A model generated the notes under the pieces. It saw only the letters and a program-made list of their open reading frames with translations, was not told the origin of the DNA and searched no databases. Shown here one piece after another: positions 1-64,000 of a stretch of 64,000 nucleotides of DNA; within the stretch, counting starts at the first letter, position 1; the number at the start of each line of letters is the position of its first letter. The DNA is taken from positions 5,090 through 69,089 of IMG/VR virus record IMGVR_UViG_3300020442_002701, one strand, 5' to 3'. The translations under genes and the position numbers were made by a program. This DNA is from a virus.

Positions 1-3000
1 ATTACGATTCTAGCACCGTCTCTTAAATTATGTGGAGTTGTTGTTGTAATCCTTACAGGATTAGTTTGAGTAGCACCACTTATATTTTTCTGTGCTCCAC
101 CTGAACCTTGAACATTTGAATATGTCCCTGCAGATCTAGATCCGTCTGCTCCACTTATATTTGAAACTGACTCAACACCTGTAACATGTACATCACCTAT
201 TTCGCCAAAGATTTGGTCATTATCTGAGTCACTCATAGCTTCAACAGCATTAATTAGATAATCAAGTGTGCCTGTTGAACCACCATGTTCAATAGTAATA
301 TGCGAGTTAGGTAGAGGTGCTTGTGCTAGTTCTGTAACATATATTTCTGTATCATTTACTGCATTAGTAAAAGTGCTTGTAGTGACAGTTTTAGCAGGTT
401 GCATTGTTCTGTCGCGAAGTGTAACTTGATCAGGTATTTCGTTTGGATCTGCACCTTCAGCTACCAATCCAAAGTTACCATATCCGTTAGAACAATTTAA
501 TGCTCTAATCTCCGAACCATTAAATGCATAAAAAGCAGCATGGTTATAGTAAGTAAATGTAGATACTTGCTCAGATACCGCACCGTTATTACAAACTAAA
601 CCATAACCTAAATCGTTTATCTGTGTAAAGTTTTGTGCAAGTAAAGATCTATTTCCAGAAGTTTGTAGGAAAATATCTCTATAATATTTGCCATCACTAA
701 ACTGACTTTGGTCGTAACCCGTACCACCATTTGAATCAGCGTCTAAATAAATTTTACACCAACCATTACCGCTATCATAGTCTGAAATAGCATTTATTTG
801 ATATCTACGTCCCTCTACATAAAAAGGACATGGTAATAATGGAGGTCTTAAAAATAATCCTTCCCCTGGTAAACTTCGTATCCAAAGCGTAAAGTTATTA
901 ATCTTACCATTTTGTAATCCACCTAATGCTGCTCCTGGATCTATTTGTTCTGGTACATAAACAGGTAGGTTAGCAACGTATGCATCTAAGAACATACCTC
1001 CAGCAAAAGTTTTCTTGTTTTCACTTTTACTAAAACTTGAACATGCAAAAATATATGGTGACTTGGTTAAAATTTGTCCAGCTGGGTCAAGCACAGTCAT
1101 AAATCCGCCGTGTCCTTGACAACTTACATTTGAAATAATAGTTCCGTCATTCATCAAGAATACATCCATCTGATTATTTCTTTTCGCTGGATTGTAATCA
1201 TTATTGAAAGCGTATGTAACCCTACCAACTAAATTTGTAGCAATAGTACCTGTGCCTGATTCTGCAACCCCGCCTGTTAGCACTGGTGCTTGATATGTTG
1301 CTGAGCCAGTATTTTGTAATATACTACCTGAAGGATAACTGCCTGTAAATAATTGATTAAGGAACACGCCTATTTGTGTTAATGAATCTCTAGTAATAGC
1401 TTCTTGTCCTAAAAATCCACCATCTGCATATTTGGCAACATAATAGTAATAGTATTCGCCTGCTGATTCAGTAACGAATTCTGCGCCACCTCTTGTGAAA
1501 TCTTTTCTTAATGCGTCTACAATTAATCCAACATCTCTTCTACATTTTTCTACCCCATGTACATAATTAACAAAATTTGTGTTAACAAAACTGATAGTGC
1601 TATTTTGTATGCTTAGTACTTGACTTGCATCTAATATAGCTGTTCTTGCAGCAGTAAATTGTGATTCTGCGTAGGTAAAGTTTGGAAGTGTTTCTGCCGG
1701 CAGTCCAGAAGTGCTATTAGCAGTTACAACATCTTCAACCACTTGTAACAAGCCGCTGTATTCTGCTTGTTCTGCTGTTGAGGATGCTTCAAGTGTTATA
1801 TTTTGTGCAACATCTGATTGTAAGCTAGTAACAACATTATCTACTAAAACTTGTTCGCCTATAGTAGAAAGATAATTTAAAGCACCTGCTACTGCTGTCC
1901 TTTGAGCTGCATTTGTTGTCCAAAGTTCTGTTGCACCGTCATAGTAACTTTGTGCTATTCTTCTAACGGCACTATTACCGCCATATTGTAAATCATAACT
2001 TGCCGCATCAATAACTCTTCCAATTTCAAATTTTAATCTAGTAGCATCTAATGCCGCGCCTGAATGGTTTGTGTTTACCCATTCTGCAATTTCTGCTTGA
2101 AGAAATGTATTGTTTGCCTGTAATTGTTTTCTTGCTTTAGTTGCATCTGCATTGACGTCAGCACCTGTAGTTCCAACTGGATAATCGAATTCTAATGGGC
2201 CTGCGGCTGTACCTGTGTTAACAGAACCATTTGTAATAATATCTATTATTTCAGTAATTGAATCATCTATCCTAGCAATACCTTGTGGCGTTAATTCAAC
2301 AGCTGCAATATTTCTAACAAGATATCCTACATATCTAATAGCACTGATTGTTGCTTCTTTATTTGCGGCTACCGCTGTAGCTTGTGGTGTTTGTTGATAA
2401 TACAATCCTCTATTGACAGCATTATAGTTTGTATTCAATGCCATATCATTGGCAATGTCATTTAAAATTAATTCTACTCTTGTACGCCAAGTTGGTTCAT
2501 CGTAAGTAATGTTTGGTTTATTTGCATCTACCCATGCAATAACTTCTTCTTGGATAAATTTTTTGTTAAGCCTAATTATTTCTGCGGCTTTAGAGTAATT
2601 TCCTACATTAGTTATGCTTGGGCCTATAGATATAGGTCTGTCAGCATCTGTTAGATAATGATAACCAAAAAATCCTTGTTTTACGTTTGACTGATTGAAA
2701 AATGGTGTACCAGTATTTGCTGTACTTAATCCATCAAATTCAATGTCTCTGTATAGGTATGTGCTTGCCCAAGGTGATTGTGAAGCTCTATCTTTAGGCT
2801 TTATAATTACACGTCTATAATCGTCACCTCTGACTGTAACATTTTCAGGAACTTTAATCGGATAGTCTTCTTCATAAACTCCTGATTCAATATGTACAGT
2901 TATTTGTTTACTCTTACTTGTGTTTCCATATAGGATACTTTCACCAACTTCAAAATCTTTTGGAAAAAGTAATTGAACTTCTAATGTGTCGTTGTTTCCA

Positions 3001-5171
3001 TTAGTAGCATCGTTAGAAGTAAGACTAACAATTTTTGCAACTGCTCCTGAAAGTTTTCCTGTAATAATTTTTCCTGGCAGTAAATCGTTATTAGTTGGAA
3101 TACCTTGATCGACAAAATTTTGTGCTCCGTTATTTAAAACAACTTTGTAGTTACTACCAAACACTTCATCTGAGCCAGAATCAATACCGTTTGTAATAAT
3201 ATTTGTAATTAAATCAAATTTTGCACCTATAGCAACTCTTGCTGTGGCATCACCGTCGCCTCCTACGTTTACCCATCTAGGAACTTCAGTTTGATATATA
3301 GGACCGACTTTACCTGTTGTAAATGCTGAATAACCAGCGAGTGTACTGAAAGGTGTAGTTAATGCTTCATCTTGGAATAATTCAAAAGTTTGATCTGTTA
3401 ATTTTTTAATATAAGCTGTCTGACCATTTATCTGTGTCATACCGCCGGACACAACAAAAGTAACCTGATTTTTATCTACTAGGCCATGTGCTGTAGTTGT
3501 ACCTACAACAGCTGGAGATGCAATACTGATACTTGATACTGTCTTTTCCTGGTAAAGATCTTGTTGTAGTAGTGCAGTTATAAGATCCTTTTTAAATGTA
3601 ATAGAAGCAAGTGTTTGCGTCAATTGTGTAGTAATTGCCTTTCTTGCACTTGCAGTTGAATAGTATCTTTCCGCCGCGGCCCTTGTTAGAGTATTTGCAT
3701 TTAATCCTCTGTTGATATCTAAAGCAATACTATCAAGAATAAGTTTACTATCTAGTTCACAACGTTCTATATCATAAACATGATTAGGAAAAGTAAATTT
3801 AATATATCCTGTCAGTTCTTTAATTATGAAATCTCTGTTATTTTCTATGATCCTTCTTGTTTGCTCATACACAGGTGCAACGACATCAGCTATTGTTACT
3901 TCAGCATCTTTATCTCCGTTATCTCTTGTGATAATTTGTTTGTAAGGTGCTAAGTCAGCAGTAGCTGGCGCAGAGGCTCTAACTAGTTCTTGAGCTTTTT
4001 GCATTGCCGCTTTTATAGTTCTGTAGGCATATGTCCAACCTGTACCTTCTTTACCTTGTGGTACATTTTTCATTAGGTCATCACCAGAAGTAGCAACAAA
4101 TAAATTTGTTGAGCTAGAATAAGCTGTATTATCTACATAAAATTTTGTTGCGGCTTGCAAATCTTCTTGACCATTAGGTGCACCACCGCCTGCTAATTCT
4201 CCAGGATGATCATTTAAATAAAGTTCACCTGTCATTGTGTCGCCTTGTCTGCGAACAATGCTCTTACGTGGCATAGCAACGTTATTTAAAAAGTTACCTG
4301 CTAAGGTAGCGTCATATGTATTATCAACTAGGGTATGTGTATCTGCAGCATCAATCGTACCTGATACTGCCACCTTTGACGTATTAGCTATGTCTAAGTT
4401 TTGACTAGCGGCAGTAGTAGCATCAGTGTGCAACGTAAAATTATTTTCATCAACTCGTCTAATATAATAAACGGTGTTTGTTGTCAATCCTGATGGATCT
4501 GTATCTTCTGCATTAAATTTATAAGCAGTACCGTTTATGCTAGAATCAAATCCATGATTCAACACTTCTACATTATTGTTTAGATATCTATTAATAGTCA
4601 AAGTATATTGACTCACACTAGCTGGCTCATCATTAATTCTGACAGGAGAATTTCCAGTAGCATCATTTATTAGATATCTGCTATCTGCATAACCTTTATT
4701 AATTACAAGGTCATCGATTGTAATTGTATTATCACCATGGCTTGTTGCAAATTGTTGAGCCGCGGCGTCTGTGACTGACACATTAGCAATTGGTAGATTG
4801 TTTGCAAGCAAAGGACCACCTAGGGTAGGTGTCAAGTCATCTGACATTTCTGTAAATGCAGTTGAAATAATTAATTTACCAGCTACATTGTAACTGAATA
4901 CAATAGTATCTTGTGCGCCTCCACCTAGGGCAGAGTTAGACGCAAGTGTAGCTAATTGTATTGCAGTACCTGCATCATTAACTAATGGAACTGTATTGGG
5001 TGTAAGTTCGTTTGGAGTATCTGCCAATGCGGTAAAATTAATTGTGCCGCCTTGACCAAAGACCGCATATAGTTCGGAAAAGTTTTCGTTAGTTTTACGA
5101 AACGATTCTCTAATACTATCGCCGGTGCCGTCGTTACCCTCTACACCAATGTTTACTTCTTGTCTAGCCAT
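1..5171 (-). CDS. Large virion structural protein (baseplate/tail type), runs off the window edge
   Basis: ATG at 5171 after GGAG; N-terminus MARQEVNIGVEGNDGTGDSIRESFRKTNENFSELY resembles T4 gp9/gp10-type N-termini; absent from the ORF track, consistent with no stop inside the window; not every codon checked. Confidence 0.8.
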   Translation of the reverse strand, partial: MARQEVNIGVEGNDGTGDSIRESFRKTNENFSELYAVFGQGGTINFTALADTPNELTPNTVPLVNDAGTAIQLATLASNSALGGGAQDTIVFSYNVAGKLIISTAFTEMSDDLTPTLGGPLLANNLPIANVSVTDAAAQQFATSHGDNTITIDDLVINKGYADSRYLINDATGNSPVRINDEPASVSQYTLTINRYLNNNVEVLNHGFDSSINGTAYKFNAEDTDPSGLTTNTVYYIRRVDENNFTLHTDATTAASQNLDIANTSKVAVSGTIDAADTHTLVDNTYDATLAGNFLNNVAMPRKSIVRRQGDTMTGELYLNDHPGELAGGGAPNGQEDLQAATKFYVDNTAYSSSTNLFVATSGDDLMKNVPQGKEGTGWTYAYRTIKAAMQKAQELVRASAPATADLAPYKQIITRDNGDKDAEVTIADVVAPVYEQTRRIIENNRDFIIKELTGYIKFTFPNHVYDIERCELDSKLILDSIALDINRGLNANTLTRAAAERYYSTASARKAITTQLTQTLASITFKKDLITALLQQDLYQEKTVSSISIASPAVVGTTTAHGLVDKNQVTFVVSGGMTQINGQTAYIKKLTDQTFELFQDEALTTPFSTLAGYSAFTTGKVGPIYQTEVPRWVNVGGDGDATARVAIGAKFDLITNIITNGIDSGSDEVFGSNYKVVLNNGAQNFVDQGIPTNNDLLPGKIITGKLSGAVAKIVSLTSNDATNGNNDTLEVQLLFPKDFEVGESILYGNTSKSKQITVHIESGVYEEDYPIKVPENVTVRGDDYRRVIIKPKDRASQSPWASTYLYRDIEFDGLSTANTGTPFFNQSNVKQGFFGYHYLTDADRPISIGPSITNVGNYSKAAEIIRLNKKFIQEEVIAWVDANKPNITYDEPTWRTRVELILNDIANDMALNTNYNAVNRGLYYQQTPQATAVAANKEATISAIRYVGYLVRNIAAVELTPQGIARIDDSITEIIDIITNGSVNTGTAAGPLEFDYPVGTTGADVNADATKARKQLQANNTFLQAEIAEWVNTNHSGAALDATRLKFEIGRVIDAASYDLQYGGNSAVRRIAQSYYDGATELWTTNAAQRTAVAGALNYLSTIGEQVLVDNVVTSLQSDVAQNITLEASSTAEQAEYSGLLQVVEDVVTANSTSGLPAETLPNFTYAESQFTAARTAILDASQVLSIQNSTISFVNTNFVNYVHGVEKCRRDVGLIVDALRKDFTRGGAEFVTESAGEYYYYYVAKYADGGFLGQEAITRDSLTQIGVFLNQLFTGSYPSGSILQNTGSATYQAPVLTGGVAESGTGTIATNLVGRVTYAFNNDYNPAKRNNQMDVFLMNDGTIISNVSCQGHGGFMTVLDPAGQILTKSPYIFACSSFSKSENKKTFAGGMFLDAYVANLPVYVPEQIDPGAALGGLQNGKINNFTLWIRSLPGEGLFLRPPLLPCPFYVEGRRYQINAISDYDSGNGWCKIYLDADSNGGTGYDQSQFSDGKYYRDIFLQTSGNRSLLAQNFTQINDLGYGLVCNNGAVSEQVSTFTYYNHAAFYAFNGSEIRALNCSNGYGNFGLVAEGADPNEIPDQVTLRDRTMQPAKTVTTSTFTNAVNDTEIYVTELAQAPLPNSHITIEHGGSTGTLDYLINAVEAMSDSDNDQIFGEIGDVHVTGVESVSNISGADGSRSAGTYSNVQGSGGAQKNISGATQTNPVRITTTTPHNLRDGARIV

Positions 5172-5184
5172 TTATTGTACTCCG

Positions 5185-5547
5185 TTATATTGCTGTTTCT
5201 GCAAGTTTATCCATATCAAAATTAACACTTACACCACACCCACATGATGATTTTGCGTTGGGATTTCGTACTTCAAAATTAGAACCTATTATTGTTTTTA
5301 CGTAATCTATTTCTGTACCAAATAAGAACATCATACTTTCATTACCTATTACAAATTTTCCAGTACCTGCATCCATTGTAATATCTAGCGGTTTAATTTC
5401 ATCTGCTGATTTTATTGTACCCCAATCATATTCAAAACCAGCACAGCCACCGCCTTTTAGGTTTAAACTAACGCCATAGCAGTCGTTTTCTTCACATATT
5501 GTATTAATTTGTTTTTTTGCTGATTCTGTAAGTGTACAAACGTTCAT
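5185..5547 (-). CDS. iscA: HesB/IscA family Fe-S cluster assembly protein
   Basis: GGGCAGFEY and NPNAKSSCGCGVS motifs. Confidence 0.92.
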   Translation of the reverse strand: MNVCTLTESAKKQINTICEENDCYGVSLNLKGGGCAGFEYDWGTIKSADEIKPLDITMDAGTGKFVIGNESMMFLFGTEIDYVKTIIGSNFEVRNPNAKSSCGCGVSVNFDMDKLAETAI

Positions 5548-5608
5548 TTTGGTTCCTCGTTATATTGTATTTATAAGTTTATTCTATAATCTTTATGTAA
5601 ATATAATT

Positions 5609-5896
5609 ATGTATATTAGAGAATTTGAAGAAGAAACAAGGCATACTAGGCGTTCTAAATCTGGTAGAAAACATAGTTATAGGCGCAGTAAAACAATAGT
5701 AATACTGAGATGCGATAATTGTGATGTAGAATTTAGTCGTGAGAGAGGAACTATGGATCCAAAACGGTTATCTAATAACTATTTCCACGTCTGTCATAAA
5801 TGTGATGCTAAAACTTTTGCCCAAAAAAAGGGAGTAGAAAAGAAGCAGATGTGGAATTTATCTGCTTCTAGTGATATACCTATTGGTAAACTTTAG
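5609..5896 (+). CDS. Small basic zinc-finger protein
   Basis: CDNC...CHKC; likely ATG at 5609 downstream of TAAATA. Confidence 0.65.
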   Translation: MYIREFEEETRHTRRSKSGRKHSYRRSKTIVILRCDNCDVEFSRERGTMDPKRLSNNYFHVCHKCDAKTFAQKKGVEKKQMWNLSASSDIPIGKL

Positions 5897-6060
5897 TCTT
5901 CTTTTTTGTAAATTGTCCAGGCACCGTATGCTATTGCAATACCTGCGGCTATTTTAGCCAATGGAGATAAAAACAATACTAATAATCCCATAATAATTAG
6001 TACTGCACCGTCCCAGGAAGTTCGTTCTTTCTTCCTATCTTCTAACCATTTTTTAATCAT
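5893..6060 (-). CDS. Small membrane protein (55 aa)
   Basis: Read manually: MIKKWLEDRRKERTSWDGAVLIIMGLLVLFLSPLAKIAAGIAIAYGAWTIYKKED; overlaps the stop of the upstream gene. Confidence 0.7.
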   Translation of the reverse strand: MIKKWLEDRKKERTSWDGAVLIIMGLLVLFLSPLAKIAAGIAIAYGAWTIYKKED

Positions 6061-6343
6061 TACTCACCCTCCTTGTATTTAGATTTGTAATAGCAGAGTC
6101 AAATCTACTAATTTTACGTTCTATTACTGCAACTGATGTGCGTAATTTTCGTAATTGGTCATCTAAACTTTGTACATACTTATGAGTAGGAACTTGGTTT
6201 TCAAAACCGTCTTCACTCACCATAACTATATGATCAACACCCTGACCTTTGATTCCGCCTGTTACTCTATTAGGATTTTTACCCGATGGCTGTTTCGAGC
6301 TGTCTTTGCTCTGGTTGCCATACATCTTGCTCAAGTAATTCAT
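6053..6343 (-). CDS. Hypothetical protein with C-terminal coiled coil
   Basis: ORF with AAAGGA RBS and upstream CATAAATA. Confidence 0.7.
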   Translation of the reverse strand: MNYLSKMYGNQSKDSSKQPSGKNPNRVTGGIKGQGVDHIVMVSEDGFENQVPTHKYVQSLDDQLRKLRTSVAVIERKISRFDSAITNLNTRRVSND

Positions 6344-7367
6344 TTTGTTTTCCTTTGTAATATTTATGCAATTCGATACTGGCCAAATTTTTAAATTTGG
6401 ATTCTACCATAATGTCTGCATAGTCCAAAAAGGTTAATGCCCAGTCATTTACGGCACAATTCCACATCATATCACTATGGGCTCTCAGTTTTCCCTTCTT
6501 GTGCCCTTGCTCTTCCAGGGTGCGAAAGCATGGTCTAATTCCTTTACTATGTAGCGGGAGAATATCCTCTCTGCTAACACTATAATGAATAGCAGGACGC
6601 ACACCACGCCAGCTATCAATAACACGTTTGAATCTATCATCTGTTGGTTCAATGTACTCTCCTCTTGTATGGCACCAATGATGGTGAATATCTAACACCA
6701 GAGCGAGATCCTTTCCAAGCTCAAGACTGTGTTCGATTCCCCATTTGTTTTCGTCGTTTTCGATTGTAATACAATTTCTTGCTTCCGGTGTGAGGCTCTT
6801 AAGTGCGTCCTTGATACCGGCTGGACCTTTGCGTCCTGATATGTGGACATTGCACTTGAAGTCCTGAAACTTTTTACCGTAGCCCATCCACCTAATGACG
6901 TCCGTGTGATATTCAAATTCTTCTATGCTCCTCTTTACAATGTCAGGATTATCTGACGCAAGTACAGTAAACTGACCAGGATGCATAGACAACCTGACAT
7001 CAAGTTCACGAGCCTTTGCGCCGACGTCAGCAAAGTGCCTTTCACAATATTGTCGTACATCAGGCTTCCGCCAGAAATAAGACCAAGTAGGCTCAGTATA
7101 TACAGGTAAGACGTCACTTCCCAACCTAACCATTCGTAATTCATTGTCTAATCCTCCTACGTACTCAATTAAGTTGTAATAACTTTTAATGTTGTGGACC
7201 ATGATATCCCACAAGCGTTCTTCTGCAACATCTCTAGTTTGCCTGTTTAGCCAGGCAACTGTAGTGCTACGAGTATTTAGTGGTCGCTGAATTTCTTCCA
7301 GTAATTTCTTCTTGATCGTCTGATCATCGTGCATAAACTTGCATGCAAAGCCAATACGTTTTATCAT
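6279..7367 (-). CDS. uvsE: UV damage endonuclease UvsE/UvdE
   Basis: RIGFAC, RLSMHPGQF, IENDE, LDIHHH, RAHSD motifs. Confidence 0.93.
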   Translation of the reverse strand: MIKRIGFACKFMHDDQTIKKKLLEEIQRPLNTRSTTVAWLNRQTRDVAEERLWDIMVHNIKSYYNLIEYVGGLDNELRMVRLGSDVLPVYTEPTWSYFWRKPDVRQYCERHFADVGAKARELDVRLSMHPGQFTVLASDNPDIVKRSIEEFEYHTDVIRWMGYGKKFQDFKCNVHISGRKGPAGIKDALKSLTPEARNCITIENDENKWGIEHSLELGKDLALVLDIHHHWCHTRGEYIEPTDDRFKRVIDSWRGVRPAIHYSVSREDILPLHSKGIRPCFRTLEEQGHKKGKLRAHSDMMWNCAVNDWALTFLDYADIMVESKFKNLASIELHKYYKGKQNELLEQDVWQPEQRQLETAIG

Positions 7368-7373
7368 AGTAAT

Positions 7374-7402
7374 AATATAGCACCTTTTGTTATATAAGTC
7401 AA
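7374..7402 (-). promoter_or_regulatory. Sigma70-type promoter
   Basis: TTGACT-17-TATATT upstream of uvsE; one of about 12 similar TTGAC..TA(N3)T sites on the minus strand. Confidence 0.7.
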
Positions 7403-7914
7403 GTCAAACGTTCTCTCATTTTACGTCTACTCAAAACATTTTTATTGAAAGCATAATCACCTAATCCTTCATAGTATCCTTTCTTTTCAAGTATACGGCT
7501 ACCATTATCCAAATCTGTAATTCTTTGTATCATTACCATAGTGTATAAATCACCAAATTGATTTAACAACCACTTATCTTGTTTTTTATAATTTAACAGA
7601 CTATTAATAGCATCACATCCACCCACAAGTTGGAGACCATTAATTATGTGTATATTTGTCAATGCGGCTACAATCACAATATCCTTTTCATCATTGAATT
7701 TTTCTAATTCTTCTGTAACCATTCCCCAAAAATTATCTAATGTGTAGTCTCTTACTTTAACAACTTTTGCTTTGTCATTTAGCCACGCCGCTTTCGCATA
7801 AGGACAATATTGAAATGAGTTGCCATTTTTAAAAGGTTGTGGATTCTTCTTGTCAATTACATCAATCCATTCACTTAGGTATGATTCTAATCTATCTAAA
7901 GGATTCATTTCCAA
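7399..7914 (-). CDS. Hypothetical protein (CPYAK motif)
   Basis: ORF coupled to neighbours. Confidence 0.65.
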   Translation of the reverse strand: MEMNPLDRLESYLSEWIDVIDKKNPQPFKNGNSFQYCPYAKAAWLNDKAKVVKVRDYTLDNFWGMVTEELEKFNDEKDIVIVAALTNIHIINGLQLVGGCDAINSLLNYKKQDKWLLNQFGDLYTMVMIQRITDLDNGSRILEKKGYYEGLGDYAFNKNVLSRRKMRERLT

Positions 7915-8741
7915 TTATTTACCACCCATGGATCTTTACAGTTATGAGGATTGGGATCTCCGTGAAATACAGCAATTAAACAATCAGGCGGCGGTTCAAC
8001 ATGTTCAATATCTTTGAATACTCTGCTTCCTTTAGGTGCACCTGGAGCAAGTTCTTTTGATCTTCTGATTTCCCATTTCCAACTTCTTACCCAATTATCA
8101 GGAAAAAGTTTTGCAGGTAGTTGTGCTTTTATAGAAGCATCATAAAGCCAATCTTGATCTCCAAAAAATCTTGCTTGAACTCCTTTGTAATCTTTTGAAT
8201 AATCTTGCCATAACTTTGCAAGTTGTCCTTTTCTATATCTAATGACAGAACTATTATATTTTTTCCAATCAGGACGTAAATGGCGTGTAAAGTCTCGTAT
8301 AATACACCAATCATTAGGACTGTATATAAACATATTATCTATATTATTCGATATTACCACATCTAAATCTAGATATAAGATTGTTCCTTGTATAGGAAGT
8401 TGGTCGCTGAAAATATATGGCTTACACCACCAACCAGATAAAAACCTTGGCAATTCTATTATTTGAATATTTGGATTGATATCATTTGGGTTGTCAGTAA
8501 GGCAATGAAATTTAAAAGGTAAGTTACAATATCTACTTACCATATTGTAAAGTGTGTTTACATAATCTGCTGAATATTTTGTCCCGTGTTTTACACATAA
8601 AAAATTGACATCGTCTGACAATTTAGCAGGTTCAGATGTTATAATTGTACCAGATTTAGCAGCTCTTTTTTCTGCTTTTTGTTGAGCTTTGAGACGTCTG
8701 TATTCTTGTTTAGAATATTTTGACTTGTCTAGCTTTCCCAT
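7905..8741 (-). CDS. Glycosyltransferase, GT-A fold (GT8-like)
   Basis: LYLDLDVV (DxD), YNSSV, GDQDW, VFHGDPNP. Confidence 0.8.
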   Translation of the reverse strand: MGKLDKSKYSKQEYRRLKAQQKAEKRAAKSGTIITSEPAKLSDDVNFLCVKHGTKYSADYVNTLYNMVSRYCNLPFKFHCLTDNPNDINPNIQIIELPRFLSGWWCKPYIFSDQLPIQGTILYLDLDVVISNNIDNMFIYSPNDWCIIRDFTRHLRPDWKKYNSSVIRYRKGQLAKLWQDYSKDYKGVQARFFGDQDWLYDASIKAQLPAKLFPDNWVRSWKWEIRRSKELAPGAPKGSRVFKDIEHVEPPPDCLIAVFHGDPNPHNCKDPWVVNNWK

Positions 8742-8743
8742 TG

Positions 8744-9520
8744 CTAGTCACCCAAAACATCTTTTATCTTGACAATACTTTCTACAACATTATAAAAATC
8801 TTTTAGGTATAATGCATTTGGACCATCACTTGGGGCATTATCAGGGTCGGTATGTACTTCTAAGAAAAAGTTTCTAATACCTAAACCAGCACCTGCTCTA
8901 CATAATCCAGGCACATAATCACGATTACCACCACTGCTTGTACCAAGCCCGCCAGGCTTTTGAACAGCATGTGTAGCGTCTAGCACAATAGGAACATTAT
9001 AATTTTTTAACATGTAATCTAAACCGGTAAAGTCAACAACTAATGTGTTATAACCAAAACTGGTTCCTCTTTCGGTAATCCATACTTCTTTTGCACCTTC
9101 TGTCTTTGACAACAAATTCTCGACATCCCAAGGTGCTAGGAATTGACCTTTTTTAATGTTAACAATCTTTCCTGTTTTACATGCTTCTCTAACTATGTCT
9201 GTTTGCCTACATAAGAATGCAGGAATTTGTATTGCGTCTACAATGTTTTGTCTTTTCAGATGCTGTACTTCCATCACACTATGTACGTCAGTCAAGATTT
9301 TCAAATCATTTACTGTATCTTTAAGTTTACGAAAAGCAGTCATTGTTACGCCCATGCCTAAACCTCTTTTACCTGTGATATTTGATCTGTTGGCTTTGTC
9401 GTAACTTGCTTTGAAATAATAATCTATACCAAATATGTCGCAAACTCTTTTGCACTCCTGTGCAATCTCTAAACTTTGCGGGAAAGATTCATGTTGGCAA
9501 GGACCTGCAATAATTTTCAT
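8744..9520 (-). CDS. kdsA: KDO-8-phosphate synthase
   Basis: IAGPC, KASYDKANRS, QIPAFLCRQTD, NIKKGQFLAP, ERGTSFGY, DATHAVQ, SDGPN. Confidence 0.96.
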   Translation of the reverse strand: MKIIAGPCQHESFPQSLEIAQECKRVCDIFGIDYYFKASYDKANRSNITGKRGLGMGVTMTAFRKLKDTVNDLKILTDVHSVMEVQHLKRQNIVDAIQIPAFLCRQTDIVREACKTGKIVNIKKGQFLAPWDVENLLSKTEGAKEVWITERGTSFGYNTLVVDFTGLDYMLKNYNVPIVLDATHAVQKPGGLGTSSGGNRDYVPGLCRAGAGLGIRNFFLEVHTDPDNAPSDGPNALYLKDFYNVVESIVKIKDVLGD

Positions 9521-9784
9521 TTATCCATCGTCCTTTCTTGATCCCAAGTCAATCGCATCTTTTTTATATCCATCTTCTTCAAGTCTTCTTTTATTTTCTT
9601 CGTTAAACATTCCTGCGGCAATAAAAGACACAGCCGCAAGCATCGGTATTACATATACCATTTTGTCTGTCAAAAGTGCAGTTATGTAAGTTGGTATTAA
9701 AACTACAAGTGCTTTTATAAATCCTTCTTTAAGATTCTTGTTTTCTATAAATCGCACTATTGGCTCCATGTTCCATACATTCAA
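9521..9784 (-). CDS. Small membrane protein
   Basis: Two hydrophobic segments. Confidence 0.6.
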   Translation of the reverse strand: MNVWNMEPIVRFIENKNLKEGFIKALVVLIPTYITALLTDKMVYVIPMLAAVSFIAAGMFNEENKRRLEEDGYKKDAIDLGSRKDDG

Positions 9785-10184
9785 CTTCTACAACAAAACA
9801 TCTGTCGTTTGTTTTTTCTCTAATTAATTTGTCTGCAAAATTAAAAGCATGTTCTGCAAATTTTTCTGCACCTACTCCATCAAAGAAACGTATTTCACAA
9901 AGTCCTGCATCTTCTAAAACATGGAAATGATGTAGTTGAGGGTCGTTTTCATCTAAGCAAAGTTTATGATCAAAGTTATCTTCTAGCCAAGCCTTAAGTG
10001 GTTTCAATCCACCAAAGTCAACAGCCCAATTTTTATCATCTAGTTTATTACATCCAAATGTAAATTTAAATCCTAGTGAATAACCATGTAGCAAACTACA
10101 ATGAGAGTGATCTGCATTCGGTTGCCTAAACACCGCACTCAGTCCAATGTTATGTCCGTAAGTTTTTGTACTAAAATAACTCAT
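9729..10184 (-). CDS. queD: 6-carboxy-5,6,7,8-tetrahydropterin synthase
   Basis: HCSLLHGYS, VDFGGLK, FDH motifs. Confidence 0.9.
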   Translation of the reverse strand: MSYFSTKTYGHNIGLSAVFRQPNADHSHCSLLHGYSLGFKFTFGCNKLDDKNWAVDFGGLKPLKAWLEDNFDHKLCLDENDPQLHHFHVLEDAGLCEIRFFDGVGAEKFAEHAFNFADKLIREKTNDRCFVVEVECMEHGANSAIYRKQES

Positions 10185-10209
10185 ATGTTCTCCATAGTAT
10201 TATGATATA

Positions 10210-10815
10210 TTACTTATTATATAATAAATTATCTAAGTTGTCAAGTGAAACATTTTGTTTTTTCCAAGTTTCTGGCAATTCCCAGTCTTTATTTTGGTAA
10301 ATTACAAAATTTAATTTAGGAAACCATTCAAATACTTTTGATATTTGATGTATCCAATATCTAGGGTCAACTGCATTCTTATCTTTTGCATCATAGCTTT
10401 TTGTATCTTTGTAAATATTATTAACAGTTTTAGTTTTACTGTATAGATCAAAACCAATTAAATTAATAACATTATAATCATAATCTGTTTTACTTCTTTC
10501 TTCTGTAATCTTTGCTGATAATAAGACTGCATATGGACCACTACCCCAATGAAAGGGTTCATCCCATCTTTGTGTGCCTTGGTGTATTAAATCTGGCACA
10601 TGCAATACACCTAAAGTTTTGTATGTGTCTAACCAATCTTTGCGAGTATAAATTTTTGTGTTATAACCGATTGCTTCCTCAACCATTCTACGATCAACAC
10701 AAACTAAATGATCAACTTGGTAGTCTCGAATAATTGCATTGCAACCTACTTTTGTGCCTTGAAGATTATTTACGTTTAGTTTTTGTCGACTTTCTCCGTT
10801 GCCTAACACCCACAT
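10210..10815 (-). CDS. Putative sugar-nucleotide transferase-like protein (Maf/sialyltransferase-like)
   Basis: VLGNGES, GCNA, LVCVD, SG..A, LIGFD motif series. Confidence 0.55.
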   Translation of the reverse strand: MWVLGNGESRQKLNVNNLQGTKVGCNAIIRDYQVDHLVCVDRRMVEEAIGYNTKIYTRKDWLDTYKTLGVLHVPDLIHQGTQRWDEPFHWGSGPYAVLLSAKITEERSKTDYDYNVINLIGFDLYSKTKTVNNIYKDTKSYDAKDKNAVDPRYWIHQISKVFEWFPKLNFVIYQNKDWELPETWKKQNVSLDNLDNLLYNK

Positions 10816-11107
10816 ATTCTCTCTCGCCTCTAAGAAGTTCTTTTGTTTCTGCTAAATCCTTGGCTATTTTTGCATAGTTTGCTTCTACATTGGAAAGGTA
10901 ATTAACTAGATTAAACATTTGCCATACAGTCCATGTCCAGAATGCAACAGAAATTAAACCAAATGCAATTAATATACAATGTAATACACGATCTTCAGTT
11001 CCATCTATAATGAAGTCTGAAATAATCAATGTAAAAAGTGCAAGGATAGGAAGTGATACTGATGCAGCTTGCCATACTTGTATTTGTTTTTTAAACTTTG
11101 GTATCAA
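10766..11107 (-). CDS. Two-TM membrane protein
   Basis: Two hydrophobic helices plus coiled coil. Confidence 0.65.
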   Translation of the reverse strand: MIPKFKKQIQVWQAASVSLPILALFTLIISDFIIDGTEDRVLHCILIAFGLISVAFWTWTVWQMFNLVNYLSNVEANYAKIAKDLAETKELLRGEREYVGVRQRRKSTKTKRK

Positions 11108-11183
11108 GACAACTTCCTTTCTTTTGCAAAATTACTTTGCCAAGTATTTACTATTTAACATGTATGGGGGGTTGGTTTACGAC

Positions 11184-12284
11184 CTAACTTGATATCTGAC
11201 CGAATGTTTGCCATTCGCCCGGAGTTCCGCCTCTAATACATATCCAACCCACGTAGCTAGATGCTTGTGGATTGTCGTTCCAGATTATGTCGCCTTTAGC
11301 ATAATTGCCTTGGGTAGGTATGCCGTCACCAACTTCGAATTTTTTACTTTGTATTCTTACTGGTCCTGCTGTTGTAAGAGCAACATCTTCTTCGTAGTTC
11401 TTTACTCCGATACCTAGTGTACCAATAATACTAACTTTATCATTAAGTTGTATATTGCCTTCTGCAGCAATTTGAATCCTTGTAGTATCATCAGTGACTA
11501 TTTTTAAATTAGAGGTGCTCCATGTACCTACCTTAAATTCGCGATCATCTGCCGCAATAATAAATTCATGGTCCATAGATCCTATGCTTAAATCACCATT
11601 AGGTGCATCTATGCCAATACCTAATCGCATAGAATCATTATCCCAGAACAAATATTCACCAACTGTTAAATTACCAGCAACCTTTAGCGATTGTAAAGTG
11701 CCTACTTTTCTAAGATTACTTTTAACTACTGCTGGACCTAACTCTGTTTCTGCTAGTACACTTGCATTGTTAATTTTATAATCTTTTCCGTTTTGTAAAT
11801 CAATTGATTCTGAGCTGAAAAATCTATCTTCGCCCTCTCTAAACATTAGTTGGCGGGTAGGACCAGCGCCTGACCATATAAGCCCTTTATTATATGGTGG
11901 CTGATTGTTCTCGCCTTTAAATTCTAATGGAGTCGTTCTTTCAGTACGTGTATCTGATGTAAGTTCGTCTACATGAAGTTTACGAGCAGTTATCTCACCT
12001 TCTACTTTAAGATTACCGTCAATATGTAAAGGATTACATATATTTTTTACAGAAATGGATTCAACAACAATTTTATCATTTTCTACTGTTAAAATTGGTT
12101 CACCAGCATAAGTTGCATTGTCTTTGATTCCTGTACTAGCAAAATTAGCTATTTTGCCACCATTTATCTTATTGCCACTTATGGATCTGTCTGTTATGTC
12201 TAAAGCAGGTGCAGGTGCATTTAAAATCTCTTGATTGATTGTATCGCCTAGATCTGCTAGTATCTTGTGTAACTTCTCGCTCAT
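11184..12284 (-). CDS. Beta-rich probable virion (tail fibre-like) protein
   Basis: GNLKVEGEI, RLGIG repeats, C-terminal KGDIIWN..GWIC..GTPGEW; GATAAATA upstream. Confidence 0.6.
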   Translation of the reverse strand: MSEKLHKILADLGDTINQEILNAPAPALDITDRSISGNKINGGKIANFASTGIKDNATYAGEPILTVENDKIVVESISVKNICNPLHIDGNLKVEGEITARKLHVDELTSDTRTERTTPLEFKGENNQPPYNKGLIWSGAGPTRQLMFREGEDRFFSSESIDLQNGKDYKINNASVLAETELGPAVVKSNLRKVGTLQSLKVAGNLTVGEYLFWDNDSMRLGIGIDAPNGDLSIGSMDHEFIIAADDREFKVGTWSTSNLKIVTDDTTRIQIAAEGNIQLNDKVSIIGTLGIGVKNYEEDVALTTAGPVRIQSKKFEVGDGIPTQGNYAKGDIIWNDNPQASSYVGWICIRGGTPGEWQTFGQISS

Positions 12285-12295
12285 GTAAGTATTTA

Positions 12296-13591
12296 TCAGT
12301 TTACTTTGAGAAGCAATGTATCTGGATTACACCTACCATTTAATTTTGTGTCTATGGTTTTGATATCATCTAAAAAAGTACGCAGTTTTACCTTCCCTGA
12401 AGACTTAAAAGTCTGTAGTTGTTCATCAGGTTTACGTAAAGTTTTTTGTATACTTTTTTCTTCATCAAAACCAATAATAGTAGTGCCTTTCACACTTAGT
12501 CCTGTGCCTTCACGTTGTTGTCCTTGCGGATCAATATTTTTTGCTATGTACTTTCCTATTTTACGTGTTTTAATATTAAACACCCAAAGCTCGTTTGCTT
12601 TAACAATTTGGTCAGGCATGATACTGGCGATTTTATATTTGTCGTTTGTCTTACAATATTTTAATTTTTCTACAAGTTTTGTAGCACTTTTCGGTTTTGC
12701 CTTCCTAGGTTTACGTGTTGCTTTAGCACTATCAATAACAAAATCTAAAGCTAAGATTAAATTGTCTATTGCATCTGTATACTTTTTAATATCAGCTTTT
12801 TTGTAATGTCCGTACCCTTCTTTTAACTGGAGCCACATATCTTGTGTATGTTCGTCCATTTTCTTCAATTGCCCGCTCGTAGGATATCTTTCTAGTTCTT
12901 TAAAATCATCTAAAGCATTTTCGTAGAAAGTTTTTATTTTCCTTGCATGTGCCTGTGTAACATTTTTATTTTGAAAATGCTTTTTAAAATCAAACCCTTT
13001 TGGGTCGAAAGACTTTGGGTCAACTAACCAACCTTCTAACCATTCTTCTAGTGCTTCTGATTGTGCATATGCTTGGTCACGTATACGTTCTTGTATACTA
13101 GGTTTATACACATTTTCTAATTTCTTTTCTTCTGCTTTCTTTTCTTTGACAATACCACTACCTTCACTGATTAATTCTTCAATATTTTTTCGCATCCATT
13201 CTGTTGAAGGACGAATTCTACCCATAGTGCCAGCAAGTGTTTGCCAATAATCATCTTCTTTCTGATTAAAATCAGGACAGCCATCTGTTAACATTTTAGC
13301 ACTGATACAAAGTGTATGTCCTATACGCCAATTAGGTAATGACTTGAGAGCTTTTATATCTGCTTTTGTGTATTCTTCGTTTGTAGACATCCAAGCATAT
13401 AAGTGAGGATGTAATTCAACTGCTTTGAAATTAGTATAGTACCAATCTCTTGTCGCACTTTTAAATCTATGAAACTTCTCACCATCCCATTCTTCCCAGC
13501 CATCCCATTTAGGAGCCTGAGACTTATTTACTTTAGGGCGTGAATATCTAGTGGCTTTTTTCTTTTTAGTTTTAATTGATTTTAAACTCAT
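12296..13591 (-). CDS. Large basic hypothetical phage protein
   Basis: 431-aa ORF behind a sigma70-type promoter. Confidence 0.7.
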   Translation of the reverse strand: MSLKSIKTKKKKATRYSRPKVNKSQAPKWDGWEEWDGEKFHRFKSATRDWYYTNFKAVELHPHLYAWMSTNEEYTKADIKALKSLPNWRIGHTLCISAKMLTDGCPDFNQKEDDYWQTLAGTMGRIRPSTEWMRKNIEELISEGSGIVKEKKAEEKKLENVYKPSIQERIRDQAYAQSEALEEWLEGWLVDPKSFDPKGFDFKKHFQNKNVTQAHARKIKTFYENALDDFKELERYPTSGQLKKMDEHTQDMWLQLKEGYGHYKKADIKKYTDAIDNLILALDFVIDSAKATRKPRKAKPKSATKLVEKLKYCKTNDKYKIASIMPDQIVKANELWVFNIKTRKIGKYIAKNIDPQGQQREGTGLSVKGTTIIGFDEEKSIQKTLRKPDEQLQTFKSSGKVKLRTFLDDIKTIDTKLNGRCNPDTLLLKVN

Positions 13592-13663
13592 GACTTGCTT
13601 TCTACTAAGATGTTATATATTTACTATATAGCCGTTAAATTGAAAAGTCAAGTATTTTCGACT

Positions 13664-14047
13664 TTATTCGTGTTCGCCGCCAGGATCACCAGCTGGTAAT
13701 TGAACTTTATGAGCTGTACCATTTTTATCTCTATAAATGGTATACATTCTTCCTCGGCCATGTGAATGGTATCCTTTTCTAAATTCAAACACAGACGGTT
13801 TATGTTCTGCTATTTTAAATGTGCCTACAGTAATCACAACTGCGGCAACCAAAGCAACGTGTGCCAATGCACTAATACCAAATGCCATAACACTATCTGC
13901 AATCAAAATGGCAAATACTGCTGACCACATGAATGCAAGAACTTGCATTATCATATGCCTAACTTGTAGATCTGGAATATTCTTTAAAGGATTTACTTCT
14001 GCATCCATTACATGATTCCAACAATCATAAATCCATTTTCTCATCAT
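13664..14047 (-). CDS. Membrane protein
   Basis: Two TM segments, AGGAG RBS. Confidence 0.7.
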   Translation of the reverse strand: MMRKWIYDCWNHVMDAEVNPLKNIPDLQVRHMIMQVLAFMWSAVFAILIADSVMAFGISALAHVALVAAVVITVGTFKIAEHKPSVFEFRKGYHSHGRGRMYTIYRDKNGTAHKVQLPAGDPGGEHE

Positions 14048-14053
14048 ACTCTC

Positions 14054-14185
14054 CTAAGATACCTGTACTGCAATATAAATGCATAATGCAATAATAGTTA
14101 ATTTACCATAATCTAGATCTGCGGCTGTACCTTCTCCGTATTTCTTTTTAAATGCTTCTATTGTATTTTTCATTTTTTGCTCCAT
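14054..14185 (-). CDS. Small membrane protein (43 aa)
   Basis: MEQKMKNTIEAFKKKYGEGTAADLDYGKLTIIALCIYIAVQVS; coupled start/stop. Confidence 0.6.
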   Translation of the reverse strand: MEQKMKNTIEAFKKKYGEGTAADLDYGKLTIIALCIYIAVQVS

Positions 14186-14262
14186 TAAAAATCTCCATCT
14201 ATACCATTAATTGTAAAAGTTTTACCTTTGTAACCTTCATCCATTTTTTCAATGTCTGTCAT
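14185..14262 (-). CDS. Small protein (25 aa)
   Basis: GGAG RBS then MTDIEKMDEGYKGKTFTINGIDGDF. Confidence 0.5.
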   Translation of the reverse strand: MTDIEKMDEGYKGKTFTINGIDGDF

Positions 14263-14290
14263 TTTTTCTCCGCCTTTACGTTCACGGGGA

Positions 14291-15628
14291 TTAAATTTTT
14301 TCTCCTGCTTCGAATCCTCTAAAGCATTTGAATCTTGGGAACCTGAGACTATACGTTTCAGAATCTTGAGACTGCGTTCTAGCATCTGCCCTTATTTCTA
14401 CTAACTGACCAATGAGACTATCACGTTCAGCCCAGTACTCATCACGTTGAGCATCAGTGAAGCCGCTCCCACAGTTAAGGCGATAATTGTATCCATCATC
14501 TTCTCCTTCTACTATTACGGCACCTAGTCTACCTTCATTACGGCCTGTGCCTTCTTCAACCGCAACAACTTTCAAACTTACTTCAATAAATGGTTTGGCT
14601 TTTAACCAACTGTGTGTTCTTTTACACTCATATGGCGCATTAGGATCTTTTATCATAACCCCTTCATAACCACCGTCTACAGCCGCTTTATTTAAGCCTA
14701 CAAACGTCTTTTGTCCCTCTTGGGTGTCTAAGTCTACCACTGTGTGATCTAAGACGTCTACGTGCTTTAAAATAGCTTTATTTTGTTCTACCCAATGTGA
14801 TACTAATTCTGTTCTTTCAGACTGTGGTTTATCCCATTTACCTTTTTGGAATTCAGATAATGGACACAGATCAAATAAATGGAGAACTGCGTCTTTTGAC
14901 TGCTTTCCATCTTTCCTATGTACTTGCTTCATTAGGTCCTGAAAGTTGGCACTCATTACTTCTCCATCTAACACAAGATCATATGGTGCTGGTGAAGTTT
15001 TAAGTACTTCTTCAATTTCCTCAATGATATGTCCAAAATTATGAAACTGTTTGCCATTACGGCTGAACATTTCAACTTTACTAAATTTTCCGTGACTAGT
15101 ATCGCCTTGAATAATAGTAATGACCCTTACACCATCTAACTTGACTTCTACTTGCTTTTTACCAATCATTTTCTTTTCGTGATTAGCACTATCATGTGCA
15201 AGTGGACAGGTAAAGATAGGAATACTATATTGTTGAAAGTTTTTTGCAACTTTGTTTACAGTTTTTTCACTCACTCCGCAACGTAAATCTTTAATTAAAA
15301 TTCTTCTGTAAAATTTATTCCATTGATCCATAGTAGCAATATCTCTTGTAAGTAATATTGCATCTCTTGCATCATGACCAGTTAGCCATCTGTTATGTAA
15401 CTTTTCTGCTAGTTCTTTAAATACTTCCCATTTAAGCCCTTGCCCGTCAACTTTTGAATCTGGAACTTGCTTTACGCCAAATGTGTATAGCGGGTCCAAA
15501 GCCATTTTAACGCCCTCGAAAAATTCGTCAAGACCTTCTTGCATTGCGTCTTTAAGTATCGCTTCTTTCGCTAATCTTGAATTGTTAACCTCTAATTGAT
15601 CTATGATATCTTGTGGTTGTGTTCTCAT
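14291..15628 (-). CDS. ATP-dependent DNA ligase
   Basis: KLDGVR, LDGE, EGVMIKD, WLKAKP, SLRFPRF. Confidence 0.96.
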   Translation of the reverse strand: MRTQPQDIIDQLEVNNSRLAKEAILKDAMQEGLDEFFEGVKMALDPLYTFGVKQVPDSKVDGQGLKWEVFKELAEKLHNRWLTGHDARDAILLTRDIATMDQWNKFYRRILIKDLRCGVSEKTVNKVAKNFQQYSIPIFTCPLAHDSANHEKKMIGKKQVEVKLDGVRVITIIQGDTSHGKFSKVEMFSRNGKQFHNFGHIIEEIEEVLKTSPAPYDLVLDGEVMSANFQDLMKQVHRKDGKQSKDAVLHLFDLCPLSEFQKGKWDKPQSERTELVSHWVEQNKAILKHVDVLDHTVVDLDTQEGQKTFVGLNKAAVDGGYEGVMIKDPNAPYECKRTHSWLKAKPFIEVSLKVVAVEEGTGRNEGRLGAVIVEGEDDGYNYRLNCGSGFTDAQRDEYWAERDSLIGQLVEIRADARTQSQDSETYSLRFPRFKCFRGFEAGEKI

Positions 15629-15697
15629 TTATGCCTCTTGTTTATGCCTAATTAATAACTTATTATAACACAAAATACATAAAGGTCAACCTTTTTT

Positions 15698-16330
15698 TTA
15701 AATATTCGGAGAATCTTGTATTGGAGGAGGCGGAGCAGGATTTACACTTATATTGGTATTTATAGTTATCCTTGGTTCATCATTGTTGTTTTTTCCGGTC
15801 CTATGTCTAATCCATCCTGGAAAAATTACAACATCTCCTGTTTGTACTTCAATAGGCCTCCAGCCATTAAAGCCAGCACTTCTACGTGTATTTTCCCAAT
15901 GATAAAATAACGGGTTTTCTATTTCTAAATTACCACTATCCTTAGGCACATCTAAATACAAAACCATTACCTGATCAACTCTGCTATGAGTATGGATATC
16001 TGTCCATGCTCCTTTAGGATGGTAATTTGCCCAACTTCTTTCTATTCCTCTTAAATTTGAGTCAGTGTATCCCCAGTGTTCCCAAATTTCATGACTAGGT
16101 AACTTAGCCCATTCAAAAAAATCTTGTGCTTCTAGCCATGTATGAGGCATCTCTGTTGCACTTGATGAACTAGCACCACCATCTCTTTCAAGACCCGCAT
16201 TTAATTGGTCGCTTGCATTTAAAAACTCTAATGTTTTACGGCGTAGATCTGTTAAATCTCCGGGATATTTTCCTATCCATAAAGGATTTGCAAATATGTC
16301 TGCGGTCTTCCAACTTTCAATTTCATCCAT
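15698..16330 (-). CDS. 2OG-Fe(II) oxygenase (TIGR02466-like)
   Basis: HTH...IFPGWIRH...RITI. Confidence 0.85.
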   Translation of the reverse strand: MDEIESWKTADIFANPLWIGKYPGDLTDLRRKTLEFLNASDQLNAGLERDGGASSSSATEMPHTWLEAQDFFEWAKLPSHEIWEHWGYTDSNLRGIERSWANYHPKGAWTDIHTHSRVDQVMVLYLDVPKDSGNLEIENPLFYHWENTRRSAGFNGWRPIEVQTGDVVIFPGWIRHRTGKNNNDEPRITINTNISVNPAPPPPIQDSPNI

Positions 16331-16906
16331 TTATTTTTCCTTGTTTATAATTTGTACGTTTATTGTCATACTTATTCTTTCTTCATCGGAATCATTTATT
16401 TCTACTTTATGCATCATCCAACCTGGTATAATTATGACATCTGAAGTTTCAGCAGGAATAGTTTTCCAAAATTTTGTATCTGGATTATTTTGCCAATGAT
16501 ACATCATAGGATTTAAAACTTGTAAATTACCAGTGTTTTTCTTTTTTTGTAAATAAAAGACAACGGTCATAACATCGTTAGGATGAGTATGTTCTAGTAA
16601 ATAATCATTTTTTGAATTATAATTGATCCAACTTTTAAATCTTAAATCTTGATAAGGTTCTAATTTTAAATCCCAGTCTTGCCACACAGTCTGAAACCCT
16701 TTACTAAACCATTGATTGAATTCATCTAACTCTGGCCAATCGTGCGGATAATCTTTTGTGTTGTATTTCTGTGTATGTCCAGCAAGTTTTTTTGTAGTTA
16801 CATTTTTATCTGACTTGAAGTTGTCAGCCTTAGATAATATCTTATCTATTCGACCCGGAAATGTACCTTTCCAAACTGGATCTGGAAATATCTTTATAGA
16901 ACGCAT
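16331..16906 (-). CDS. 2OG-Fe(II) oxygenase (TIGR02466-like), tandem paralog
   Basis: HTH...IIPGWMMH...RISM. Confidence 0.85.
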   Translation of the reverse strand: MRSIKIFPDPVWKGTFPGRIDKILSKADNFKSDKNVTTKKLAGHTQKYNTKDYPHDWPELDEFNQWFSKGFQTVWQDWDLKLEPYQDLRFKSWINYNSKNDYLLEHTHPNDVMTVVFYLQKKKNTGNLQVLNPMMYHWQNNPDTKFWKTIPAETSDVIIIPGWMMHKVEINDSDEERISMTINVQIINKEK

Positions 16907-16932
16907 ATTGTATTTAAGGTATAAGTATTAAC

Positions 16933-17097
16933 ATGGATGACAAACTGAATTATTACACACAACGTGAATGGGATAGAGTTGTTGGTATTGGCAAAGTGCC
17001 GCCAGAATATCAACATCCAGATGAAAAAGAATGGTCAGGGCAGGAGGATTCGAACCTCCGATCTCCTGCTCCCAAAGCAGGCGCTTTACCAGGCTAA
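16933..17097 (+). CDS. Small protein (54 aa) whose 3' part overlaps tRNA-Pro antisense
   Basis: MDDKLNYYTQREWDRVVGIGKVPPEYQHPDEKEWSG..., 5 nt after TATAAGTA. Confidence 0.45.
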   Translation: MDDKLNYYTQREWDRVVGIGKVPPEYQHPDEKEWSGQEDSNLRSPAPKAGALPG

Positions 17098-17108
17098 GCT
17101 ATGCCCTG
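17032..17108 (-). tRNA. tRNA-Pro(UGG)
   Basis: CAGGGCA/TGCCCTG acceptor, CCTGC-TTTGGGA-GCAGG anticodon arm, GGTTCGAATCC, encoded CCA. Confidence 0.97.
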
Positions 17109-17109
17109 T

Positions 17110-17203
17110 TGGTGGTCCCGGTGGGATTCGAACCCACATCGCTCTCTAATCTGGAGACTGTGCCGAGTATAAGCCGGGTGTTTTACCGTTAAACTACAGG
17201 ACC
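17110..17203 (-). tRNA. tRNA-Ile(UAU) with long variable arm
   Basis: GGTCCTG/CGGGACC acceptor, loop CTTATAC, extra arm TCTC-CAGATTA-GAGA, T arm GTGGG-TTCGAAT-CCCAC, ACCA. Confidence 0.88.
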
Positions 17204-17207
17204 ATTT

Positions 17208-17282
17208 TGGCATAGGTGCAAGGAATCGAACCCTGTCTTTCAGATTTGGAGTCTGACGTGCAACCATTAACACTTCACCCAT
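17208..17282 (-). tRNA. tRNA-Trp(CCA)
   Basis: ATGGGTG/CACCTAT acceptor, TCAGA-CTCCAAA-TCTGA, GGTTCGATTCC, GCCA. Confidence 0.95.
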
Positions 17283-17318
17283 AAAAAAAGCCCCTAAACA
17301 ATTTCTTGCTAGGGGCTT
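17283..17318 (-). terminator. Intrinsic terminator (attenuator) directly upstream of tRNA-Trp
   Basis: AAGCCCCTAGCAA-GAAA-TTGTTTAGGGGC then T7. Confidence 0.88.
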
Positions 17319-17360
17319 GTAAAAAAACTAACTATGAAAGTTAAGTCAAGACAAACCCCT
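17311..17360 (-). promoter_or_regulatory. Antiterminator helix
   Basis: AGGGGTTTGT (17360-17351) pairs 10/10 (one G-U) with ACAAGCCCCT (17320-17311, terminator 5' arm), enclosing inner hairpin GACTTAACT-TTCAT-AGTTAGTT. Confidence 0.78.
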
Positions 17361-17411
17361 CCCTATTATTATTGGGCACCAAAATATCGGCTGTGGTATA
17401 TTCTTGTTCAT
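17346..17411 (-). CDS. Attenuator leader peptide MNKNIPQPIFWCPIIIGRGLS
   Basis: AAGGAG 5 nt before ATG; ATA x5, CCA x2, CCG, TGG. Confidence 0.82.
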   Translation of the reverse strand: MNKNIPQPIFWCPIIIGRGLS

Positions 17412-17430
17412 GTTAGCTCCTTAATTGTCT

Positions 17431-17547
17431 TTATAGTGTAACACATTTATTTATATGTGTCAACCGAGATCTTAATTTAAAGTTGATCTTTTTTTTATGG
17501 TGCTCTGAAAACAAACGTTTGAAGCACCAGAGTGTGAAGTTGTCCAT
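17431..17547 (-). CDS. Small protein (38 aa) downstream of glutamine riboswitch
   Basis: GGGAG RBS; MDNFTLWCFKRLFSEHHKKKINFKLRSRLTHINKCVTL. Confidence 0.55.
   Translation of the reverse strand: MDNFTLWCFKRLFSEHHKKKINFKLRSRLTHINKCVTL
17435..17463 (-). promoter_or_regulatory. Sigma70 promoter with nested late promoter
   Basis: TTGACA-17-TACACT with TG extension; TATAAATA at 17455-17448 inside the spacer. Confidence 0.8.
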
Positions 17548-17571
17548 AACACTTCTCCCTAACGGTTAAAG

Positions 17572-17621
17572 TGCGTTCCTTCGCTCAATGCTACTTCCGT
17601 CCTATGATAGGATGAACGTAT
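17572..17621 (-). ncRNA. Glutamine riboswitch (glnA motif)
   Basis: CGTTC-A-TCCTA(TCA)TAGGA-CGGAAGTA-GC(ATTGA)GC-GAAG-GAACG: P1/P2/P3 junction with GGAAGTA..GAAG loop-E core; starts just after GATAAATA. Confidence 0.85.
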
Positions 17622-17637
17622 TGTATTTATCAAAGTT

Positions 17638-17738
17638 TGGCTCTGGGGGAAGGACTCGAACCTTCACGCTAAATATATTGCAGTACATTCAGCACACGTT
17701 AAACAGACGTGCATGTCTACCAATTTCATCACCCCAGA
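17638..17738 (-). tRNA. Non-canonical tRNA-Asn(GUU), 101 nt, long variable arm
   Basis: TCTGGGG/CCCCAGA acceptor, G73, CACGT-CTGTTTA-ACGTG, 10-bp extra arm, GAAGG-TTCGAGT-CCTTC, CCA. Confidence 0.85.
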
Positions 17739-17744
17739 TTAAAA

Positions 17745-18566
17745 CTACTTCTTATCTAAAGCGGCAATCATTCTAGTCATGCCTATGCCTCCGCCCACTC
17801 TTGGAAAGAAGTCAAATTCTAAAAACTTTTCAAGTTCTGCTTCTACTCTTTCTTTACCGAACAGTTCGAACAATAGTTTTGCATATGCACCGTCTGTGAT
17901 TGTGTGGAATGTATCACGCATCATATCAACATCACAACTACGTTCTGCTGATCCTATTGTTTCCATACCGCCTAGTATCACATCAATTTTCTTACTTGTT
18001 GCTCCACCTTCGTATCTGCTCATATTCCAGAAAGGTGATGTCATCTCAGGGAAGTCTGTAATCATTGTGCTTCCAAAATTATTAAACATACTAATTTCAT
18101 GTGATGCTTCCATCTCTTGTGTAGGCTCCATTGCAAAATGTTCTTGCCATTCTGCATACGTTTTTTCTGTTGGTTTATCAAAGCCTAAGTGGTCACATAG
18201 TTCGTATTCCATCTTTTTTAGATCGTTTATGTCACCTGGCATTTCAAATTCAAACATTGGAAATATAATATCATGTCTGCCTGGAATTGCATTAGGTTCT
18301 TGCCTGTAGGAAGTGGAGACACAAAAAAACCCCTTACTATCGGGGCTACTTAATAATTCATGTTCTAACCACATCTGGCCTGTCTGCGGCAACGGCCACA
18401 CCTGGCCTGCGTAATTGTAAGTTGCTACATTGAATGGATCTTCACATGCGGCAAGTATGCTCAATCTGTTTTGAGTGTGTACTTCTTCAAAACCTTTATC
18501 CAAAAAAAATGACCTTAAAAGGCCAACTGTTTTTGTAAATTTACTTGGGGATATTAACTGCGTCAT
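17745..18566 (-). CDS. Class IIb (Asp/Asn) aminoacyl-tRNA synthetase paralog, catalytic domain only; possible asparagine synthetase
   Basis: Motif 2 SYRQEP..RH..F..FEFE, ETIGSAER, motif 3 PRVGGGIGMTRM; 273 aa, no N-terminal anticodon-binding domain. Confidence 0.85.
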   Translation of the reverse strand: MTQLISPSKFTKTVGLLRSFFLDKGFEEVHTQNRLSILAACEDPFNVATYNYAGQVWPLPQTGQMWLEHELLSSPDSKGFFCVSTSYRQEPNAIPGRHDIIFPMFEFEMPGDINDLKKMEYELCDHLGFDKPTEKTYAEWQEHFAMEPTQEMEASHEISMFNNFGSTMITDFPEMTSPFWNMSRYEGGATSKKIDVILGGMETIGSAERSCDVDMMRDTFHTITDGAYAKLLFELFGKERVEAELEKFLEFDFFPRVGGGIGMTRMIAALDKK

Positions 18567-18655
18567 TTTCTTTTTTCCTTGTTGTAGTTAAGTCAAAAAA
18601 AATTTCAGTCAAAAAAAAATTTGACCTATTTTTCTTATCAGATTATTTATCTTCT

Positions 18656-18880
18656 TTAGAGATCTTTAGGAGGTACAATGAAACCATTGTCGTGTTTCAT
18701 TTGATCAACCATCTGCACATAAGATAGTTCTTCAATAAGTCTTTCGTACCAAATAATATCTCTTGGATCATGGGCTTTTGATTTGTCTTCTTGTAACTGA
18801 TTTATTCTTATCTTTATGTATTCCCTCGCCGATGCTGGTCGTCTCTTCCTTCTTTCCTGTGAGGTATTCATATAGTTCAT
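18656..18880 (-). CDS. Hypothetical protein
   Basis: ORF in operon orientation. Confidence 0.55.
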   Translation of the reverse strand: MNYMNTSQERRKRRPASAREYIKIRINQLQEDKSKAHDPRDIIWYERLIEELSYVQMVDQMKHDNGFIVPPKDL

Positions 18881-18986
18881 CCGTGGTAGTGTTAGAGTTA
18901 GGTTTAGAATTAATCCGAAGAATCTTTACTATTTTTGCTTTGCTTTTTTTTGGTGCGGCAATCAATTTTTGAAGCCATCTAAACAT
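18768..18986 (-). CDS. Hypothetical basic protein
   Basis: AAAGGA RBS; overlaps next ORF by about 110 nt. Confidence 0.5.
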   Translation of the reverse strand: MFRWLQKLIAAPKKSKAKIVKILRINSKPNSNTTTDELYEYLTGKKEETTSIGEGIHKDKNKSVTRRQIKSP

Positions 18987-18994
18987 AGTTTCCT

Positions 18995-19813
18995 TTAAGG
19001 TTTGATTATATTGACATCATCAAACTGTATAACACTGGTTTCATTAATGCCTTTTGTAGTTAATACTCCTTTTACTTTTTTTACGTATGACGGTCTATAT
19101 ACACCAAATTTAATATACTGCTCGCCACATGGAGTAATATAACTAGCTGGCAGTTTATAATCAATGCCTAGAGATTTACTTTTAATTGTATATTGCATAT
19201 AGTTCTCGTAAGCACTAGATGTCGTGATTGTAATATCATTCCAATTCCCAATTAGTTCTTTTTTATTTATAGGTAACCACGTTCTAGTCCATGCTCTTCT
19301 ATCATTTTCTTTACGTGATTTAGTTACAACCCCAATCCTGCCGTTGTGTGTTTGCAACATCAATGTTGGATGCACATTTAACTGCCCGTGTATACTTGCA
19401 CAATAAGAATTGTATGAATGTATTTGAAAAAATGTTTCTTTACGTCCATTGAAACCTTGTATCATTTTAAATTTAAAATTAATAACATGATCATCTCTGT
19501 TAAAATAATCGCTATGTAGTTCGTTGCGTTCACGAAAAAGAGCACCTCTTGCCGTAGGACGGTCATCGTCTCTTATACCAGGATTGCCACCTTTTAGAGT
19601 AAATTGAATTGCTTTATCACCATTATAGTTTACCCATTGAATATTTTGACCATGTAAGTAATCGTTGTTCCAATTATACATAGCAACACCCCAGTCATTA
19701 TCTTTGTAACTATTATCACCAATTCCTCCTGCATGTGCAGAGGCAATAGCAAAATATGAAACAATTACTGCTAGTGATATTTTTTTCATCTTATTCTCCA
19801 AATTAAATTTCAT
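18995..19813 (-). CDS. Secreted polysaccharide lyase-like protein (beta-jelly-roll)
   Basis: Signal peptide; ERNEL, FFQIH, YIKFGVYR motifs. Confidence 0.72.
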   Translation of the reverse strand: MKFNLENKMKKISLAVIVSYFAIASAHAGGIGDNSYKDNDWGVAMYNWNNDYLHGQNIQWVNYNGDKAIQFTLKGGNPGIRDDDRPTARGALFRERNELHSDYFNRDDHVINFKFKMIQGFNGRKETFFQIHSYNSYCASIHGQLNVHPTLMLQTHNGRIGVVTKSRKENDRRAWTRTWLPINKKELIGNWNDITITTSSAYENYMQYTIKSKSLGIDYKLPASYITPCGEQYIKFGVYRPSYVKKVKGVLTTKGINETSVIQFDDVNIIKP

Positions 19814-19853
19814 AGTATATTAATTATAGCAGAATATAATGTAGATGTCAACC

Positions 19854-20045
19854 TTAATGAATGGTTGCGCCGTCTGTTTCTAAATCTAATCCAGCCCATT
19901 CTAATAGATTAATTATTGGTTTTGGGCAATCTTCTTCTTCTGATCCTTCTGGAATGAAAATACCTTTTACTCTTCCGTCTTCGTCAAAAATAAGTGCCCA
20001 ATCATTTTCTTCCATGAGTTCGTCTAATGCACCTTTTACTTTCAT
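19854..20045 (-). CDS. Small acidic hypothetical protein
   Basis: AGGAG RBS. Confidence 0.65.
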   Translation of the reverse strand: MKVKGALDELMEENDWALIFDEDGRVKGIFIPEGSEEEDCPKPIINLLEWAGLDLETDGATIH

Positions 20046-20195
20046 TTTCTTCTCCTAAAAGTAGATGTAGTATTCTAAGTGTAAACGTATTGTATTGATA
20101 TTTAGTAAATTTGCAATACTATAGAAGTAATTAATATTATTGCAATTAAAAGTATTAAAATTATATCTGTTCTGTTCATTTTGTTTTTAAAAAAA

Positions 20196-20271
20196 TGGAG
20201 CTGGTGATAGGACTTGAACCTACAACCTGCTGATTACAAATCAGCTGCTCTACCAATTGAGCTACACCAGC
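20196..20271 (-). tRNA. tRNA-Thr(UGU)
   Basis: GCTGGTG/CACCAGC acceptor, GCTGA-TTTGTAA-TCAGC, GGTTCAAGTCC, CCA. Confidence 0.97.
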
Positions 20272-20281
20272 ACGTTTTAAT

Positions 20282-20533
20282 TTATTCGATTTCTGATTCA
20301 GCTTCTATTTCTTTTGGTTTTTTTATTTCTTTTTGATATGATTGTATAATTAAATCACGAATTTCATTTACATCTATTGTTCCTGTATCTAACATGTTGA
20401 TTGCTTCACCTACATTTTTTGCTTGTTTGCTTTTTACTAAATGTGCCGCAATTGGAATAAGTTCTGGCCTTTGTAATCCTGTAATATTTAGAGTGTCTTC
20501 TAGGAAAACTGATGCTTTAGATTTTGAAATCAT
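20282..20533 (-). CDS. Hypothetical protein
   Basis: AAGGA RBS, promoter upstream. Confidence 0.65.
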   Translation of the reverse strand: MISKSKASVFLEDTLNITGLQRPELIPIAAHLVKSKQAKNVGEAINMLDTGTIDVNEIRDLIIQSYQKEIKKPKEIEAESEIE

Positions 20534-20593
20534 ATACTATCCTTTTTTATATTTATTAAGTTTAGTATATTACAATTTTTTAAATCTGTCAAC

Positions 20594-21127
20594 CTAATGT
20601 GATTCCAGAATAGGCATTTTATAAGTTTGACAATTACTAATTATCATTGAAAACAGAGGGTCTGGTTTTTGTCTAGGACTAATATTATTTGCATCAACAT
20701 ACAGTTCTTGTATTTTAAATGCATCTTGTTCTAATGCTCTTCTACATTCTATAGTTTCATATACACCGTTTGTTTTTTGTAAAAAATGCACTAGTTCATG
20801 AACAAGTATTACTTCTTTGAATCTTTCTTTGACCATGTGTTTTGTAGGATTTTTTCCAATTACAATTACATTAGTTTCATCATTATAATATCCAGCAATG
20901 TTACATTCTTCAGGTACTACATCAAAAAGCACTTCACACATTTCCTGTTGAGTGGCAATTTCTACTGTCGGTAATTTATCTCCTTTGTATTTCAAATCAG
21001 TGTTATCTTCAATAAACTCAATCATTTTCATCATGTTGCGATTAGAGTCAAATTTATTTGTAACTGCATATAATCCAACAATGCATGCTACAACCAATAA
21101 GCCAATAGTCAAAATTTTCTTTTCCAT
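20594..21127 (-). CDS. Membrane-anchored/secreted zinc metallopeptidase-like protein
   Basis: N-terminal TM; HELVH..E motif. Confidence 0.7.
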   Translation of the reverse strand: MEKKILTIGLLVVACIVGLYAVTNKFDSNRNMMKMIEFIEDNTDLKYKGDKLPTVEIATQQEMCEVLFDVVPEECNIAGYYNDETNVIVIGKNPTKHMVKERFKEVILVHELVHFLQKTNGVYETIECRRALEQDAFKIQELYVDANNISPRQKPDPLFSMIISNCQTYKMPILESH

Positions 21128-21607
21128 TTATTCCTCTGGTATTGTTCCGACAATATGAATCCTATCGAATTGCGTCGGATTACAATTCATAGCCGTATGC
21201 TTATCATACGTGTTTACAATATATGGATGGCCATCTTGTGGCACATGTTGCATTGTTTTATTTTCAATTATAAAGCATTTTTCATTTGTTATAATTGCTA
21301 AATGCATTCTTAATTCTCTATCTCTATGCCAAGAGTAACATTGACCTGCTTGTAATTTTAGTACTCTAGTTCTATATAAATTATTTTCTAAAATGAACTT
21401 TGATATTTCTAGATTTTCATCTATTACAAGTTTGTTGTAAGTTTTATTGTGTTCTGGTTTAGATCTAAAAAGCTGAGTTTCTAATGGTTTGCCGTCTCTG
21501 GTTTGCAAGTACATATGCTTGTCATTGAGCCAGCCGATGGTGTCTTGCAACTGTTGTATTTCGTTGCGAATTTTTTCTATATCGTAGTGTCGCTCAACTC
21601 TTTCCAC
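21128..21607 (-). CDS. Asp/Asn beta-hydroxylase-like 2OG-Fe(II) oxygenase
   Basis: WHRD..RMHLAI..HTAMN..RIHIV. Confidence 0.75.
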   Translation of the reverse strand: MERVERHYDIEKIRNEIQQLQDTIGWLNDKHMYLQTRDGKPLETQLFRSKPEHNKTYNKLVIDENLEISKFILENNLYRTRVLKLQAGQCYSWHRDRELRMHLAIITNEKCFIIENKTMQHVPQDGHPYIVNTYDKHTAMNCNPTQFDRIHIVGTIPEE

Positions 21608-21608
21608 A

Positions 21609-22199
21609 CTATGGCCTCTTCTCTATAATCTCATCTGCAAGGCCGTATGCAACTGCTTCTTCTGAACTCATAAAGAAATCTCTGTCCATATCTCTTTCAA
21701 AGTCTTCATAAGTTTTACCTGCGGTATTATGTTTTACATATAATTTTGTTAAATTGTCTTTAAAGTATTGTATTTCTTTGTACCTAATTTCAATATCACT
21801 TGCTTGACCTTGTGCTCCACCACTTGGTTGATGAATCATTGTTCTAGCATTTGGTAATAACTTACGACATCCAGGACTTCCTGCTTGTGCAAGAAATGAT
21901 CCCATTGAACATGCTTGTCCCATTACAATCGTATGTATTTTTGGTTTAATAAATTGCATTGTATCGTAAATAGCCATTCCAGAAGTTATTACTCCTCCTG
22001 GTGAATTAATATAAAAATAGATATCTTTTTCTGCATTATCAGATTCTAAATATAATAATTGTGCTACAATTAGATTTGCAGTTTGATCTTCAACAGGACC
22101 GTTTAATAAAACGATTCTTTCTTTTAACAATTTAGAATAGATATCATACGAACGTTCGCCGCGTGATTCTTGTTCAACAACCATTGGTATCAAAGGCAT
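21609..22199 (-). CDS. clpP: Clp protease proteolytic subunit
   Basis: YINSPGG, ACSMGS, MIHQP, DRD. Confidence 0.97.
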
Positions 22200-22426
22200 T
22201 ATCTGCGTCCTTCCTTTATTGTGTGTTCAAGAGGTCCAGGAGTTGTAAACTCCATACCGTGTGCATTTCCAACATAAATTTTTCCATTGTATTTGAAATG
22301 TATTTTGTTAGTTGCTAGAAAAGCAAAGAAACTATCTTTATCTCTAAAATTATCTATTTCTGCTTCAACAACTTTATCATTGTGTGTGCAGGTAATTTTT
22401 ACTTTATCTTCAAAAATAGTTTTCAT
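22199..22426 (-). CDS. Hypothetical protein
   Basis: Translationally coupled ORF. Confidence 0.7.
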
Positions 22427-22920
22427 TGTGTTGTCTCTAATGGATATTCAAAGTTTTGTGTAGTATCATTTATGCTAATTTGTTTTGCACCGTTGCGAAT
22501 ATGAAAATGTGTTGCCATAGGAGTAAGAGGGGATAGAGTAACAACTCTATTGATACCTCTGCCTTTTACATATTCTAAAACTTTATTAATAATTTCTCTA
22601 CCTGCTCCCCGTTTTCTTGACCAAACAGTATATGCGACAGCAATGTTTCCTTGTTGCCCATCTTGACACGCAACTTGACTCATATAATCCATTTCTCTCA
22701 CAGTGATAGGAACTTCATTTGTGAACGCAACACAAATGACACCTTCAATTTCATTTTCATATTTCAATCCATAAATTTTTCTGTTAGCAGAAAGTCTCCA
22801 TTCAAGAGATAATTCTGGTCTTACAGGATCTTCTGAAACATCAATATCATCTAGTTCCACAAGTTCGGTGCCCTTGACCCACTTATAGAAATTTTCTAAT
22901 TTTTTTTTAAATACTTGCAT
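22423..22920 (-). CDS. GNAT-fold protein
   Basis: AYTVWSRKRGAGR, VTLSP, FHIRNGA. Confidence 0.6.
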   Translation of the reverse strand: MQVFKKKLENFYKWVKGTELVELDDIDVSEDPVRPELSLEWRLSANRKIYGLKYENEIEGVICVAFTNEVPITVREMDYMSQVACQDGQQGNIAVAYTVWSRKRGAGREIINKVLEYVKGRGINRVVTLSPLTPMATHFHIRNGAKQISINDTTQNFEYPLETTQ

Positions 22921-22937
22921 CTTTAAAATATTTACCT

Positions 22938-23609
22938 CTATACTTTGTATAGTTTTGTGTAATTGAGTCTAGTTTCATTTACATCAAAACTTCTATTTTT
23001 TGTGTGATCTTTAACTTTAGCTTTAATTCGTTTTCTATCGCCAACGTTATACTCAAATTTATTCATAAAGCTAACTAAATCACCATTAAGGTCAGCTACA
23101 TAATTATAGCTTTCCCATCTATCAGAGTAAAACTTGCTCAAAACTTTTATAACACCTTGGATAGGTTGTTTTAGTTCTCCAATGTGATTACTGTTTCTAT
23201 ATTCCATCCTAAGTAACTTTTTGAATTTTGATTCTTCTATTTCTCTTTCAACTAGTTTTGGAATAAATGCAAGTAAACCTAATTTAGCAAAAGGCACTTG
23301 GTCCATTTGTAATACTGCAAATACATCTTTTTGGAAATCTGTCATGTCATTCCCTAGTAATTGCATTGTATATTTTCTAAAATGCTTTTGTGCAATTTCT
23401 ACGCCTTCGTAGTCTTCTTCGTTAGCTTTGAAGTCAACAAAGTCAGGATCTTTGTATGGTCCGAAATGTTGTTTGACCATATCTTTATTTGAGTGTTCTG
23501 TTGGTTTGTCCTCTGAATATCTGCGAGTATCCTTTACGTATCCACCACGTAGTCTGAAAGCGGCAAAACTAATTGCAAGTGCATCTTGTAATGGAAAAGA
23601 TTTAGTCAT
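22938..23609 (-). CDS. Hypothetical protein, possible C-terminal OB-fold
   Basis: 223-aa coupled ORF. Confidence 0.65.
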   Translation of the reverse strand: MTKSFPLQDALAISFAAFRLRGGYVKDTRRYSEDKPTEHSNKDMVKQHFGPYKDPDFVDFKANEEDYEGVEIAQKHFRKYTMQLLGNDMTDFQKDVFAVLQMDQVPFAKLGLLAFIPKLVEREIEESKFKKLLRMEYRNSNHIGELKQPIQGVIKVLSKFYSDRWESYNYVADLNGDLVSFMNKFEYNVGDRKRIKAKVKDHTKNRSFDVNETRLNYTKLYKV

Positions 23610-23752
23610 TATACAAACCTATCTATAAGAGCAATTATAACTTGAAATGTACCGTATGCAAAAATACAAAAGATACAAAATTTTAGAAATTTGTTCATGC
23701 CATCATCGGACATGACTTCCCAATGTGGACGGGGATCTTTTTTACCAAACAT
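23609..23752 (-). CDS. Small membrane protein
   Basis: GAGG RBS before MFGKKDPR; one TM. Confidence 0.55.
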   Translation of the reverse strand: MFGKKDPRPHWEVMSDDGMNKFLKFCIFCIFAYGTFQVIIALIDRFV

Positions 23753-23904
23753 AACAACCTCTTTAAATTTATTATGTTTATATAATAACATCTTTTACAA
23801 AGATGTCAAGTCTTATTTTGGAGGATTTTCCTTATCCCAGGATATGAACATAAAAGCTACAAATGCCAAACAAAATAATAAAAATATTAGTCCTGTCCAC
23901 TCAA

Positions 23905-24387
23905 TCATACTATATCGTACTGAGCCCATTTCTTTTTGGAATGTCCGTTCTTTTCTGCCCAACGTACAAATAAGCCACATTCTCTTCCGTGAGCTTCAAT
24001 TTCCCAAGGTTGATCCCAGTAATCTTTTACACACTTTTGACGAGGAGAAAGCCATTCACCTTTCCATCTACTTCCTTGTTTAGCAGATGGTTCGTACAGC
24101 TCATTTCTAGCAAATTGTTTTACATGAACCATTTCATGAGCTACTGTTTCTAGTAATCTACGTAATCTTTTATGTTTATTGATTTCTAACTCAAATTCTC
24201 TTGGATTTAGCCTATCATCTACAGGCCATGCATATCCATAATTATCGTCTTTCTTGAAGTCTTTGACGTGAATTTCAATATCAAGAGACTTCATTCTAGG
24301 CATAAGCATTTCACAGCAATATTCAGCCATGCTTTTAATGTACTTTTTTTGGCTTTTAGAGCCACCAATGACTTCGATATTGTTCAT
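23905..24387 (-). CDS. Zinc metallopeptidase-like phage protein
   Basis: AHEMVHVKQ..PWEIEA. Confidence 0.8.
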   Translation of the reverse strand: MNNIEVIGGSKSQKKYIKSMAEYCCEMLMPRMKSLDIEIHVKDFKKDDNYGYAWPVDDRLNPREFELEINKHKRLRRLLETVAHEMVHVKQFARNELYEPSAKQGSRWKGEWLSPRQKCVKDYWDQPWEIEAHGRECGLFVRWAEKNGHSKKKWAQYDIV

Positions 24388-24450
24388 TTGTTGACCTTTT
24401 TGAGTTACTATATGTATATATTATAGCATCTCTAATCATTAAGTCAACAC

Positions 24451-24633
24451 TTAATCATCCACTTTTTCTATGATTATGGTACCTTGATCGCCGATTTTCA
24501 CCTTTACCTTATCACCCTCTTTCCAATTGTTTACCTTAAGTACCTCAGGTGGTATTTTCATGGTAGTATTACCATTTTTGTCTGTTTTAGTAAAGATCTC
24601 ATCTTTTTTAAATTGCCAAGTTTTTGTAGTCAT
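24451..24633 (-). CDS. AbrB/MazE-like DNA-binding protein
   Basis: MKIPPEVLKVNNWKEGDKVKV pattern. Confidence 0.65.
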   Translation of the reverse strand: MTTKTWQFKKDEIFTKTDKNGNTTMKIPPEVLKVNNWKEGDKVKVKIGDQGTIIIEKVDD

Positions 24634-24688
24634 ATTGTATTCCTTTTGTATACATATTTAACAGGTTTATAATTCGATTAAATACTTT

Positions 24689-25114
24689 ATGGACGACTAT
24701 TTTAATGCCTTTTACGAAATTGTAAAAGAGACCCAAGAATCTTCCGGTTATGTCTTGCCAGTAGATCTTGAATCATACATAGTTATGTTATTATCTCATA
24801 ACATAGATAAACCTGATTGGCTTCCAGAAAAGTCATTTGCAGAACTTTACATGAAATTAGATAGTCGACTTTCAGCAAAAGAGCTAGGTGATGCATGTTT
24901 ATTTCTTACAGGAGTATTTCCTGCATATGCAACAAAGAAAGTTAGTAGAAAATATTATCAAAATATAGGATCCAGTTCTTATGAAGTCGTACATGAATTA
25001 ATTCCAGGTAGTCTGTTTGGTCAACTATCGACACACTTTGTATTTTTGAGCGATTTTATTGAGTATACAATAAACAACTCAAAAGATGAAATATCAAGTA
25101 TAAGAAATTTTTAA
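24689..25114 (+). CDS. Hypothetical protein
   Basis: ORF just after TTAAATA; KELGDACLFLTGVFP. Confidence 0.7.
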   Translation: MDDYFNAFYEIVKETQESSGYVLPVDLESYIVMLLSHNIDKPDWLPEKSFAELYMKLDSRLSAKELGDACLFLTGVFPAYATKKVSRKYYQNIGSSSYEVVHELIPGSLFGQLSTHFVFLSDFIEYTINNSKDEISSIRNF

Positions 25115-25291
25115 TTATACGTGTGGTTCGGTGTGTCCATGAATGTCTTCTATGTCGATTACATCCGTATGGCATCTATTGTGCATAACATTTTCTTTAA
25201 TTAAAAAAGTAAATTTTACTATTACACCAAGAGACAATGCTAAAACCAATAGCATTGCTACTAAGCAAATATACATCATGTTAATTTATTA

Positions 25292-25855
25292 TTATTGGTT
25301 TATAAATTCCATGTCGGCGGCGACAATAAATCTATCTTCTTCTGATTGAACAACTCCAGGACGGTGCCATTGCTTACCAGGGTATATTAACCAATGGCCA
25401 ACTTTAGCTTCTGCAAAATATCTTGTGCTAGGATCTGCTTCAGGACCTTCAGGAGCCATTTCTGTACCAGCTGTGACTGTGTCTACACCTTCTGGTAAAT
25501 GCAAATAATAAACTCCGCTTACAGTCAGTGTTTGATCACTCCTATGATGATGATGCCAAAGTTTATCTCTGTCCTCAGGAAATTTAAGTGAAGTCATATA
25601 ACTCCAACTTTGAAGATTAGTAATTTTCACTTCTCTTTTACAATAAGCAAAACAAGACCAAATAAAACTCATACTAAGATTGGTCCAATCTTCAGTACCA
25701 TATCTAAAGGGTGACATTACTTGATACTTAGGCAAATCAAATGAATATTTTTCTGCATCTACTTGTTTGCGAATATCGATGCACATTCTTAAACGTGCAT
25801 CGTCCGTAATTAAATTTGTCCAATTATAATATTCGTCGTTAGTATTTCTATCCAT
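25292..25855 (-). CDS. 2OG-Fe(II) oxygenase
   Basis: WHHH..SGVYYL..IYPGKQWHRP..RFIVAAD. Confidence 0.78.
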   Translation of the reverse strand: MDRNTNDEYYNWTNLITDDARLRMCIDIRKQVDAEKYSFDLPKYQVMSPFRYGTEDWTNLSMSFIWSCFAYCKREVKITNLQSWSYMTSLKFPEDRDKLWHHHHRSDQTLTVSGVYYLHLPEGVDTVTAGTEMAPEGPEADPSTRYFAEAKVGHWLIYPGKQWHRPGVVQSEEDRFIVAADMEFINQ

Positions 25856-25893
25856 GCTAATAATGTAACATCTTAATCAAACAATGTCAAGTA

Positions 25894-26427
25894 TTATTTT
25901 GTTGTAGCCATGCCAGCTAATGGATTTTCAAGAGCTTTTTCGATCTTTTTATCTAACTTTTCTTCTAATGCTTCTATTTGTGCATCAACTTTTGTTAGCT
26001 TGTCGTCCCAACGTTTATCTGTATTTGAAATTAGATCTCTAATTTCTTTTTCACTTTCACGTAGGGCTTCTCTAACTTCTCTATCAGCATCACGACTGCG
26101 TTTATCAATAATTGCAATTTGGTCTGTCTGGTCACCTATTTCTACCCTTAGGTCTGTGCGAATATCCCTTGCTGTTCCTTGTGCGTCACTTACAAGTTCT
26201 TTCATTGCATCTACTTCTTTACGCATAACACTTACTTGTTCTTGAAATCCGCTCAAGTCTGGTGCTACATAAGTTTCAATTTTATCTCTCATGTTCATAT
26301 AGTCTTTGTAAAATTCGAATCCACCATAAAGCCCTCCAGCAAGTGTTGTCAATGCAGTAATAAGGATAAGCATTTTTCCGCCTTTTAACTTTACACCAGC
26401 AAATTCAATTTCAGTTTTGTCAGTCAT
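25894..26427 (-). CDS. Membrane-anchored coiled-coil protein
   Basis: N-terminal TM then heptads. Confidence 0.72.
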   Translation of the reverse strand: MTDKTEIEFAGVKLKGGKMLILITALTTLAGGLYGGFEFYKDYMNMRDKIETYVAPDLSGFQEQVSVMRKEVDAMKELVSDAQGTARDIRTDLRVEIGDQTDQIAIIDKRSRDADREVREALRESEKEIRDLISNTDKRWDDKLTKVDAQIEALEEKLDKKIEKALENPLAGMATTK

Positions 26428-26439
26428 TGTATTCCCTTC

Positions 26440-28371
26440 CTAGTTATATTGGAGATCTGTTAATTGTTCATGTAATTTATCTTGTGCAATATTAAATAAT
26501 TTTGCATAAGGATCTCTCAATTCTGCTGTATAAATTACAGGGTCTATATACCAGTCCTGCCTATCTGTTAAGTTAGGACTGTTCTTTGTTATATCAGCAC
26601 CAATAATATTCATTAATGCTAATTGTGTGCCTTGTGATGCCGCATCGTCTGATAACTTGCTTATTATCCGAGACACAATTCTAGTTGCTACTTCTTTTTT
26701 AACTTCTTCTTTATTTTTTGCAGATGCTTTTGCTTTTGGTTTTTCGCCTTGATCTTTTTTATCTGCTTTTGCAGTTTTTGTATCGTTACTAGATTCTTCT
26801 TGCTCATTTTCTGCAACTTCAGTTTTAGCTTCTGGTTCATTTGTTGATTCTACTTTTTCTGGTTTTGCCTCCGCTTGTTGCCTATCAGGTTTCATACCGC
26901 TTGGAGTAGTTTCTGCTTTGACTTCTTCTACTTGTGCTTCTACTTGTGCTTCAATTTGTGTTTCAACTTCTGCTACAACTTCAGTAGTAGCAGGCATCTC
27001 AACTTCAATTGGTTCAATAGATATTTCTGTAAGACCTGTATCTAAATTTGTTTCTGTTGTAACTTCAAACGTATCTATAGTTGATCCTGTATTATCAGTG
27101 ACAGTGACTTCAAAAGATTCTATTTCAGTTCCGCCACCTATATCTTCTATGCTTGTGTCTACTTCTACTTCAACTATATCCATACCAATATCAGGTGTAG
27201 TTTCTTCTATAGGTGCTACAATAGTTGTTACAGTTGATATATCTTCGTTTGTAATTGTAGTAACTCTCTCAGTTGAACTAGACACAGCATAACTTCTAAC
27301 TACATTATTTTGTGTGCTTATTATGGTATCTATTGTTTGACTAACAACAAAATCAATTGCAGTATATACTGTTTTAATAATAGCATTATCAAATTGAGGA
27401 CCGTGCCTGCCACTATAGTATCCTGCATCAATACCATATAATTCTAATGTTGCTAATGAGCTTGTATAACTATTACTTGGTACTGTTGAATTGAAGAAAA
27501 AATCTGTTGTATTCCAACCAGTCCAAGATATGTTGTTAAACTGATGGGCAAAATTATGTAGTGTTGTGCCAGAGGAATCTTTGATAGTTAAAGTAATACT
27601 AAAGGAATCTTTACAATCACCATTTGTTGCACTACATAATGGTACTGTTGCATTAGAATTGTGCGACCATACTTGAGAACCATATCTGATCGTGTATCCT
27701 TGATTAACTTCTGCTTGAGTCATTTGATCAAATAAATCTACTGTTTGAGAAACAGTACCGCCGTTTGTGTTTTCATTACCTGTTTTTAGGCAATTTCCTC
27801 CATAAGGTCCGCAAGTATCTCCTACAGTAACATTACCAGTTGCTGTCCAGTCACTAGGATTACCTGTATTTTTTTCTTTTTCAAATCCAGGATTGCCTAA
27901 ATAATTACTAGACTCTGTGTTTGGTGTATGTGTCTCAGTAGTTGTATTAGTTGTAGTCGTAGTAGTAGTTGTAACAGGAGTTGTGGTATCTATAGTTTGT
28001 GTGGTAGTTGTTGTAACATCTTCTACTGTGGTTGTTGTGTGTGTATCCACAGTTGTTTGTTCTGATATACCTGCTCCTAAATCTTCAATAGTTGTTGTGG
28101 TATTAGTTATTTCTGTGTTTGTACTAACTGGGCTAGTCGTTGTGGTTGTAGTTGTATCTACAACAGATGATGTAGGAGAACCTACACTGGTTGAACTTGT
28201 AGAAGTTGATGTAGAAGTAGTATCTCCGTCTGCCGCCCTAGAAGGGAAGGATACAGATAGGTAACCCAAAAGCACAAGATGCAATAGTGCCCACGATAGC
28301 AATCCCAGCCCAAGGAATCTGGTTTTTGTCGCCTTCTTCTGCATAATCCAATTCAGCTTGCTCATAATCAT
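26440..28371 (-). CDS. Exported Thr-rich protein with carbohydrate-binding-like domain and acidic stalk
   Basis: Signal-like N-terminus, poly-Thr tracts, NPGFE..W..SQTVDL..GPQFDN galactose-binding-like pattern. Confidence 0.7.
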   Translation of the reverse strand: MIMSKLNWIMQKKATKTRFLGLGLLSWALLHLVLLGYLSVSFPSRAADGDTTSTSTSTSSTSVGSPTSSVVDTTTTTTTSPVSTNTEITNTTTTIEDLGAGISEQTTVDTHTTTTVEDVTTTTTQTIDTTTPVTTTTTTTTNTTTETHTPNTESSNYLGNPGFEKEKNTGNPSDWTATGNVTVGDTCGPYGGNCLKTGNENTNGGTVSQTVDLFDQMTQAEVNQGYTIRYGSQVWSHNSNATVPLCSATNGDCKDSFSITLTIKDSSGTTLHNFAHQFNNISWTGWNTTDFFFNSTVPSNSYTSSLATLELYGIDAGYYSGRHGPQFDNAIIKTVYTAIDFVVSQTIDTIISTQNNVVRSYAVSSSTERVTTITNEDISTVTTIVAPIEETTPDIGMDIVEVEVDTSIEDIGGGTEIESFEVTVTDNTGSTIDTFEVTTETNLDTGLTEISIEPIEVEMPATTEVVAEVETQIEAQVEAQVEEVKAETTPSGMKPDRQQAEAKPEKVESTNEPEAKTEVAENEQEESSNDTKTAKADKKDQGEKPKAKASAKNKEEVKKEVATRIVSRIISKLSDDAASQGTQLALMNIIGADITKNSPNLTDRQDWYIDPVIYTAELRDPYAKLFNIAQDKLHEQLTDLQYN

Positions 28372-28453
28372 CCATTAGGTGCTCGTAATAATCGTCATTT
28401 AGTCTGACTCCGTTTGACTCCAATCGTCGTTCTTCAACTTTTTGGTCTTTTTT
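28238..28453 (-). other. Candidate -1 frameshift extension of the 28399-28920 gene
   Basis: A_AAA_AAG at 28453-28447; -1 frame open 69 aa ending in a hydrophobic segment. Confidence 0.5.
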
Positions 28454-28920
28454 TTTGAAGAGTCCAAAAGTTGCGACCCTGATGGTATATCTTGTGGATT
28501 TTCATTCCAGGCTACTAACGCATCCTCACCTATTTTACCTCTGTATGGACAAGGTGTGCCTGCCATAATCATTGCATCAAAGACTCTTGCGTCTTGACAG
28601 AGAGCTGATACTGCTGCGACTTTCATACCCATACCATATAATGACCTTGCAAGTTTTAATCTTTCACAATTTTCATCTGTGACTGTCATTCCACTTGCTA
28701 TTCCTAGTATTTGTGTTTGAACGCCGGCACTGAACGCACTTTTACACACATCGCTGTTATTAACAACGACACTAGGTGCATTAGCAGTAGGCGGTGTTTT
28801 GTCCACTGTGACAGTATTAGTGCCTGTTACAGTAGATGTAACTGTGTTTGTCTGAGCATATGCATCTGTTTGAGTGCCCAGTATTGTTATTAGTATAAAA
28901 AGTCCTAATAATCTTATCAT
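28399..28920 (-). CDS. Exported protein with Cys pairs
   Basis: Signal peptide (AYA), DENCERLKLAR, AGTPCP. Confidence 0.75.
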   Translation of the reverse strand: MIRLLGLFILITILGTQTDAYAQTNTVTSTVTGTNTVTVDKTPPTANAPSVVVNNSDVCKSAFSAGVQTQILGIASGMTVTDENCERLKLARSLYGMGMKVAAVSALCQDARVFDAMIMAGTPCPYRGKIGEDALVAWNENPQDIPSGSQLLDSSKKKTKKLKNDDWSQTESD

Positions 28921-29206
28921 ATGTTTTTTGCCCTCTTTCCCTGTTTAGCCCATTCGGCTGCCCACTTAGAATTGGTATTTCTATGTGCTCGCTAGTTTCA
29001 ATATTGTATATGTTATATATTACTCCTGGCTAACAATATTATTTATATCACAACCCCGTTTAAAATGTACTCGGTTTAACATGGAAATTTGTAAATTTAA
29101 ACCGTCAAATTTTTGTACCGTCAAATTTCCAACACTTTTAGCATATCTTAATATGGCTTTTTAATATCTTTTATGTTAAGAATAAATACAACGTTAGGAG
29201 TTTTAT

Positions 29207-29662
29207 ATGGAAGCATTTGATCAATTAGGCATGGATTTTGCTGATATGATTGGACCTTGGATAGCAATCCTTGTATCAATCTCTGCCGCATTTTGGTTTA
29301 AAGATTTCGCTACTAACTTTATGCAAGGGCTTAAATTTAGATTCAATCCTGCTTGGAGTGAGGGAGACGAAGTTTTGCTTGAAGGAGAACAAGCACTAAT
29401 TGTAAAAATAGGACTTAGAGAAACAGTATTTGGCACATATGGCACAAATGGATACACTTGGAGATATGTACCCAATGAGAGAATACAGTTTCTTAAATTA
29501 GAAAAAATTATTAATAAAGATCTACACTTAGACTCAGATATAGAAAAAGGACGTCGGATACAAAGTTTAATTGATAGAGCCCAAGATGCTTACATTAAGC
29601 AAAACGAAGAAGGTATTGCTAGAAATAAAGAAGACATCGAAAACTTGAAAAAAGGAAATTAA
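29207..29662 (+). CDS. MscS-like mechanosensitive channel fragment
   Basis: TM, KDFATNF..G, EGDEVLLEG, VKIGLRET, VPN. Confidence 0.65.
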   Translation: MEAFDQLGMDFADMIGPWIAILVSISAAFWFKDFATNFMQGLKFRFNPAWSEGDEVLLEGEQALIVKIGLRETVFGTYGTNGYTWRYVPNERIQFLKLEKIINKDLHLDSDIEKGRRIQSLIDRAQDAYIKQNEEGIARNKEDIENLKKGN

Positions 29663-29788
29663 ATGTCACATTGTCAAAATTGTGGTCATGAAAAACATGA
29701 CGGACCTTTATACAAAGAGTATAAGGACGGCGATAACAAGCCTATCATCATAGAAGTTTGTAAACAATATAGAAGTAAAGAAGATTAA
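29663..29788 (+). CDS. Small Cys/His protein (41 aa)
   Basis: MSHCQNCGHEKH...VCKQYRSKED; AAGGA RBS. Confidence 0.6.
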   Translation: MSHCQNCGHEKHDGPLYKEYKDGDNKPIIIEVCKQYRSKED

Positions 29789-31479
29789 GCAGTCATATAG
29801 CCAGGAGTGGCTGTTTGTTGATCATCATTCCAACTGAAGCTACCAGCTGTAACATTTCCATTTTCCATTTGCTGTTTAAAGTCTTCTGCGTCTTTGATCA
29901 TTGTGTAATCTAGTGTAGCAGTATTTAAAAGCATAATTTCTGTTATACCGTCTGCTAGATGATAACTTGCATATGCAATTTTTGTAAATGCTGGTGTAAT
30001 TTTATCGAAGTCTATGGTTTTCCCATCACCTTTTCCGGATTCTTTTACAGCCGCCGCTATAAGTGCATCAGGATTAAATGGTTTATGATGTTTGTTGGCT
30101 GTGCCATCTGCATAAGTTGCAGGTTTATTCAACTCATCATAGTTTTGTACTAAGCCTTTTTGATTTTGCGAACCGTCAATAGCATTTCTAAACAATTTAA
30201 AAGTTAAATCAAAATTACTGTAACGTAAAACTTCTTCGTTTAATTTCCTAAAACCGGTAGGGGACCAATTATATCTGCTTCCTTCTTTGGATGTTTTTTT
30301 AGCTTTATTATAGTTAAATTCTTTACCGCTCCAGTCCTGTATAGGAATTTGTTTTACAGTACCATCTTTTTGACCTTGACCAATTGTTCTTGATTCATCG
30401 GCAGTTTGCATAATAGCATTAATTCCTTCACTCCAGGCTTCCCAACCGGTGGTTGCTTTAGCAAACTTTTTACTGTTTAGTCTTCCACCCGTTTTAGCAC
30501 TGGCTTTAACTTCAATTTCTCTTGTACCAATTTTCAGATCACCCTTTTTGCCTTTTTCAGCAGGGTTACCCATCATTGATAGTGCCATCTCACCTGGACC
30601 AATTGCACCTGATGTAGTACCTGGTGAATAACTAAAAATATTTTCCTTAATAAAAGCATTGAAAACTTTTGCATACTGCCCATTTACAAATTGCTTTAGA
30701 TTTCCTCTAGGAGTAGCAATTACCCTTGTCATGTTAAGAACTTTGCCGTCAACACATGCTTGTAAAAATTCTTTAATATCTGCTGGTTGCACATCATCAT
30801 CTTCTTGCATATCGATAATTTTGCCAAACAATGCTTGTTTAAGTGTTTTTGTAAATTTCTCTGCGTTTAATGCTTTCTTACGCATTGCGGCATTCATTTT
30901 CTCAGCATCTTCCTGTTGATAACCTTGAACTTTGTTACCTAGTGTTGTTAGGATACCTGTTACTTCTCTAATAAATTTTACAGCTTCGTCTCTCTGTGCA
31001 ATAGCTGTATCTCTTTGTGCTCGAATGGTTTCAAATTTTGCAGTTACTTTATCTAATGATTTTCTAGCCCGTTCTAAAATATCATCTCTCTTTGCTGATT
31101 CACCTGCATCATCAACCCGTATTGCAGCAAGTGCCTTATATTGTAGACGCATCTCTTCTAGTTCTTGTTCAAGCTCTTTATCATCTTGTTCAATAGATTT
31201 TAATGCTGGGTCGTTGTATGTACCCTCTTGGCCTTCACCTTCTTGCACAGGCGTATCTACTTTGCCTTTGAAATACTCTATTGCTTTTTTAAGTAATCCG
31301 TTGATTCTTTTAATATCATTTGTTAATGCAACTTTTTCTTGGCTTTTCTCATCAGGAATGAGAGGAACTGATTTTTTTATAGCATCAATGTCATGTAGAG
31401 CATGTTGTACTTCCAGGCCAGCATTTGCTGATTCAATCAATTTTCTATCTATTGAATTTTTAATGTCTACAAAACGCAT
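29785..31479 (-). CDS. Coiled-coil protein with PD-(D/E)XK-like domain
   Basis: GPGE..KGDLKIGTREIEVKAS. Confidence 0.55.
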   Translation of the reverse strand: MRFVDIKNSIDRKLIESANAGLEVQHALHDIDAIKKSVPLIPDEKSQEKVALTNDIKRINGLLKKAIEYFKGKVDTPVQEGEGQEGTYNDPALKSIEQDDKELEQELEEMRLQYKALAAIRVDDAGESAKRDDILERARKSLDKVTAKFETIRAQRDTAIAQRDEAVKFIREVTGILTTLGNKVQGYQQEDAEKMNAAMRKKALNAEKFTKTLKQALFGKIIDMQEDDDVQPADIKEFLQACVDGKVLNMTRVIATPRGNLKQFVNGQYAKVFNAFIKENIFSYSPGTTSGAIGPGEMALSMMGNPAEKGKKGDLKIGTREIEVKASAKTGGRLNSKKFAKATTGWEAWSEGINAIMQTADESRTIGQGQKDGTVKQIPIQDWSGKEFNYNKAKKTSKEGSRYNWSPTGFRKLNEEVLRYSNFDLTFKLFRNAIDGSQNQKGLVQNYDELNKPATYADGTANKHHKPFNPDALIAAAVKESGKGDGKTIDFDKITPAFTKIAYASYHLADGITEIMLLNTATLDYTMIKDAEDFKQQMENGNVTAGSFSWNDDQQTATPGYMTA

Positions 31480-31715
31480 TATGATATTTCCTTAGAAATA
31501 CAGTAGATAGTTTTGACTGCATTTGATGTTGGATAGTAAGCCCTGCCAAATGCTTTAAGAGCTTCTAAATTTTCATCTACATGATCAAAACATTCTTGCT
31601 GTGTTTCGAAATACAATGGTTTTCCATGTAATGTTTCTATCTCAACAGAATCATTCAAAGGTTTTGCTAGAGGATCACCCCACCACATGACTATTGCAAT
31701 AATAAAAACTTCCAT
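31479..31715 (-). CDS. Small hypothetical protein
   Basis: Hydrophobic start, Cys pair; TATAAATA upstream. Confidence 0.65.
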   Translation of the reverse strand: MEVFIIAIVMWWGDPLAKPLNDSVEIETLHGKPLYFETQQECFDHVDENLEALKAFGRAYYPTSNAVKTIYCISKEIS

Positions 31716-31735
31716 AATATTTCCTTACAATGTAT

Positions 31736-32461
31736 TTATACTATCTTAGGAAACAACATGTCTGTGCAGAAAGTCTCTACTTCCTGTTCATTTAAGCCTA
31801 GACTCTTCATTACATTAGGTGTATGTGGATTCATTTGCTGATGTGTGCAATAATGATTATGGGCACCTGCAACTTCATCTCTACTACCCTCGCCGTCATA
31901 TTGCGGCACTTCTTCAAAATATGCATGTAGGTTATGTAGTGCAATGCCAATTATAGCATCTGCTTCTTCTTCACTTTTAACATTGCCTGCGGCTAACATA
32001 TTGTCTGAAAATATAGCTTTAGCCCAGTCAGGTAATTCTCTTTTCTTTTCAGGAATAAAATCTGCAACAGATTCATTATATCCTTTTATCATGTCATGTT
32101 CTAAATCTGTACTAGGACTAAAATCATGGAATGCTCCGGTAATTTTGTTTTTACCTGCAATTACATCAAAGCCATAGATAGGTGCATTGTTGTTTAGATT
32201 AGGAAAACAGCACACATGCATCATCCATAATCCTTTGGTATTCCTTGCATCTACAACGTCAATATGACAACGACGAAGGCTATCATTACGCCATACACGA
32301 TTAATCCAGGAACCGTCTTCTTTATTAAATTGCGATAGTCCTGGCTCTTCAAATTCTTCTGCTTTGTCATCGAATATCCTTATAATTTCATCTTGTAGAT
32401 CGATCAGCTTATCCCATATCATACTAGACTTTGGTTCAGTTACATCTTTAATTATTGTCAT
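31736..32461 (-). CDS. Ferredoxin-dependent bilin reductase (PcyX/PcyA-like)
   Basis: RRCHIDVVD, MMHVCCFP, PIYGFDVIAG, AFHDFSP, LPDWAKAIFS, YCTHQQMNPHT, LFP. Confidence 0.9.
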   Translation of the reverse strand: MTIIKDVTEPKSSMIWDKLIDLQDEIIRIFDDKAEEFEEPGLSQFNKEDGSWINRVWRNDSLRRCHIDVVDARNTKGLWMMHVCCFPNLNNNAPIYGFDVIAGKNKITGAFHDFSPSTDLEHDMIKGYNESVADFIPEKKRELPDWAKAIFSDNMLAAGNVKSEEEADAIIGIALHNLHAYFEEVPQYDGEGSRDEVAGAHNHYCTHQQMNPHTPNVMKSLGLNEQEVETFCTDMLFPKIV

Positions 32462-33314
32462 TGCCTATTCCAAAAAAATCATGATAAAAATACTGAGTGC
32501 CTTCTCTCGGTACTTTTGTTACAAACCTGCCTTTTACCACTACGCCACTTTCGCTACTTGTTTGTCCGTGATATTCACTACCATCAATATGATAGCAGTT
32601 GTCAACTGTAATAATAGGCACCTCGGTTAGATATGACATCATGGTTAAATGTGCATGATGCCAATTATTAAACAAAGTTTCCATAAATTCTCCATTGCCT
32701 CTATATCCATTTGTGCAATGGACAAAAAGTTGTAAGTCTTCTCTACCACCCATAGCAAATTGTTGTTTTGCTTCCCAAGGTATTGCTTTGTGTCCACTCC
32801 AACCATGTCCCCACATGTCGTTACATACAAGTCCTACCACATTAAATTTATATGTGTTATCACCTAATTGCCAACATTGTACACCAGAAACGTTCGGGTC
32901 ATTTTCTAAATAACTCATATCAGATGGATTAACACAAAAGCTCTTATTTGTTCTACCTCTTAAGTTGCCTTGCTTATCGTAAAATCTTATTTGGTTACGA
33001 CCAACTTCTCCAAATCTTTCTGTTTCTTTCCAAGCTGTTCCTAAGCATAAACCAACTTTGTCCTTAGCATAAGACTCAACTTGTTTAAGTCCTTCTACAA
33101 GTTTATCTGTAAACATGTTTTCGAAAGGATCAAATCCTGTACGTGCTAAGTCACCATGATCATAACCGCTTAATGCTCCTTCAGGAGTAACTAGAAAGTC
33201 GCACTTATTTTCAACTGCATAGTCAATAGCATGTTTAATTTGTTCTACATTACGTTCTACATCGGGAGTGCAAGGCATCTGTGCACCAGCGAATCTCAGT
33301 GGTACTTGCTTCAT
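32448..33314 (-). CDS. Carbon-nitrogen hydrolase (nitrilase superfamily)
   Basis: Triad VTPEGALSGY / NK / VCNDMW. Confidence 0.85.
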   Translation of the reverse strand: MKQVPLRFAGAQMPCTPDVERNVEQIKHAIDYAVENKCDFLVTPEGALSGYDHGDLARTGFDPFENMFTDKLVEGLKQVESYAKDKVGLCLGTAWKETERFGEVGRNQIRFYDKQGNLRGRTNKSFCVNPSDMSYLENDPNVSGVQCWQLGDNTYKFNVVGLVCNDMWGHGWSGHKAIPWEAKQQFAMGGREDLQLFVHCTNGYRGNGEFMETLFNNWHHAHLTMMSYLTEVPIITVDNCYHIDGSEYHGQTSSESGVVVKGRFVTKVPREGTQYFYHDFFGIGNDNN

Positions 33315-33949
33315 TCAAAGTTTTCCAATTTGATATTTACCTTTGGTACTATAGGAAATTTTAATCCCGGAGCATGAAAAACATAGTTTGTAACTAACCT
33401 GTTTTCTGTTTTTTGTGGACATGTACCAGTGTGCATTATATTAGAAGGAAATATAACCGCTCTGCCTTTTTTAGGATGTACTTCTCCTATTATTTCTAAG
33501 TTTGCATGTGGATCTTTGTCTAATGTTGATTTGTTAAAAAATCTTGTAGGACCATCACTGTCAATTATGTAATAAACCATGCTAGTCCATTCTGGAGCTC
33601 TATGATCTGCATGTGGAGGATGATATTTGTCTTTATACCTTGGGTCCATCAAATTCATGTTTGTTTTAATCTTATTGATATCTGTTATTTTACAACCAGT
33701 ATAAAGTTCTAAAAAGTATAAAACCATTCGTTGCACACCAAAAGTTTTAGGATTGTCTACTCCACCCCAATGTGATATATGACATAGCTGTGGACATTCT
33801 AATACTCTAGGATCAAGATCATCAACCATATCTTCGGTGTTTCCAGATGTCTCCGATACATAGTTCCATTCCATATCATGATGATACATATTTGCTAATA
33901 CATTTTCTAATGCTTCTGGTATAAAATTTTCAATTACTGTATAACTCAA
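33311..33949 (-). CDS. 2OG-Fe(II) oxygenase
   Basis: PHAD..YYIIDSDGPT..PKKGRAVIFP..H..R. Confidence 0.85.
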   Translation of the reverse strand: MSYTVIENFIPEALENVLANMYHHDMEWNYVSETSGNTEDMVDDLDPRVLECPQLCHISHWGGVDNPKTFGVQRMVLYFLELYTGCKITDINKIKTNMNLMDPRYKDKYHPPHADHRAPEWTSMVYYIIDSDGPTRFFNKSTLDKDPHANLEIIGEVHPKKGRAVIFPSNIMHTGTCPQKTENRLVTNYVFHAPGLKFPIVPKVNIKLENFE

Positions 33950-34484
33950 TTCCTGTCTCCATTAATTCCTTAAACAAATTGGTTGCAGAAGTAAAAACAT
34001 ATTTTGCTTCTTCGGCCATTTCGTCGTTTGTTTTTTCCCTGATTGCATCTTTAAGTTTTTGTTTATCTGTGTCAAATTGATACATTGTGCCTGACCCAGG
34101 AACTTTTTTTGCAATCATTTGTCCGCCACTAAGGTCGCCCATATGTAAAACATATATATGTGCCATTAGTGCATTTCTATCATGCATAATATATTTCATA
34201 TGCATAATATAATCTTTTGTGCTTTGAGTTAATACTGGAGGTTCAACATGTTTCCAGAGTTCTAAGTAATCTTTTTCTATTTTATGTTTACGGCTTATAT
34301 CAGGTAAGTCGTGCAATAAGCCATTTGCTCCTGCTAGAGCTTCTACTAAATCGTATTTTTTGTGTTGGTTCCAAAGGTATGTCGCATATAGTTCAGGATT
34401 AATTTTCCCACTCATTAACACCTTTACAAATTCTTGTCTTTCAGCATCTTTATGGTGTTCCCATGTTAAGTCTTTAAGACTCAT
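33930..34484 (-). CDS. Heme oxygenase
   Basis: LKDLTWEHHKDAE, AHIYVLHMGDLSGGQMI. Confidence 0.93.
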   Translation of the reverse strand: MSLKDLTWEHHKDAERQEFVKVLMSGKINPELYATYLWNQHKKYDLVEALAGANGLLHDLPDISRKHKIEKDYLELWKHVEPPVLTQSTKDYIMHMKYIMHDRNALMAHIYVLHMGDLSGGQMIAKKVPGSGTMYQFDTDKQKLKDAIREKTNDEMAEEAKYVFTSATNLFKELMETGIELYSN

Positions 34485-34501
34485 TGTATGCTCCTACGGT
34501 A

Positions 34502-34828
34502 TTATTCTTCTTCAACTTTGATTTGTAAAGGAAATCCTCTTTCGCGACTTGCGGTAGTTGCTTCAACTGCTTTTTGTTCTGCCACTTCATATGTATATAT
34601 ACCTACAGTACCACTACCTTCTGTGTGAATCTGAATCATTATTTTTTCAGCTGATTCGGCTGAATGTTTGAAAATTCCTATAAGCACTTCAACGACCCAT
34701 TCCATTGGAGTTGCATCGTCATTCATAAAAATTACTTTATACTTTAATGGTTCTGTAATTTTTTGATCGATTAATTCGTCAATCTTAACATCTAATTCTT
34801 GTGCAAATTCTACATCGTTGTTCATCAT
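34502..34828 (-). CDS. clpS: Clp protease adaptor ClpS
   Basis: YKVIFMNDDATPMEWV, IHTEG, AEQK, FPLQ. Confidence 0.93.
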   Translation of the reverse strand: MMNNDVEFAQELDVKIDELIDQKITEPLKYKVIFMNDDATPMEWVVEVLIGIFKHSAESAEKIMIQIHTEGSGTVGIYTYEVAEQKAVEATTASRERGFPLQIKVEEE

Positions 34829-34841
34829 ATATCCTATCTGC

Positions 34842-34864
34842 TTAGGGGGTATTATACCCCCTAA
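34842..34864. terminator. Intergenic hairpin
   Basis: TTAGGGGGTA-TTA-TACCCCCTAA; no clear U tract. Confidence 0.5.
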
Positions 34865-34876
34865 ACATTTCCCGTG

Positions 34877-35335
34877 TTAGCCTTCGATAGTTGGACCTGC
34901 GTTGATCTCAATTTTCTTAGGTTTCATCTCTTCAGGAACATTTCTTACTAGATGTACATTTAACATGCCATTTTCTAGTTTTGCTGATTTAACATCAACG
35001 TGTTCTGCAAGAGTGAACTCTCTAACAAAGTTTCTTCCTGCGATACCTCTGTGAAGATAGTTTACTTCATCGTCACCTTTTGGTGCTTTACCTTCAATTT
35101 TAAGAACATCTTTGTCCTTTTCAATTGTAAGTGCATCCATACCAAAACCAGCAACAGCGATTGAGATCATAAACTCATCGTCATTTAGTTTTGCTATATT
35201 ATATGGTGGGTATCCTCCAGAACCATTAGCAGGACTATTTTCAAACACTCTGTCCATTTCATCGAACAGTCTGTCAAATCCTATAAAGCTTCTGTGGAAA
35301 GTACCGGGTAGGTTTAGAGTTGTTAGTCTTGTCAT
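34877..35335 (-). CDS. Small heat shock protein Hsp20 (IbpA-like)
   Basis: IGFDR, YPPYNI, AVAGF, YLHRGIA, ENGML. Confidence 0.95.
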   Translation of the reverse strand: MTRLTTLNLPGTFHRSFIGFDRLFDEMDRVFENSPANGSGGYPPYNIAKLNDDEFMISIAVAGFGMDALTIEKDKDVLKIEGKAPKGDDEVNYLHRGIAGRNFVREFTLAEHVDVKSAKLENGMLNVHLVRNVPEEMKPKKIEINAGPTIEG

Positions 35336-35462
35336 TTTTTTCTCCTTTATTAAGCAAGATTAATATTTAGGACCCAAACATTTGGCATCCCAGTACAAAA
35401 AGAACTCTTCTTCTTGTACATAGTTATTTATCATTATAAAACTGCATAATGATAAAATTCGA

Positions 35463-36515
35463 TCAATTTTGGTTAAATTGATTGAATACATTATTGACTT
35501 GGTTATTAACACGTACAAATGTTGTGCATTTAGCCATATCTTTAAGCCTTTTAGCACCTATATACGTACATGCACTTCTAACCCCGCCTAAAATCTCAGT
35601 TAAGGTGTCTTTAACAGGTCCTCTGTGTGGTAAAGATACAACTTTACCTTCAGCACCTCTATATCCGTCTTTTCGTCTGCCATGCCTAGCCATTGCTTCA
35701 TCTGAACTCATGCCGTAAAATGTGACTTTCCCGTTTACAACATCTCCTTCTGATTCATCGTGTCCCGCTAACATTCCACCTAGCATGACAAAATGAGCGC
35801 CTGCTCCAAATGCTTTTGCGACATCTCCTGGATACACACAACCACCATCTGCAATTACATGTCCACCAATACCATTTGCGGCATCAGCACATTCAATTAC
35901 TCCTGAAAGTTGTGGTACACCAACACCTGTTTGTAATCTTGTAGTACATACAGATCCCGGCCCAATGCCTACTTTCACTATGTCTGCACCTCTGATAATT
36001 AATTCTTCTGTCATTTCTCCTGTAACAACATTACCAGCAATGATAGTTTTATCTGGATATTTGTTTCTTAGATCTTCTATAAAGTCCCCAAAGTTTTCAT
36101 GATATGCATTTGCAACATCTACACATATGAATTTAATGTCTGGGTATGAAGCAAGAACTTGATTCATTGTGTTATAATCTTCTGCGTCTTTATCCCATAT
36201 GTATCCAGTGCCTGTGCAAACACTAATATATTTTAATTTAATTCCGTTACCTACTGCTTCTTTCCAATCATCAAAAGTGTTGTGTTTGCCTATCACAGTT
36301 AACATTTTGTGATCTTGTAGAACCTTCGCCATTGAAAATGTTCCAACGCCGTCCATATTGCTAGACATAATTGGTACACCTGTCCATTCTTGGCCACTGT
36401 TATGGAATTTAAATGTTCTAAGTAAATCTACGTCTCTACGGCTTTCTAATTTACTTCTTTTAGGTTTGAATAAAACGTCACTATAATCCAGCTTGATATC
36501 TTGTTCAATCCTCAT
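35463..36515 (-). CDS. guaC: GMP reductase
   Basis: [39 protein letters not shown]; no CBS domains. Confidence 0.93.
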
Positions 36516-36518
36516 GTC

Positions 36519-36788
36519 CTAATATCCTTGTTCTGCTAAACGTTTTTTCATTGCACGTTCATGCCGTCTTTTTGCCGCGGCTTTATCACGTTTACGTTTT
36601 TCACTTGGCTTTACGTATTCTTGACGTTCTCTATACTCTTGTAACACACCAGACTCTTGTACCTTCTTTTTAAATTTACGTAGAGCTGCATTAACATCAC
36701 CGTTACGTACTTCAACGTAAATGCCTTTGCCTTGTTGTGTTGGCTCTTTGTGCCAGTGTCTAGGTCGTCTGTTTCTGTAGTTCTGCAA
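36519..36788 (-). CDS. rpsU: Ribosomal protein bS21
   Basis: VNAALRKFKKKVQESGVLQEYRERQEYVKPSEKRK. Confidence 0.92.
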   Translation of the reverse strand: MQNYRNRRPRHWHKEPTQQGKGIYVEVRNGDVNAALRKFKKKVQESGVLQEYRERQEYVKPSEKRKRDKAAAKRRHERAMKKRLAEQGY

Positions 36789-37215
36789 GTTTTGCTCCTA
36801 TATGTTCAACCAAATAATCTAAATGGTATATTCTTTTATTACTTAACTTATTATAATACATATCTGGTGCTTTTGTCAACCAGAAAGTATTGGTATTGGC
36901 AATAATATATGATGCCAAATCTCTTATAGTAGGTGGGCAATTATCTATATCCAAAATTACAAAATCGGCTACATGGACATGCCGTAGTAACCAATCATAA
37001 TCATGTACATCCGTTTTTTCTAATTTGATATCTTCAACTTGTAAACGTTCTTTAGGTTCTTGTGTTTCGTAGATATATGTTGTAAAAGGGTCATCAAATT
37101 TCATTATAAGATTTTGAAATTCGTCTTTTACATCTCTGCTTGGGTATACTAATAAAAAACTTACATTGTTTGTCAGCAATGTATCTGGTGGTGTAACGAC
37201 CGTTAAATCACTCAT
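36760..37215 (-). CDS. Hypothetical protein
   Basis: Coupled ORF. Confidence 0.7.
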   Translation of the reverse strand: MSDLTVVTPPDTLLTNNVSFLLVYPSRDVKDEFQNLIMKFDDPFTTYIYETQEPKERLQVEDIKLEKTDVHDYDWLLRHVHVADFVILDIDNCPPTIRDLASYIIANTNTFWLTKAPDMYYNKLSNKRIYHLDYLVEHIGAKLAELQKQTT

Positions 37216-39043
37216 TCTTATCTCTTATGTTTCTCCAATTAGTATCTTCAGTTTGTTCTTCGTTCTGTATATATCCGGAGTCAACGGTCGTTTGATCCGA
37301 ATCTGAACTTATATCATTAATAGGTGTTTGTACACTTTCGTTTTCAGGAAGTTTAAGAGCTTCTTCAACGGTAGCAGTTTCTGGCAAAGGCTCTAGTTCC
37401 GCTTGCATTTTTTCTGAGAAAGATTGTTCTTCTTCGTCTAAATACTTTTCCCAGGGAAATTCATCTATCTCGCCTAATAAGTATTTTTCCTTAAAACTTT
37501 TGATAGTCTTATTAGGATTCATATCCTTCCATTTTCTTTTTGCTTCTGTCCATAAAGGATGTTTATCAAGTTCATCTATTTGTTCTTCAGTAAGTCTTAC
37601 TTTTGGTTTGTGAACTTCTTTTTGCTGATATTCTTTTGCGATTTCTTTTGTTTCTTCCTTGATTTCATCGTCTATGTTTTTAATTTCTTCGTCAATCAGT
37701 TGATCTATGTCTGGCGTCTCTTCAACAACTCCTTTTTCAATTTCATTCTCATAAGTTTTATCTTCTTCTGGCGTAGGCTCAGGTGCGGAGTTTTCAACAA
37801 TTTTTTTGGCTCTTGCTTTTTCATAATCTTCCCAGGCTGTATCTTTTTTTCCTGGCCTGGCAAATTGGAACGTATATTGGCTTGCAATTAAGAGTAAAAC
37901 TGCAAGAGGATCAAATACAAAAATAATTAGAATAATTACCCATCTTACGGCTTCTTCTAATAAATCTCTATCTGCTTCCTCACCATATATAAATTCCGCG
38001 ATATATTTGATAGGTCCTACTTCTGCTTCAAGTTTTCTATATTCTGCTTCTATAGTATACTTTTGTTCTGTAAGAGTATCAATTTCTGTGTTAGCATTTT
38101 TAATTTTTAGTAAATTTTCTTCAATAAGTTCTGTATTATTATCAGGAGTGATACTGCCTATTTCTGCACGTAATTTGTTTATTACTTTGTTAGAATCTGC
38201 AATTTCTTGCTCAGCTATTTTTCTAAGTCTTTTTATTTCTTCGTTAGCGGCTTTGATTATAGGGGATTCTTTTTCTTCTATTTGTGAAATAGTTTTAAGT
38301 ATGCTTTCACGTTTAGCAATAAGTCCGTCTCTGTAATTTTCAACTTGCTTGGCTGTTCTACTTCCGTATGTACCATCTACCCTAGTACCAACAATACTTT
38401 GTAATCTACGTATACTGTCGCTATCACGTCTGTTAAGTAAATCTGATAGTGTTTGCAGATCAGCATCTATATTAGATACTTGTGCTAGATAAGGTTCAAT
38501 TTTCTTATCTTTTCTAACAATTTCTTGTTGTATTAGATTTTGTTGTTCTTTTACTAATGGTTGTATTCTATCGTAGGCAGTATCAATACGTTTTTGTTCT
38601 CTATCAATTTGGTCTTGTATTGTATCGTTTTTGTTAGCACCTTTGTTCTCAGCTAATTCAATTTTGTTTTCTGCTTTGTCAATGATAACTTTGTATCTGT
38701 TAATTTCTGTTTCAATTTGATTGATTTTTTCAACAGATTCTATACTTGCAGAAGTTTGTTCGATATGTGCTTTAGAAAGATAGCCAAAGATACCCATAGA
38801 TGTTATAAACATCAATACTGCAACCGCAGTTGCAAGGTAGTATTTTAACCACCATTTTGCTTGTGACCAATATTTGTGTAACCATACTGCGGTGACTAGT
38901 TTAGAAACTTCTAGTACACCTCCCATTATAATAATAGGAATAACTGCGGCGGCAAAAATAGCCGCCAATCCTGCAACAGAATAATAAATCGCGACCGCAC
39001 TTATACATAGTGCAGTAAACATCACTAATAAACCAAATACCAT
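37208..39043 (-). CDS. Membrane protein with long coiled coil and peptidoglycan-binding-like motif
   Basis: 3 N-terminal TM, LQSIVGTRVDGTYGSRT, further TM, acidic tail. Confidence 0.72.
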   Translation of the reverse strand: MVFGLLVMFTALCISAVAIYYSVAGLAAIFAAAVIPIIIMGGVLEVSKLVTAVWLHKYWSQAKWWLKYYLATAVAVLMFITSMGIFGYLSKAHIEQTSASIESVEKINQIETEINRYKVIIDKAENKIELAENKGANKNDTIQDQIDREQKRIDTAYDRIQPLVKEQQNLIQQEIVRKDKKIEPYLAQVSNIDADLQTLSDLLNRRDSDSIRRLQSIVGTRVDGTYGSRTAKQVENYRDGLIAKRESILKTISQIEEKESPIIKAANEEIKRLRKIAEQEIADSNKVINKLRAEIGSITPDNNTELIEENLLKIKNANTEIDTLTEQKYTIEAEYRKLEAEVGPIKYIAEFIYGEEADRDLLEEAVRWVIILIIFVFDPLAVLLLIASQYTFQFARPGKKDTAWEDYEKARAKKIVENSAPEPTPEEDKTYENEIEKGVVEETPDIDQLIDEEIKNIDDEIKEETKEIAKEYQQKEVHKPKVRLTEEQIDELDKHPLWTEAKRKWKDMNPNKTIKSFKEKYLLGEIDEFPWEKYLDEEEQSFSEKMQAELEPLPETATVEEALKLPENESVQTPINDISSDSDQTTVDSGYIQNEEQTEDTNWRNIRDKNE

Positions 39044-39091
39044 ATATCCCCTCGTACCGTGCCCTTAAATCTTTTGTATGTTATATTTATT

Positions 39092-39595
39092 TTAATTTCG
39101 GAAGAACTTCCATTGATTACCCTTCAAACAAGCTCTATCTGTGAAGTTCTTACTACTACCCTTATACCATATTGTACTCATAAGTGTAGTGCATGTGTTC
39201 GAATCAACACGGGCAACAAATACTTCACCGCTTGCATTTGTAGTATTACCGTACCATTTGCAACTTTGTCCTGGTGGTAATGTATCTAAAGCAAAGTAAA
39301 CACACCTTTCGTGTCTTTGTCTATCTTCTGCAGGCACAGAATATGCACTATGCTTACCTAAATTAAACACAACAGAGTAAATAGATTCTGGTGAAGAGTA
39401 ATTAGATGCCGTACTCATCTGCCCATAATATGGATTATGGGATTGACAAGCAGTAAGACTAATAACGATACCTACCGTCAACAGCCTGCCAGCTACCGTC
39501 CGGAAATTGGCAAAGAAATCCTTGTACATTTTTTTGTGTCCCTCGTATATTTGCAACAGTTTGATAAGGACGACATTTTTTTGCAATTCCTGCAT
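39092..39595 (-). CDS. Lipoprotein (true start likely internal)
   Basis: Lipobox SLTAC. Confidence 0.65.
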   Translation of the reverse strand: MQELQKNVVLIKLLQIYEGHKKMYKDFFANFRTVAGRLLTVGIVISLTACQSHNPYYGQMSTASNYSSPESIYSVVFNLGKHSAYSVPAEDRQRHERCVYFALDTLPPGQSCKWYGNTTNASGEVFVARVDSNTCTTLMSTIWYKGSSKNFTDRACLKGNQWKFFRN

Positions 39596-39905
39596 CTTTT
39601 ACAAAATGTCGAACTTTGGGTTTATCTGAACATTCAACTACAGTATCGTTACTGACTACTTGATTGTTTTTGTCATAAACAATTTTTTCGTCAGTATAAC
39701 AATATTGTGCAGTTTCAATAGGGGGTGTTGTTGATGAACACCCTCCTAAACTAATTATTAGTATGCTTGATAGCACTAACACGTTTCGCATTTCTATCAT
39801 CTTTCGCTTCTGCAAGAAGTTTATCAAAAACTTGTAATGGCATTTTGATTCGTACATATGTGTGTACTCTACCAGTAGATGCAAGTTCGTATGCATGTTT
39901 TTCAA
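39459..39905 (-). CDS. Lipoprotein (true start likely MRNVL)
   Basis: Lipobox LGGC; C-terminal CQFPDGSWQ. Confidence 0.65.
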   Translation of the reverse strand: MKNMHTNLHLLVEYTHMYESKCHYKFLINFLQKRKMIEMRNVLVLSSILIISLGGCSSTTPPIETAQYCYTDEKIVYDKNNQVVSNDTVVECSDKPKVRHFVKDAGIAKKCRPYQTVANIRGTQKNVQGFLCQFPDGSWQAVDGRYRY

Positions 39906-40293
39906 CTTCTACGTGTTCTGTAATAGAAGTGTTCTTGGTTGAATGTTTCACAATAGTTTGTGTAACACGACTTTCAACACCATTATTACCTCTGATATCA
40001 ACAGTTGTGTTAGAATTAACAACACCATTGATTCTTTCAGCAAAACCTTTTACTGCAAATGCATATGCCTGTGATTCTGATGCCTGTTCAAATTTGCTTT
40101 CACCCATACCGCAGGAATAAGCATAATCTGTTTTCCAGAACAACCAGCCTTCTGACCCAATCTGTTCACACTCTTGGTACCAGGTAGGATTTGCTTTGGT
40201 CTCTCTTACTTCTATTTCTTTCATAGTTGAGCAGGCTGTCATTGCTAACAATGCCGTCCCAATAGTAAGTGCCTTAGTAAATTTGCCTGTCAT
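39751..40293 (-). CDS. Lipoprotein (LPP20-like)
   Basis: Lipobox MTAC, PTWY; GAGGAGG RBS. Confidence 0.7.
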   Translation of the reverse strand: MTGKFTKALTIGTALLAMTACSTMKEIEVRETKANPTWYQECEQIGSEGWLFWKTDYAYSCGMGESKFEQASESQAYAFAVKGFAERINGVVNSNTTVDIRGNNGVESRVTQTIVKHSTKNTSITEHVEVEKHAYELASTGRVHTYVRIKMPLQVFDKLLAEAKDDRNAKRVSAIKHTNN

Positions 40294-40305
40294 TTAAGCC
40301 TCCTC

Positions 40306-40470
40306 TTAATTAACAAACGGAGCGACAACTTTTTGAAACAATTCTGTAATCTGTTCTTGATTAGTTGCCAGTTGAATTTTAGCATCTGCCCAGGATTGGG
40401 TTTGATACTCTACTGTCTTATCCCATTCTTGGATAAAGAACTCCTTAACGTTATTAAACGTATCTTCCAT
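40306..40470 (-). CDS. Small protein (54 aa)
   Basis: AGGAGG RBS; MEDTFNNVKEFFIQEWDKTVEYQ... Confidence 0.65.
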   Translation of the reverse strand: MEDTFNNVKEFFIQEWDKTVEYQTQSWADAKIQLATNQEQITELFQKVVAPFVN

Positions 40471-40553
40471 TATAGCCTCCTATGTTAGCCTTTTCTTCAT
40501 TATGTCTTATAATAACTTCTTTCATAACACTTGTCAAGATGTTTTGGCAAAAT

Positions 40554-41342
40554 TTAATCCCACCTATAAAAAATGTGATCATCAATCTTTCCAATTAATC
40601 TCATTTGCTTTCGCCAAGTAGGAGCCACATAATCTGCATGATAATGTGTAGCACCTTCTATCATTCCAGCCCATTTGTTAAATGCCAAAATTTGGTATGC
40701 AATATCTTGAGCAACTTTCCATTTTATATTATCCTCATAATTAATGAGTTCATCTTTTTTACCATCACAATACCAACTAAATTGGCACTTGTTTCTAACA
40801 GGATAATATACTCGTTCGTTTTCAGGAAGATCGGGATCTTGTTTGGTCTTCCAAGATTCTTTTACAGGACCTTCATAAATTACATCACAAACTTTTGCAG
40901 GATATCTTCTATCTTGAACTCTGTTTAGTACAACTCTTGCGACAGCAATTTGCCCAGCAATACTTTGATTGTGAGATTCTCTATAGATGTTGAGAGTCAT
41001 ACAATATAATTCATCTGGATCAATCACTGGCGGTTGGTTTTCTTTGTCAACCGTCCCTGGCAAGTAAACTATTCTAGTTTTGACTACAGGTACTTCTTTG
41101 ATTTCAAACTCTTTTACAATCTTGGGTACTTCAATTGTCTCTACTTCTTTTACAATTTTTGGAACTTCGATTTCTACAATCTTTTCTACTTCAACTATCT
41201 TTTCAACAATCTTTTCAACCTCTTGTATTTCGACTTTTACATTTGGTTTTCCTACATAGTAAAATGTTGCAAATCCTACTGTAAATCCAAATAGTATTGC
41301 TAATAAATATCTTGTCCGGGTTAATATTGCCATTGTACTCAT
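40554..41342 (-). CDS. Membrane-anchored SleB-like cell wall hydrolase
   Basis: NIYRES, VVLNRV, CQFSWYCDG, GATHYHADYV..W, HIFY; VEKIVE repeat stalk. Confidence 0.9.
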   Translation of the reverse strand: MSTMAILTRTRYLLAILFGFTVGFATFYYVGKPNVKVEIQEVEKIVEKIVEVEKIVEIEVPKIVKEVETIEVPKIVKEFEIKEVPVVKTRIVYLPGTVDKENQPPVIDPDELYCMTLNIYRESHNQSIAGQIAVARVVLNRVQDRRYPAKVCDVIYEGPVKESWKTKQDPDLPENERVYYPVRNKCQFSWYCDGKKDELINYEDNIKWKVAQDIAYQILAFNKWAGMIEGATHYHADYVAPTWRKQMRLIGKIDDHIFYRWD

Positions 41343-41797
41343 CCTCTTCGCATTGTGGCAATCTCAGTTGCCTGTTTCGAACCTGTCTTATCGTCATCGT
41401 CAGCAAACACAGGAACCATGTTGGACTTATGCATAGTTGCAATGCCTACAAGTTTTCTTTCACCTGTATATTGTAATGCTTCTTTTTTTGTACAAGGAGC
41501 AAAAGACATATCGCTATTAAGACTTGGAACATCTTTTTCTTCTCTGCGGTAGTTACCTGATTCGTGCCACGGAGTTCTTATTGCGACTGGTTTGCTTTTG
41601 GGCTTATAGTTACCTTGACAGTAATCTATATATTCTTGCAAATTCATAATGAGATTTGGACACTTGAGACGTTTCATCTCCTTGTTGTGTTTTCTCATTT
41701 GTTCTTCATATTTTGCAATTTTGCCTAACGTAAGTTTTGCCTTTTTTGCCTTTTTTGTATTGAGAGAAGTCATACCTCTCACTAAATGCATAGTCAT
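41339..41797 (-). CDS. Hypothetical phage protein
   Basis: 152-aa ORF behind a sigma70-type promoter. Confidence 0.7.
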   Translation of the reverse strand: MTMHLVRGMTSLNTKKAKKAKLTLGKIAKYEEQMRKHNKEMKRLKCPNLIMNLQEYIDYCQGNYKPKSKPVAIRTPWHESGNYRREEKDVPSLNSDMSFAPCTKKEALQYTGERKLVGIATMHKSNMVPVFADDDDKTGSKQATEIATMRRG

Positions 41798-41874
41798 ATT
41801 ATTGCCTTAAATTTTGTTTCAATTACTAACATGATACTATACATTTAGCGAGAAGTCAAGAACTTTTTTACCAA

Positions 41875-42120
41875 TTATGTCGCTATATGTTGTCTTGCAC
41901 AACTTACACTATTTAATTCGACTCGATAACCATCTTTAAGCATATCTTGTAGTGTGTCAACACCACGACTTCTTATGATAGAAGACCAATTGTCCAAAAA
42001 CTGTTGGCATTCTAATTCTGTTTCAAAATGTTTACTGTAAACATTTACAATTTCGTCTCTTGAGATTCCTTCAGGAGTCACAATACTCAAATTAAAGAGT
42101 AGCATAAAAACTTTTGTCAT
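41875..42120 (-). CDS. Small hypothetical protein
   Basis: AAAGGA RBS; FET..EC pattern like 31479-31715. Confidence 0.6.
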   Translation of the reverse strand: MTKVFMLLFNLSIVTPEGISRDEIVNVYSKHFETELECQQFLDNWSSIIRSRGVDTLQDMLKDGYRVELNSVSCARQHIAT

Positions 42121-42190
42121 TTGTCCTTTCCAGTATTTTGTTACAACTCTTTCGAGTATACACTAGAAAGTATAATCTGTCAACCTGTTT

Positions 42191-42616
42191 TTATTCAGGT
42201 AACTTTACAGTACCTGCTTCTAAAAGTATCTTTCTATTTTCTTCGTGTGCGGCTTGAACTTGTTCTTTGTTTTCAGCATTGTATTGTACTGCCATATGAT
42301 TGTCTAGCAATGCAGATGTCAGTGGTTTGCCATTTACATGGATGTCTCCAAGTATACGTCCAAATTTACCTTTTGAATCGTATGATGCTGTGTGTAATTC
42401 GATTGTGCCTTCTTGACTTACAAAATTTGACACAAACTCTTTTGCGGCTAAACCAAATGCTTTTTCAACTAAATCTCTTGTTCTTGATTCTGGTGTATCA
42501 ACGCCAACAAGTCGAACTCTTTCGTCTTTCAACCATACACCAAACCCTAGATCGATGTCAACATCAACTGTATCACCGTCAACAACCTTTACAATTTTAG
42601 CTCTATAATCGTACAT
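42191..42616 (-). CDS. Staphylococcal nuclease (thermonuclease) family
   Basis: VVDGDTVD, VRLVGVDTPE, GKFGRILG. Confidence 0.92.
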   Translation of the reverse strand: MYDYRAKIVKVVDGDTVDVDIDLGFGVWLKDERVRLVGVDTPESRTRDLVEKAFGLAAKEFVSNFVSQEGTIELHTASYDSKGKFGRILGDIHVNGKPLTSALLDNHMAVQYNAENKEQVQAAHEENRKILLEAGTVKLPE

Positions 42617-42670
42617 AACTTTCTCCTAAAGTGATAATATACGTATATTTATGATAAATAATTTCAATTT

Positions 42671-43039
42671 ATGAAACACAAACATTTAGTTATCAGATCA
42701 GAGGTTAACAAACCCATTGTTAATAAAACAAAGGCCCGTAAGTTTTTACGTAGTCTCATAAAAAAAATTGCTATGAAAGAATTATATGGTCCAGTTGCAT
42801 GTTATTGTAAAATGGAGGGCAACAGAGGTATAACTAGTTTTGCAATAATTGAAACTAGCCATGTAGCAATGCATATTTGGGACGAACCTACACCTGCTCT
42901 TGTACAATTAGATGTATATAGTTGTAGCAATTTTGATCCAAAAACAATCTTCGATCATTTACAAATAATGCAACCTGCAAAAATTGATTATAAATTTCTT
43001 GATAGAGAAAATGAATTTATAGAAGTAATCAAAGGTTGA
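42671..43039 (+). CDS. speD: S-adenosylmethionine decarboxylase proenzyme
   Basis: IETSHVAMHIW, LDVYSC. Confidence 0.85.
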   Translation: MKHKHLVIRSEVNKPIVNKTKARKFLRSLIKKIAMKELYGPVACYCKMEGNRGITSFAIIETSHVAMHIWDEPTPALVQLDVYSCSNFDPKTIFDHLQIMQPAKIDYKFLDRENEFIEVIKG

Positions 43040-43066
43040 CTTTTCATACAAAAGAGTATATAAATA
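43036..43066 (+). promoter_or_regulatory. Overlapping sigma70 and late promoter of tmRNA
   Basis: TTGACT-17-TATAAA, where the -10 is part of TATAAATA (43059-43066). Confidence 0.75.
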
Positions 43067-43071
43067 TATTG

Positions 43072-43336
43072 CAACGTTGAAACAAACTCAACGGCATACA
43101 GGACCCGGGGGCAGTACCCGGCAGCTCCACCAAAATACTTTTAAGACGAGAGTCTTTTTGCGGGGCTGAACTAGGATCGACTGGTGGTTACTAGGTTTAG
43201 TGGAGTTGTCCGGATCTAAGCTCGGTTAACGCGAAGAACTTTATAATTGCAAACGACAATTATGCGCCAGAAATGGCATTAGCGGCCTAATTTAGGCACG
43301 TGGGGGTTGGCAACTTACCTAGCAACAGAAAAGTTG
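43072..43336 (+). ncRNA. ssrA: Circularly permuted two-piece tmRNA (alphaproteobacterial type); outer ends approximate
   Basis: Acceptor piece ends CCGGG-GGCAGTA-CCCGG-CAGCTCC-ACCA (43132) before GGGGCTGA..GGATCGAC (43162); G3-U70; tag ANDNYAPEMALAA-stop at 43249-43290. Confidence 0.95.
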
Positions 43337-43384
43337 TTCGTTTAATTTTCCATATAAATAAAATACAGGCAAAGGAGATTCAAC

Positions 43385-44473
43385 ATGCCGGCTAGAAATC
43401 ATAAAAACTGGTTGAAGAAACCAAAGAATGTAGAATACGTTGATAGTAGAATTTATTCTGACTATGACATTTATGAAGAAGAAGTAAAAAATATTTTTGC
43501 AAAAGTTTGGATACCAATGTGTCACATCAGTGAAATGAGAAACAAAGGTGATTTCCGTACAACTAAGATTGCAGACAAAAGAGTCATCGCAGTAAACATA
43601 GACGGAAAAAATGTTCAAGCATATTATAACACAAATGATATAGACATACGCAAGCCATCTGGGACATTTACTTGGGACTTTGCAACAACTGAAAAGCCTT
43701 TGCATTGTGAAGTAAAACACGGAGGCATGGTTTGGGTTACATTAGATCCTAATCCTACAATGGATGTTGAGCAATGGACTTGTGGAGCATTTGATTGTAT
43801 TGCTGACGCAATCGACACAGAAGAACTTGATATATTCCATTACCACAAAGCTGTCATTCCAACAAACTATAAACTATGGCACGACACCAACAGTGAATTC
43901 TATCATGACTTCATGCATTACTTTAACAGAGTTACTGGTTTCAATGATGAATATTTTGCACGTAAAAATGTACCGTTTGATAATGGACATGTAAATGTTA
44001 GTTCATTTACAGTGAACTATACAGAGTACGATAAAGAAGGAGACAGAGGCGAACTAAGTTTTCCTAATCTTCCACCTAACCAATGGTACATGGTAGATTT
44101 GTTTCCAGGTTTTAATTTTAACCTAAGAGGTAGTGCTTACAGATCAGATAGTGTAACACCATTAGGACCTAATAGTGTACTAATCGAATTTAGAGGATAT
44201 GGATTGCTGAAAGATACTCCAGAAGAAAGAGCAGAACGTATCAGACATCACAATACTATTTGGGGACCTTTCGGTCGTAATCTACACGAAGACTTGTTAG
44301 GAGTTACAGGCCAAGGTACTAGTATGGTTCCAGGCAGTGAGCCTAGAACTATTTTACATGGTAGACATGAGAACAGCACAATTCATGATGAAGTTGGCAT
44401 GCGTCATTACTATGCTGAGTGGGGAAGATACTTAGATCTCAATCCAAGTGATCCATTTAAACAAGCGGCATAA
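43385..44473 (+). CDS. Ring-hydroxylating oxygenase alpha-subunit homolog lacking Rieske ligands
   Basis: YEEEVKNIFAKVW, GDFRT, NYKLWHDTNSEFYHDFMH, LFP, HED..GQ; no CxH/CxxH. Confidence 0.8.
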   Translation: MPARNHKNWLKKPKNVEYVDSRIYSDYDIYEEEVKNIFAKVWIPMCHISEMRNKGDFRTTKIADKRVIAVNIDGKNVQAYYNTNDIDIRKPSGTFTWDFATTEKPLHCEVKHGGMVWVTLDPNPTMDVEQWTCGAFDCIADAIDTEELDIFHYHKAVIPTNYKLWHDTNSEFYHDFMHYFNRVTGFNDEYFARKNVPFDNGHVNVSSFTVNYTEYDKEGDRGELSFPNLPPNQWYMVDLFPGFNFNLRGSAYRSDSVTPLGPNSVLIEFRGYGLLKDTPEERAERIRHHNTIWGPFGRNLHEDLLGVTGQGTSMVPGSEPRTILHGRHENSTIHDEVGMRHYYAEWGRYLDLNPSDPFKQAA

Positions 44474-44482
44474 GTATGTTTA

Positions 44483-45124
44483 ATGATAAAGTATTGTGAA
44501 CCATTATCTGATGATAAACTGAATGAATTGAAAGAAATTTATAACAGTCAACCAAAACAAGAATCAGATGGATATAAAATGGCTAGTTTAGAACCTGCCC
44601 TAGCTGTTTTACGAGACTATGTAAGTAATCAATTAGGACATAATTACTGGAAATGTAACCAAGGTAATTTCTTTGAAGCATATCATCCTTATAGAATACA
44701 TGCCGACACATCGGCAGATGAACACAATCATCAAACTATCGTATTTCCGTTAGATTGGTCATATAATGATGATGCTCAATTGAGTGATAATGCTTTATAT
44801 ATTTTTAAGCAACGATGGCCTTATGAAGCAACTAATTTTAGATATGGATCTAAAAAACATGTTGGGTATAGATTTAATACAGATACTAGAGATTACAGTA
44901 AAGTGGAAAACTTAGAACCTGATAATTATATAGATAAGGCTACTGCTGATGATTGCGATCATCTTAACTACAAACATTTTACAGGATTATCTGTTGAAGC
45001 CAAATTACAATGGAAACCTGGACATCCACTAACATTTCCAAGGACTGCTTTGCATTGTTCTAATAATTGGAAAAGATTGGGTATAAAAACAAAATTAGGA
45101 TTAAGTCTTTTTACCTGTATTTGA
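44483..45124 (+). CDS. Probable 2OG-Fe(II) oxygenase-like protein
   Basis: IHAD..WKPG..FPRTALHCS. Confidence 0.6.
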   Translation: MIKYCEPLSDDKLNELKEIYNSQPKQESDGYKMASLEPALAVLRDYVSNQLGHNYWKCNQGNFFEAYHPYRIHADTSADEHNHQTIVFPLDWSYNDDAQLSDNALYIFKQRWPYEATNFRYGSKKHVGYRFNTDTRDYSKVENLEPDNYIDKATADDCDHLNYKHFTGLSVEAKLQWKPGHPLTFPRTALHCSNNWKRLGIKTKLGLSLFTCI

Positions 45125-45760
45125 TTCGTCTTTAGTTTTGTATTGCCACTCGTCTGTATGACCGACAGACCATTTAGGGGTATTTTCTACTGTATAATTT
45201 TGAGTGCAAACCTTAAAGTCAGGCATTTTTCTATCTGGATGCACTAGACTTTGATCTGTAAAAATAATTCTATTGTTTGGTTGTGCTGCAAATTGTCCGT
45301 TGTCTAATTTTATTATATTGAAAGACTTATGTTCAGGATCATGTTCACTAAAATTACTATCTATTATACTTTTATCTCTATGGGCGTTGTCTATTGTAAA
45401 TAAGTATTCGCCCTTGTGCATTTTTTTATCTTTGCCAAAAAATTCACAGTCAGCTAACATTGATTTTTTTGTGACTGTTATATCATAATCAAAGCAGTCC
45501 CAGATTTGTAATACGTCTAATGGTAATTGATTATCTTTATCATAATCTTCTTTCCAAACAAATGCTGATATCGGAAGTTTATCAAACAATGCTCCGTAAT
45601 CTGTCAACAAAGTTTCAAAATATAAAGCCTTACCCATCGTGCTCTTAACACTTATCCAAACACCTGGTGTAAGCTCACCATGTCCTTTTTCTAGGTCATA
45701 CAGATACTCTTTCTTAACGTACACTGGAATTATCGGAGTGTTATGAACTAAAAATGCCAT
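45101..45760 (-). CDS. Hypothetical protein
   Basis: 219-aa ORF; GQFAAQPNNR. Confidence 0.7.
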   Translation of the reverse strand: MAFLVHNTPIIPVYVKKEYLYDLEKGHGELTPGVWISVKSTMGKALYFETLLTDYGALFDKLPISAFVWKEDYDKDNQLPLDVLQIWDCFDYDITVTKKSMLADCEFFGKDKKMHKGEYLFTIDNAHRDKSIIDSNFSEHDPEHKSFNIIKLDNGQFAAQPNNRIIFTDQSLVHPDRKMPDFKVCTQNYTVENTPKWSVGHTDEWQYKTKDESNTGKKT

Positions 45761-45761
45761 T

Positions 45762-46319
45762 CTATTTTAATCTTTGATTTATGCTTTCCCAATTAATTAT
45801 TTTCATTATGCCTGTAATATATTTCTTTTTTGCATCTTTTGCCGGCACGTAATCCATAAAAGAATGCTCCCACATATCTATTGGCATTAGAATATCTGTT
45901 TTGTATGATTGATTTGGTGTTGTTTTAATAGAACCATTTTTAGAAAGATACACCCAACCCGACCCTTGAAGTCCCATTGCTGAAGACAGCATCTCTTCTT
46001 TGAAGGTTTTGTAATCTGAAAATTTATCTTCTATAAGATCTTTTATTTCTCCTACAGGTGCAGTTGACCCACCTGGCTTTTGTAATTGACTCCACCATAA
46101 ATTGTGTAACATTGCGCCACCATAGTTAAAATTAGGATCTCCTTCTTTTTTATTATACCTATCTACATAGCCTCTAGATAAAACATTATAATGATATTCT
46201 ACGTTATCTTTAGAAAGTATAGGTGACAAATCACTTGTTGAATAAGGCAATTTATCTAATGATACCTTTTCTTCTTTTGCTTCAAATAAATCTAAATATT
46301 TGCGTATATCATTGGTCAT
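45762..46319 (-). CDS. sod: Fe/Mn superoxide dismutase
   Basis: LPY, YH, LHNLWW, GSGWVYL, DMWEH; start placed at MTNDIRK after TATAAATA. Confidence 0.88.
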   Translation of the reverse strand: MTNDIRKYLDLFEAKEEKVSLDKLPYSTSDLSPILSKDNVEYHYNVLSRGYVDRYNKKEGDPNFNYGGAMLHNLWWSQLQKPGGSTAPVGEIKDLIEDKFSDYKTFKEEMLSSAMGLQGSGWVYLSKNGSIKTTPNQSYKTDILMPIDMWEHSFMDYVPAKDAKKKYITGIMKIINWESINQRLK

Positions 46320-46507
46320 ACTGTATTTATATTCCGCTTTGCCCATTCTTCTTCAAAGCCTTCTTCATACATTGCTGATTCCTCATTGTACCAACGTCTT
46401 TTGAAATATCCGTTGTAGCAATCTAACGCAGTTTCAGGAGTAACATTTATATGTCCCTTTACACTATAAAACATTTTATATGCTTCTTTAAGTGTAGGTT
46501 TGTCCAT
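46316..46507 (-). CDS. Small hypothetical protein
   Basis: GGAG RBS. Confidence 0.6.
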   Translation of the reverse strand: MDKPTLKEAYKMFYSVKGHINVTPETALDCYNGYFKRRWYNEESAMYEEGFEEEWAKRNINTV

Positions 46508-46519
46508 ATTATAACTCCA

Positions 46520-46747
46520 TTAGCCGCTTACGTAAGGCGAACCGTCTTTGAATTTAGAAAAAAAGTTTTTTTGATGATATATTCTACCTAGTAGTTCTTG
46601 TATTTCTTGCATTTCAGCTTTTAATTGTGGAGATGTTTCACCTTGAGCTATTGCTATTCCTCTACGTCCTGCTTTAGCTCTCAATGCAATTTCAATTATT
46701 TCTATGTCCCTTATACTAAGTTCGAATTTTGTGTTAGGTTTTGGCAC
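46520..46747 (-). CDS. Small hypothetical protein
   Basis: Coupled ORF. Confidence 0.6.
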   Translation of the reverse strand: MPKPNTKFELSIRDIEIIEIALRAKAGRRGIAIAQGETSPQLKAEMQEIQELLGRIYHQKNFFSKFKDGSPYVSG

Positions 46748-47910
46748 TATAACTTTTCCTTAATTTGTCCTACAATATCTTTTGCTGTATATGCACTTAA
46801 TGTCCAACCTAAATGTCCATGGCCTGTATTATAAAACACCCTACTTTGATTTGAACTTTGTTTTACTATCGGCATCATGTTAGGAGTCATAGGTCTCAAT
46901 CCTGCCCAAGGCGTAATCGTTTCTGTATTTATACCTGGAAAAATTCTTTCACTCCATTCAATTAAAGGCTTAATTCTATTCTGAATTATATCTGTGTTGT
47001 ATCCATTGAATTCTGCGGTCCCTGCTACTCTTAGTCTATCTTCACCTAATCTGGCTGTAACTATTTTTGCTTCGTCATCCAGCATACTTGTCCAAGGAGC
47101 AACAATGGGGTTATGTATAGTAATTGAGTATCCTTTTACAGGATAGATATCTAAAGTATCTCCTATGCTTTTTGCAAGTTGTCTAGAACCAATACCTGCA
47201 CAAATCACAATAGGCCCTCTAAAGTCGTTAATTTCTTTAATATTTTTTATGTTACGTTGTTCATACCTTACTTTATATTTTTCTTGCAATACTTTTGTAA
47301 GGCGTACACAAAATTTATGTATATCTCCAGTGTAGTCTGTGTTGTTAAACATACCGCCTAACAATTTAGGTGGAGGAACAAGAGCAGGTTCTATTTTTAA
47401 ACATTCCTCTGCAGATACTTCCCAACGTTCTAAACCAGCTCTTAAATAGATTTCATTTACCCGCCTTGCATTTTCAAATTCTTTCTCATCTGTATAAATG
47501 TGTAATATACCTTTTTCTACTTTATCAAAACGAATATCTTCTTCAAAGGCAATTTCTTTATATAATTTATGAGCTTGTAATGCCATTACACAAGTGTCAT
47601 GTGTGCAAGAGTCACCATTAGGTATAGCTTTTATAAATTTATAAAGCCAACTATATTTTTCTAAGTTAGGGAAAGGATTAACTTTGAGAGGAGCATCTGC
47701 TCGAGCTAACCATTTAATTGCTTTCGCAAGACTACGCCAACTATTCCAAACTTCAGCATTAGATGCACTAAGTTGACCTCCGTTGGCGTAGGAGGTCGCC
47801 ATTGCGGGGTAACGACGTTGGTCATATATTTTTACGTCATATCCCGCTTTAGCTAGATTGTATGCAGTCGTGATACCGGTGATGCCGGCGCCTACAACTG
47901 CCGCCCGCAT
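46747..47910 (-). CDS. dadA: D-amino acid dehydrogenase (FAD)
   Basis: GAGITG, TSYANGGQLS, YPVKGYSIT, LRVAGTAE, WAGLRPMTP, NTGHGHLGWT. Confidence 0.92.
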   Translation of the reverse strand: MRAAVVGAGITGITTAYNLAKAGYDVKIYDQRRYPAMATSYANGGQLSASNAEVWNSWRSLAKAIKWLARADAPLKVNPFPNLEKYSWLYKFIKAIPNGDSCTHDTCVMALQAHKLYKEIAFEEDIRFDKVEKGILHIYTDEKEFENARRVNEIYLRAGLERWEVSAEECLKIEPALVPPPKLLGGMFNNTDYTGDIHKFCVRLTKVLQEKYKVRYEQRNIKNIKEINDFRGPIVICAGIGSRQLAKSIGDTLDIYPVKGYSITIHNPIVAPWTSMLDDEAKIVTARLGEDRLRVAGTAEFNGYNTDIIQNRIKPLIEWSERIFPGINTETITPWAGLRPMTPNMMPIVKQSSNQSRVFYNTGHGHLGWTLSAYTAKDIVGQIKEKL

Positions 47911-48087
47911 TTACATTGCGTTCTTTTTTTCTTGAATTTCTTTTCTGCGTTCTTTGGTAAGTTTACCTAGATCGCCTAGAGCTTTTCTTGCTCTAGCTGC
48001 TGCGGCTTTTACACCTTTATCTTCAAATGTTTCTGCCTCAGCAAGATAGTTATTAAATGCTTGGACAATATTTTCATGTGTACTCAT
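47911..48087 (-). CDS. Small basic histone H1-like (Hc1-type) protein
   Basis: MSTHENIVQAFNNYLAEAETFEDKGVKAAAARARKALGDLGKLTKERRKEIQEKKNAM; GGAGG RBS. Confidence 0.7.
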   Translation of the reverse strand: MSTHENIVQAFNNYLAEAETFEDKGVKAAAARARKALGDLGKLTKERRKEIQEKKNAM

Positions 48088-48105
48088 ACTTTCCTCCGTA
48101 ATAAG

Positions 48106-48420
48106 TTAGTTTGTTGTAACACTTGGTTGTGGTGGCATTGCTAAACCTGTTGTGGTTGCAATGTATTGACTAGCCATTTGCTTTTCAGTTTTAGTTGCAC
48201 ATAAGATATTTGATGCATTAAACTGAATCTTTGCTAATGGTTCAATTGTAAACATAAAAGGAGCCAATGCTAAACCTTTTTCTGACATCGTTAACATCAA
48301 AGGCTTTGTAACAATATATTTGTCATCATTGACTTCGTCTATCTTTGCAACGACTTCTTCTCCTGACGCAAGTTTAAAACTTACTACGTCACCTTTAGAT
48401 ATTGTTTTTTCTATTAACAT
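48106..48420 (-). CDS. Sm-like fold hypothetical protein
   Basis: VSFKLASGEEVVAK. Confidence 0.65.
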   Translation of the reverse strand: MLIEKTISKGDVVSFKLASGEEVVAKIDEVNDDKYIVTKPLMLTMSEKGLALAPFMFTIEPLAKIQFNASNILCATKTEKQMASQYIATTTGLAMPPQPSVTTN

Positions 48421-48422
48421 TT

Positions 48423-48683
48423 TTATCCTAGTGAATGTCCGGTTCCATTAAAACCTGTGTTCTCTATATACTTAATTAGCTCTGTATAGCCGCCTATGAC
48501 CTGATTATTGATTACAATCTGTGGCATAGTACGGGCATTTGGACAAATTTCCAAAAGTTCTTCTCTCGTTATGTCCGTTCCTAATTTTTTTGCCTCATAC
48601 TGAATACCCATTCTGTCCAAAGTTGCCTTGGCCATATCACAATACCCACAAAGGTCTTTGGTATATACAGTTACTGACATCAC
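48423..48683 (-). CDS. Glutaredoxin
   Basis: CGYC, TMPQI, IGGY. Confidence 0.93.
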   Translation of the reverse strand: MMSVTVYTKDLCGYCDMAKATLDRMGIQYEAKKLGTDITREELLEICPNARTMPQIVINNQVIGGYTELIKYIENTGFNGTGHSLG

Positions 48684-49783
48684 AGTTTAAATCCTTTCAA
48701 TACATCGTTATCAACATCTTGTTTGATTCCGCCAATGATATAAGATTCAACTTCTGTCTCTTGAGGTGCAACCTGCAAACCTGAACTTGAAAGCCAATGT
48801 TGTGTCCAAGGAAGAGGATTTGTATTCACAGGCTGATCAAATATGGTCTTCATGCCTAATGCTTTCAATCTACGATTAGCAATGTATTCTACGTACTGAT
48901 GAAGAAGTGTGTCGTTTAATCCAATCATAGAACCATCTTTGAACAAATACTTTGCCCATGCTTTTTCTTCTTCAACGCAAGTGCGCCACATATCATAAAC
49001 TTCATCTTCACATTCTTCTGCAATTCTAACCATTTCTTTATCATCTTTGCCTTGCTTCCAATTTTTTAGAATGTGTGTGCTTAGTGCAAGGTGTTGTGCT
49101 TCATCTCTAGCAATTAAGGAAATTATTTTTGCCGAGCCTTCCATGAGCTTTAATTCTCCAAATGCAAATGTACATGCAAATGATACATAAAAACGTAACC
49201 CTTCTAAAATGTTTACATTCTGCATTGCAAGATATAATTTCTTTTTAACATCTCGCATACTGCCTTTTTTATTATATGTCCAACCATCAGCAGCTTCAGT
49301 AAAAGCATCGTAATTCTTTGTTACTGAAATTGCTCTCTTAATAATTTCTTTGTCATCTAAAATGGTATCAAATACTTCAGCTGGATCTGGATAAACATTT
49401 TTCATAATATGTGTATACGATCTGCTATGAATAGTTTCAAAAAAGTCCCATGTAACAATACAACCTTCAAGTTCAGGTAACGATACGTGAGGCAAAAATG
49501 CTAGACATGGTCCTCTACCTTGCACACTATCTAATAATGTTTGATATTTTAGATTGCTTGTAAATATATGCTTTTGTTCTGGTCTGAAATTTTGAAAGTC
49601 TGTTCTATCTTTTTGTAAACTTACTTCTTCAGGTCTCCAAAAATAACCCAACATAGTTTGATTTAATTTGTCAAACACAGGAAATTTGAATACATCATAT
49701 CTCTGTGTGTTTTGATCTGCACCAAAAAACATATTTTGCTTGGTGAAGTCTACTTTATCCTTGTTAAAAACAGTCTTTGCCAT
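48680..49783 (-). CDS. nrdB: Ribonucleotide reductase class Ia beta subunit
   Basis: FWRPEEV, ETIHSRSY, LEGLRFYVSF, RDEAQH, VAPQETE. Confidence 0.97.
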   Translation of the reverse strand: MAKTVFNKDKVDFTKQNMFFGADQNTQRYDVFKFPVFDKLNQTMLGYFWRPEEVSLQKDRTDFQNFRPEQKHIFTSNLKYQTLLDSVQGRGPCLAFLPHVSLPELEGCIVTWDFFETIHSRSYTHIMKNVYPDPAEVFDTILDDKEIIKRAISVTKNYDAFTEAADGWTYNKKGSMRDVKKKLYLAMQNVNILEGLRFYVSFACTFAFGELKLMEGSAKIISLIARDEAQHLALSTHILKNWKQGKDDKEMVRIAEECEDEVYDMWRTCVEEEKAWAKYLFKDGSMIGLNDTLLHQYVEYIANRRLKALGMKTIFDQPVNTNPLPWTQHWLSSSGLQVAPQETEVESYIIGGIKQDVDNDVLKGFKL

Positions 49784-49844
49784 CTCTCTTATTCCTTCCT
49801 ACGAAACTTTATTTATTTTATTACATAATTATACAAAAGTCAAC

Positions 49845-52184
49845 CTAAATAGTACATGCTTCGCAATCTTCTTCATCAGCTGTGGCTTCGACTGTTTCAG
49901 GTGTTTCATCATGCCATCCTAATGAATGTTTTGGTTCTTCATACTCTATATCATCGTCAGTTTTATAATCATATGTATTCTGATAATAACTTGTTTTCCA
50001 ACCTAATTTATAGGTTGTAAGTAAATCTTTTAACATCACACTCATAGGTACTTCATTATTTTCAAAGTGTGTTGGATTATATGACCAATTGCCTGAAATA
50101 GCTTGGTCAAAGAATTTTTGCATCACTGCAACAGTATTAATATATCCGTCATTGTTAGGCATATCCCATAACAATGTGTAATAATTTTTTAACGCACTAT
50201 ACTGCGGAACAATCTGTTTAAGAGGCCCTTTTTTGGATTTCTTAACGGACAAATAACCTCTTGGTGGTTCGATTCCGTTTGTGGCGTTTGACACAACAGA
50301 ACTGCTCTCCGATGGCATCTGTGCGGACAACGTACTGTGCCGTAACCCGTGATCTCTAATGTCCTTACGAAGAGAAGCCCAATCATAGTGTAGTTTTTCC
50401 TTTACTATATCATCTAGTTCTTTTTTGTAAGTATCTATTGGTAAGATGCCTTCTGAATATTTAGTACGATTAAAATAGTCACATGCTCCTCTTTCTTTTG
50501 CAAGTTCATTACTTGCCTTTAGCAAGTAAAATTGAAATGCTTCTGAAAGTTGATGTGTTAATTTCCATGCTTCTTTGTCGCTGTATTTTGCTTTATGTTT
50601 TGCAAGGTAATGTGCAAGGCCAATGTAACCTATACCTAAACTTCTTCTTGCTTTTGTTGATTTCTCAGCCGCATCAATCGGATATCTTTGGTAATCAATA
50701 ATTTCTTCCAAAGAACGTACTGCTAAATCGCATAAGTCTTCTAAATCTTCTAAATCTTTAAGTAATCCTACATTAATTGCAGATAAAATACAAAGTGCAA
50801 TTTCTCCTTCACTATCGTCTATGTGTTCCAACGGCTTAGTGGGTAATGTAATCTCTTGGCACAAGTTGCTCATATAAACTTTGTCTTTGAATGAACTGTG
50901 ACTATTACAATGATCAACATTCATTATATAAATGCGGCCTGTTTCTGCACGTTCCTTAATTAATGCTGAAAACAAATCCATTGCTGGTATAGTTTTCTTT
51001 CTTATCGAATAAGCCCTTTCATATTTTTCATAAAGTTCTTGAAATTCTGCAGGGTCTCCAAAGTATGCATCATATAAGTCTGGTACATCATGCGGCGAGA
51101 AAAGAGTTATATCTTGATTAGATAACAACCTTTCATACATTGTTTTATTAAGTTGAATTGAATAATCTAATTTTCTTACACGATTATCTTCTGTACCTTT
51201 ATTATTTTTTAAAACTAAAATATCTTCGATTTCATAATGCCATATAGGGAAGTGGGTAGTTGCACTACCGCCACGTACTCCGTTTTGTGTACAACATCTT
51301 ACAGTCGCTTCGAATTTTTTCAGAAACGGAATGATACCAGTGTGTGCTACTTCCCCGCCCCTAATCTTTGAGTTGACTGCTCTGATTCTGCCAGCATTAA
51401 TGCCAATGCCTGCCCTTTGTGCAGTATAACGGCCAATGGCCATATCACTAGCAAAGATACTGTCCAAAGTGTCATTAGAATCAACCAGAACACAACTCGC
51501 AAACTGACGAACAGGGGTCCTGACTCCAGCCATGACAGGCGTTGGGATATTAATTTTAAAAAGTGAAGTCGCATCGTAATATCTCCTTACGTAATACATT
51601 CGATCTTCTTTAGGATAATTTGCAAATAGTGTAGCGGCTATCATCATATACATATATTGAGGAGTTTCAAATAGTTCTTCACTGCTACGATCTTGGCAAA
51701 GATATTTGTCCACCACTTGTCTTAAACCTGCATATGTAAAATTTTCATCTCTTTCATGTCTGATGTAAGAGTTAAGTTTTTCTAATTCGTCTGCTGTATA
51801 CTTTTTCTTAATTTCCGGATCATATACTCCACGTTCAATATTTAGATCTATAAGTTCAGATAATGGAAGAGTTGTAAAATCACCAAAAACTTCTTTGTAG
51901 ATGTTGTAAGCTAATAGTCTTGCCGCGGCGTATTGATAGTTTACAGAATCTAATGTAATTAAATCGTTTGCACTTCTAATTAACACTTCCTGTATCTCTG
52001 TGGTACTCATTCCATCATAGAATTGTAAATTTGCGTTCATTTCAATTTGTGAACTACTTACACCCGCTAAACCTTTACATGCATGTTCCACAACTACGTG
52101 GATTTTATCTATATTTAAATTCTCTTTGCTTCCATCTCGTTTAACGATCATAGTACCGTTTGACATATTATTTTTCCTCTTCAT
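49845..52184 (-). CDS. nrdA: Ribonucleotide reductase class Ia alpha subunit with ATP cone
   Basis: VKRDG, PTPVMAG, SNLCQEI, KTSYY, C-terminal CEAC; uninterrupted. Confidence 0.97.
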   Translation of the reverse strand: MKRKNNMSNGTMIVKRDGSKENLNIDKIHVVVEHACKGLAGVSSSQIEMNANLQFYDGMSTTEIQEVLIRSANDLITLDSVNYQYAAARLLAYNIYKEVFGDFTTLPLSELIDLNIERGVYDPEIKKKYTADELEKLNSYIRHERDENFTYAGLRQVVDKYLCQDRSSEELFETPQYMYMMIAATLFANYPKEDRMYYVRRYYDATSLFKINIPTPVMAGVRTPVRQFASCVLVDSNDTLDSIFASDMAIGRYTAQRAGIGINAGRIRAVNSKIRGGEVAHTGIIPFLKKFEATVRCCTQNGVRGGSATTHFPIWHYEIEDILVLKNNKGTEDNRVRKLDYSIQLNKTMYERLLSNQDITLFSPHDVPDLYDAYFGDPAEFQELYEKYERAYSIRKKTIPAMDLFSALIKERAETGRIYIMNVDHCNSHSSFKDKVYMSNLCQEITLPTKPLEHIDDSEGEIALCILSAINVGLLKDLEDLEDLCDLAVRSLEEIIDYQRYPIDAAEKSTKARRSLGIGYIGLAHYLAKHKAKYSDKEAWKLTHQLSEAFQFYLLKASNELAKERGACDYFNRTKYSEGILPIDTYKKELDDIVKEKLHYDWASLRKDIRDHGLRHSTLSAQMPSESSSVVSNATNGIEPPRGYLSVKKSKKGPLKQIVPQYSALKNYYTLLWDMPNNDGYINTVAVMQKFFDQAISGNWSYNPTHFENNEVPMSVMLKDLLTTYKLGWKTSYYQNTYDYKTDDDIEYEEPKHSLGWHDETPETVEATADEEDCEACTI

Positions 52185-52206
52185 ATATTATTAACTGTGA
52201 TATTTA

Positions 52207-52629
52207 TTATTGTAGCTCCGGCATCAAATAATTTTTTTCTATTATTACACTTTCTGGTAATTCATCAACATGTACATAATTATCATCTAATCCAATTATG
52301 CTTTTGTCTATTGAAAGTAGATACAACCTAGTGTTGCTTTCTATGTCTCTCGCTATAATTATCTCAAATTTACTATCCTTAAAACTTTCTGTTAACTGTA
52401 AAGTATAGCACATTCCAAGAACTTTGCAGAATATGCAATATTGGTTTTCATGTAATAACTCCCAAGGTCCAGGCCAAGTCTTGTTATTAAATGGATCTGT
52501 ATGTATGCTTACTGTTGGTGCTAACCTGTAGAATTGAACAACATCATTTATTGGTTTAGGTGAATCTTCTAGTGTTTCCCTAAATTCACGCCACTTAGAT
52601 AGTCTTCCTTCATAATTAAGGTTAAACAT
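52207..52629 (-). CDS. Hypothetical protein
   Basis: 140-aa ORF; WPGPWELL. Confidence 0.7.
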   Translation of the reverse strand: MFNLNYEGRLSKWREFRETLEDSPKPINDVVQFYRLAPTVSIHTDPFNNKTWPGPWELLHENQYCIFCKVLGMCYTLQLTESFKDSKFEIIIARDIESNTRLYLLSIDKSIIGLDDNYVHVDELPESVIIEKNYLMPELQ

Positions 52630-52642
52630 TTATCCACATGCG

Positions 52643-54298
52643 TTAAGTTTGAAAGTTCGTGACTTTGAAAGTCATTTTGGTTTGATCATCAGTTGGCATT
52701 GTGCTTGTGTAATTTATGTTAATAGTGTCGCTTACTGCATCTCCATCTTCATCTGTTTTTGTTACGTTAAACTTTATTGCCTCTAGATAAGTTTCATTTC
52801 CTGTAAAATGATACTCATCGTTAAATTCTATGTCACCGTCTGTGCTATTTACAGTAATATTTAATGTGCCGCTTCTAGTTGAAGAATAATTATTACTTGC
52901 CAACATGTAATCTATTTGAAATTTTTGATGTTTATATTGCGGAAGTCTAATTGCTTTTACGTTTGTGCCTCTACCAATGGTTATTACATGAGATTCTTTC
53001 CAGGACCACACTCCAGAATTTTCTACTTCTGGCCAATAAACCTTTCCTGTCATGTTCTCTGCTGTGTAAGATAATTCTTTTGTTCTTGCGAAGTGATCAT
53101 CTGTACTTGAATTACCATCTTCTACAAATTTAATGATTGCTGAGTTAGGATTGCCATCTGAAGAACCGTCATTGGCTACTAATTTAAAACAATTATTAGA
53201 ACTTGTATTGTATTTGCCTTTATGGACCCATATGCCGTGATAGTTAATATTTGTAAAATTAGAATGTAAGATAGAATTATTAACAGGGCCTGTAGACTGT
53301 CCTGTTGACGGAGCGCCTAAGACCATATCTATGCCAAACACAATTCCATAACCTAAGCTATCAAATTTACAACGTGTCCATATGTTATTGTTAATATCAT
53401 AATTACTCATCACACCGTAGGCAAAACCATGCACTTCAACTTGAGAAAAAACGTTTCCTGTTGATTCTACCGATCCGCTCAAACTATTAATTACAATACC
53501 AATATCACTAGCATAATCTGTTGGTATAGTATTGCCTGATTGCCAAGGTCCTACAATTTTAATATCTCGAAAAGTACTGTCTTTACAAGATTGTAATACA
53601 AGTCCTTGACTGCTTGCTTGTGTTGTTTCTAGAGTCAAACCTTCTAGTCTAATATTTCTTGCTTGGTTAATTAAAGACGAACCACTATCGTCACCTCTTG
53701 CTGATTTTCCTGACGTACCTGCAATCAATTGATTTTCAGTTTTAAATATGTCACCAGTAGTTGTCTTTTTAATAATAGTTTTATCAGCCCCTGCTCCTAC
53801 AATCGTTGTGTAAGGAGGTATATAAACTGTGTTGTTTAAACTGTATACACCAGGTTCTAAATGTAAAACAACTCTGCTTTGGCTTGTGCCTAAAGAAGAT
53901 GAATTCAAATAAAGCTGATCTATTGCATTTTGTAATTTTACTGTAGCATCTGCACCTTCTATGCCAGTTAACCCAAATGCTCTAGCTGATACTCGATCAT
54001 CAAGTCTTTCTTGTAAAGTTCTTCTTACAGGATTAGTTGCTGAGTCTCCGGTTACAACATATGGATCATTAACACGATATGCATATGTGTCTATTAAAGT
54101 AAAAAGATTATCATGTTCAGTTAAAATTTTAGTATTGCCAACTCTAGGTGCACCTTCAGATACGGCACCGTTACCAACATAAAGTTCTTGTGTATCAATA
54201 GCCCAACCTAGTTCTCCACTAGATAATTGTGGTAGTCCAGAACCTTGGTTCTTTTGACCTCTTCTAATTTGTATTTTTGATATTTGTACGACTGCCAC
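52643..54298 (-). CDS. Virion structural protein with beta-helix domain
   Basis: IQIRRG..GELGWAIDTQELYVGNG N-terminus; AFG..DATVKLQNAID..PGVY pectate-lyase-like start. Confidence 0.75.
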   Translation of the reverse strand: MAVVQISKIQIRRGQKNQGSGLPQLSSGELGWAIDTQELYVGNGAVSEGAPRVGNTKILTEHDNLFTLIDTYAYRVNDPYVVTGDSATNPVRRTLQERLDDRVSARAFGLTGIEGADATVKLQNAIDQLYLNSSSLGTSQSRVVLHLEPGVYSLNNTVYIPPYTTIVGAGADKTIIKKTTTGDIFKTENQLIAGTSGKSARGDDSGSSLINQARNIRLEGLTLETTQASSQGLVLQSCKDSTFRDIKIVGPWQSGNTIPTDYASDIGIVINSLSGSVESTGNVFSQVEVHGFAYGVMSNYDINNNIWTRCKFDSLGYGIVFGIDMVLGAPSTGQSTGPVNNSILHSNFTNINYHGIWVHKGKYNTSSNNCFKLVANDGSSDGNPNSAIIKFVEDGNSSTDDHFARTKELSYTAENMTGKVYWPEVENSGVWSWKESHVITIGRGTNVKAIRLPQYKHQKFQIDYMLASNNYSSTRSGTLNITVNSTDGDIEFNDEYHFTGNETYLEAIKFNVTKTDEDGDAVSDTININYTSTMPTDDQTKMTFKVTNFQT

Positions 54299-54322
54299 TG
54301 AGTTCTCCTTAATTTAATATAT

Positions 54323-55009
54323 TTATGCGAACTTGTCGTAATACTCATAAACCCTGTCCCACCATTTAGACTCCCATTCAGCAAAGTCGTTGGGCCATAA
54401 GTCAAATTGTTGGTATTGTAGGTCTCTACTACACATGAATATATGACCTTCTTTTATGTCTGTGCCATATAATTCATTGTGTGCTAATGCATATGCAGTT
54501 AATTGCAAATAATAGTCGTCTACCCATTCTTTTTTCTTAGGTTTATTTGTTTGTTTAAAGTCCATAATTGCCGGTACATCATCATATGTTCCAACTAAAT
54601 CTGTTGTTCCTGCATATATTTTAGGGTGATATAACTGTACTTCACTGCCCCAAATTTCAGTCACATGACTATCCAAAACATTCTCTCTAATTTGAGATGC
54701 CATTTTATGAGCCTGTTGTGCATAAGGATTACTTCCTGGTGTCGGCCAGTTAGGCCAATCAGCAATATAGTCCTCTAGATACTTGTGCATACGTGTACCA
54801 ACACCTGATGCTTCGGTAGTAATTTCTTTAGCTTTTATTTCGCCTACACGTTTACGCCATGCAATTAGATGTGTTTTATCTTTTGTAGCATCTAAAATAG
54901 TTGTTACACTTGCGACAGCATTACCATCAGGACATGCATATAAGCGTCTGCCCTCCACACTTTTCTTTTTGATTTCTTTGTAATCGTACTTCTCTGTAAT
55001 TAAAGTCAT
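54323..55009 (-). CDS. PD-(D/E)XK exonuclease
   Basis: SVTTIL, GTRMH, YAGTTD, DFKQT, QLTAYA. Confidence 0.88.
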   Translation of the reverse strand: MTLITEKYDYKEIKKKSVEGRRLYACPDGNAVASVTTILDATKDKTHLIAWRKRVGEIKAKEITTEASGVGTRMHKYLEDYIADWPNWPTPGSNPYAQQAHKMASQIRENVLDSHVTEIWGSEVQLYHPKIYAGTTDLVGTYDDVPAIMDFKQTNKPKKKEWVDDYYLQLTAYALAHNELYGTDIKEGHIFMCSRDLQYQQFDLWPNDFAEWESKWWDRVYEYYDKFA

Positions 55010-55353
55010 TATGATTGTTCTTCATCTTTTTTAATCTGTGCTTCCCTGTCATAGTAATTCATTTCACTATAGTGCGGGCTTGTATAATATGGCGATACAG
55101 TTGAATTTGGATCATCTTCAGCAGTGATTGTATGGACTTCTGGTACATAATGTTTGACCATATTCTCAACACCCATTTTTAATGTTATTGTGCTACTTGC
55201 ACAACCACTACATGCTCCGCCAAGAATAAGTTTTAAATGTCCGTCATCATAATCTACAAAATCAATTACACCACCGTGACCAGCTACAGCAGGTTTAATA
55301 TTCTCTTCTATTAAATGTTTGATTTGCTCGATGATTTCTTCGTTTGAACGCAT
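55009..55353 (-). CDS. NifU/NfuA C-terminal domain protein
   Basis: IKPAVAGHGG, GACSGCASSTITLKMGVE. Confidence 0.92.
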   Translation of the reverse strand: MRSNEEIIEQIKHLIEENIKPAVAGHGGVIDFVDYDDGHLKLILGGACSGCASSTITLKMGVENMVKHYVPEVHTITAEDDPNSTVSPYYTSPHYSEMNYYDREAQIKKDEEQS

Positions 55354-55409
55354 TTTATTTCCTTATTCCGTTATTGTACGATATAAGATAACAAAAGTCA
55401 AGTTCTATT

Positions 55410-55820
55410 TTATAATTTGGCGCCAACGTCCGTAGCTGACTTAGCCATTTGTGAAACTGTCTTGTCGCCTTGATCAGTATCAGCTTGGTTGGTTCCTTTT
55501 GCAGGCTTCTTAGTTTTTGGTTCAATACCTTTTTCACTAAAGTTTGCTGTCATAGTCTTGACCCTAGGATCTGTATCGTATGCAGCCTTAAATGTACCAT
55601 AATCAAACATTTCTCCGCCAATATTCTGCATCAACTTGTTAATGTCTAATACTTTAGCACCTGGATGACTTTTTGCTATTTCATCTCTAGCCGCTTTATC
55701 TGGTTTTTCAAATGGAAGATATACTGATGTGCCGCTTGAATCAGCACTACCAATTATTGTTCTTAATAACTGTACTAATTTTGAGGGTTGGCCGTCTTCA
55801 CCGGCCTCTAGAACTTTTTT
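55410..55820 (-). other. Candidate programmed -1 frameshift and 134-aa extension of the 55808-56938 gene
   Basis: A_AAA_AAG (55820-55814), 7-nt spacer, GGCCG-GTGAAGA-CGGCC hairpin; -1 frame open to 55410. Confidence 0.72.
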
Positions 55821-56938
55821 TTTGAACCAGCCAAAATCTGTCCAAGCCGTCTTGACATTTCAATTGATTCTCGTTTAGCTCTGCCTGCTTCTTCTTCTCC
55901 ACCTACGCCTGCTTCTGCGGCAGCAAATTCATCATCTTGATCTACTGTCGGTTCCATTTCAGTATCTACTGCTGGAGCGTCTGGATCTGGCTCTGCACCC
56001 ATTTCGGCTTCTGGTGCTTCACCTTCTCCTGTGAGCATGCCAACACCTTGTGTTAGTGCGGCTCTTGTTGTTTCCATTGCGGCATACATAGATTCAAGTG
56101 CAGGTTTGACTGTTTGCACAAATGCATCTGATTGCTGTACACCCATTTCATCGCGGATAGCATCTGCTAATTCTAGCATTGATTCAGTTTGCATTTCTGC
56201 TGTGTCTTCCATCCAACTGGTTACTCTATCTACCATGTCTTTTGAAGCCATAACTAATTCTGCTTCGTCTTCCTTGCCTTCTTTTACTTTTTTCTTTTTA
56301 GCAATAGCTTGTTGCAATCCTTTTGGTAATTTTTTCTGTTTTGCTGATAGACCTTTTGAACCATCTTTTTTATCATCGCCACCTTTTTCTTTCTTATCTT
56401 GTGCGGCTTTTGTCATAGGTTCTGTTTCGTTTCCATCGTTGTCGATATCAGCAAAGTCTGGCTTTGCACCTTCGTCCATTTTTTTATCTCTAATGCATCT
56501 TTTACCATCCGAAGATAGAGTATATCCATTTGGACATTTTCCATCTTTTGGCACTGGTGAAATACCTTCGTTAGTTTTCTTGCCACCTTGTGATGGAGAT
56601 GATGTAGCATGTGATCCTTTTTTCTGCATTTTTTTAGAATCCTTATCAGCTTCTTTTTCATCATCCTTACTGAATTCTGCAATGTTCTCTCTTTCAGATA
56701 TTTCAGCATTTAAAATATCAAGCATTAGTTTTGATTTTTGATATTTGTCATTCTTATGTACATCATCGAAACTTTCTGTAGTTTCAATAGAGGAAAGCTG
56801 TGTTCTTAGTTTGTTACGGGCATCATCTAGTTGCTCGTTAGTATAGTTTTGAACGTTAAGTTTCTTTCCAAATCTCTTAGCCAAAGTTTCATTTAAACTT
56901 TCAACTGTTATCGGCTTTGTTATTTCTTTCAAATTCAT
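55808..56938 (-). CDS. Acidic probable prohead core/internal protein
   Basis: MNLKEI leader, DIDNDGNETE EF-hand-like motif, acidic C-terminus; TAAATA upstream. Confidence 0.6.
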   Translation of the reverse strand: MNLKEITKPITVESLNETLAKRFGKKLNVQNYTNEQLDDARNKLRTQLSSIETTESFDDVHKNDKYQKSKLMLDILNAEISERENIAEFSKDDEKEADKDSKKMQKKGSHATSSPSQGGKKTNEGISPVPKDGKCPNGYTLSSDGKRCIRDKKMDEGAKPDFADIDNDGNETEPMTKAAQDKKEKGGDDKKDGSKGLSAKQKKLPKGLQQAIAKKKKVKEGKEDEAELVMASKDMVDRVTSWMEDTAEMQTESMLELADAIRDEMGVQQSDAFVQTVKPALESMYAAMETTRAALTQGVGMLTGEGEAPEAEMGAEPDPDAPAVDTEMEPTVDQDDEFAAAEAGVGGEEEAGRAKRESIEMSRRLGQILAGSKKKF

Positions 56939-56977
56939 AGTAACTTTCCTTAATGGACTTATATTATTTACATTTAT

Positions 56978-57412
56978 TTATCTAAAGATATGTGATTCCA
57001 GTGCTTGAGTGGCATTCTCTACCTTATATTTTGCTATATCGTAACGGTCATACGTACATGCACGTTTTAATTCATCACTAGTGTTCTTTATAGTATGTGA
57101 ATAAAATATACAATCTATATAGTTTTTTTGTAATAATTGGTCTAATTTGATAATTTCATGATGATCAGTATTGTCATTTTTGGCTAATTTTTTAGCTAAT
57201 GCAATGGCTGCAGTTTGGGAAAAGCATTGGTGTATAATTTTATTTGTGCTACAGTCAATAATAATATACGCACTTTTTTTCTTGCGTATGGCATATCCGC
57301 CAATACGGATGCTGTTGCCTTTTTTATAAGGAAAATCAGCAATGTCTATACTTCTGTTTATTAAATCAGAAAGTTCTTCTATTATTTGATTATTACTAGG
57401 TACCTTCCCCAT
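56978..57412 (-). CDS. Hypothetical protein
   Basis: Coupled ORF. Confidence 0.7.
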   Translation of the reverse strand: MGKVPSNNQIIEELSDLINRSIDIADFPYKKGNSIRIGGYAIRKKKSAYIIIDCSTNKIIHQCFSQTAAIALAKKLAKNDNTDHHEIIKLDQLLQKNYIDCIFYSHTIKNTSDELKRACTYDRYDIAKYKVENATQALESHIFR

Positions 57413-57599
57413 TTTTAACCACCATTACAGTTGAGCCCATTTTAAATTTACTTACCAGACTTTTTCGAACTAATTGTTCTATAATGACTTGCTGTCTTTC
57501 TGTAAATCCTTCATATGGACTTGCTTTATCTATTTCGTTCAAAACTGCTTGTTCTTCGTTCGTTGTATAAGTGTTTTGAAGTAAATCTGAAATTTTCAT
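57396..57599 (-). CDS. Small hypothetical protein
   Basis: Coupled ORF. Confidence 0.65.
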   Translation of the reverse strand: MKISDLLQNTYTTNEEQAVLNEIDKASPYEGFTERQQVIIEQLVRKSLVSKFKMGSTVMVVKNGEGT

Positions 57600-57943
57600 T
57601 ATACTGTACCAGTGGTCCCTGTTGTGCCCTGGGGTTCTTTTTGTTTATTCATAGAATCCTTTTTCATTTTTTCAGCCGCTTTGGCTTGCTGATCCATTGT
57701 GGTCTTCAGCTTGTTAGGATCTTTTAATAAATTTTGATCAGCAGGTGTTTGGCCCGGCTCTAAAGCCTTGCCCGGCTCTGCTATTCCTATGTTGCCGTCT
57801 TTATCTTTAAAGACTGTGCCAGTGGATTTATTTCCTTGGTCTGTATCTATATCTGAAACAGAACCATCTGGCATTACTGCTTGTGCAATAGTTTTAGTTT
57901 GTATGGTAGGCATTACATTTTCTGTTATTTCTTTTATTTTCAT
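57599..57943 (-). CDS. Hypothetical late protein
   Basis: MKIKEITE leader; GGAGG RBS. Confidence 0.68.
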   Translation of the reverse strand: MKIKEITENVMPTIQTKTIAQAVMPDGSVSDIDTDQGNKSTGTVFKDKDGNIGIAEPGKALEPGQTPADQNLLKDPNKLKTTMDQQAKAAEKMKKDSMNKQKEPQGTTGTTGTV

Positions 57944-58398
57944 TATATTCTACCTCCACGTCTTTTGTTTGTTGGTCGGTTAATAACTTGTAAGCGACGA
58001 GATCTAACATTTTGTGCTCTTGTTTTAATACCAGTCATTTTAACTTTCCCTTGTTTAGAAGCTTTTGTTTTTTTCAGTGTTTGTCCTTTAGAAACATCAA
58101 GTGGTTTATTGCAAGATGCCGGTGAAGCCATTACTCTTCCTTTACGTACTCCGCTTGTGCATCTATACTTCCTCACTTGCTTGCCGCCTTGTCTAGACCA
58201 AACTAACCCTTCTTTCATATTTTCGTTATAATATTTTAAAAACTCTTCATGCCTTTTATGCATTGCCGCAATGTCAGGATTTTTTAGATATAACTTTAAC
58301 CAACCCTTAAATTCAGGACTGTCTTTTAACTCCTTTTCACTTTTGAAGATATCAAATATGCCTTCATTGGTGTTTTCTGTTATTTGTCTAAGTAACAA
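57943..58398 (-). CDS. Basic late protein, paralog of next gene
   Basis: EGLVWSR..VRKYRC.SG.R.GRV...C. Confidence 0.7.
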   Translation of the reverse strand: MLLRQITENTNEGIFDIFKSEKELKDSPEFKGWLKLYLKNPDIAAMHKRHEEFLKYYNENMKEGLVWSRQGGKQVRKYRCTSGVRKGRVMASPASCNKPLDVSKGQTLKKTKASKQGKVKMTGIKTRAQNVRSRRLQVINRPTNKRRGGRI

Positions 58399-58695
58399 TT
58401 ACTTTCTCCTACGAGTTGACTTATTCATAGCCTGAACTCTTCTACTTGCGGGATTGGTTCTTTTTGTCCTTTTTGTTTTCCTAATAAGCCTTTTACCTAA
58501 ACGTGCTTTCATACGTTTGATATTTGCTCTCTTTTTAGGATCAATCCTAGCATAACATTGTCCTGGAACTGAAACTATACGGCCATGCCTGACACCGCCC
58601 ACGCATCTATATTTGCGGACTACGTCTTTACCTTTTCTAGCCCAGGTAAGACCTTCATCGATTTCGTCGTTAGATGTGATCTCTCTTAGTAGCAT
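58399..58695 (-). CDS. Basic late protein
   Basis: EGLTWAR..VRKYRC.GG.R.GRI...C; AATAAATA upstream. Confidence 0.72.
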   Translation of the reverse strand: MLLREITSNDEIDEGLTWARKGKDVVRKYRCVGGVRHGRIVSVPGQCYARIDPKKRANIKRMKARLGKRLIRKTKRTKRTNPASRRVQAMNKSTRRRK

Positions 58696-58746
58696 GTACT
58701 TATTTATTAATTTTTTGGAGTGTATATTGTATCTTGGAGGGGACTA

Positions 58747-58980
58747 TTAGCTTGGAAAGTTATTTATTACAACTATAATTGTAGATAATAACCCTGTAAT
58801 AATAGTCGCTGTTGCACCAAACATCACCTTAATCATTGTTTTATTACCGTGTGTAATATCATGATGAATGTGTTCAACTTTCTCTTCGATCTTAGTCAAA
58901 CGATTATCAAGCTGCTCATATCTTTCTTGACATAAGTCAACGTGTGCTTCTAGATTCTTTTTTTCGAGGGCAGTTGCCAT
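58747..58980 (-). CDS. Coiled-coil protein with C-terminal TM (XhlA/holin-like)
   Basis: CQERYEQLDNRLTKIEEKV then hydrophobic tail. Confidence 0.6.
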   Translation of the reverse strand: MATALEKKNLEAHVDLCQERYEQLDNRLTKIEEKVEHIHHDITHGNKTMIKVMFGATATIITGLLSTIIVVINNFPS

Positions 58981-59115
58981 TTTATAATTATTCCTTATAT
59001 ATTAAGTAAACTCGCAGTTGGCCTTAAGTGTGTATTATAAAATAGCCTAGTTGAAGTTAGTTCTTCTTCAACAATAGTATTTATTCCGGATTTATTAAAA
59101 CATAATATATTCATA

Positions 59116-59508
59116 TTATTCATCACTTATTTCAAATATTATATTTTTATGTTTTTTATCCTTGGTTCTAAATACACTATTTTGAAATTTTACAGTTTCT
59201 TCTAGTCCAGATAGCACAGGCACTAAATCAAAATCCTGTTGTAGCAGGTCCAAATTAACGCCAGCTTCTGTTTCAAAATTAAACTTGAAAGTCCAATAGT
59301 TTTGTTTACCTGTAAACGATGTGCCAAACCCTAGCCCGTCCAATTCGGAATTCTTTGTTTTAAGTGAAATTGGATTTGGATTAATCCTTAGTCCTGCGGT
59401 TTGTAACATTGTCATGTAATTTGCTTGTTGACTTAACTTAAACTTGTCGTCGCCTCTGCGGGCTTTAGTTTCAGTTATATCCACTAGAGTTGTTAAAATT
59501 ACGTTCAT
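59116..59508 (-). CDS. Hypothetical late protein
   Basis: ORF right after TAAATA. Confidence 0.7.
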   Translation of the reverse strand: MNVILTTLVDITETKARRGDDKFKLSQQANYMTMLQTAGLRINPNPISLKTKNSELDGLGFGTSFTGKQNYWTFKFNFETEAGVNLDLLQQDFDLVPVLSGLEETVKFQNSVFRTKDKKHKNIIFEISDE

Positions 59509-59524
59509 ACTGTATTTACAGTAT

Positions 59525-59556
59525 AAAAAAAGAGCTCACAATAAATGTGAGCTCTT
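59525..59556 (-). terminator. Intrinsic terminator
   Basis: AAGAGCTCACA-TTTAT-TGTGAGCTC then T7. Confidence 0.85.
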
Positions 59557-59586
59557 AGTTTTTAACAATCTAACTATTAAGTTAAA

Positions 59587-59931
59587 TTACGCTACTACGA
59601 ATGTAGTTGCAGCTGTTACAGTTGCACCTGACATATCATAATCGTTAGGTCCTGCTGTAGAACCTAATTCTCTAAGTCTGCCCTGTAAAGAAGCAGCTGT
59701 TACGCTGTGTCCGTCACATACAACAGAAAGTTGACCGCTGTTGTCGTTAACAAAGCAGTATGCTAAAGGCTGAACTACTGAAAGAATTAATTCGCAAGCT
59801 TCGTTAGCTGCGTCGTCTTCTGCACGTAGGTCACCGCCTGCGTCGATTACAAATAATGCAATTTGTGATGTTGATACGGTATTTCCTGCAATTACTGGTG
59901 GAATACCATTTACTCTTGTTACTGATGCCAT
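59587..59931 (-). CDS. Small probable virion (head decoration-like) protein
   Basis: Own TATAAATA promoter, AAGGAG RBS, own terminator, Ala/Val/Thr-rich. Confidence 0.6.
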   Translation of the reverse strand: MASVTRVNGIPPVIAGNTVSTSQIALFVIDAGGDLRAEDDAANEACELILSVVQPLAYCFVNDNSGQLSVVCDGHSVTAASLQGRLRELGSTAGPNDYDMSGATVTAATTFVVA

Positions 59932-59958
59932 TTTTTTCTCCTTGTTTCTCTTAAATGG

Positions 59959-59998
59959 ACAATCTCACGCTCAGTGAGTATTGTTAATAGTATTTATA
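59959..59998 (-). promoter_or_regulatory. Late promoter and 5' leader hairpin
   Basis: TATAAATA (59998-59991) then ACAATACTCAC-TGAGC-GTGAGATTGT. Confidence 0.7.
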
Positions 59999-60027
59999 CA
60001 ATTGGAAAAAAATAGGTGGATAAGAGC

Positions 60028-60903
60028 TTATTTTCTTGCTTTTTTGGCTCTATTATGTAAAACTCTAAGGTTTTGCACGTATGTAGGACCTGCTGACACT
60101 ATATCGTCTACCATTTTAATTATAGGCATGTATCCCTTTAAGAATGTGCTTGGAATAGAATTACCAGACTGTGCTAGGTCTAAGAAACGTTTAGCGGCCA
60201 TTAAATTGCCTGTACCAACAAGTAATCTATAAAATTGCAATGCGGATTGTCCTGCACCTAAATCTGGTGTGCTTACAGTAGGTTCATTGTCTTTTACATC
60301 ACGAGTTTCTAATCCTCTATCTTTAACAAACTTTTCAAAGTCAGAAATAATATCACTAGATCTTAGTTTAGCTCTTACTGCAAATAATAATTTTGTTGTG
60401 GAATTTTCTCTTTCAATTTTGGTCAAACCACGTATGTTTGTAATTAATCTTCGTATATTCTTATAGTCTGTATTTTTAATATTCAGTGCATTTTCTAATT
60501 TAATAAAAAGTTCACTGACACTTGTTGGTTCTGCATTGTGTGATAGTTGTGTAAGATATCTGTTAACTGCCATAACAGGTAATCTCGTTTTAGAACGTAT
60601 ATCTTTTGCGGCTTCTGGATCTTTTAATTTTTCCATTGCTTCATCGTCGCCTGCTACAAAATATATAAAATTATGTAAGTCAGTGCTAAACATCCTAAAA
60701 ATATTATAATTGTTTCTATTAGTTGTGTTACTTGCATATCTTTTAACGATAGAGCTATACTTTGGGAAATGCCTCATTTGTTCTAGGCAAAGGAGTATCA
60801 AGTATAGTCGTTGACAACAATCAGTATAAGTCAATACTCTTGCGTTGTTGTCATCACGCAACATTCTTGCTTCGTAAATTTCTTCTTTTAGAAACTCCAT
60901 CAT
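60028..60903 (-). CDS. Hypothetical late protein
   Basis: 291-aa ORF. Confidence 0.72.
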   Translation of the reverse strand: MMEFLKEEIYEARMLRDDNNARVLTYTDCCQRLYLILLCLEQMRHFPKYSSIVKRYASNTTNRNNYNIFRMFSTDLHNFIYFVAGDDEAMEKLKDPEAAKDIRSKTRLPVMAVNRYLTQLSHNAEPTSVSELFIKLENALNIKNTDYKNIRRLITNIRGLTKIERENSTTKLLFAVRAKLRSSDIISDFEKFVKDRGLETRDVKDNEPTVSTPDLGAGQSALQFYRLLVGTGNLMAAKRFLDLAQSGNSIPSTFLKGYMPIIKMVDDIVSAGPTYVQNLRVLHNRAKKARK

Positions 60904-60917
60904 TTGATCAGTACCTT

Positions 60918-61457
60918 TTACTCAGGCATTCCAGATCTTTTATTTTGGATCGCCATTTTAGTTGTATCAGACATATATTTTTGAACATACAAATTCATCA
61001 TAGACTTGCCATCTGTTGTATCTAAAAATGGTACAAGCCCTACTTTTGTTTCAATGTCTTTACGAAATGCTTCTTTCTCTTCTCTGTCAGTAAAATTAAC
61101 AGTTTCACGCGATAACAATCTTTTTATATTCGCCGCTTGATCCATTGTGATTTTAATCTCAGAACCATCTTTTGTTGTGATTGTATCTATTGGGTTAGGA
61201 TTTGTTCTTGAATCTAATATCTTTGCTATTTGATTAATTAAAGAGAACTTATCACCTTTTGCATCTGGGTTATAAGCAGGTTCATCTCGGTCTAGTTCTT
61301 TACCATGGTCACCTAAACCTAAATCATCCATGTCTCCTTCTGCAATTTTTTCTAATCTATTGGCCAAATCTCTTATATCTTGGGCCACTGATTTCTTTTC
61401 CATTACTACTCCTTTATCGTTGTACGGCTCTATTTGCCGCTGTAAACCCGCCTTCAC
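60918..61457 (-). CDS. Hypothetical late protein (start likely MEKK at 61403)
   Basis: AAGGAG before MEKK. Confidence 0.68.
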   Translation of the reverse strand: MKAGLQRQIEPYNDKGVVMEKKSVAQDIRDLANRLEKIAEGDMDDLGLGDHGKELDRDEPAYNPDAKGDKFSLINQIAKILDSRTNPNPIDTITTKDGSEIKITMDQAANIKRLLSRETVNFTDREEKEAFRKDIETKVGLVPFLDTTDGKSMMNLYVQKYMSDTTKMAIQNKRSGMPE

Positions 61458-62655
61458 CTCTATTTACCAGCTTCATATCACCTGCGGGGTTTGTTAATAC
61501 GTAGCCTTCTCCGCCTCTATTTTTGCCTATAGTTGCTATTACATCTTGGTCGTGGTTATCAAATTGTTGTATAATATCATCTTTGACCGTGATTAAACCT
61601 TTCATAATTGCCCACATGCTTTCCCAGCCTTTTTTATTAGCTTTTACATGGTCTAACAATTTTTGTTGTTTCCTAGCACTAACTCCACTAGTTGGTAACC
61701 ATTTGAAAAAGTCTTCTCCTAAACTACTGAATCCTGTATCTACTTTTCCGTTAGTATACTTATATATAATTTTTGGTAAATCTTTCATTTGCATTTGTAT
61801 AAGATATGCTTCATCTAGTAGTTGATCTAAAGCAGGACCATCTCTTGAAATCATTTCTTTCATTTTGTTAATCTTGCTATCATCTATTTTGGCAGGCTTC
61901 TGCACTGACTGCGGCGGAAATACAAATACATCATCGCCGAGAAATACTTGATTTAAATCAGCTGTTACAGGAACTTCAGTACCTCTATCATCTAAAATTC
62001 TATGTACCACTACACCTGTTGTAGACGCTTTAATTTTTTGCCCTAAAGGTGAATCTTGTTTAACTTGGTATGTAACAATGTTAGGTGTGAACTCAAAATA
62101 ACCGTCATCATTGATAGGTGGGGTTGTATAGTATAATAAGTCACCTTTATAGTATCCTTCAAAGCCTTCTGGCAATGCTGTTTTATAGGCGTTAAATATA
62201 TTTTTCATATTGTTAGCAAAGCTGACGTAACCTGGATCACTTTTGTTTGCGCCACCTTTGCGATCCAAAAACATTGCTTTTAATTTTTCTGGACTTTTAG
62301 GCTTGCCATCATAACCTTTTGCTGTGAAACCTGATTTGTCTGTGAGTATAAATTCTCCTTGTTCATTGTTACCAAATATAATTGCAGGAGATCCATCCCA
62401 TTTGATTGTTGCATCTACATGTCCGCCTTTTTCTAAACTTCTTAAACCTTCTAAAGCTCTTGCTGCTCCTTTAGATCCTTCAAAATAAACAAGATCTTCA
62501 AGATGCTGTATGCGAGCTTCCATGCCCTCAGCTATGTTTTTCTTTGGTTTTTTACCTTTACCAAAAAGTTCTTTGCGTCTTTTAAAATCATTGACAACTT
62601 TATCTTTGACTTTCTGAACGACATTTTCGTTTATTTTAAATTCATGATATCTCAT
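61414..62655 (-). CDS. RNA/DNA ligase-superfamily nucleotidyltransferase-like protein
   Basis: IKWDG (I), YKGDLLY (III), GEGYV (IV), MKLVNR (V). Confidence 0.6.
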   Translation of the reverse strand: MRYHEFKINENVVQKVKDKVVNDFKRRKELFGKGKKPKKNIAEGMEARIQHLEDLVYFEGSKGAARALEGLRSLEKGGHVDATIKWDGSPAIIFGNNEQGEFILTDKSGFTAKGYDGKPKSPEKLKAMFLDRKGGANKSDPGYVSFANNMKNIFNAYKTALPEGFEGYYKGDLLYYTTPPINDDGYFEFTPNIVTYQVKQDSPLGQKIKASTTGVVVHRILDDRGTEVPVTADLNQVFLGDDVFVFPPQSVQKPAKIDDSKINKMKEMISRDGPALDQLLDEAYLIQMQMKDLPKIIYKYTNGKVDTGFSSLGEDFFKWLPTSGVSARKQQKLLDHVKANKKGWESMWAIMKGLITVKDDIIQQFDNHDQDVIATIGKNRGGEGYVLTNPAGDMKLVNRGEGGFTAANRAVQR

Positions 62656-64000
62656 TAGTCATCTCTTTTATTATATCAAAATAAAGTTTTGTTTCTTTTG
62701 TTGGTTGAAACTGTGTGCCATCCCAAGTACCGTCTTTGTTAGCGCCTTTGCCATAGTATGTAGTCTTACCGTTTACATCAACTTCTCCTGCTGGGTGTAC
62801 TAAGGTCATTGCTGCTCTTGCTTGTTTTTTAAGATCTCGTGCTTGTTGTTTTAATTTTTTATAACCTGGATCTTTTGTAAAGTCAAATCTCTTTGCATTA
62901 GGATTTTGTTTAGCATAGTTATCTGCGAATGCTCGCATCTGATTACGTTCAATATCTTTTGCTTGATCTTTTAGTTTTGTACTTTCATCATTGTCTGCAT
63001 ATTTAGATGCAAACCTAGTAGTACTACCTCCTCCTGACTGTGATACAGTTTTTGTAGTTCCACCCGTTCTAGTAACACTAGAAGTTGATGTACTATTACT
63101 AGTTGTGTTGCTCGTGCTTGTATTAGTGTTAACATTATCATCACCGTCAAGTGCTTTATCGAAATCATCATCACCGTCAAGTGCTTTATCGAAATCATCA
63201 TCTCCGTCTAGAGCTTTGTCAAAGTCATCATCGTTATCACCATCTAATGCTTTATCAAAGTCTGACTTTTGATTATTTGCTACTCTAGGATCCGAAGATA
63301 AGTCTTTAATTTTTTGTTGGTCTGCGGCATTTTGTTGTGCATATTTGTCATCTATTGCTTTTAATTCTGCGGGATAACTTGGATCGTCTGGGTCATCAGG
63401 CACGCCGTCATAATATTTACTATTAGGATCATCAAGTTGTGCTTGAACCCATTTACGTTTTTCATCTTCAGCCGCTCTACTACTACCTTGTATTTTTGCT
63501 TTCAAGTTTGCAACATCATTTTGCCTACCACTCACATCAGTGCCAAACCTTTTTTCATATTCTGCTCTTGATACAGGCTTCCCATCTAGTGTGTAAGTGC
63601 TTGCCGCACTTCCATCTTGAGCTTTAGTTGGAGTTTGGTCACCAGTTGGTGCTGTATTAGCTGTTGGTTCAGTAGTTGGTTCTGCATCAGTTGCAGGTGT
63701 GTTAGTAGTTTGTGATGCTGGCGGTTGTTTAGGAGCAGTTGTCTGTGCGGCAGGTGCTGTTGCTTTAGCATCTGCTGGTTGAGTATTAGCAGGTTGTGTT
63801 GTTTGCGGAGTAGTAGCCGCTGATTTAGGTTGATTGCCACCTGTTGGTGCGGCATTTGCCGGTGTAGCTGGTGCTTTTGGTTCAGCTGTTTGTGGTGCTG
63901 GTGCTGTTGCTGGCTTTGCATCTCCTGCTGGAGCAGTTGTAGCCGCTTGTGGTTTAGCACCGCCTGCATTTATTTTTGCAAGAGTTTGATCTCCTGCTTG
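62642..64000 (-). CDS. Large low-complexity protein, 5' end outside the window
   Basis: Frame continues upstream of 63535 (..DGSAASTYTLDGKPVSRAEYEKRFGTDVSGR) through an Ala/Pro/Thr-rich region. Confidence 0.7.
   Translation of the reverse strand, partial: QAGDQTLAKINAGGAKPQAATTAPAGDAKPATAPAPQTAEPKAPATPANAAPTGGNQPKSAATTPQTTQPANTQPADAKATAPAAQTTAPKQPPASQTTNTPATDAEPTTEPTANTAPTGDQTPTKAQDGSAASTYTLDGKPVSRAEYEKRFGTDVSGRQNDVANLKAKIQGSSRAAEDEKRKWVQAQLDDPNSKYYDGVPDDPDDPSYPAELKAIDDKYAQQNAADQQKIKDLSSDPRVANNQKSDFDKALDGDNDDDFDKALDGDDDFDKALDGDDDFDKALDGDDNVNTNTSTSNTTSNSTSTSSVTRTGGTTKTVSQSGGGSTTRFASKYADNDESTKLKDQAKDIERNQMRAFADNYAKQNPNAKRFDFTKDPGYKKLKQQARDLKKQARAAMTLVHPAGEVDVNGKTTYYGKGANKDGTWDGTQFQPTKETKLYFDIIKEMTNEIS
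63137..63262. repeat. About 4 copies of a 30-bp coding repeat (DFDKALDGDD)
   Basis: atcatcaccgtcaagtgctttatcgaaatc present twice exactly plus two diverged copies. Confidence 0.9.

What the first reader, a model, noticed from the sequence alone, without database searches (positions are those of the whole stretch)
17032..17463. Leader-peptide attenuator that appears to sense the tRNAs it controls (Trp, Ile-AUA, Pro)
Seen on the minus strand in order: promoter (TTGACA-17-TACACT with nested TATAAATA); AAGGAG; 21-codon ORF ATG AAC AAG AAT ATA CCA CAG CCG ATA TTT TGG TGC CCA ATA ATA ATA GGG AGG GGT TTG TCT TGA; terminator with T7; then with no gap tRNA-Trp(CCA), tRNA-Ile(UAU), tRNA-Pro(UGG). Nine of 21 codons are cognate to these three tRNAs and all 5 Ile codons are ATA. 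The ORF's 3' end AGGGGTTTGT pairs with the terminator 5' arm ACAAGCCCCT. Established: trp/his/ilv-type attenuators work this way for amino-acid biosynthesis operons. Inference: a ribosome reaching the stop masks the antiterminator strand, so transcription terminates. Stalling at ATA/CCA/TGG leaves it free, so the phage tRNAs are transcribed. This would be an on-demand tRNA replacement circuit, for example against host anticodon nucleases or tRNA depletion. I know of no description of such a system in a phage, but cannot search.
Basis: partly seen in the sequence, partly recalled or inferred. Interest (0 to 1): 0.96.

Follow-up and report, generated by a model that had tools for sequence, protein, structure and literature searches.

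The report
Leader-peptide attenuator gating phage tRNA genes
An uncultured marine phage places a tiny translated "test" gene, written in the codons read by the three tRNA genes behind it, in front of a switchable transcription stop, so it probably makes these tRNAs only when ribosomes read those codons slowly.

Summary
On the minus strand lie a sigma-70 promoter, AAGGAG, a 21-codon ORF, a terminator with T7, then tRNA-Trp, tRNA-Ile(UAU) and tRNA-Pro with no gap.

The same module occurs in 66 distinct related IMG/VR phage loci, and its leader codons follow the tRNA genes behind it:
- 86 of 88 directly adjoining non-Trp tRNAs have a cognate codon in the leader (shuffled pairings: 59.9, sd 3.3).
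- All 13 loci with a UAU or CAU tRNA have 2-5 ATA codons. All 36 loci without one have 0-1.
- Six of the 8 tRNAs without a cognate codon lie behind their own promoter.
- Cognate triplets are frame-specific: 30% in frame 0 against 3-4% in the other frames.

The ORF's last 11-12 nt form the 5' strand of an antiterminator hairpin, which competes with the terminator (mean -18.9 against -17.8 kcal/mol).

Best reading (0.75): a trp-type ribosome-mediated attenuator that autoregulates a phage tRNA operon. Nothing was tested at the bench. Eight full-text searches found no published account. Earlier agents of this scan reported this family and analogous devices on other DNA.

The parts
17435..17463 (-). 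Sigma-70-type promoter TTGACA-17-TACACT with TG before the -10. A T4-late-like TATAAATA (17455-17448) lies inside the spacer.
   Evidence: In relatives, 44 of 48 keep TTGACN-15..19-TAnnnT and 36 of 48 keep TAAATA in the spacer.
17417..17422 (-). Shine-Dalgarno sequence AAGGAG, 5 nt before the ATG.
   Evidence: An SD-like site lies within 20 nt of the start in 48 of 48 relatives under a permissive pattern; the commonest spacing is 8 nt (32 of 48).
17346..17411 (-). Leader ORF of 21 sense codons plus TGA (MNKNIPQPIFWCPIIIGRGLS). It holds ATA x5, CCA x2, CCG and TGG.
   Evidence: In 62 of the 64 leaders resolved among 66 distinct loci the ORF ends at the stop inside the conserved block; the other 2 end at a TAG abutting it. 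ORF lengths with stop are 48-69 nt.
17351..17360 (-). Antiterminator 5' strand AGGGGTTTGT. It covers the last codons of the ORF and ends 2 nt before the stop codon.
   Evidence: in the transcript cut before the terminator 3' arm it pairs over 10 bp with 17320-17311. The isolated hairpin is -19.0 kcal/mol, against -11.7 (sd 2.2) with a shuffled spacer, z -3.29.
17311..17320 (-). Antiterminator 3' strand ACAAGCCCCT. It overlaps the terminator 5' arm, so the two structures exclude each other.
17283..17317 (-). Intrinsic terminator: stem AGCCCCTAG.. / ..TAGGGGCT, then T7 (17289-17283) abutting the first base of tRNA-Trp.
   Evidence: hairpin in the MFE fold; -16.2 kcal/mol; unique in the window; 98.3% of cells paired in 48 relatives; CG/UA 29:14 and AU/GC 37:2 at two pairs.
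17208..17282 (-). tRNA-Trp (anticodon CCA), the first gene of the gated operon.
   Evidence: (50.5 bits). It is the first tRNA behind the leader in 61 of 63 relatives by ARAGORN; the other two hold an uncalled Trp-like tRNA.
17110..17203 (-). tRNA-Ile (anticodon UAU, reads AUA), 94 nt with a long variable arm.
   Evidence: (59.1 bits).
17032..17108 (-). tRNA-Pro (anticodon UGG).
   Evidence: (71.3 bits).

Best explanation
This is a ribosome-mediated (leader-peptide) transcription attenuator that gates a phage tRNA operon.

Proposed course of events:
1. Host RNA polymerase starts at the sigma-70 promoter, and possibly at a nested late promoter, and transcribes the 21-codon leader.
2. The last 10 nt of the ORF pair with the 5' arm of the terminator to form an antiterminator hairpin.
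3. If the ribosome reads the leader quickly and reaches the stop codon, it covers that strand. The terminator then forms and transcription ends at the T-run, directly before tRNA-Trp.
4. If the ribosome is held up further upstream at UGG, AUA or another codon read by the downstream tRNAs, the strand stays free. The antiterminator forms first and polymerase reads on into tRNA-Trp, tRNA-Ile(UAU) and tRNA-Pro.

Because the sensed molecules are the operon's own products, the circuit is a negative feedback that tops up exactly those tRNAs that limit decoding.

Shown here: the anatomy, its conservation, the codon-to-anticodon tracking, and the predicted mutually exclusive folds.

Inferred: translation of the leader, the direction of the switch, and the feedback.
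For: Family: the module (promoter, SD, 17-22-codon ORF ending in GGGGTATGTCTT(G/A)A, hairpin, T-run, tRNA-Trp) is present in 66 distinct related loci.

Tracking, in 49 non-redundant leader and tRNA-set combinations:
- Cognate codons for non-Trp tRNAs number 169, against 98.0 (sd 7.4) in 20,000 shuffled pairings, none as high.
- 86 of 88 directly contiguous tRNAs have at least one cognate codon, against 59.9 (sd 3.3) in shuffles. Without Trp, Pro and Cys the count is 37 of 39, against 17.1.
- ATA: 13 of 13 loci with a tat or cat tRNA have 2-5 ATA, and 36 of 36 without have 0-1.
- Cys: 26 of 26 loci with the tRNA have a Cys codon, against 13 of 23 without.

Phylogenetic control, by independent pairs on a tree of the flanks:
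- Ile 5 of 5 in the same direction; Tyr about 3 of 3.
- Summed over nine tRNA types (my own addition of the per-type means at the threshold of one cognate codon), about 14.7 pairs go the same way and about 0.1 the opposite way.

Other controls:
- Codon usage does not explain it: ATA/Ile in long ORFs is 0.34 with the tRNA and 0.31 without.
- Frame: cognate triplets are 218 of 738 in frame 0, 25 of 689 in frame +1 and 23 of 689 in frame +2.
- Exceptions: 6 of the 8 tRNAs without a cognate codon lie behind their own TTGACA..TATAnT promoter in a 42-50-nt gap.

Switch:
- The truncated transcript pairs the leader GGGG with the terminator CCCC in 43 of 48 sequences.
- Hairpin energies average -18.9 (antiterminator) and -17.8 (terminator) kcal/mol.
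- The antiterminator is more stable than with a shuffled spacer: mean z -3.3, and 42 of 48 have z below -2.
- A divergent family with another terminator stem has a matching leader end.

Geometry: 163 of 182 non-Pro cognate codons, and 45 of 47 TGG, lie at least 12 nt upstream of the strand. All 64 resolved leaders hold TGG.

There is no room for a separate promoter: the T-run abuts tRNA-Trp.
Against: - No experiment exists. Translation of the leader, termination at 17283 and codon-dependent read-through are all inferred.
- Tracking runs one way only. Many leaders hold Cys (13 of 23), Tyr (18 of 46), Ser (19 of 40) or Gln (23 of 43) codons without that tRNA downstream. Pro codons do not track at all (24 of 24 with the tRNA, 23 of 25 without).
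- Two of 88 contiguous tRNAs have no cognate codon: Ser(gct) in L087 and Ser(tga) in L176.
- Single-type sign tests are not significant on their own. Ile gives p 0.0625 and only 5 starred pairs.
- 19 of 182 non-Pro cognate codons lie under 12 nt from the antiterminator strand. In the window, ATA codons 14-16 lie 6-12 nt from it by my count, where a stalled ribosome would probably mask it.
- The full-length MFE is the terminator in 48 of 48 sequences, so read-through would have to be kinetic.
- The GGGG:CCCC core and 8 of the 11 terminator pairs never vary in this family, so they give no covariation evidence.
- No 1:2-type structure was seen. Without any translation the prediction is read-through, unlike trp.
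- The RNA-library data are assembled contigs and cannot exclude DNA carry-over.
Confidence: 0.75

Rival explanations
1. A sensor of general translation status rather than of specific tRNAs. Any ribosome that reaches the stop shuts the operon, and lack of ribosomes or a global slowdown (host shut-off, starvation, ribosome-targeting stress) opens it. The codon match would be a secondary tuning.
For: No anti-antiterminator (1:2-type) structure was seen, so with no translation the antiterminator is predicted to form by default. Pro codons and the W-P/C-P core are near-constant whatever the cargo.
Against: It does not explain the perfect split of ATA counts by presence of a UAU or CAU tRNA. It does not explain 37 of 39 variable tRNAs being represented against 17.1 expected. 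It does not explain why tRNAs behind their own promoter are left out.
Confidence: 0.1
2. An ordinary small gene with its own, somewhat leaky, terminator. The tRNAs are made constitutively by read-through, and the hairpin and T-run serve only as terminator or processing site. The codon match arises because the peptide is best translated with co-encoded tRNAs, or by descent.
For: The peptide has a conserved core (..CWPP.. / ..WCP..) and a constant C-terminus (G/R-G-M-S). The terminator is strong, and it is the MFE of the full transcript in 48 of 48 sequences.
Against: - The constant C-terminus is kept as RNA. In L053 and L175 the frame stops at TAG just before the conserved block, which is nonetheless unchanged.
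- The ORF end is the antiterminator strand.
- Codons change with the cargo in independent lineages while genome codon usage does not.
- Other tRNA clusters of the same phages have no such ORF (output was cut, and only the printed part was seen).
Confidence: 0.08
3. A T-box-like RNA that binds the tRNAs directly through codon-anticodon pairing, without translation.
For: Triplets complementary to the downstream anticodons sit next to a terminator/antiterminator switch, as in T-box leaders (recalled knowledge of the T-box system; abstract of PMC2879506 seen in the listing).
Against: - No T-box or other Rfam family reaches its threshold.
- There are several different triplets instead of one specifier.
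- An SD-like site and an ATG or GTG start precede all 48 leaders checked, and all resolved leaders are uninterrupted ORFs of 48-69 nt, lengths that are multiples of 3 by construction.
- Cognate triplets occur almost only in the ORF frame.
- No acceptor-end-binding bulge was looked for or seen.
Confidence: 0.03

Closest known systems
trp operon attenuator of enterobacteria (trpL), and the class of ribosome-mediated leader-peptide attenuators (his, leu, phe, thr, ilv). General principle as in the abstract of PMC1183508; the rest is recalled.
   Same: Promoter-proximal short ORF with SD. Regulatory codons lie some 12-20 nt before an RNA strand that can pair either as antiterminator or be covered by a terminating ribosome. 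An intrinsic terminator stands in front of the regulated genes.
   Different: - The regulated genes are tRNAs, not amino-acid biosynthesis enzymes, so the sensed molecule is the operon's own product.
- No 1:2-type pause or anti-antiterminator hairpin was found.
- The element is phage-borne.
- There is no sequence or covariance-model similarity: Phe_leader 14.6 bits against 55 and His_leader 12.5 against 49, and no Trp_leader match was listed.
Multivalent attenuators (ilvGMEDA leader: Ile/Val/Leu; thr leader: Thr/Ile). Recalled.
   Same: One leader holds codons for several different amino acids, each matching a product of the controlled genes.
   Different: Here the set of codons is rewritten as the tRNA cargo changes between close relatives. 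Example: the window (Trp, Ile, Pro) against L005, which adds tRNA-Tyr and has TAT and TAC where the window has TTT and TGC.
T-box riboswitches (abstract of PMC2879506 seen in the listing).
   Same: tRNA-responsive terminator/antiterminator switch read out through codon-anticodon matching.
   Different: T-box RNAs bind uncharged tRNA directly, have one specifier codon, control aaRS and amino-acid genes, and need no ribosome. Here there is a translated ORF and no Rfam match.
Anabaena sp. PCC 7120 trn operon, a long tRNA array induced under translational stress (PMC8421152, PMC10272220).
   Same: An accessory tRNA operon that is switched on when translation is impaired.
   Different: Its control is at the promoter, through direct repeats and the repressor TrcR (passages of PMC8421152 read; abstract of PMC10272220 in the listing). 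The words 'attenuat' and 'leader peptide' (in PMC10272220: 'leader') do not occur in the main text of either paper.
pheST (pheM leader) attenuator of E. coli. Recalled, not checked here.
   Same: Leader-peptide attenuation applied to a component of the translation apparatus, sensing charged tRNA-Phe.
   Different: It controls a synthetase, not tRNA genes. It senses a single amino acid and is cellular.

Membership tests
Ribosome-mediated (leader-peptide) transcription attenuators | Short ORF with ribosome-binding site directly behind the promoter | tested here: met
   AAGGAG and ATG with a 21-codon ORF. An SD-like site occurs in 48 of 48 relatives and an ATG or GTG start is kept. 62 of 64 resolved leaders end at the block's stop codon.
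Ribosome-mediated (leader-peptide) transcription attenuators | Regulatory codons matched to the product of the controlled genes | tested here: met
   Nine of 21 codons in the window. In relatives, 86 of 88 contiguous tRNAs are represented, against 59.9 in shuffles. The match is frame-specific.
Ribosome-mediated (leader-peptide) transcription attenuators | Intrinsic terminator between leader and controlled genes | tested here: met
   Predicted hairpin plus T7 abutting tRNA-Trp. 98.3% of cells are paired, with two compensatory pairs. Its function as a terminator was not tested.
Ribosome-mediated (leader-peptide) transcription attenuators | Mutually exclusive antiterminator whose 5' strand a terminating ribosome would cover | tested here: met
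   The strand lies in the last 11-12 nt of the ORF. It is predicted to pair with the terminator 5' arm in 43 of 48 truncated transcripts, with z -3.3 against shuffled spacers. This is prediction only.
Ribosome-mediated (leader-peptide) transcription attenuators | Read-through depends on translation of the leader and on supply of the cognate charged tRNA | not testable with these tools
   This needs reporter fusions, coupled in vitro transcription-translation, or Term-seq. Contigs from RNA libraries bridge the terminator but prove neither transcription nor regulation.
Curated Rfam leader families (Trp_leader, His_leader, Phe_leader and others) | Covariance-model score at or above the gathering threshold | tested here: not met
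   There is no match at gathering score in 17283-17470. At E up to 10 the only leader hits are Phe_leader 14.6 bits against 55, His_leader 12.5 against 49, L10_leader 15.1 against 44 and PyrG_leader 17 against 65.
T-box riboswitch | Match to the T-box model, with specifier loop and T-box sequence | tested here: not met
   No T-box hit appears at gathering score or at E up to 10.

The most novel reading that the evidence does not exclude
Phages run a self-referential tRNA homeostat. A leader peptide acts as a rewritable list of the operon's cargo, and it is edited codon by codon whenever a tRNA gene is gained or lost. Each infected cell therefore transcribes the accessory tRNAs only while ribosomes are slow on exactly those codons.

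If so, the leader also reports what the tRNAs decode. For example, the CAU tRNAs called 'Met' here would be AUA-reading tRNA-Ile2. It would also report which codons limit phage translation in the wild. The same logic could serve as an on-demand reply to host tRNA depletion or cleavage.
Probability: 0.6. Interest if true: 0.9.

Novelty: new variant of a known kind. Interest (0 to 1): 0.85.

Why it matters
Why phages carry tRNA genes has been debated for decades. [quoted passage not shown] How phage tRNA genes are regulated is almost unstudied.

A leader whose codons list the tRNAs behind it makes the question testable in three ways:
- It says which codons the phage itself treats as limiting.
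- It predicts the decoding identity of odd tRNAs, such as the UAU tRNA with a long arm and the CAU tRNAs tied to ATA-rich leaders.
- It offers a compact, portable sensor of decoding speed for individual codons.

It also extends classical attenuation from metabolic operons to the translation machinery's own RNA parts, and to viruses.

Tried and rejected
**Chance ORF.** Rejected by conservation of the frame, the start and the SD in relatives and by window codon statistics.

**Codon match as a by-product of genome codon usage.** Rejected. ATA/Ile in long ORFs is 0.34 in loci with the tRNA and 0.31 in loci without.

**A generic terminator reused across the genome.** Rejected. There is one copy in the window.

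**Cultured relatives.** blastn of the window leader and of the L182 leader against 50,697 phage records gave only the riboswitch part (four Methylophilales phage Melnitz records) and fragments covering at most 19% of the query. No isolate with the module was found at that sensitivity.

**Second family.** The scan for the L060-type block gave 37 stretches, nearly all chance matches in unrelated GC-rich contigs. Among the distinct sequences printed, three are the real thing (L193, L194, L220), all near-identical to L060/L066.

**Broader collection pattern.** Two tries had a syntax error and I did not pursue it.

**Leaders in front of other tRNA clusters** (Thr, Ser, Gly, Leu, Asn, Arg) of the same contigs. 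None was seen in the printed part, whose output was cut in the middle.

**RNA evidence.** All 24 runs are kept as assembled contigs. The four that I laid show contigs across the terminator:
- X3 record 21: 17174-17404, 0 differences.
- X1 record 3: 17161-17305.
- X2 record 15: 17214-17369, 8 differences.

X1 record 6 reaches 17496, upstream of the promoter. Contigs cannot show starts, ends or strand, and DNA carry-over is possible. I use this for nothing beyond 'compatible'. Parts without cover mean nothing.

**Metagenome and genome collection scans.** Not used.

**Supplementary files of papers.** Closed. None was needed for a claim here.

**Literature.** Eight full-text searches returned no paper on leader-peptide attenuation of tRNA genes. 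Subscription-only papers are not covered.
Full report
**What is there.**
I read 16700-17700 on the minus strand. In order it holds:
- TTGACA (17463-17458), 17 nt, TACACT (17440-17435), with TATAAATA inside the spacer;
- AAGGAG (17422-17417);
- an ORF from ATG 17411 to TGA 17346 encoding MNKNIPQPIFWCPIIIGRGLS;
- a hairpin AGCCCCTAG..TAGGGGCT with T7 (17289-17283);
- then, with no gap, tRNA-Trp(cca) 17282-17208, tRNA-Ile(tat) 17203-17110 and tRNA-Pro(tgg) 17108-17032 (ARAGORN; Rfam tRNA at 50.5, 59.1 and 71.3 bits).

The promoter scan lists the site at 10 of 12 matches with a TG extension. It also shows that promoter-like sites as such are not enriched in this region (34 found, 31.6 in shuffles). 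The terminator motif is unique in the 64 kb window. Nine of the 21 codons are cognate to the three tRNAs. From the window's own codon usage this has P = 1.1e-5, and five ATA among 20 codons has P = 9e-5. ATA is only 36% of Ile codons in the window's long ORFs.

**Where it comes from.**
The window is part of a 69,089-base IMG/VR virus record, with a CheckV completeness estimate of 19.
- The neighbouring 273-aa 'tRNA ligase' gene is about 71% identical in DNA to that of Prochlorococcus myophages P-SSM2, P-SSM5 and P-SSM7.
- A glutamine riboswitch (RF01739, 52.8 bits) lies just upstream.
- A permuted alpha-type tmRNA lies at 43032-43340.
- GC content is about 35%.

It is therefore an uncultured T4-like marine myophage. 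No isolate in 50,697 GenBank phage records carries the leader at blastn sensitivity.

**Relatives.**
Searching IMG/VR with the 'tRNA ligase' protein gave 596 related stretches, of which the best 80 were kept. About 14 of these had a tRNA-Trp preceded by the same kind of module. A DNA pattern for the conserved ORF end plus terminator arm found 99 stretches. After orienting, de-duplicating and calling tRNAs, I had:
- 66 distinct loci;
- 64 resolved leaders (one contig is cut inside the leader, and for one my SD rule failed although the ORF is intact);
- 49 non-redundant combinations of leader and tRNA set with at least 600 nt downstream.

All 64 resolved leaders contain TGG. ARAGORN calls tRNA-Trp as the first tRNA in 61 of 63. 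The other two hold a Trp-like tRNA that it missed. The promoter is kept in 44 of 48 and an SD-like site in 48 of 48.

**Do leader codons follow the tRNAs?**
I excluded the start codon and the last four codons, which belong to the conserved RNA block.
- *All clustered tRNAs.* Codons cognate to the downstream non-Trp tRNAs number 169, against 98.0 (sd 7.4) when tRNA sets are shuffled among loci; none of 20,000 shuffles reaches 169. 89 of 97 such tRNAs have at least one cognate codon, against 61.6 (sd 3.4).
- *ATA.* The sharpest case. All 13 loci with a UAU tRNA or a CAU tRNA (called Met by ARAGORN) have 2-5 ATA and 0-1 ATT/ATC. All 36 without have 0-1 ATA.
- *Cys.* 26 of 26 with the tRNA have a Cys codon, against 13 of 23 without.
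- *Near relatives.* L005 is 92% identical to the window over the flanks and has an extra tRNA-Tyr. Its leader has TAT and TAC where the window has TTT and TGC. L021 has tRNA-Arg(acg) and the codons CGC CGC CGT. L065 has tRNA-Ser(tga) and six TCN codons.
- *The exceptions are informative.* Of the 8 tRNAs without a cognate codon, 6 lie behind their own TTGACA..TATAnT promoter in a 42-50-nt gap.
- *Restricted to tRNAs joined by gaps of at most 12 nt.* 86 of 88 are represented, against 59.9 (sd 3.3) in shuffles. Only 3 of 9 behind a larger gap are. Leaving out Trp, Pro and Cys gives 37 of 39, against 17.1.

**Controls.**
1. *Relatedness.* I built a tree from the flanks (promoter, block, terminator, tRNA-Trp; leader core left out) and used independent pairs. 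Ile/ATA goes the same way in 5 of 5 starred pairs, Tyr in about 3 of 3, Cys in 2.7 of 5 with none opposite, and Ser in 2.2 against 0.1. Summed over nine tRNA types (my own addition of the per-type means at the threshold of one cognate codon), about 14.7 pairs go the same way and about 0.1 the opposite way. No single type reaches p 0.05, because pairs are few.
2. *Genome codon usage.* ATA/Ile in long ORFs is 0.34 in loci with the tRNA and 0.31 without.
3. *Frame.* Cognate triplets are 218 of 738 (30%) in the ORF frame, 25 of 689 in frame +1 and 23 of 689 in frame +2.

Against the reading: tracking runs one way. Codons often occur without the tRNA, and Pro codons do not track at all (24 of 24 against 23 of 25).

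**The switch.**
- *Conserved RNA block.* The block GGGGTATGTCTT(G/A)A (GGGGTTTGTCTTGA in the window) is nearly invariant. It is conserved as RNA: in L053 and L175 the ORF stops at a TAG that abuts an unchanged block.
- *Competing folds.* In transcripts cut before the terminator's 3' arm, the MFE pairs the leader GGGG with the terminator's CCCC in 43 of 48 sequences, with a mean pairing probability of 0.9. The isolated antiterminator averages -18.9 kcal/mol and the terminator -17.8. The full transcript folds as terminator in 48 of 48. The choice would therefore be kinetic.
- *Spacer shuffles.* The antiterminator is more stable than with shuffled spacers: mean z -3.3, 42 of 48 below -2, and window z -3.29.
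- *Different solutions, same hairpin.* Different subfamilies build the inner part of that hairpin with different sequences. A divergent family with a CCCCCG/CGGGGG terminator has a matching CCGGGGGT leader end.
- *Terminator covariation.* The terminator is paired in 98.3% of cells, with compensatory changes at two pairs (CG/UA 29:14, AU/GC 37:2). Eight pairs never vary.
- *Ribosome geometry.* The stop codon follows the 5' strand within 0-2 nt, so a terminating ribosome would cover it. This is inferred from the usual footprint size, which I recall and did not look up. 163 of 182 non-Pro cognate codons, and 45 of 47 TGG, lie at least 12 nt upstream. In the window, by my count, the three ATA codons 14-16 lie only 6-12 nt away. 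They would probably not act as antitermination codons, unlike ATA 5 and 9 and the TGG codon.

**Expression.**
Only assembled contigs were available. Contigs from RNA libraries run across the terminator into the tRNAs, for example 17174-17404 with no difference. One reaches upstream of the promoter. This is compatible with read-through transcripts but does not exclude DNA.

**Known families and print.**
No Rfam family reaches threshold. Leader-family hits are far below it. Eight full-text searches found no description of leader-peptide attenuation of tRNA genes. The nearest printed case is the Anabaena trn array, which is controlled through promoter repeats and a repressor. The words 'attenuat' and 'leader peptide' (in PMC10272220: 'leader') do not occur in either paper's main text.

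Earlier agents of this scan reported this same marine family, and analogous devices in other phage groups. Those are unchecked AI notes. I re-derived the family-level result here from my own calls, and I did not test the other phage groups.

**Verdict.**
- The attenuator reading is supported by comparative and structural prediction, not by experiment: 0.75.
- The mechanism class is known. Its target, its self-referential logic and its viral setting are not in print as far as I could search, so I file it as a new variant of a known kind.

Noticed in passing
window 17637-17738 (-): A tRNA-like gene with a GUU anticodon loop and a very long extra arm lies directly behind the 273-aa truncated class II synthetase-like gene (17745-18566). 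ARAGORN and Rfam do not call it in the window. In relatives the homologous spot is called Asn(gtt) of about 85 nt, or miscalled Asp/Glu/Asn of about 100 nt. P-SSM7 and P-SSM5 annotate a tRNA-Asn there.
   Followed up: partly
window 17570-17620 (-) and ORF about 17546-17430 (-): A glutamine riboswitch (RF01739, 52.8 bits) is followed by a 38-codon ORF whose end overlaps the attenuator's promoter. The riboswitch part matches a stretch annotated SsrA in four Methylophilales phage Melnitz records.
   Followed up: partly
window 17110-17203 (-): tRNA-Ile(UAU) is 94 nt long with a class II-like variable arm. The same long form recurs in relatives (for example L005 and L009).
   Followed up: no
L114, L134, L176, L113, L091, L009 (CAU tRNAs behind the leader): tRNAs with anticodon CAU, called Met by ARAGORN, co-occur with ATA-rich leaders in 6 of 6 loci; three of these loci lack a UAU tRNA. 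This suggests they are AUA-reading tRNA-Ile2.
   Followed up: partly
L065, L181, L183, L088, L096, L108, L114, L134, L138, L154, L162: between terminator and tRNA-Trp: A 77-95-nt insert folds into a cloverleaf-like RNA closed by a stem of about 10 bp and followed by T/A runs. It is not called as a tRNA. A similar element precedes another tRNA in L116.
   Followed up: no
L030:3105-3189, L073:1655-1739, L162 (Trp behind the insert): An 85-nt variant of tRNA-Trp(CCA) with a long variable arm replaces the normal 74-75-nt form in some relatives.
   Followed up: no
L088, L108, L122, L141, L174: gaps of 42-50 nt inside tRNA clusters: Internal TTGACA..TATAnT promoters stand in front of Glu(ttc), Ala(tgc), Arg(gcg) and Arg(acg) genes, so clusters that look contiguous are more than one transcription unit.
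   Followed up: yes
window 43032-43340 (+): A permuted, alpha-proteobacterial-type tmRNA is encoded by the phage (alpha_tmRNA 125.3 bits; tag ANDNYAPEMALAA by ARAGORN).
   Followed up: no
window 17448-17455 (-) and relatives: A T4-late-promoter-like TATAAATA/TAAATA motif is nested in the spacer of the sigma-70 promoter in 36 of 48 relatives. The leader may therefore be transcribed both early and late.
   Followed up: partly

What the first reader, a model, noticed from the sequence alone, without database searches (positions are those of the whole stretch)
17638..18566. Catalytic-domain-only Asn/Asp synthetase paralog 6 nt upstream of a long-arm tRNA-Asn
Seen: the 273-aa class IIb homolog lacks the anticodon-binding domain. 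The adjacent tRNA has anticodon GUU, U1-A72 and G73 (Asn-like), but a Leu/Ser-style D arm, a 10-bp variable arm (GCTGAATGTA/TATATTTAGC) and U instead of a purine at position 37. Established: normal tRNA-Asn is class I; truncated AsnRS paralogs act as tRNA-independent asparagine synthetases in archaea, and EpmA modifies a protein. Inference: either a dedicated synthetase/tRNA pair recognised without the anticodon, a non-ribosomal aminoacyl donor, or an Asn-supply module with a nuclease-evading tRNA.
Basis: partly seen in the sequence, partly recalled or inferred. Interest (0 to 1): 0.78.

Follow-up and report, generated by a model that had tools for sequence, protein, structure and literature searches.

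The report
Phage mini-AsnRS plus long-arm tRNA-Asn
Many marine phages carry, as one unit, a stripped-down copy of the enzyme that loads asparagine onto tRNA and, a few bases behind it, an oddly shaped asparagine tRNA that was never found without it, which points to a private asparagine-loading pair whose chemistry is still untested.

Summary
ORF 17745-18566(-) is a 273-aa AsnRS-like class IIb catalytic core with no anticodon-binding domain. Six nt after its stop lies a 101-nt tRNA (17638-17738, -) with anticodon GUU, U1-A72, G73, encoded CCA, U37, a tRNA-Leu-like D arm and a 10-bp variable arm.

The tRNA is real: Rfam tRNA scores 44.7 bits, and 21 of 30 pairs covary across 52 distinct homologs.

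The pair is a conserved cassette. Of 89 loci whose enzyme is at least 64% identical, 85 have the tRNA, 82 of them 4-10 nt after the stop. This includes cyanophages P-SSM2, P-SSM5 and P-SSM7. A search starting from the tRNA found the enzyme upstream in 66 of 67 cases; the last could not be assessed.

The wider enzyme family (CPR, DPANN, Chlamydiae, Bacteroidota, giant viruses, huge phages) has no such tRNA in any of 86 loci.

The mechanism is open. I favour a dedicated pair that does not use an anticodon domain (about 0.4) over an AS-A-like asparagine synthetase plus a supply tRNA (about 0.35). I found no functional study of the cassette in print.

The parts
17745..18566 (-). 273-aa AsnRS-like class IIb catalytic core without an anticodon-binding domain
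   Evidence: ORF; Pfam PF00152, E 6.7e-16. AF2 model pLDDT 96.2. Best structural matches are AsnRS, Z 27.9, rmsd 2.2 over 250 residues. Motif-2 R88, motif-3 R265 and the pocket residues Q61, Q64, L67, E68 and E106 are conserved in 43-49 of 49 family members.
17739..17744 (-). 6-nt spacer between the stop codon and tRNA position 1; no terminator in between
   Evidence: Sequence. The terminator scan finds none between the gene and the tRNA. The spacer is 4-10 nt in 82 of 85 tRNA-bearing loci.
17638..17738 (-). 101-nt class-II-shaped tRNA(GUU) with U1-A72, G73 and encoded CCA (17640-17638)
   Evidence: Rfam tRNA 44.7 bits; own model R1 117.5 bits; covariation across 52 sequences.
17701..17707 (-). 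anticodon loop CUGUUUA: GUU at 17704-17702, U at position 37 (17701)
   Evidence: Among 52 distinct homologs GUU is 52/52. Position 37 is U in 35, A in 11 and C in 6. Position 33 is U in 49, C in 2 and G in 1.
17668..17693 (-). variable arm: 10-bp stem with a 6-nt loop
   Evidence: The helix is 93.4% paired, with 6 of 10 pairs changed on both sides. The variable region is 11-17 nt in 20 homologs and 28-37 nt in 32 homologs.

Best explanation
The two genes form one co-transcribed, co-inherited cassette. The enzyme is an AsnRS reduced to its catalytic core. I propose that it activates asparagine and loads it onto the 3' end of the adjacent tRNA, recognising that tRNA only at the acceptor end (U1-A72 and G73). 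The tRNA has a tRNA-Leu-type body that acquired Asn acceptor and anticodon nucleotides. Its long variable arm would point towards a class II synthetase, and so would hinder full-length host AsnRS or AspRS but not an enzyme lacking the N-terminal domain and hinge. The result would be a private Asn-tRNA(GUU) supply for AAC/AAU codons, independent of the host's Asp-tRNA(Asn)/GatCAB route.

Shown here: the anatomy, the linkage, the Asn-type active site and the single origin of the linkage.

Inferred: charging by this enzyme, exclusion of host enzymes by the arm, and use of the tRNA in translation.
For: 1. Linkage. 85 of 89 loci with an enzyme at least 64% identical carry the tRNA, 82 of them 4-10 nt after the stop. 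Two more are cut by the contig end inside the tRNA. This includes P-SSM2, P-SSM5 and P-SSM7, where the flanking genes are entirely different.

2. Asymmetry. Starting from the tRNA, 66 of 67 class-II tRNA(GUU) genes have the enzyme gene directly upstream, and the remaining one has only 34 nt of upstream sequence. In 8 of these cases the enzyme is only 56-58% identical. The enzyme does occur without the tRNA.

3. The tRNA stays with the enzyme rather than with other tRNAs. In a 335-kb contig the cassette lies at about 7 kb, while six tRNAs cluster at 73-75 kb. In P-SSM2 the model R1 finds no second tRNA, although R1 does detect ordinary tRNAs at 32-42 bits in the window.

4. Single origin. The tree of 175 rows needs 2 changes of state, against a shuffled mean of 57.

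5. The enzyme is closest to true AsnRS. The family profile hits AsnRS 2xti at E 2.7e-14 and archaeal AS-A 3p8t at 2.2e-6. Structural Z is 27.9 for AsnRS and 23.7 for AS-A. The pocket motifs QTGQMWLE and FEFE match AsnRS (QSSQLYLE and VEAE), not AspRS (QSPQLYKQ and LDIE). They are conserved across the family.

6. tRNA constraints. U1-A72 is 52/52 and G73 is 52/52, while the other six acceptor pairs covary. Positions 33 and 37 of the anticodon loop are relaxed.

7. Precedent. A CysRS copy lacking its anticodon-binding domain is always found with an unusual selC* tRNA-Cys, and an engineered mimic of that enzyme charges the tRNA depending on its first base pair (PMC5389517, section 17, read).

8. 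Likely host type. The window carries an alpha-type tmRNA (125 bits), and no psbA/psbD was found in four records of this phage group. None of the 5 alphaproteobacterial genomes with the longest tmRNA matches has an AsnRS. Free Asn alone would not help translation in such a host.
Against: 1. The wider family stands alone. None of 86 loci at 62% identity or less has a class-II tRNA. These come from cells, giant viruses and huge phages and carry the same conserved motifs. The basal activity therefore does not need this tRNA.

2. Within the close clade, L012 and L013 (88% identity) lack the tRNA, and the 187-kb record that holds L013 has none elsewhere.

3. The characterised class IIb cores without an anticodon-binding domain do not charge tRNA. 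AS-A makes free Asn (passages of PMC9437257). GenX/EpmA is solved in complex with EF-P (entry 3a5z).

4. The tRNA keeps the complete set of nucleotides that, from recalled knowledge, host AsnRS or non-discriminating AspRS (GUU, G73) and GatCAB (U1-A72) use. Host enzymes may therefore handle it.

5. The protein is strongly acidic: mean net charge -19.7 in 117 close relatives against -9.4 in 48 distant ones. This is a weak argument against RNA binding.

6. The known hosts of P-SSM2, P-SSM5 and P-SSM7 are cyanobacteria. The cyanobacterial control genome has AsnRS and GatB but neither AsnA nor AsnB. That fits the synthetase rival better, because little free Asn would be available to a second AsnRS.

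7. The host assignment of the window's phage rests on tmRNA type alone. Its RNR is 71-72% identical to those of cyanomyoviruses.
Confidence: 0.4

Rival explanations
1. Asn-supply module without direct charging. The enzyme is a third lineage of tRNA-independent, ammonia-dependent asparagine synthetase, comparable to AsnA and archaeal AS-A. Host AsnRS, or host non-discriminating AspRS plus GatCAB, charges the phage tRNA. The two genes stay together because they are co-transcribed and both raise Asn-tRNA supply.
For: The family mostly lacks the tRNA (0 of 86 distant loci), and L012/L013 lack it as well. There is a precedent: an AspRS/AsnRS-like enzyme with no tRNA-binding domain makes Asn (PMC9437257 passages), and archaeal AS-A matches at Z 23.7. 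Among 18 cellular genomes with the family, G001, G004, G015 and G018 have AsnRS but no AsnB; AsnA was tested, and absent, only in G001 and G004. The cyanobacterial control has AsnRS and GatB but no AsnA or AsnB, so a phage synthetase would add a glutamine-independent route in the known Prochlorococcus hosts. The tRNA keeps GUU, G73 and U1-A72. No AsnB was found in P-SSM2, P-SSM7 or two large fragments. Asn makes up 5.5% of codons in the window's ORFs.
Against: This reading explains neither the class-II shape nor why the tRNA was never seen without the enzyme (66 of 67). It also does not explain why the tRNA stays with the enzyme instead of joining the tRNA cluster. Seven of the 18 cellular genomes with the family lack AsnRS, as do 5 of 5 alphaproteobacteria picked by tmRNA match; free Asn would not feed translation there. 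The enzyme is nearer to AsnRS than to AS-A. The NCBIfam AS-A model NF005055 scores 16 bits against a cut-off of 389.
Confidence: 0.35
2. The linkage is only historical and transcriptional. The tRNA is an ordinary supply tRNA, or one that evades nucleases, and host enzymes handle it. The enzyme ligates an amino acid to some other acceptor, for example a protein, as EpmA does.
For: GenX/EpmA matches at Z 24.0 and E 5.8e-5 by profile. The family is widespread without any tRNA. The varying positions 32, 33, 37 and 38 could reflect escape from anticodon nucleases; that idea is recalled from the literature and was not tested here.
Against: The pocket is Asn-type, not Lys-type. The cassette survives in unrelated genome contexts over enzyme divergence down to 56-58% identity. 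One distant member (L160) also sits 204 nt upstream of an ordinary tRNA-Asn. That is a weak hint, because only 4 tRNAs occur in the 482,919 bases of those loci.
Confidence: 0.12
3. The enzyme acts on the tRNA, but not by ordinary 3'-end charging for translation. It might add an amino acid to the wobble base, as GluQRS does on tRNA-Asp, or the Asn-tRNA might serve as a donor for a non-ribosomal transfer.
For: The enzyme lacks an anticodon-binding domain, as I recall GluQRS does. GUU tRNAs are queuosine tRNAs (recalled). The anticodon loop is relaxed at positions 33 and 37 while GUU is invariant.
Against: No tool result points to this. Position 33, which I recall is needed for queuine insertion, is not U in 3 of 52 sequences. 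No aminoacyl-tRNA transferase gene was seen among the ten neighbouring ORFs scanned.
Confidence: 0.08
4. The tRNA is charged with serine by host SerRS, because it has G73 and a long variable arm. It would then recode Asn codons.
For: It has G73 and a long variable arm. Allo-tRNAs with G73 insert Ser (PMC5389517 passage).
Against: Its partner is an Asn-type enzyme. The body is Leu-like, not Ser-like. Variable arms are as short as 3 bp plus a tetraloop in many homologs. Proteome-wide Asn-to-Ser replacement would be costly.
Confidence: 0.03

Closest known systems
Canonical asparaginyl-tRNA synthetase (class IIb)
   Same: It is the best match by profile (2xti, E 2.7e-14) and by fold (8h53, Z 27.9, rmsd 2.2, 250 residues). 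The class II motif arginines are conserved, as is an Asn-type pocket: L67-E68 and E106 match the AsnRS sequences shown.
   Different: There is no N-terminal anticodon-binding domain or hinge. At 273 aa it is 15-21% identical to the solved enzymes. It gets no hit to the asnS model TIGR00457.
Archaeal asparagine synthetase A (AsnRS2 / AS-AR) and bacterial AsnA
   Same: Both are stand-alone class IIb cores of similar size, 294 aa for 3p8t, and share the fold at Z 23.2-23.7. The wider family also occurs without a partner tRNA.
   Different: It belongs to neither family. NF005055 scores 16 bits against a cut-off of 389, and asnA TIGR00669 gives no hit. It scores about 4 Z units below AsnRS. I know of no reported AS-A gene joined to a tRNA gene (recalled, not searched).
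CysRS* lacking its anticodon-binding domain, with selC* tRNA-Cys (Desulfobacterales; Mukai et al. 2017, PMC5389517)
   Same: A synthetase copy without an anticodon-binding domain is found together with a tRNA of unusual architecture. That paper reports recognition through the first base pair (section 17, read).
   Different: CysRS* is a class I enzyme, and its tRNA has an 8/4 acceptor/T structure and an opal anticodon. Here the tRNA has the normal 7/5 structure, a long variable arm and the standard Asn anticodon. The cassette is viral.
Class II tRNAs (bacterial Leu, Ser, Tyr) and phage tRNA-Leu
   Same: It has a 3-bp D stem, an 11-nt D loop and a long variable arm. The D arm differs at 1 of 22 positions from the phages' own tRNA-Leu(UAG). 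The tRNA-Leu(UAA) is the second-best hit of model R1, at 56 bits.
   Different: The anticodon is GUU, with U1-A72 and G73. Position 37 is a pyrimidine in 41 of 52 sequences.
EpmA / GenX (LysRS paralog that modifies EF-P)
   Same: It is also an anticodon-domain-less class IIb core, matching at Z 24.0.
   Different: The phage enzyme's pocket is Asn-type rather than Lys-type. No link to EF-P was examined.

Membership tests
Asparaginyl-tRNA synthetase (AsnRS) | Class II catalytic core with the motif 2 and motif 3 arginines | tested here: met
   PF00152, E 6.7e-16. R88 is present in 44/49 and R265 in 45/49 family members. Fold match at Z 27.9.
Asparaginyl-tRNA synthetase (AsnRS) | N-terminal OB-fold anticodon-binding domain | tested here: not met
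   The protein starts about 10 residues before the catalytic domain. AsnRS chains align only from residue 119-230 onward. Pfam finds no second domain.
Asparaginyl-tRNA synthetase (AsnRS) | Score above the curated cut-off of the asnS model TIGR00457 | tested here: not met
   The NCBIfam scan lists no TIGR00457 hit. The model finds nothing in the window's record.
Asparaginyl-tRNA synthetase (AsnRS) | Asn-type rather than Asp-type side-chain pocket | tested here: met
   QTGQMWLE and FEFE match AsnRS QSSQLYLE and VEAE, not AspRS QSPQLYKQ and LDIE. L67 is 44/49, E68 43/49 and E106 47/49. The functional roles of these positions are recalled.
Asparaginyl-tRNA synthetase (AsnRS) | Aminoacylates tRNA-Asn | not testable with these tools
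   Needs an enzyme assay.
Asparagine synthetase A (AsnA / archaeal AS-A) | Match to the curated family models (TIGR00669, NF005055) | tested here: not met
   NF005055 scores 16.1 bits against a cut-off of 389. TIGR00669 is not listed.
Asparagine synthetase A (AsnA / archaeal AS-A) | Stand-alone class II core without a tRNA-binding domain | tested here: met
   (3reu, Z 23.7).
Asparagine synthetase A (AsnA / archaeal AS-A) | Makes Asn from Asp, NH4+ and ATP | not testable with these tools
   The co-occurrence test in 18 cellular genomes was inconclusive: AsnRS in 11, AsnB in 10, and AsnRS without AsnB in 4.
tRNA (Rfam RF00005) | Score above the gathering threshold, and a cloverleaf supported by covariation | tested here: met
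   44.7 bits against 29. 21 of 30 pairs have changes on both sides.
tRNA-Asn | Anticodon GUU, discriminator G73, U1-A72 | tested here: met
   52/52 for each. The first scan did not require GUU, and all 75 tRNAs it found had it.
tRNA-Asn | Class I shape (4-5-nt variable loop, 4-bp D stem) and a purine at position 37 | tested here: not met
   The variable region is 11-37 nt and the D stem is 3 bp. Position 37 is U or C in 41 of 52 sequences.
Class II tRNA-Leu | Leu anticodon and A73 | tested here: not met
   The anticodon is GUU and the discriminator is G73. The D arm and T arm are Leu-like.
Dedicated pair of an anticodon-domain-less synthetase and an unusual tRNA (CysRS*/selC* type) | The unusual tRNA is found only in genomes or loci that carry the truncated synthetase | tested here: met
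   66 of 67 class-II tRNA(GUU) loci have the enzyme upstream; one could not be assessed.
Dedicated pair of an anticodon-domain-less synthetase and an unusual tRNA (CysRS*/selC* type) | The truncated enzyme charges that tRNA | not testable with these tools
   No protein-RNA modelling or assay was available.

The most novel reading that the evidence does not exclude
The enzyme is a one-protein, AsnRS-derived replacement for GatCAB. The host's non-discriminating AspRS would put Asp on the phage tRNA. [quoted passage not shown] That would make Asn decoding independent of glutamine in hosts with no asparagine synthetase, whether or not they have an AsnRS.
Probability: 0.05. Interest if true: 0.95.

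Novelty: new variant of a known kind. Interest (0 to 1): 0.72.

Why it matters
As far as I know (recalled), every described tRNA-Asn is class I. Here a tRNA with a Leu-type body and a long arm carries the Asn anticodon and acceptor nucleotides. It is tied to an AsnRS core lacking the domain that normally reads that anticodon.

The cassette is abundant. It is present in cultured cyanophages (P-SSM2, P-SSM5, P-SSM7), so it can be tested at the bench now.

If the pair is self-contained, it would be a natural orthogonal synthetase/tRNA pair. It would also be a case of a tRNA switching identity from Leu to Asn, and a viral way around the host's indirect, glutamine-dependent Asn-tRNA pathway. If the enzyme turns out to be a synthetase for free Asn, it would be a third independent AsnRS-to-asparagine-synthetase conversion, with wide distribution in CPR, DPANN, Chlamydiae and viruses.

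There is also a practical point. Standard tRNA finders miss or mislabel the roughly 100-nt forms.

Tried and rejected
Glutamine riboswitch link. A riboswitch follows the tRNA in the window, but among 20 other loci scanned only L029 has one. It is not part of the cassette.

Expression. 15 of 24 listed runs are on record as RNA, all with small shares of the stretch. Contigs from four metatranscriptome runs in three studies cover relatives of the ORF and the tRNA. One 725-nt contig spans the tRNA and the 3' end of the ORF with 26 differences. One exact 179-nt contig covers 17469-17647. All of these are assembled contigs. They show neither transcription, nor transcript ends, nor processing, so I draw nothing from them.

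Host identification by tmRNA. 223 of 401 sampled genomes of one class share only the conserved 30-80-nt core, and the best match is 80% over 81 nt. No host can be named from this.

Co-occurrence in cells. I chose 18 genomes out of 76 loci because their contigs were at least 100 kb. AsnRS was present in 11, AsnB in 10, GatB in 10, and AsnA in 0 of the 5 tested. The pattern separates neither hypothesis. MAG incompleteness and mis-binned viral contigs add to the doubt.

AsnB in phages. None was found in P-SSM2, P-SSM7 or two IMG/VR fragments. The hit in G419 lies on a different contig from the cassette.

Other attempts:
- Atlas look-up: only the protein's own viral clusters came back.
- PHROG 29758 has unknown function.
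- A distant member, P0154, found nothing in viral contigs.
- The promoter and terminator scan was at chance level.

Literature. Searches found no study of this pair. The only mention is a table row 'tRNA ligase' (T4-GC 194) for two cyanophages in PMC3037559 (passage). Supplements could not be read and might list the tRNA.
Full report
**What is in the window**

On the minus strand, ORF 17745-18566 encodes 273 aa. Its only Pfam domain is the class II D/K/N synthetase core, PF00152, E 6.7e-16, covering residues 12-270. NCBIfam gives only weak partial hits: aspartate-tRNA(Asn) ligase at 26.7 bits and archaeal-type asparagine synthetase A at 16.1 bits, both far below their cut-offs. PHROGs places the protein in family 29758, of unknown function.

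The stop codon is followed by 6 nt and then a 101-nt tRNA at 17738-17638.
- a 7-bp acceptor stem with U1-A72, then G73 and an encoded CCA;
- a 3-bp D stem with an 11-nt loop;
- a 5-bp anticodon stem with loop CUGUUUA, giving GUU with U at position 37;
- a 10-bp variable arm with a 6-nt loop;
- a normal T arm.

ARAGORN did not call this tRNA, and the first Rfam scan over 3.7 kb dropped it. Searched as a 181-nt stretch, it scores 44.7 bits against the Rfam tRNA model, whose gathering score is 29.

**The tRNA is real and is a conserved type**

I collected 51 further distinct sequences from related loci and aligned them with the window's tRNA. On this alignment the cloverleaf with variable arm has 98.2% of cells paired and 21 of 30 pairs changed on both sides. 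Slid controls give 3-6 such pairs, and 0 of 500 shuffles reach the observed values.

There is a caveat. The script that picked these sequences required at least 6 of 7 acceptor pairs, 4 of 5 T-stem pairs, 4 of 5 anticodon-stem pairs, and GTT in the anticodon position. The earlier script did not require GTT or an anticodon stem, and all 75 tRNAs it found carried GTT. It missed only L029, where it found no in-frame stop; the later scripts recovered that tRNA. The D stem and variable arm were not part of either filter.

Not imposed by construction:
- U1-A72 is 52/52 and G73 is 52/52, while the other six acceptor pairs covary.
- Position 37 is U in 35, A in 11 and C in 6 sequences. Position 33 is U in 49, C in 2 and G in 1.
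- The variable region falls into two size classes, 11-17 nt in 20 sequences and 28-37 nt in 32.

The body is Leu-like. The D arm differs at 1 of 22 positions from the phages' own tRNA-Leu(UAG), and the T arm is also close, whereas the phages' tRNA-Tyr and tRNA-Ser differ widely. In a 335-kb contig the second-best hit of my covariance model R1 is tRNA-Leu(UAA), at 56 bits.

**The enzyme**

A search of 1.84 billion cluster representatives found 688 clusters at E up to 1e-3 and 177 at E up to 1e-30, most of them 265-305 aa long. This is a distinct family of stand-alone cores. I aligned 48 of the 150 listed representatives, choosing full-length ones, together with the window protein.

- The family profile hits AsnRS best (2xti, E 2.7e-14). 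Next come archaeal/eukaryotic-type AspRS (3i7f, 3.2e-12), archaeal asparagine synthetase A (3p8t, 2.2e-6) and GenX/EpmA (3a5z, 5.8e-5).
- The AlphaFold model is confident, with pLDDT 96.2.
- Foldseek and VIA-align rank AsnRS first (Z 27.9, rmsd 2.2, 250 residues). AspRS follows at Z up to 26.7, GenX at 24.0 and archaeal AS-A at 23.2-23.7.
- Two pocket positions follow AsnRS rather than AspRS. QTGQMWLE and FEFE compare with QSSQLYLE and VEAE in Brugia AsnRS, and with QSPQLYKQ and LDIE in human AspRS. That these positions set Asp versus Asn specificity is recalled knowledge.
- These residues and the motif 2 and motif 3 arginines are kept in 43-49 of 49 family members.

The enzyme therefore looks catalytically competent and Asn-type.

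**Linkage**

The three cultured cyanophages that have the gene, annotated 'tRNA ligase', are P-SSM2, P-SSM5 and P-SSM7. Their proteins are 64-68% identical to the window's. Each has an 85-86-nt class-II tRNA(GUU) 7-9 nt after the stop, with the same CUGUUUA loop, in otherwise unrelated gene neighbourhoods. In the P-SSM2 record the tRNA feature is placed about 2 kb away from where the sequence actually lies.

I ran tblastn on 175 fetched loci. These comprised 80 of the 596 IMG/VR relatives, 76 genome-contig loci, 14 relatives of a giant-virus member, and 5 phage records.

- 89 loci have an enzyme at least 64% identical to the window's. Of these, 85 have the tRNA: 82 at 4-10 nt after the stop, and three at 64, 132 and 172 nt. 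Two contigs end 48-55 nt after the stop, inside the start of the tRNA. Two loci with identical downstream sequence (L012 and L013) have none in 2,988 nt.
- The 187-kb record that holds L013 has no class-II tRNA anywhere.
- Of the 86 loci at 62% identity or less, none has a class-II tRNA. They contain only 4 tRNAs in 482,919 bases. One of these, in L160, is an ordinary 73-nt tRNA-Asn 204 nt downstream of the enzyme gene, behind a terminator-like hairpin. I treat this as a weak hint only.
- A FastTree of 175 rows (L161 dropped as a 131-aa fragment, L037 and L077 left unlabelled) needs two changes of the label 'tRNA-linked', against a shuffled mean of 57. That corresponds to one gain and one loss.

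I then searched from the tRNA side, scanning IMG/VR for a motif specific to this tRNA type. It listed 80 loci.

- 13 loci are chance matches inside other sequence.
- 67 are class-II tRNA(GUU) genes. Of these, 66 have the enzyme gene directly upstream, and one has only 34 nt of upstream sequence. Some contigs overlap the first set.
- In eight of them the enzyme is only 56-58% identical to the window's, so the linked group reaches deeper than the tree sample shows.

The enzyme thus occurs without the tRNA, but the tRNA was not seen without the enzyme.

In a 335-kb contig the cassette sits at about 7 kb. Six tRNAs cluster at 73-75 kb, and there is no second GUU tRNA among the 11 tRNA genes. In P-SSM2 the model R1 finds only this one tRNA, although R1 detects ordinary tRNAs at 32-42 bits in the window.

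**Wider distribution and context**

The family also occurs, at 45-62% identity, on contigs binned as CPR bacteria, DPANN archaea, Chlamydiae, Dependentiae, Bacteroidota and Alphaproteobacteria. Some of these contigs are 0.5-3.2 Mb long. It also occurs in giant-virus MAGs and in huge phages.

I tested 18 cellular genomes, chosen because their contigs were at least 100 kb:
- canonical AsnRS is present in 11;
- AsnB is present in 10;
- GatB is present in 10;
- AsnA is present in 0 of the 5 tested;
- four genomes have AsnRS but no AsnB, and seven lack AsnRS.

This does not separate the hypotheses.

Control genomes gave the following. Synechococcus elongatus has AsnRS and GatB but no AsnA or AsnB. 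Caulobacter has GatB but no AsnRS.

The window's phage is a 69-kb fragment estimated at 19% complete, with 35% GC.
- Its RNR is 71-72% identical to those of cyanomyoviruses.
- It carries an alphaproteobacterial-type permuted tmRNA, at 125 bits.
- No psbA or psbD was found in four records of this phage group.
- None of the five alphaproteobacterial genomes with the longest tmRNA matches has an AsnRS.

The host is not established.

**How it most likely works**

Two readings are close.

(A) A dedicated pair (my estimate 0.4). The core activates Asn and charges the adjacent tRNA through its acceptor end alone. This reading accounts for:
- the near-absolute, one-sided linkage;
- the cassette's independence from tRNA clusters;
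- the invariance of U1-A72 and G73 while the rest of the stem varies;
- the relaxed anticodon loop;
- the enzyme being nearer to AsnRS than to AS-A.

There is an experimental precedent in CysRS*, which lacks its anticodon-binding domain, and the selC* tRNA-Cys (PMC5389517, section 17). From recalled structural knowledge, class II synthetases approach tRNA from the variable-loop side. A long arm could therefore exclude full-length host AsnRS or AspRS while leaving a domain-less core unhindered. This point is an inference and was not tested.

(B) An AS-A-like synthetase for free Asn plus a supply tRNA (0.35). This reading is favoured by:
- the tRNA-less majority of the family, and L012/L013;
- the precedent of AsnA and archaeal AS-A (PMC9437257 passages);
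- the acidic protein, with mean net charge -19.7 in 117 close relatives;
- retention by the tRNA of all nucleotides that host enzymes use;
- the metabolic fit in cyanobacterial hosts, which have AsnRS but no asparagine synthetase.

It leaves the tRNA's shape and its dependence on the enzyme unexplained.

Lesser rivals are an unrelated acceptor with purely historical linkage (0.12), action on the tRNA other than 3'-end charging or a non-ribosomal use (0.08), and serylation by SerRS (0.03).

**Novelty**

My literature searches found only a table entry 'tRNA ligase' for two cyanophages (PMC3037559). The searchable library is limited, and supplements could not be read.

Truncated AsnRS paralogs, phage tRNAs, and one domain-less synthetase paired with an odd tRNA are all known kinds. 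A tRNA-Asn with a Leu-type body and long arm, bound to an AsnRS core, abundant in marine phages and available in cultured cyanophages, is a new variant that can be tested directly.

Noticed in passing
window 17570-17620 (-), with small ORFs at 17545-17429 (-) and about 17411-17346 (-): A glutamine riboswitch (RF01739, 52.8 bits) starts 17 nt after the tRNA's CCA. It is followed by a Shine-Dalgarno site and a 38-aa ORF, then a 21-aa ORF, then a hairpin with a T run at about 17320-17285. Among 20 other loci scanned, only L029 has the same motif after the tRNA.
   Followed up: partly
window 17110-17203 (-); also L006 1407-1500, L010 2819-2912, L192 15394-15487: The tRNA-Ile(UAU) is 94 nt long and has a 21-nt variable region with a 4-bp stem. 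This phage group therefore has a second normally short-armed tRNA with an extra arm. The P-SSM7 copy is 72 nt.
   Followed up: partly
window 43032-43381 (+); also L015, L020, L039, L043, L191: The phage encodes a permuted tmRNA of the alphaproteobacterial type (125 bits) with tag ANDNYAPEMALAA. Its conserved core matches 223 of 401 sampled genomes of one class, but no close host match was found.
   Followed up: partly
window 21609-22199 (-), 21128-21607 (-), 15698-16906 (-), 14291-15628 (-): The neighbours are a ClpP protease (E 6e-79), an Asp/Asn beta-hydroxylase-like protein (E 7.6e-6), two PF13759 2OG-Fe(II) oxygenases and an ATP-dependent DNA ligase.
   Followed up: no
L160 2929-3816 and 4021-4093: A distant family member (45% identity) on a 97-kb bacterial MAG contig lies 204 nt upstream of an ordinary class I tRNA-Asn(GUU), with a terminator-like hairpin in between. 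Only 4 tRNAs occur in the 86 distant loci.
   Followed up: partly
L012 3925-4122 (-): In the one close relative that lacks the tRNA, a manA RNA motif (58.1 bits) lies on the opposite strand just downstream of the enzyme gene.
   Followed up: no
L002 (P-SSM2 record AY939844.2) 3814-3899 against annotated 5825-5910: In this record the tRNA-Asn feature (locus tag PSSM2_199) is annotated about 2 kb away from where the tRNA sequence actually lies, and it overlaps a CDS.
   Followed up: partly
loci L010, L020, L022, L029, L031, L034, L038, L039, L043, L055, L189: ARAGORN mislabels the roughly 100-nt forms as tRNA-Asp(atc), Asn(att), Glu(ctc), Ile(aat) or an undetermined type, and it misses the window's copy. 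Automated annotation therefore under-reports this tRNA.
   Followed up: yes
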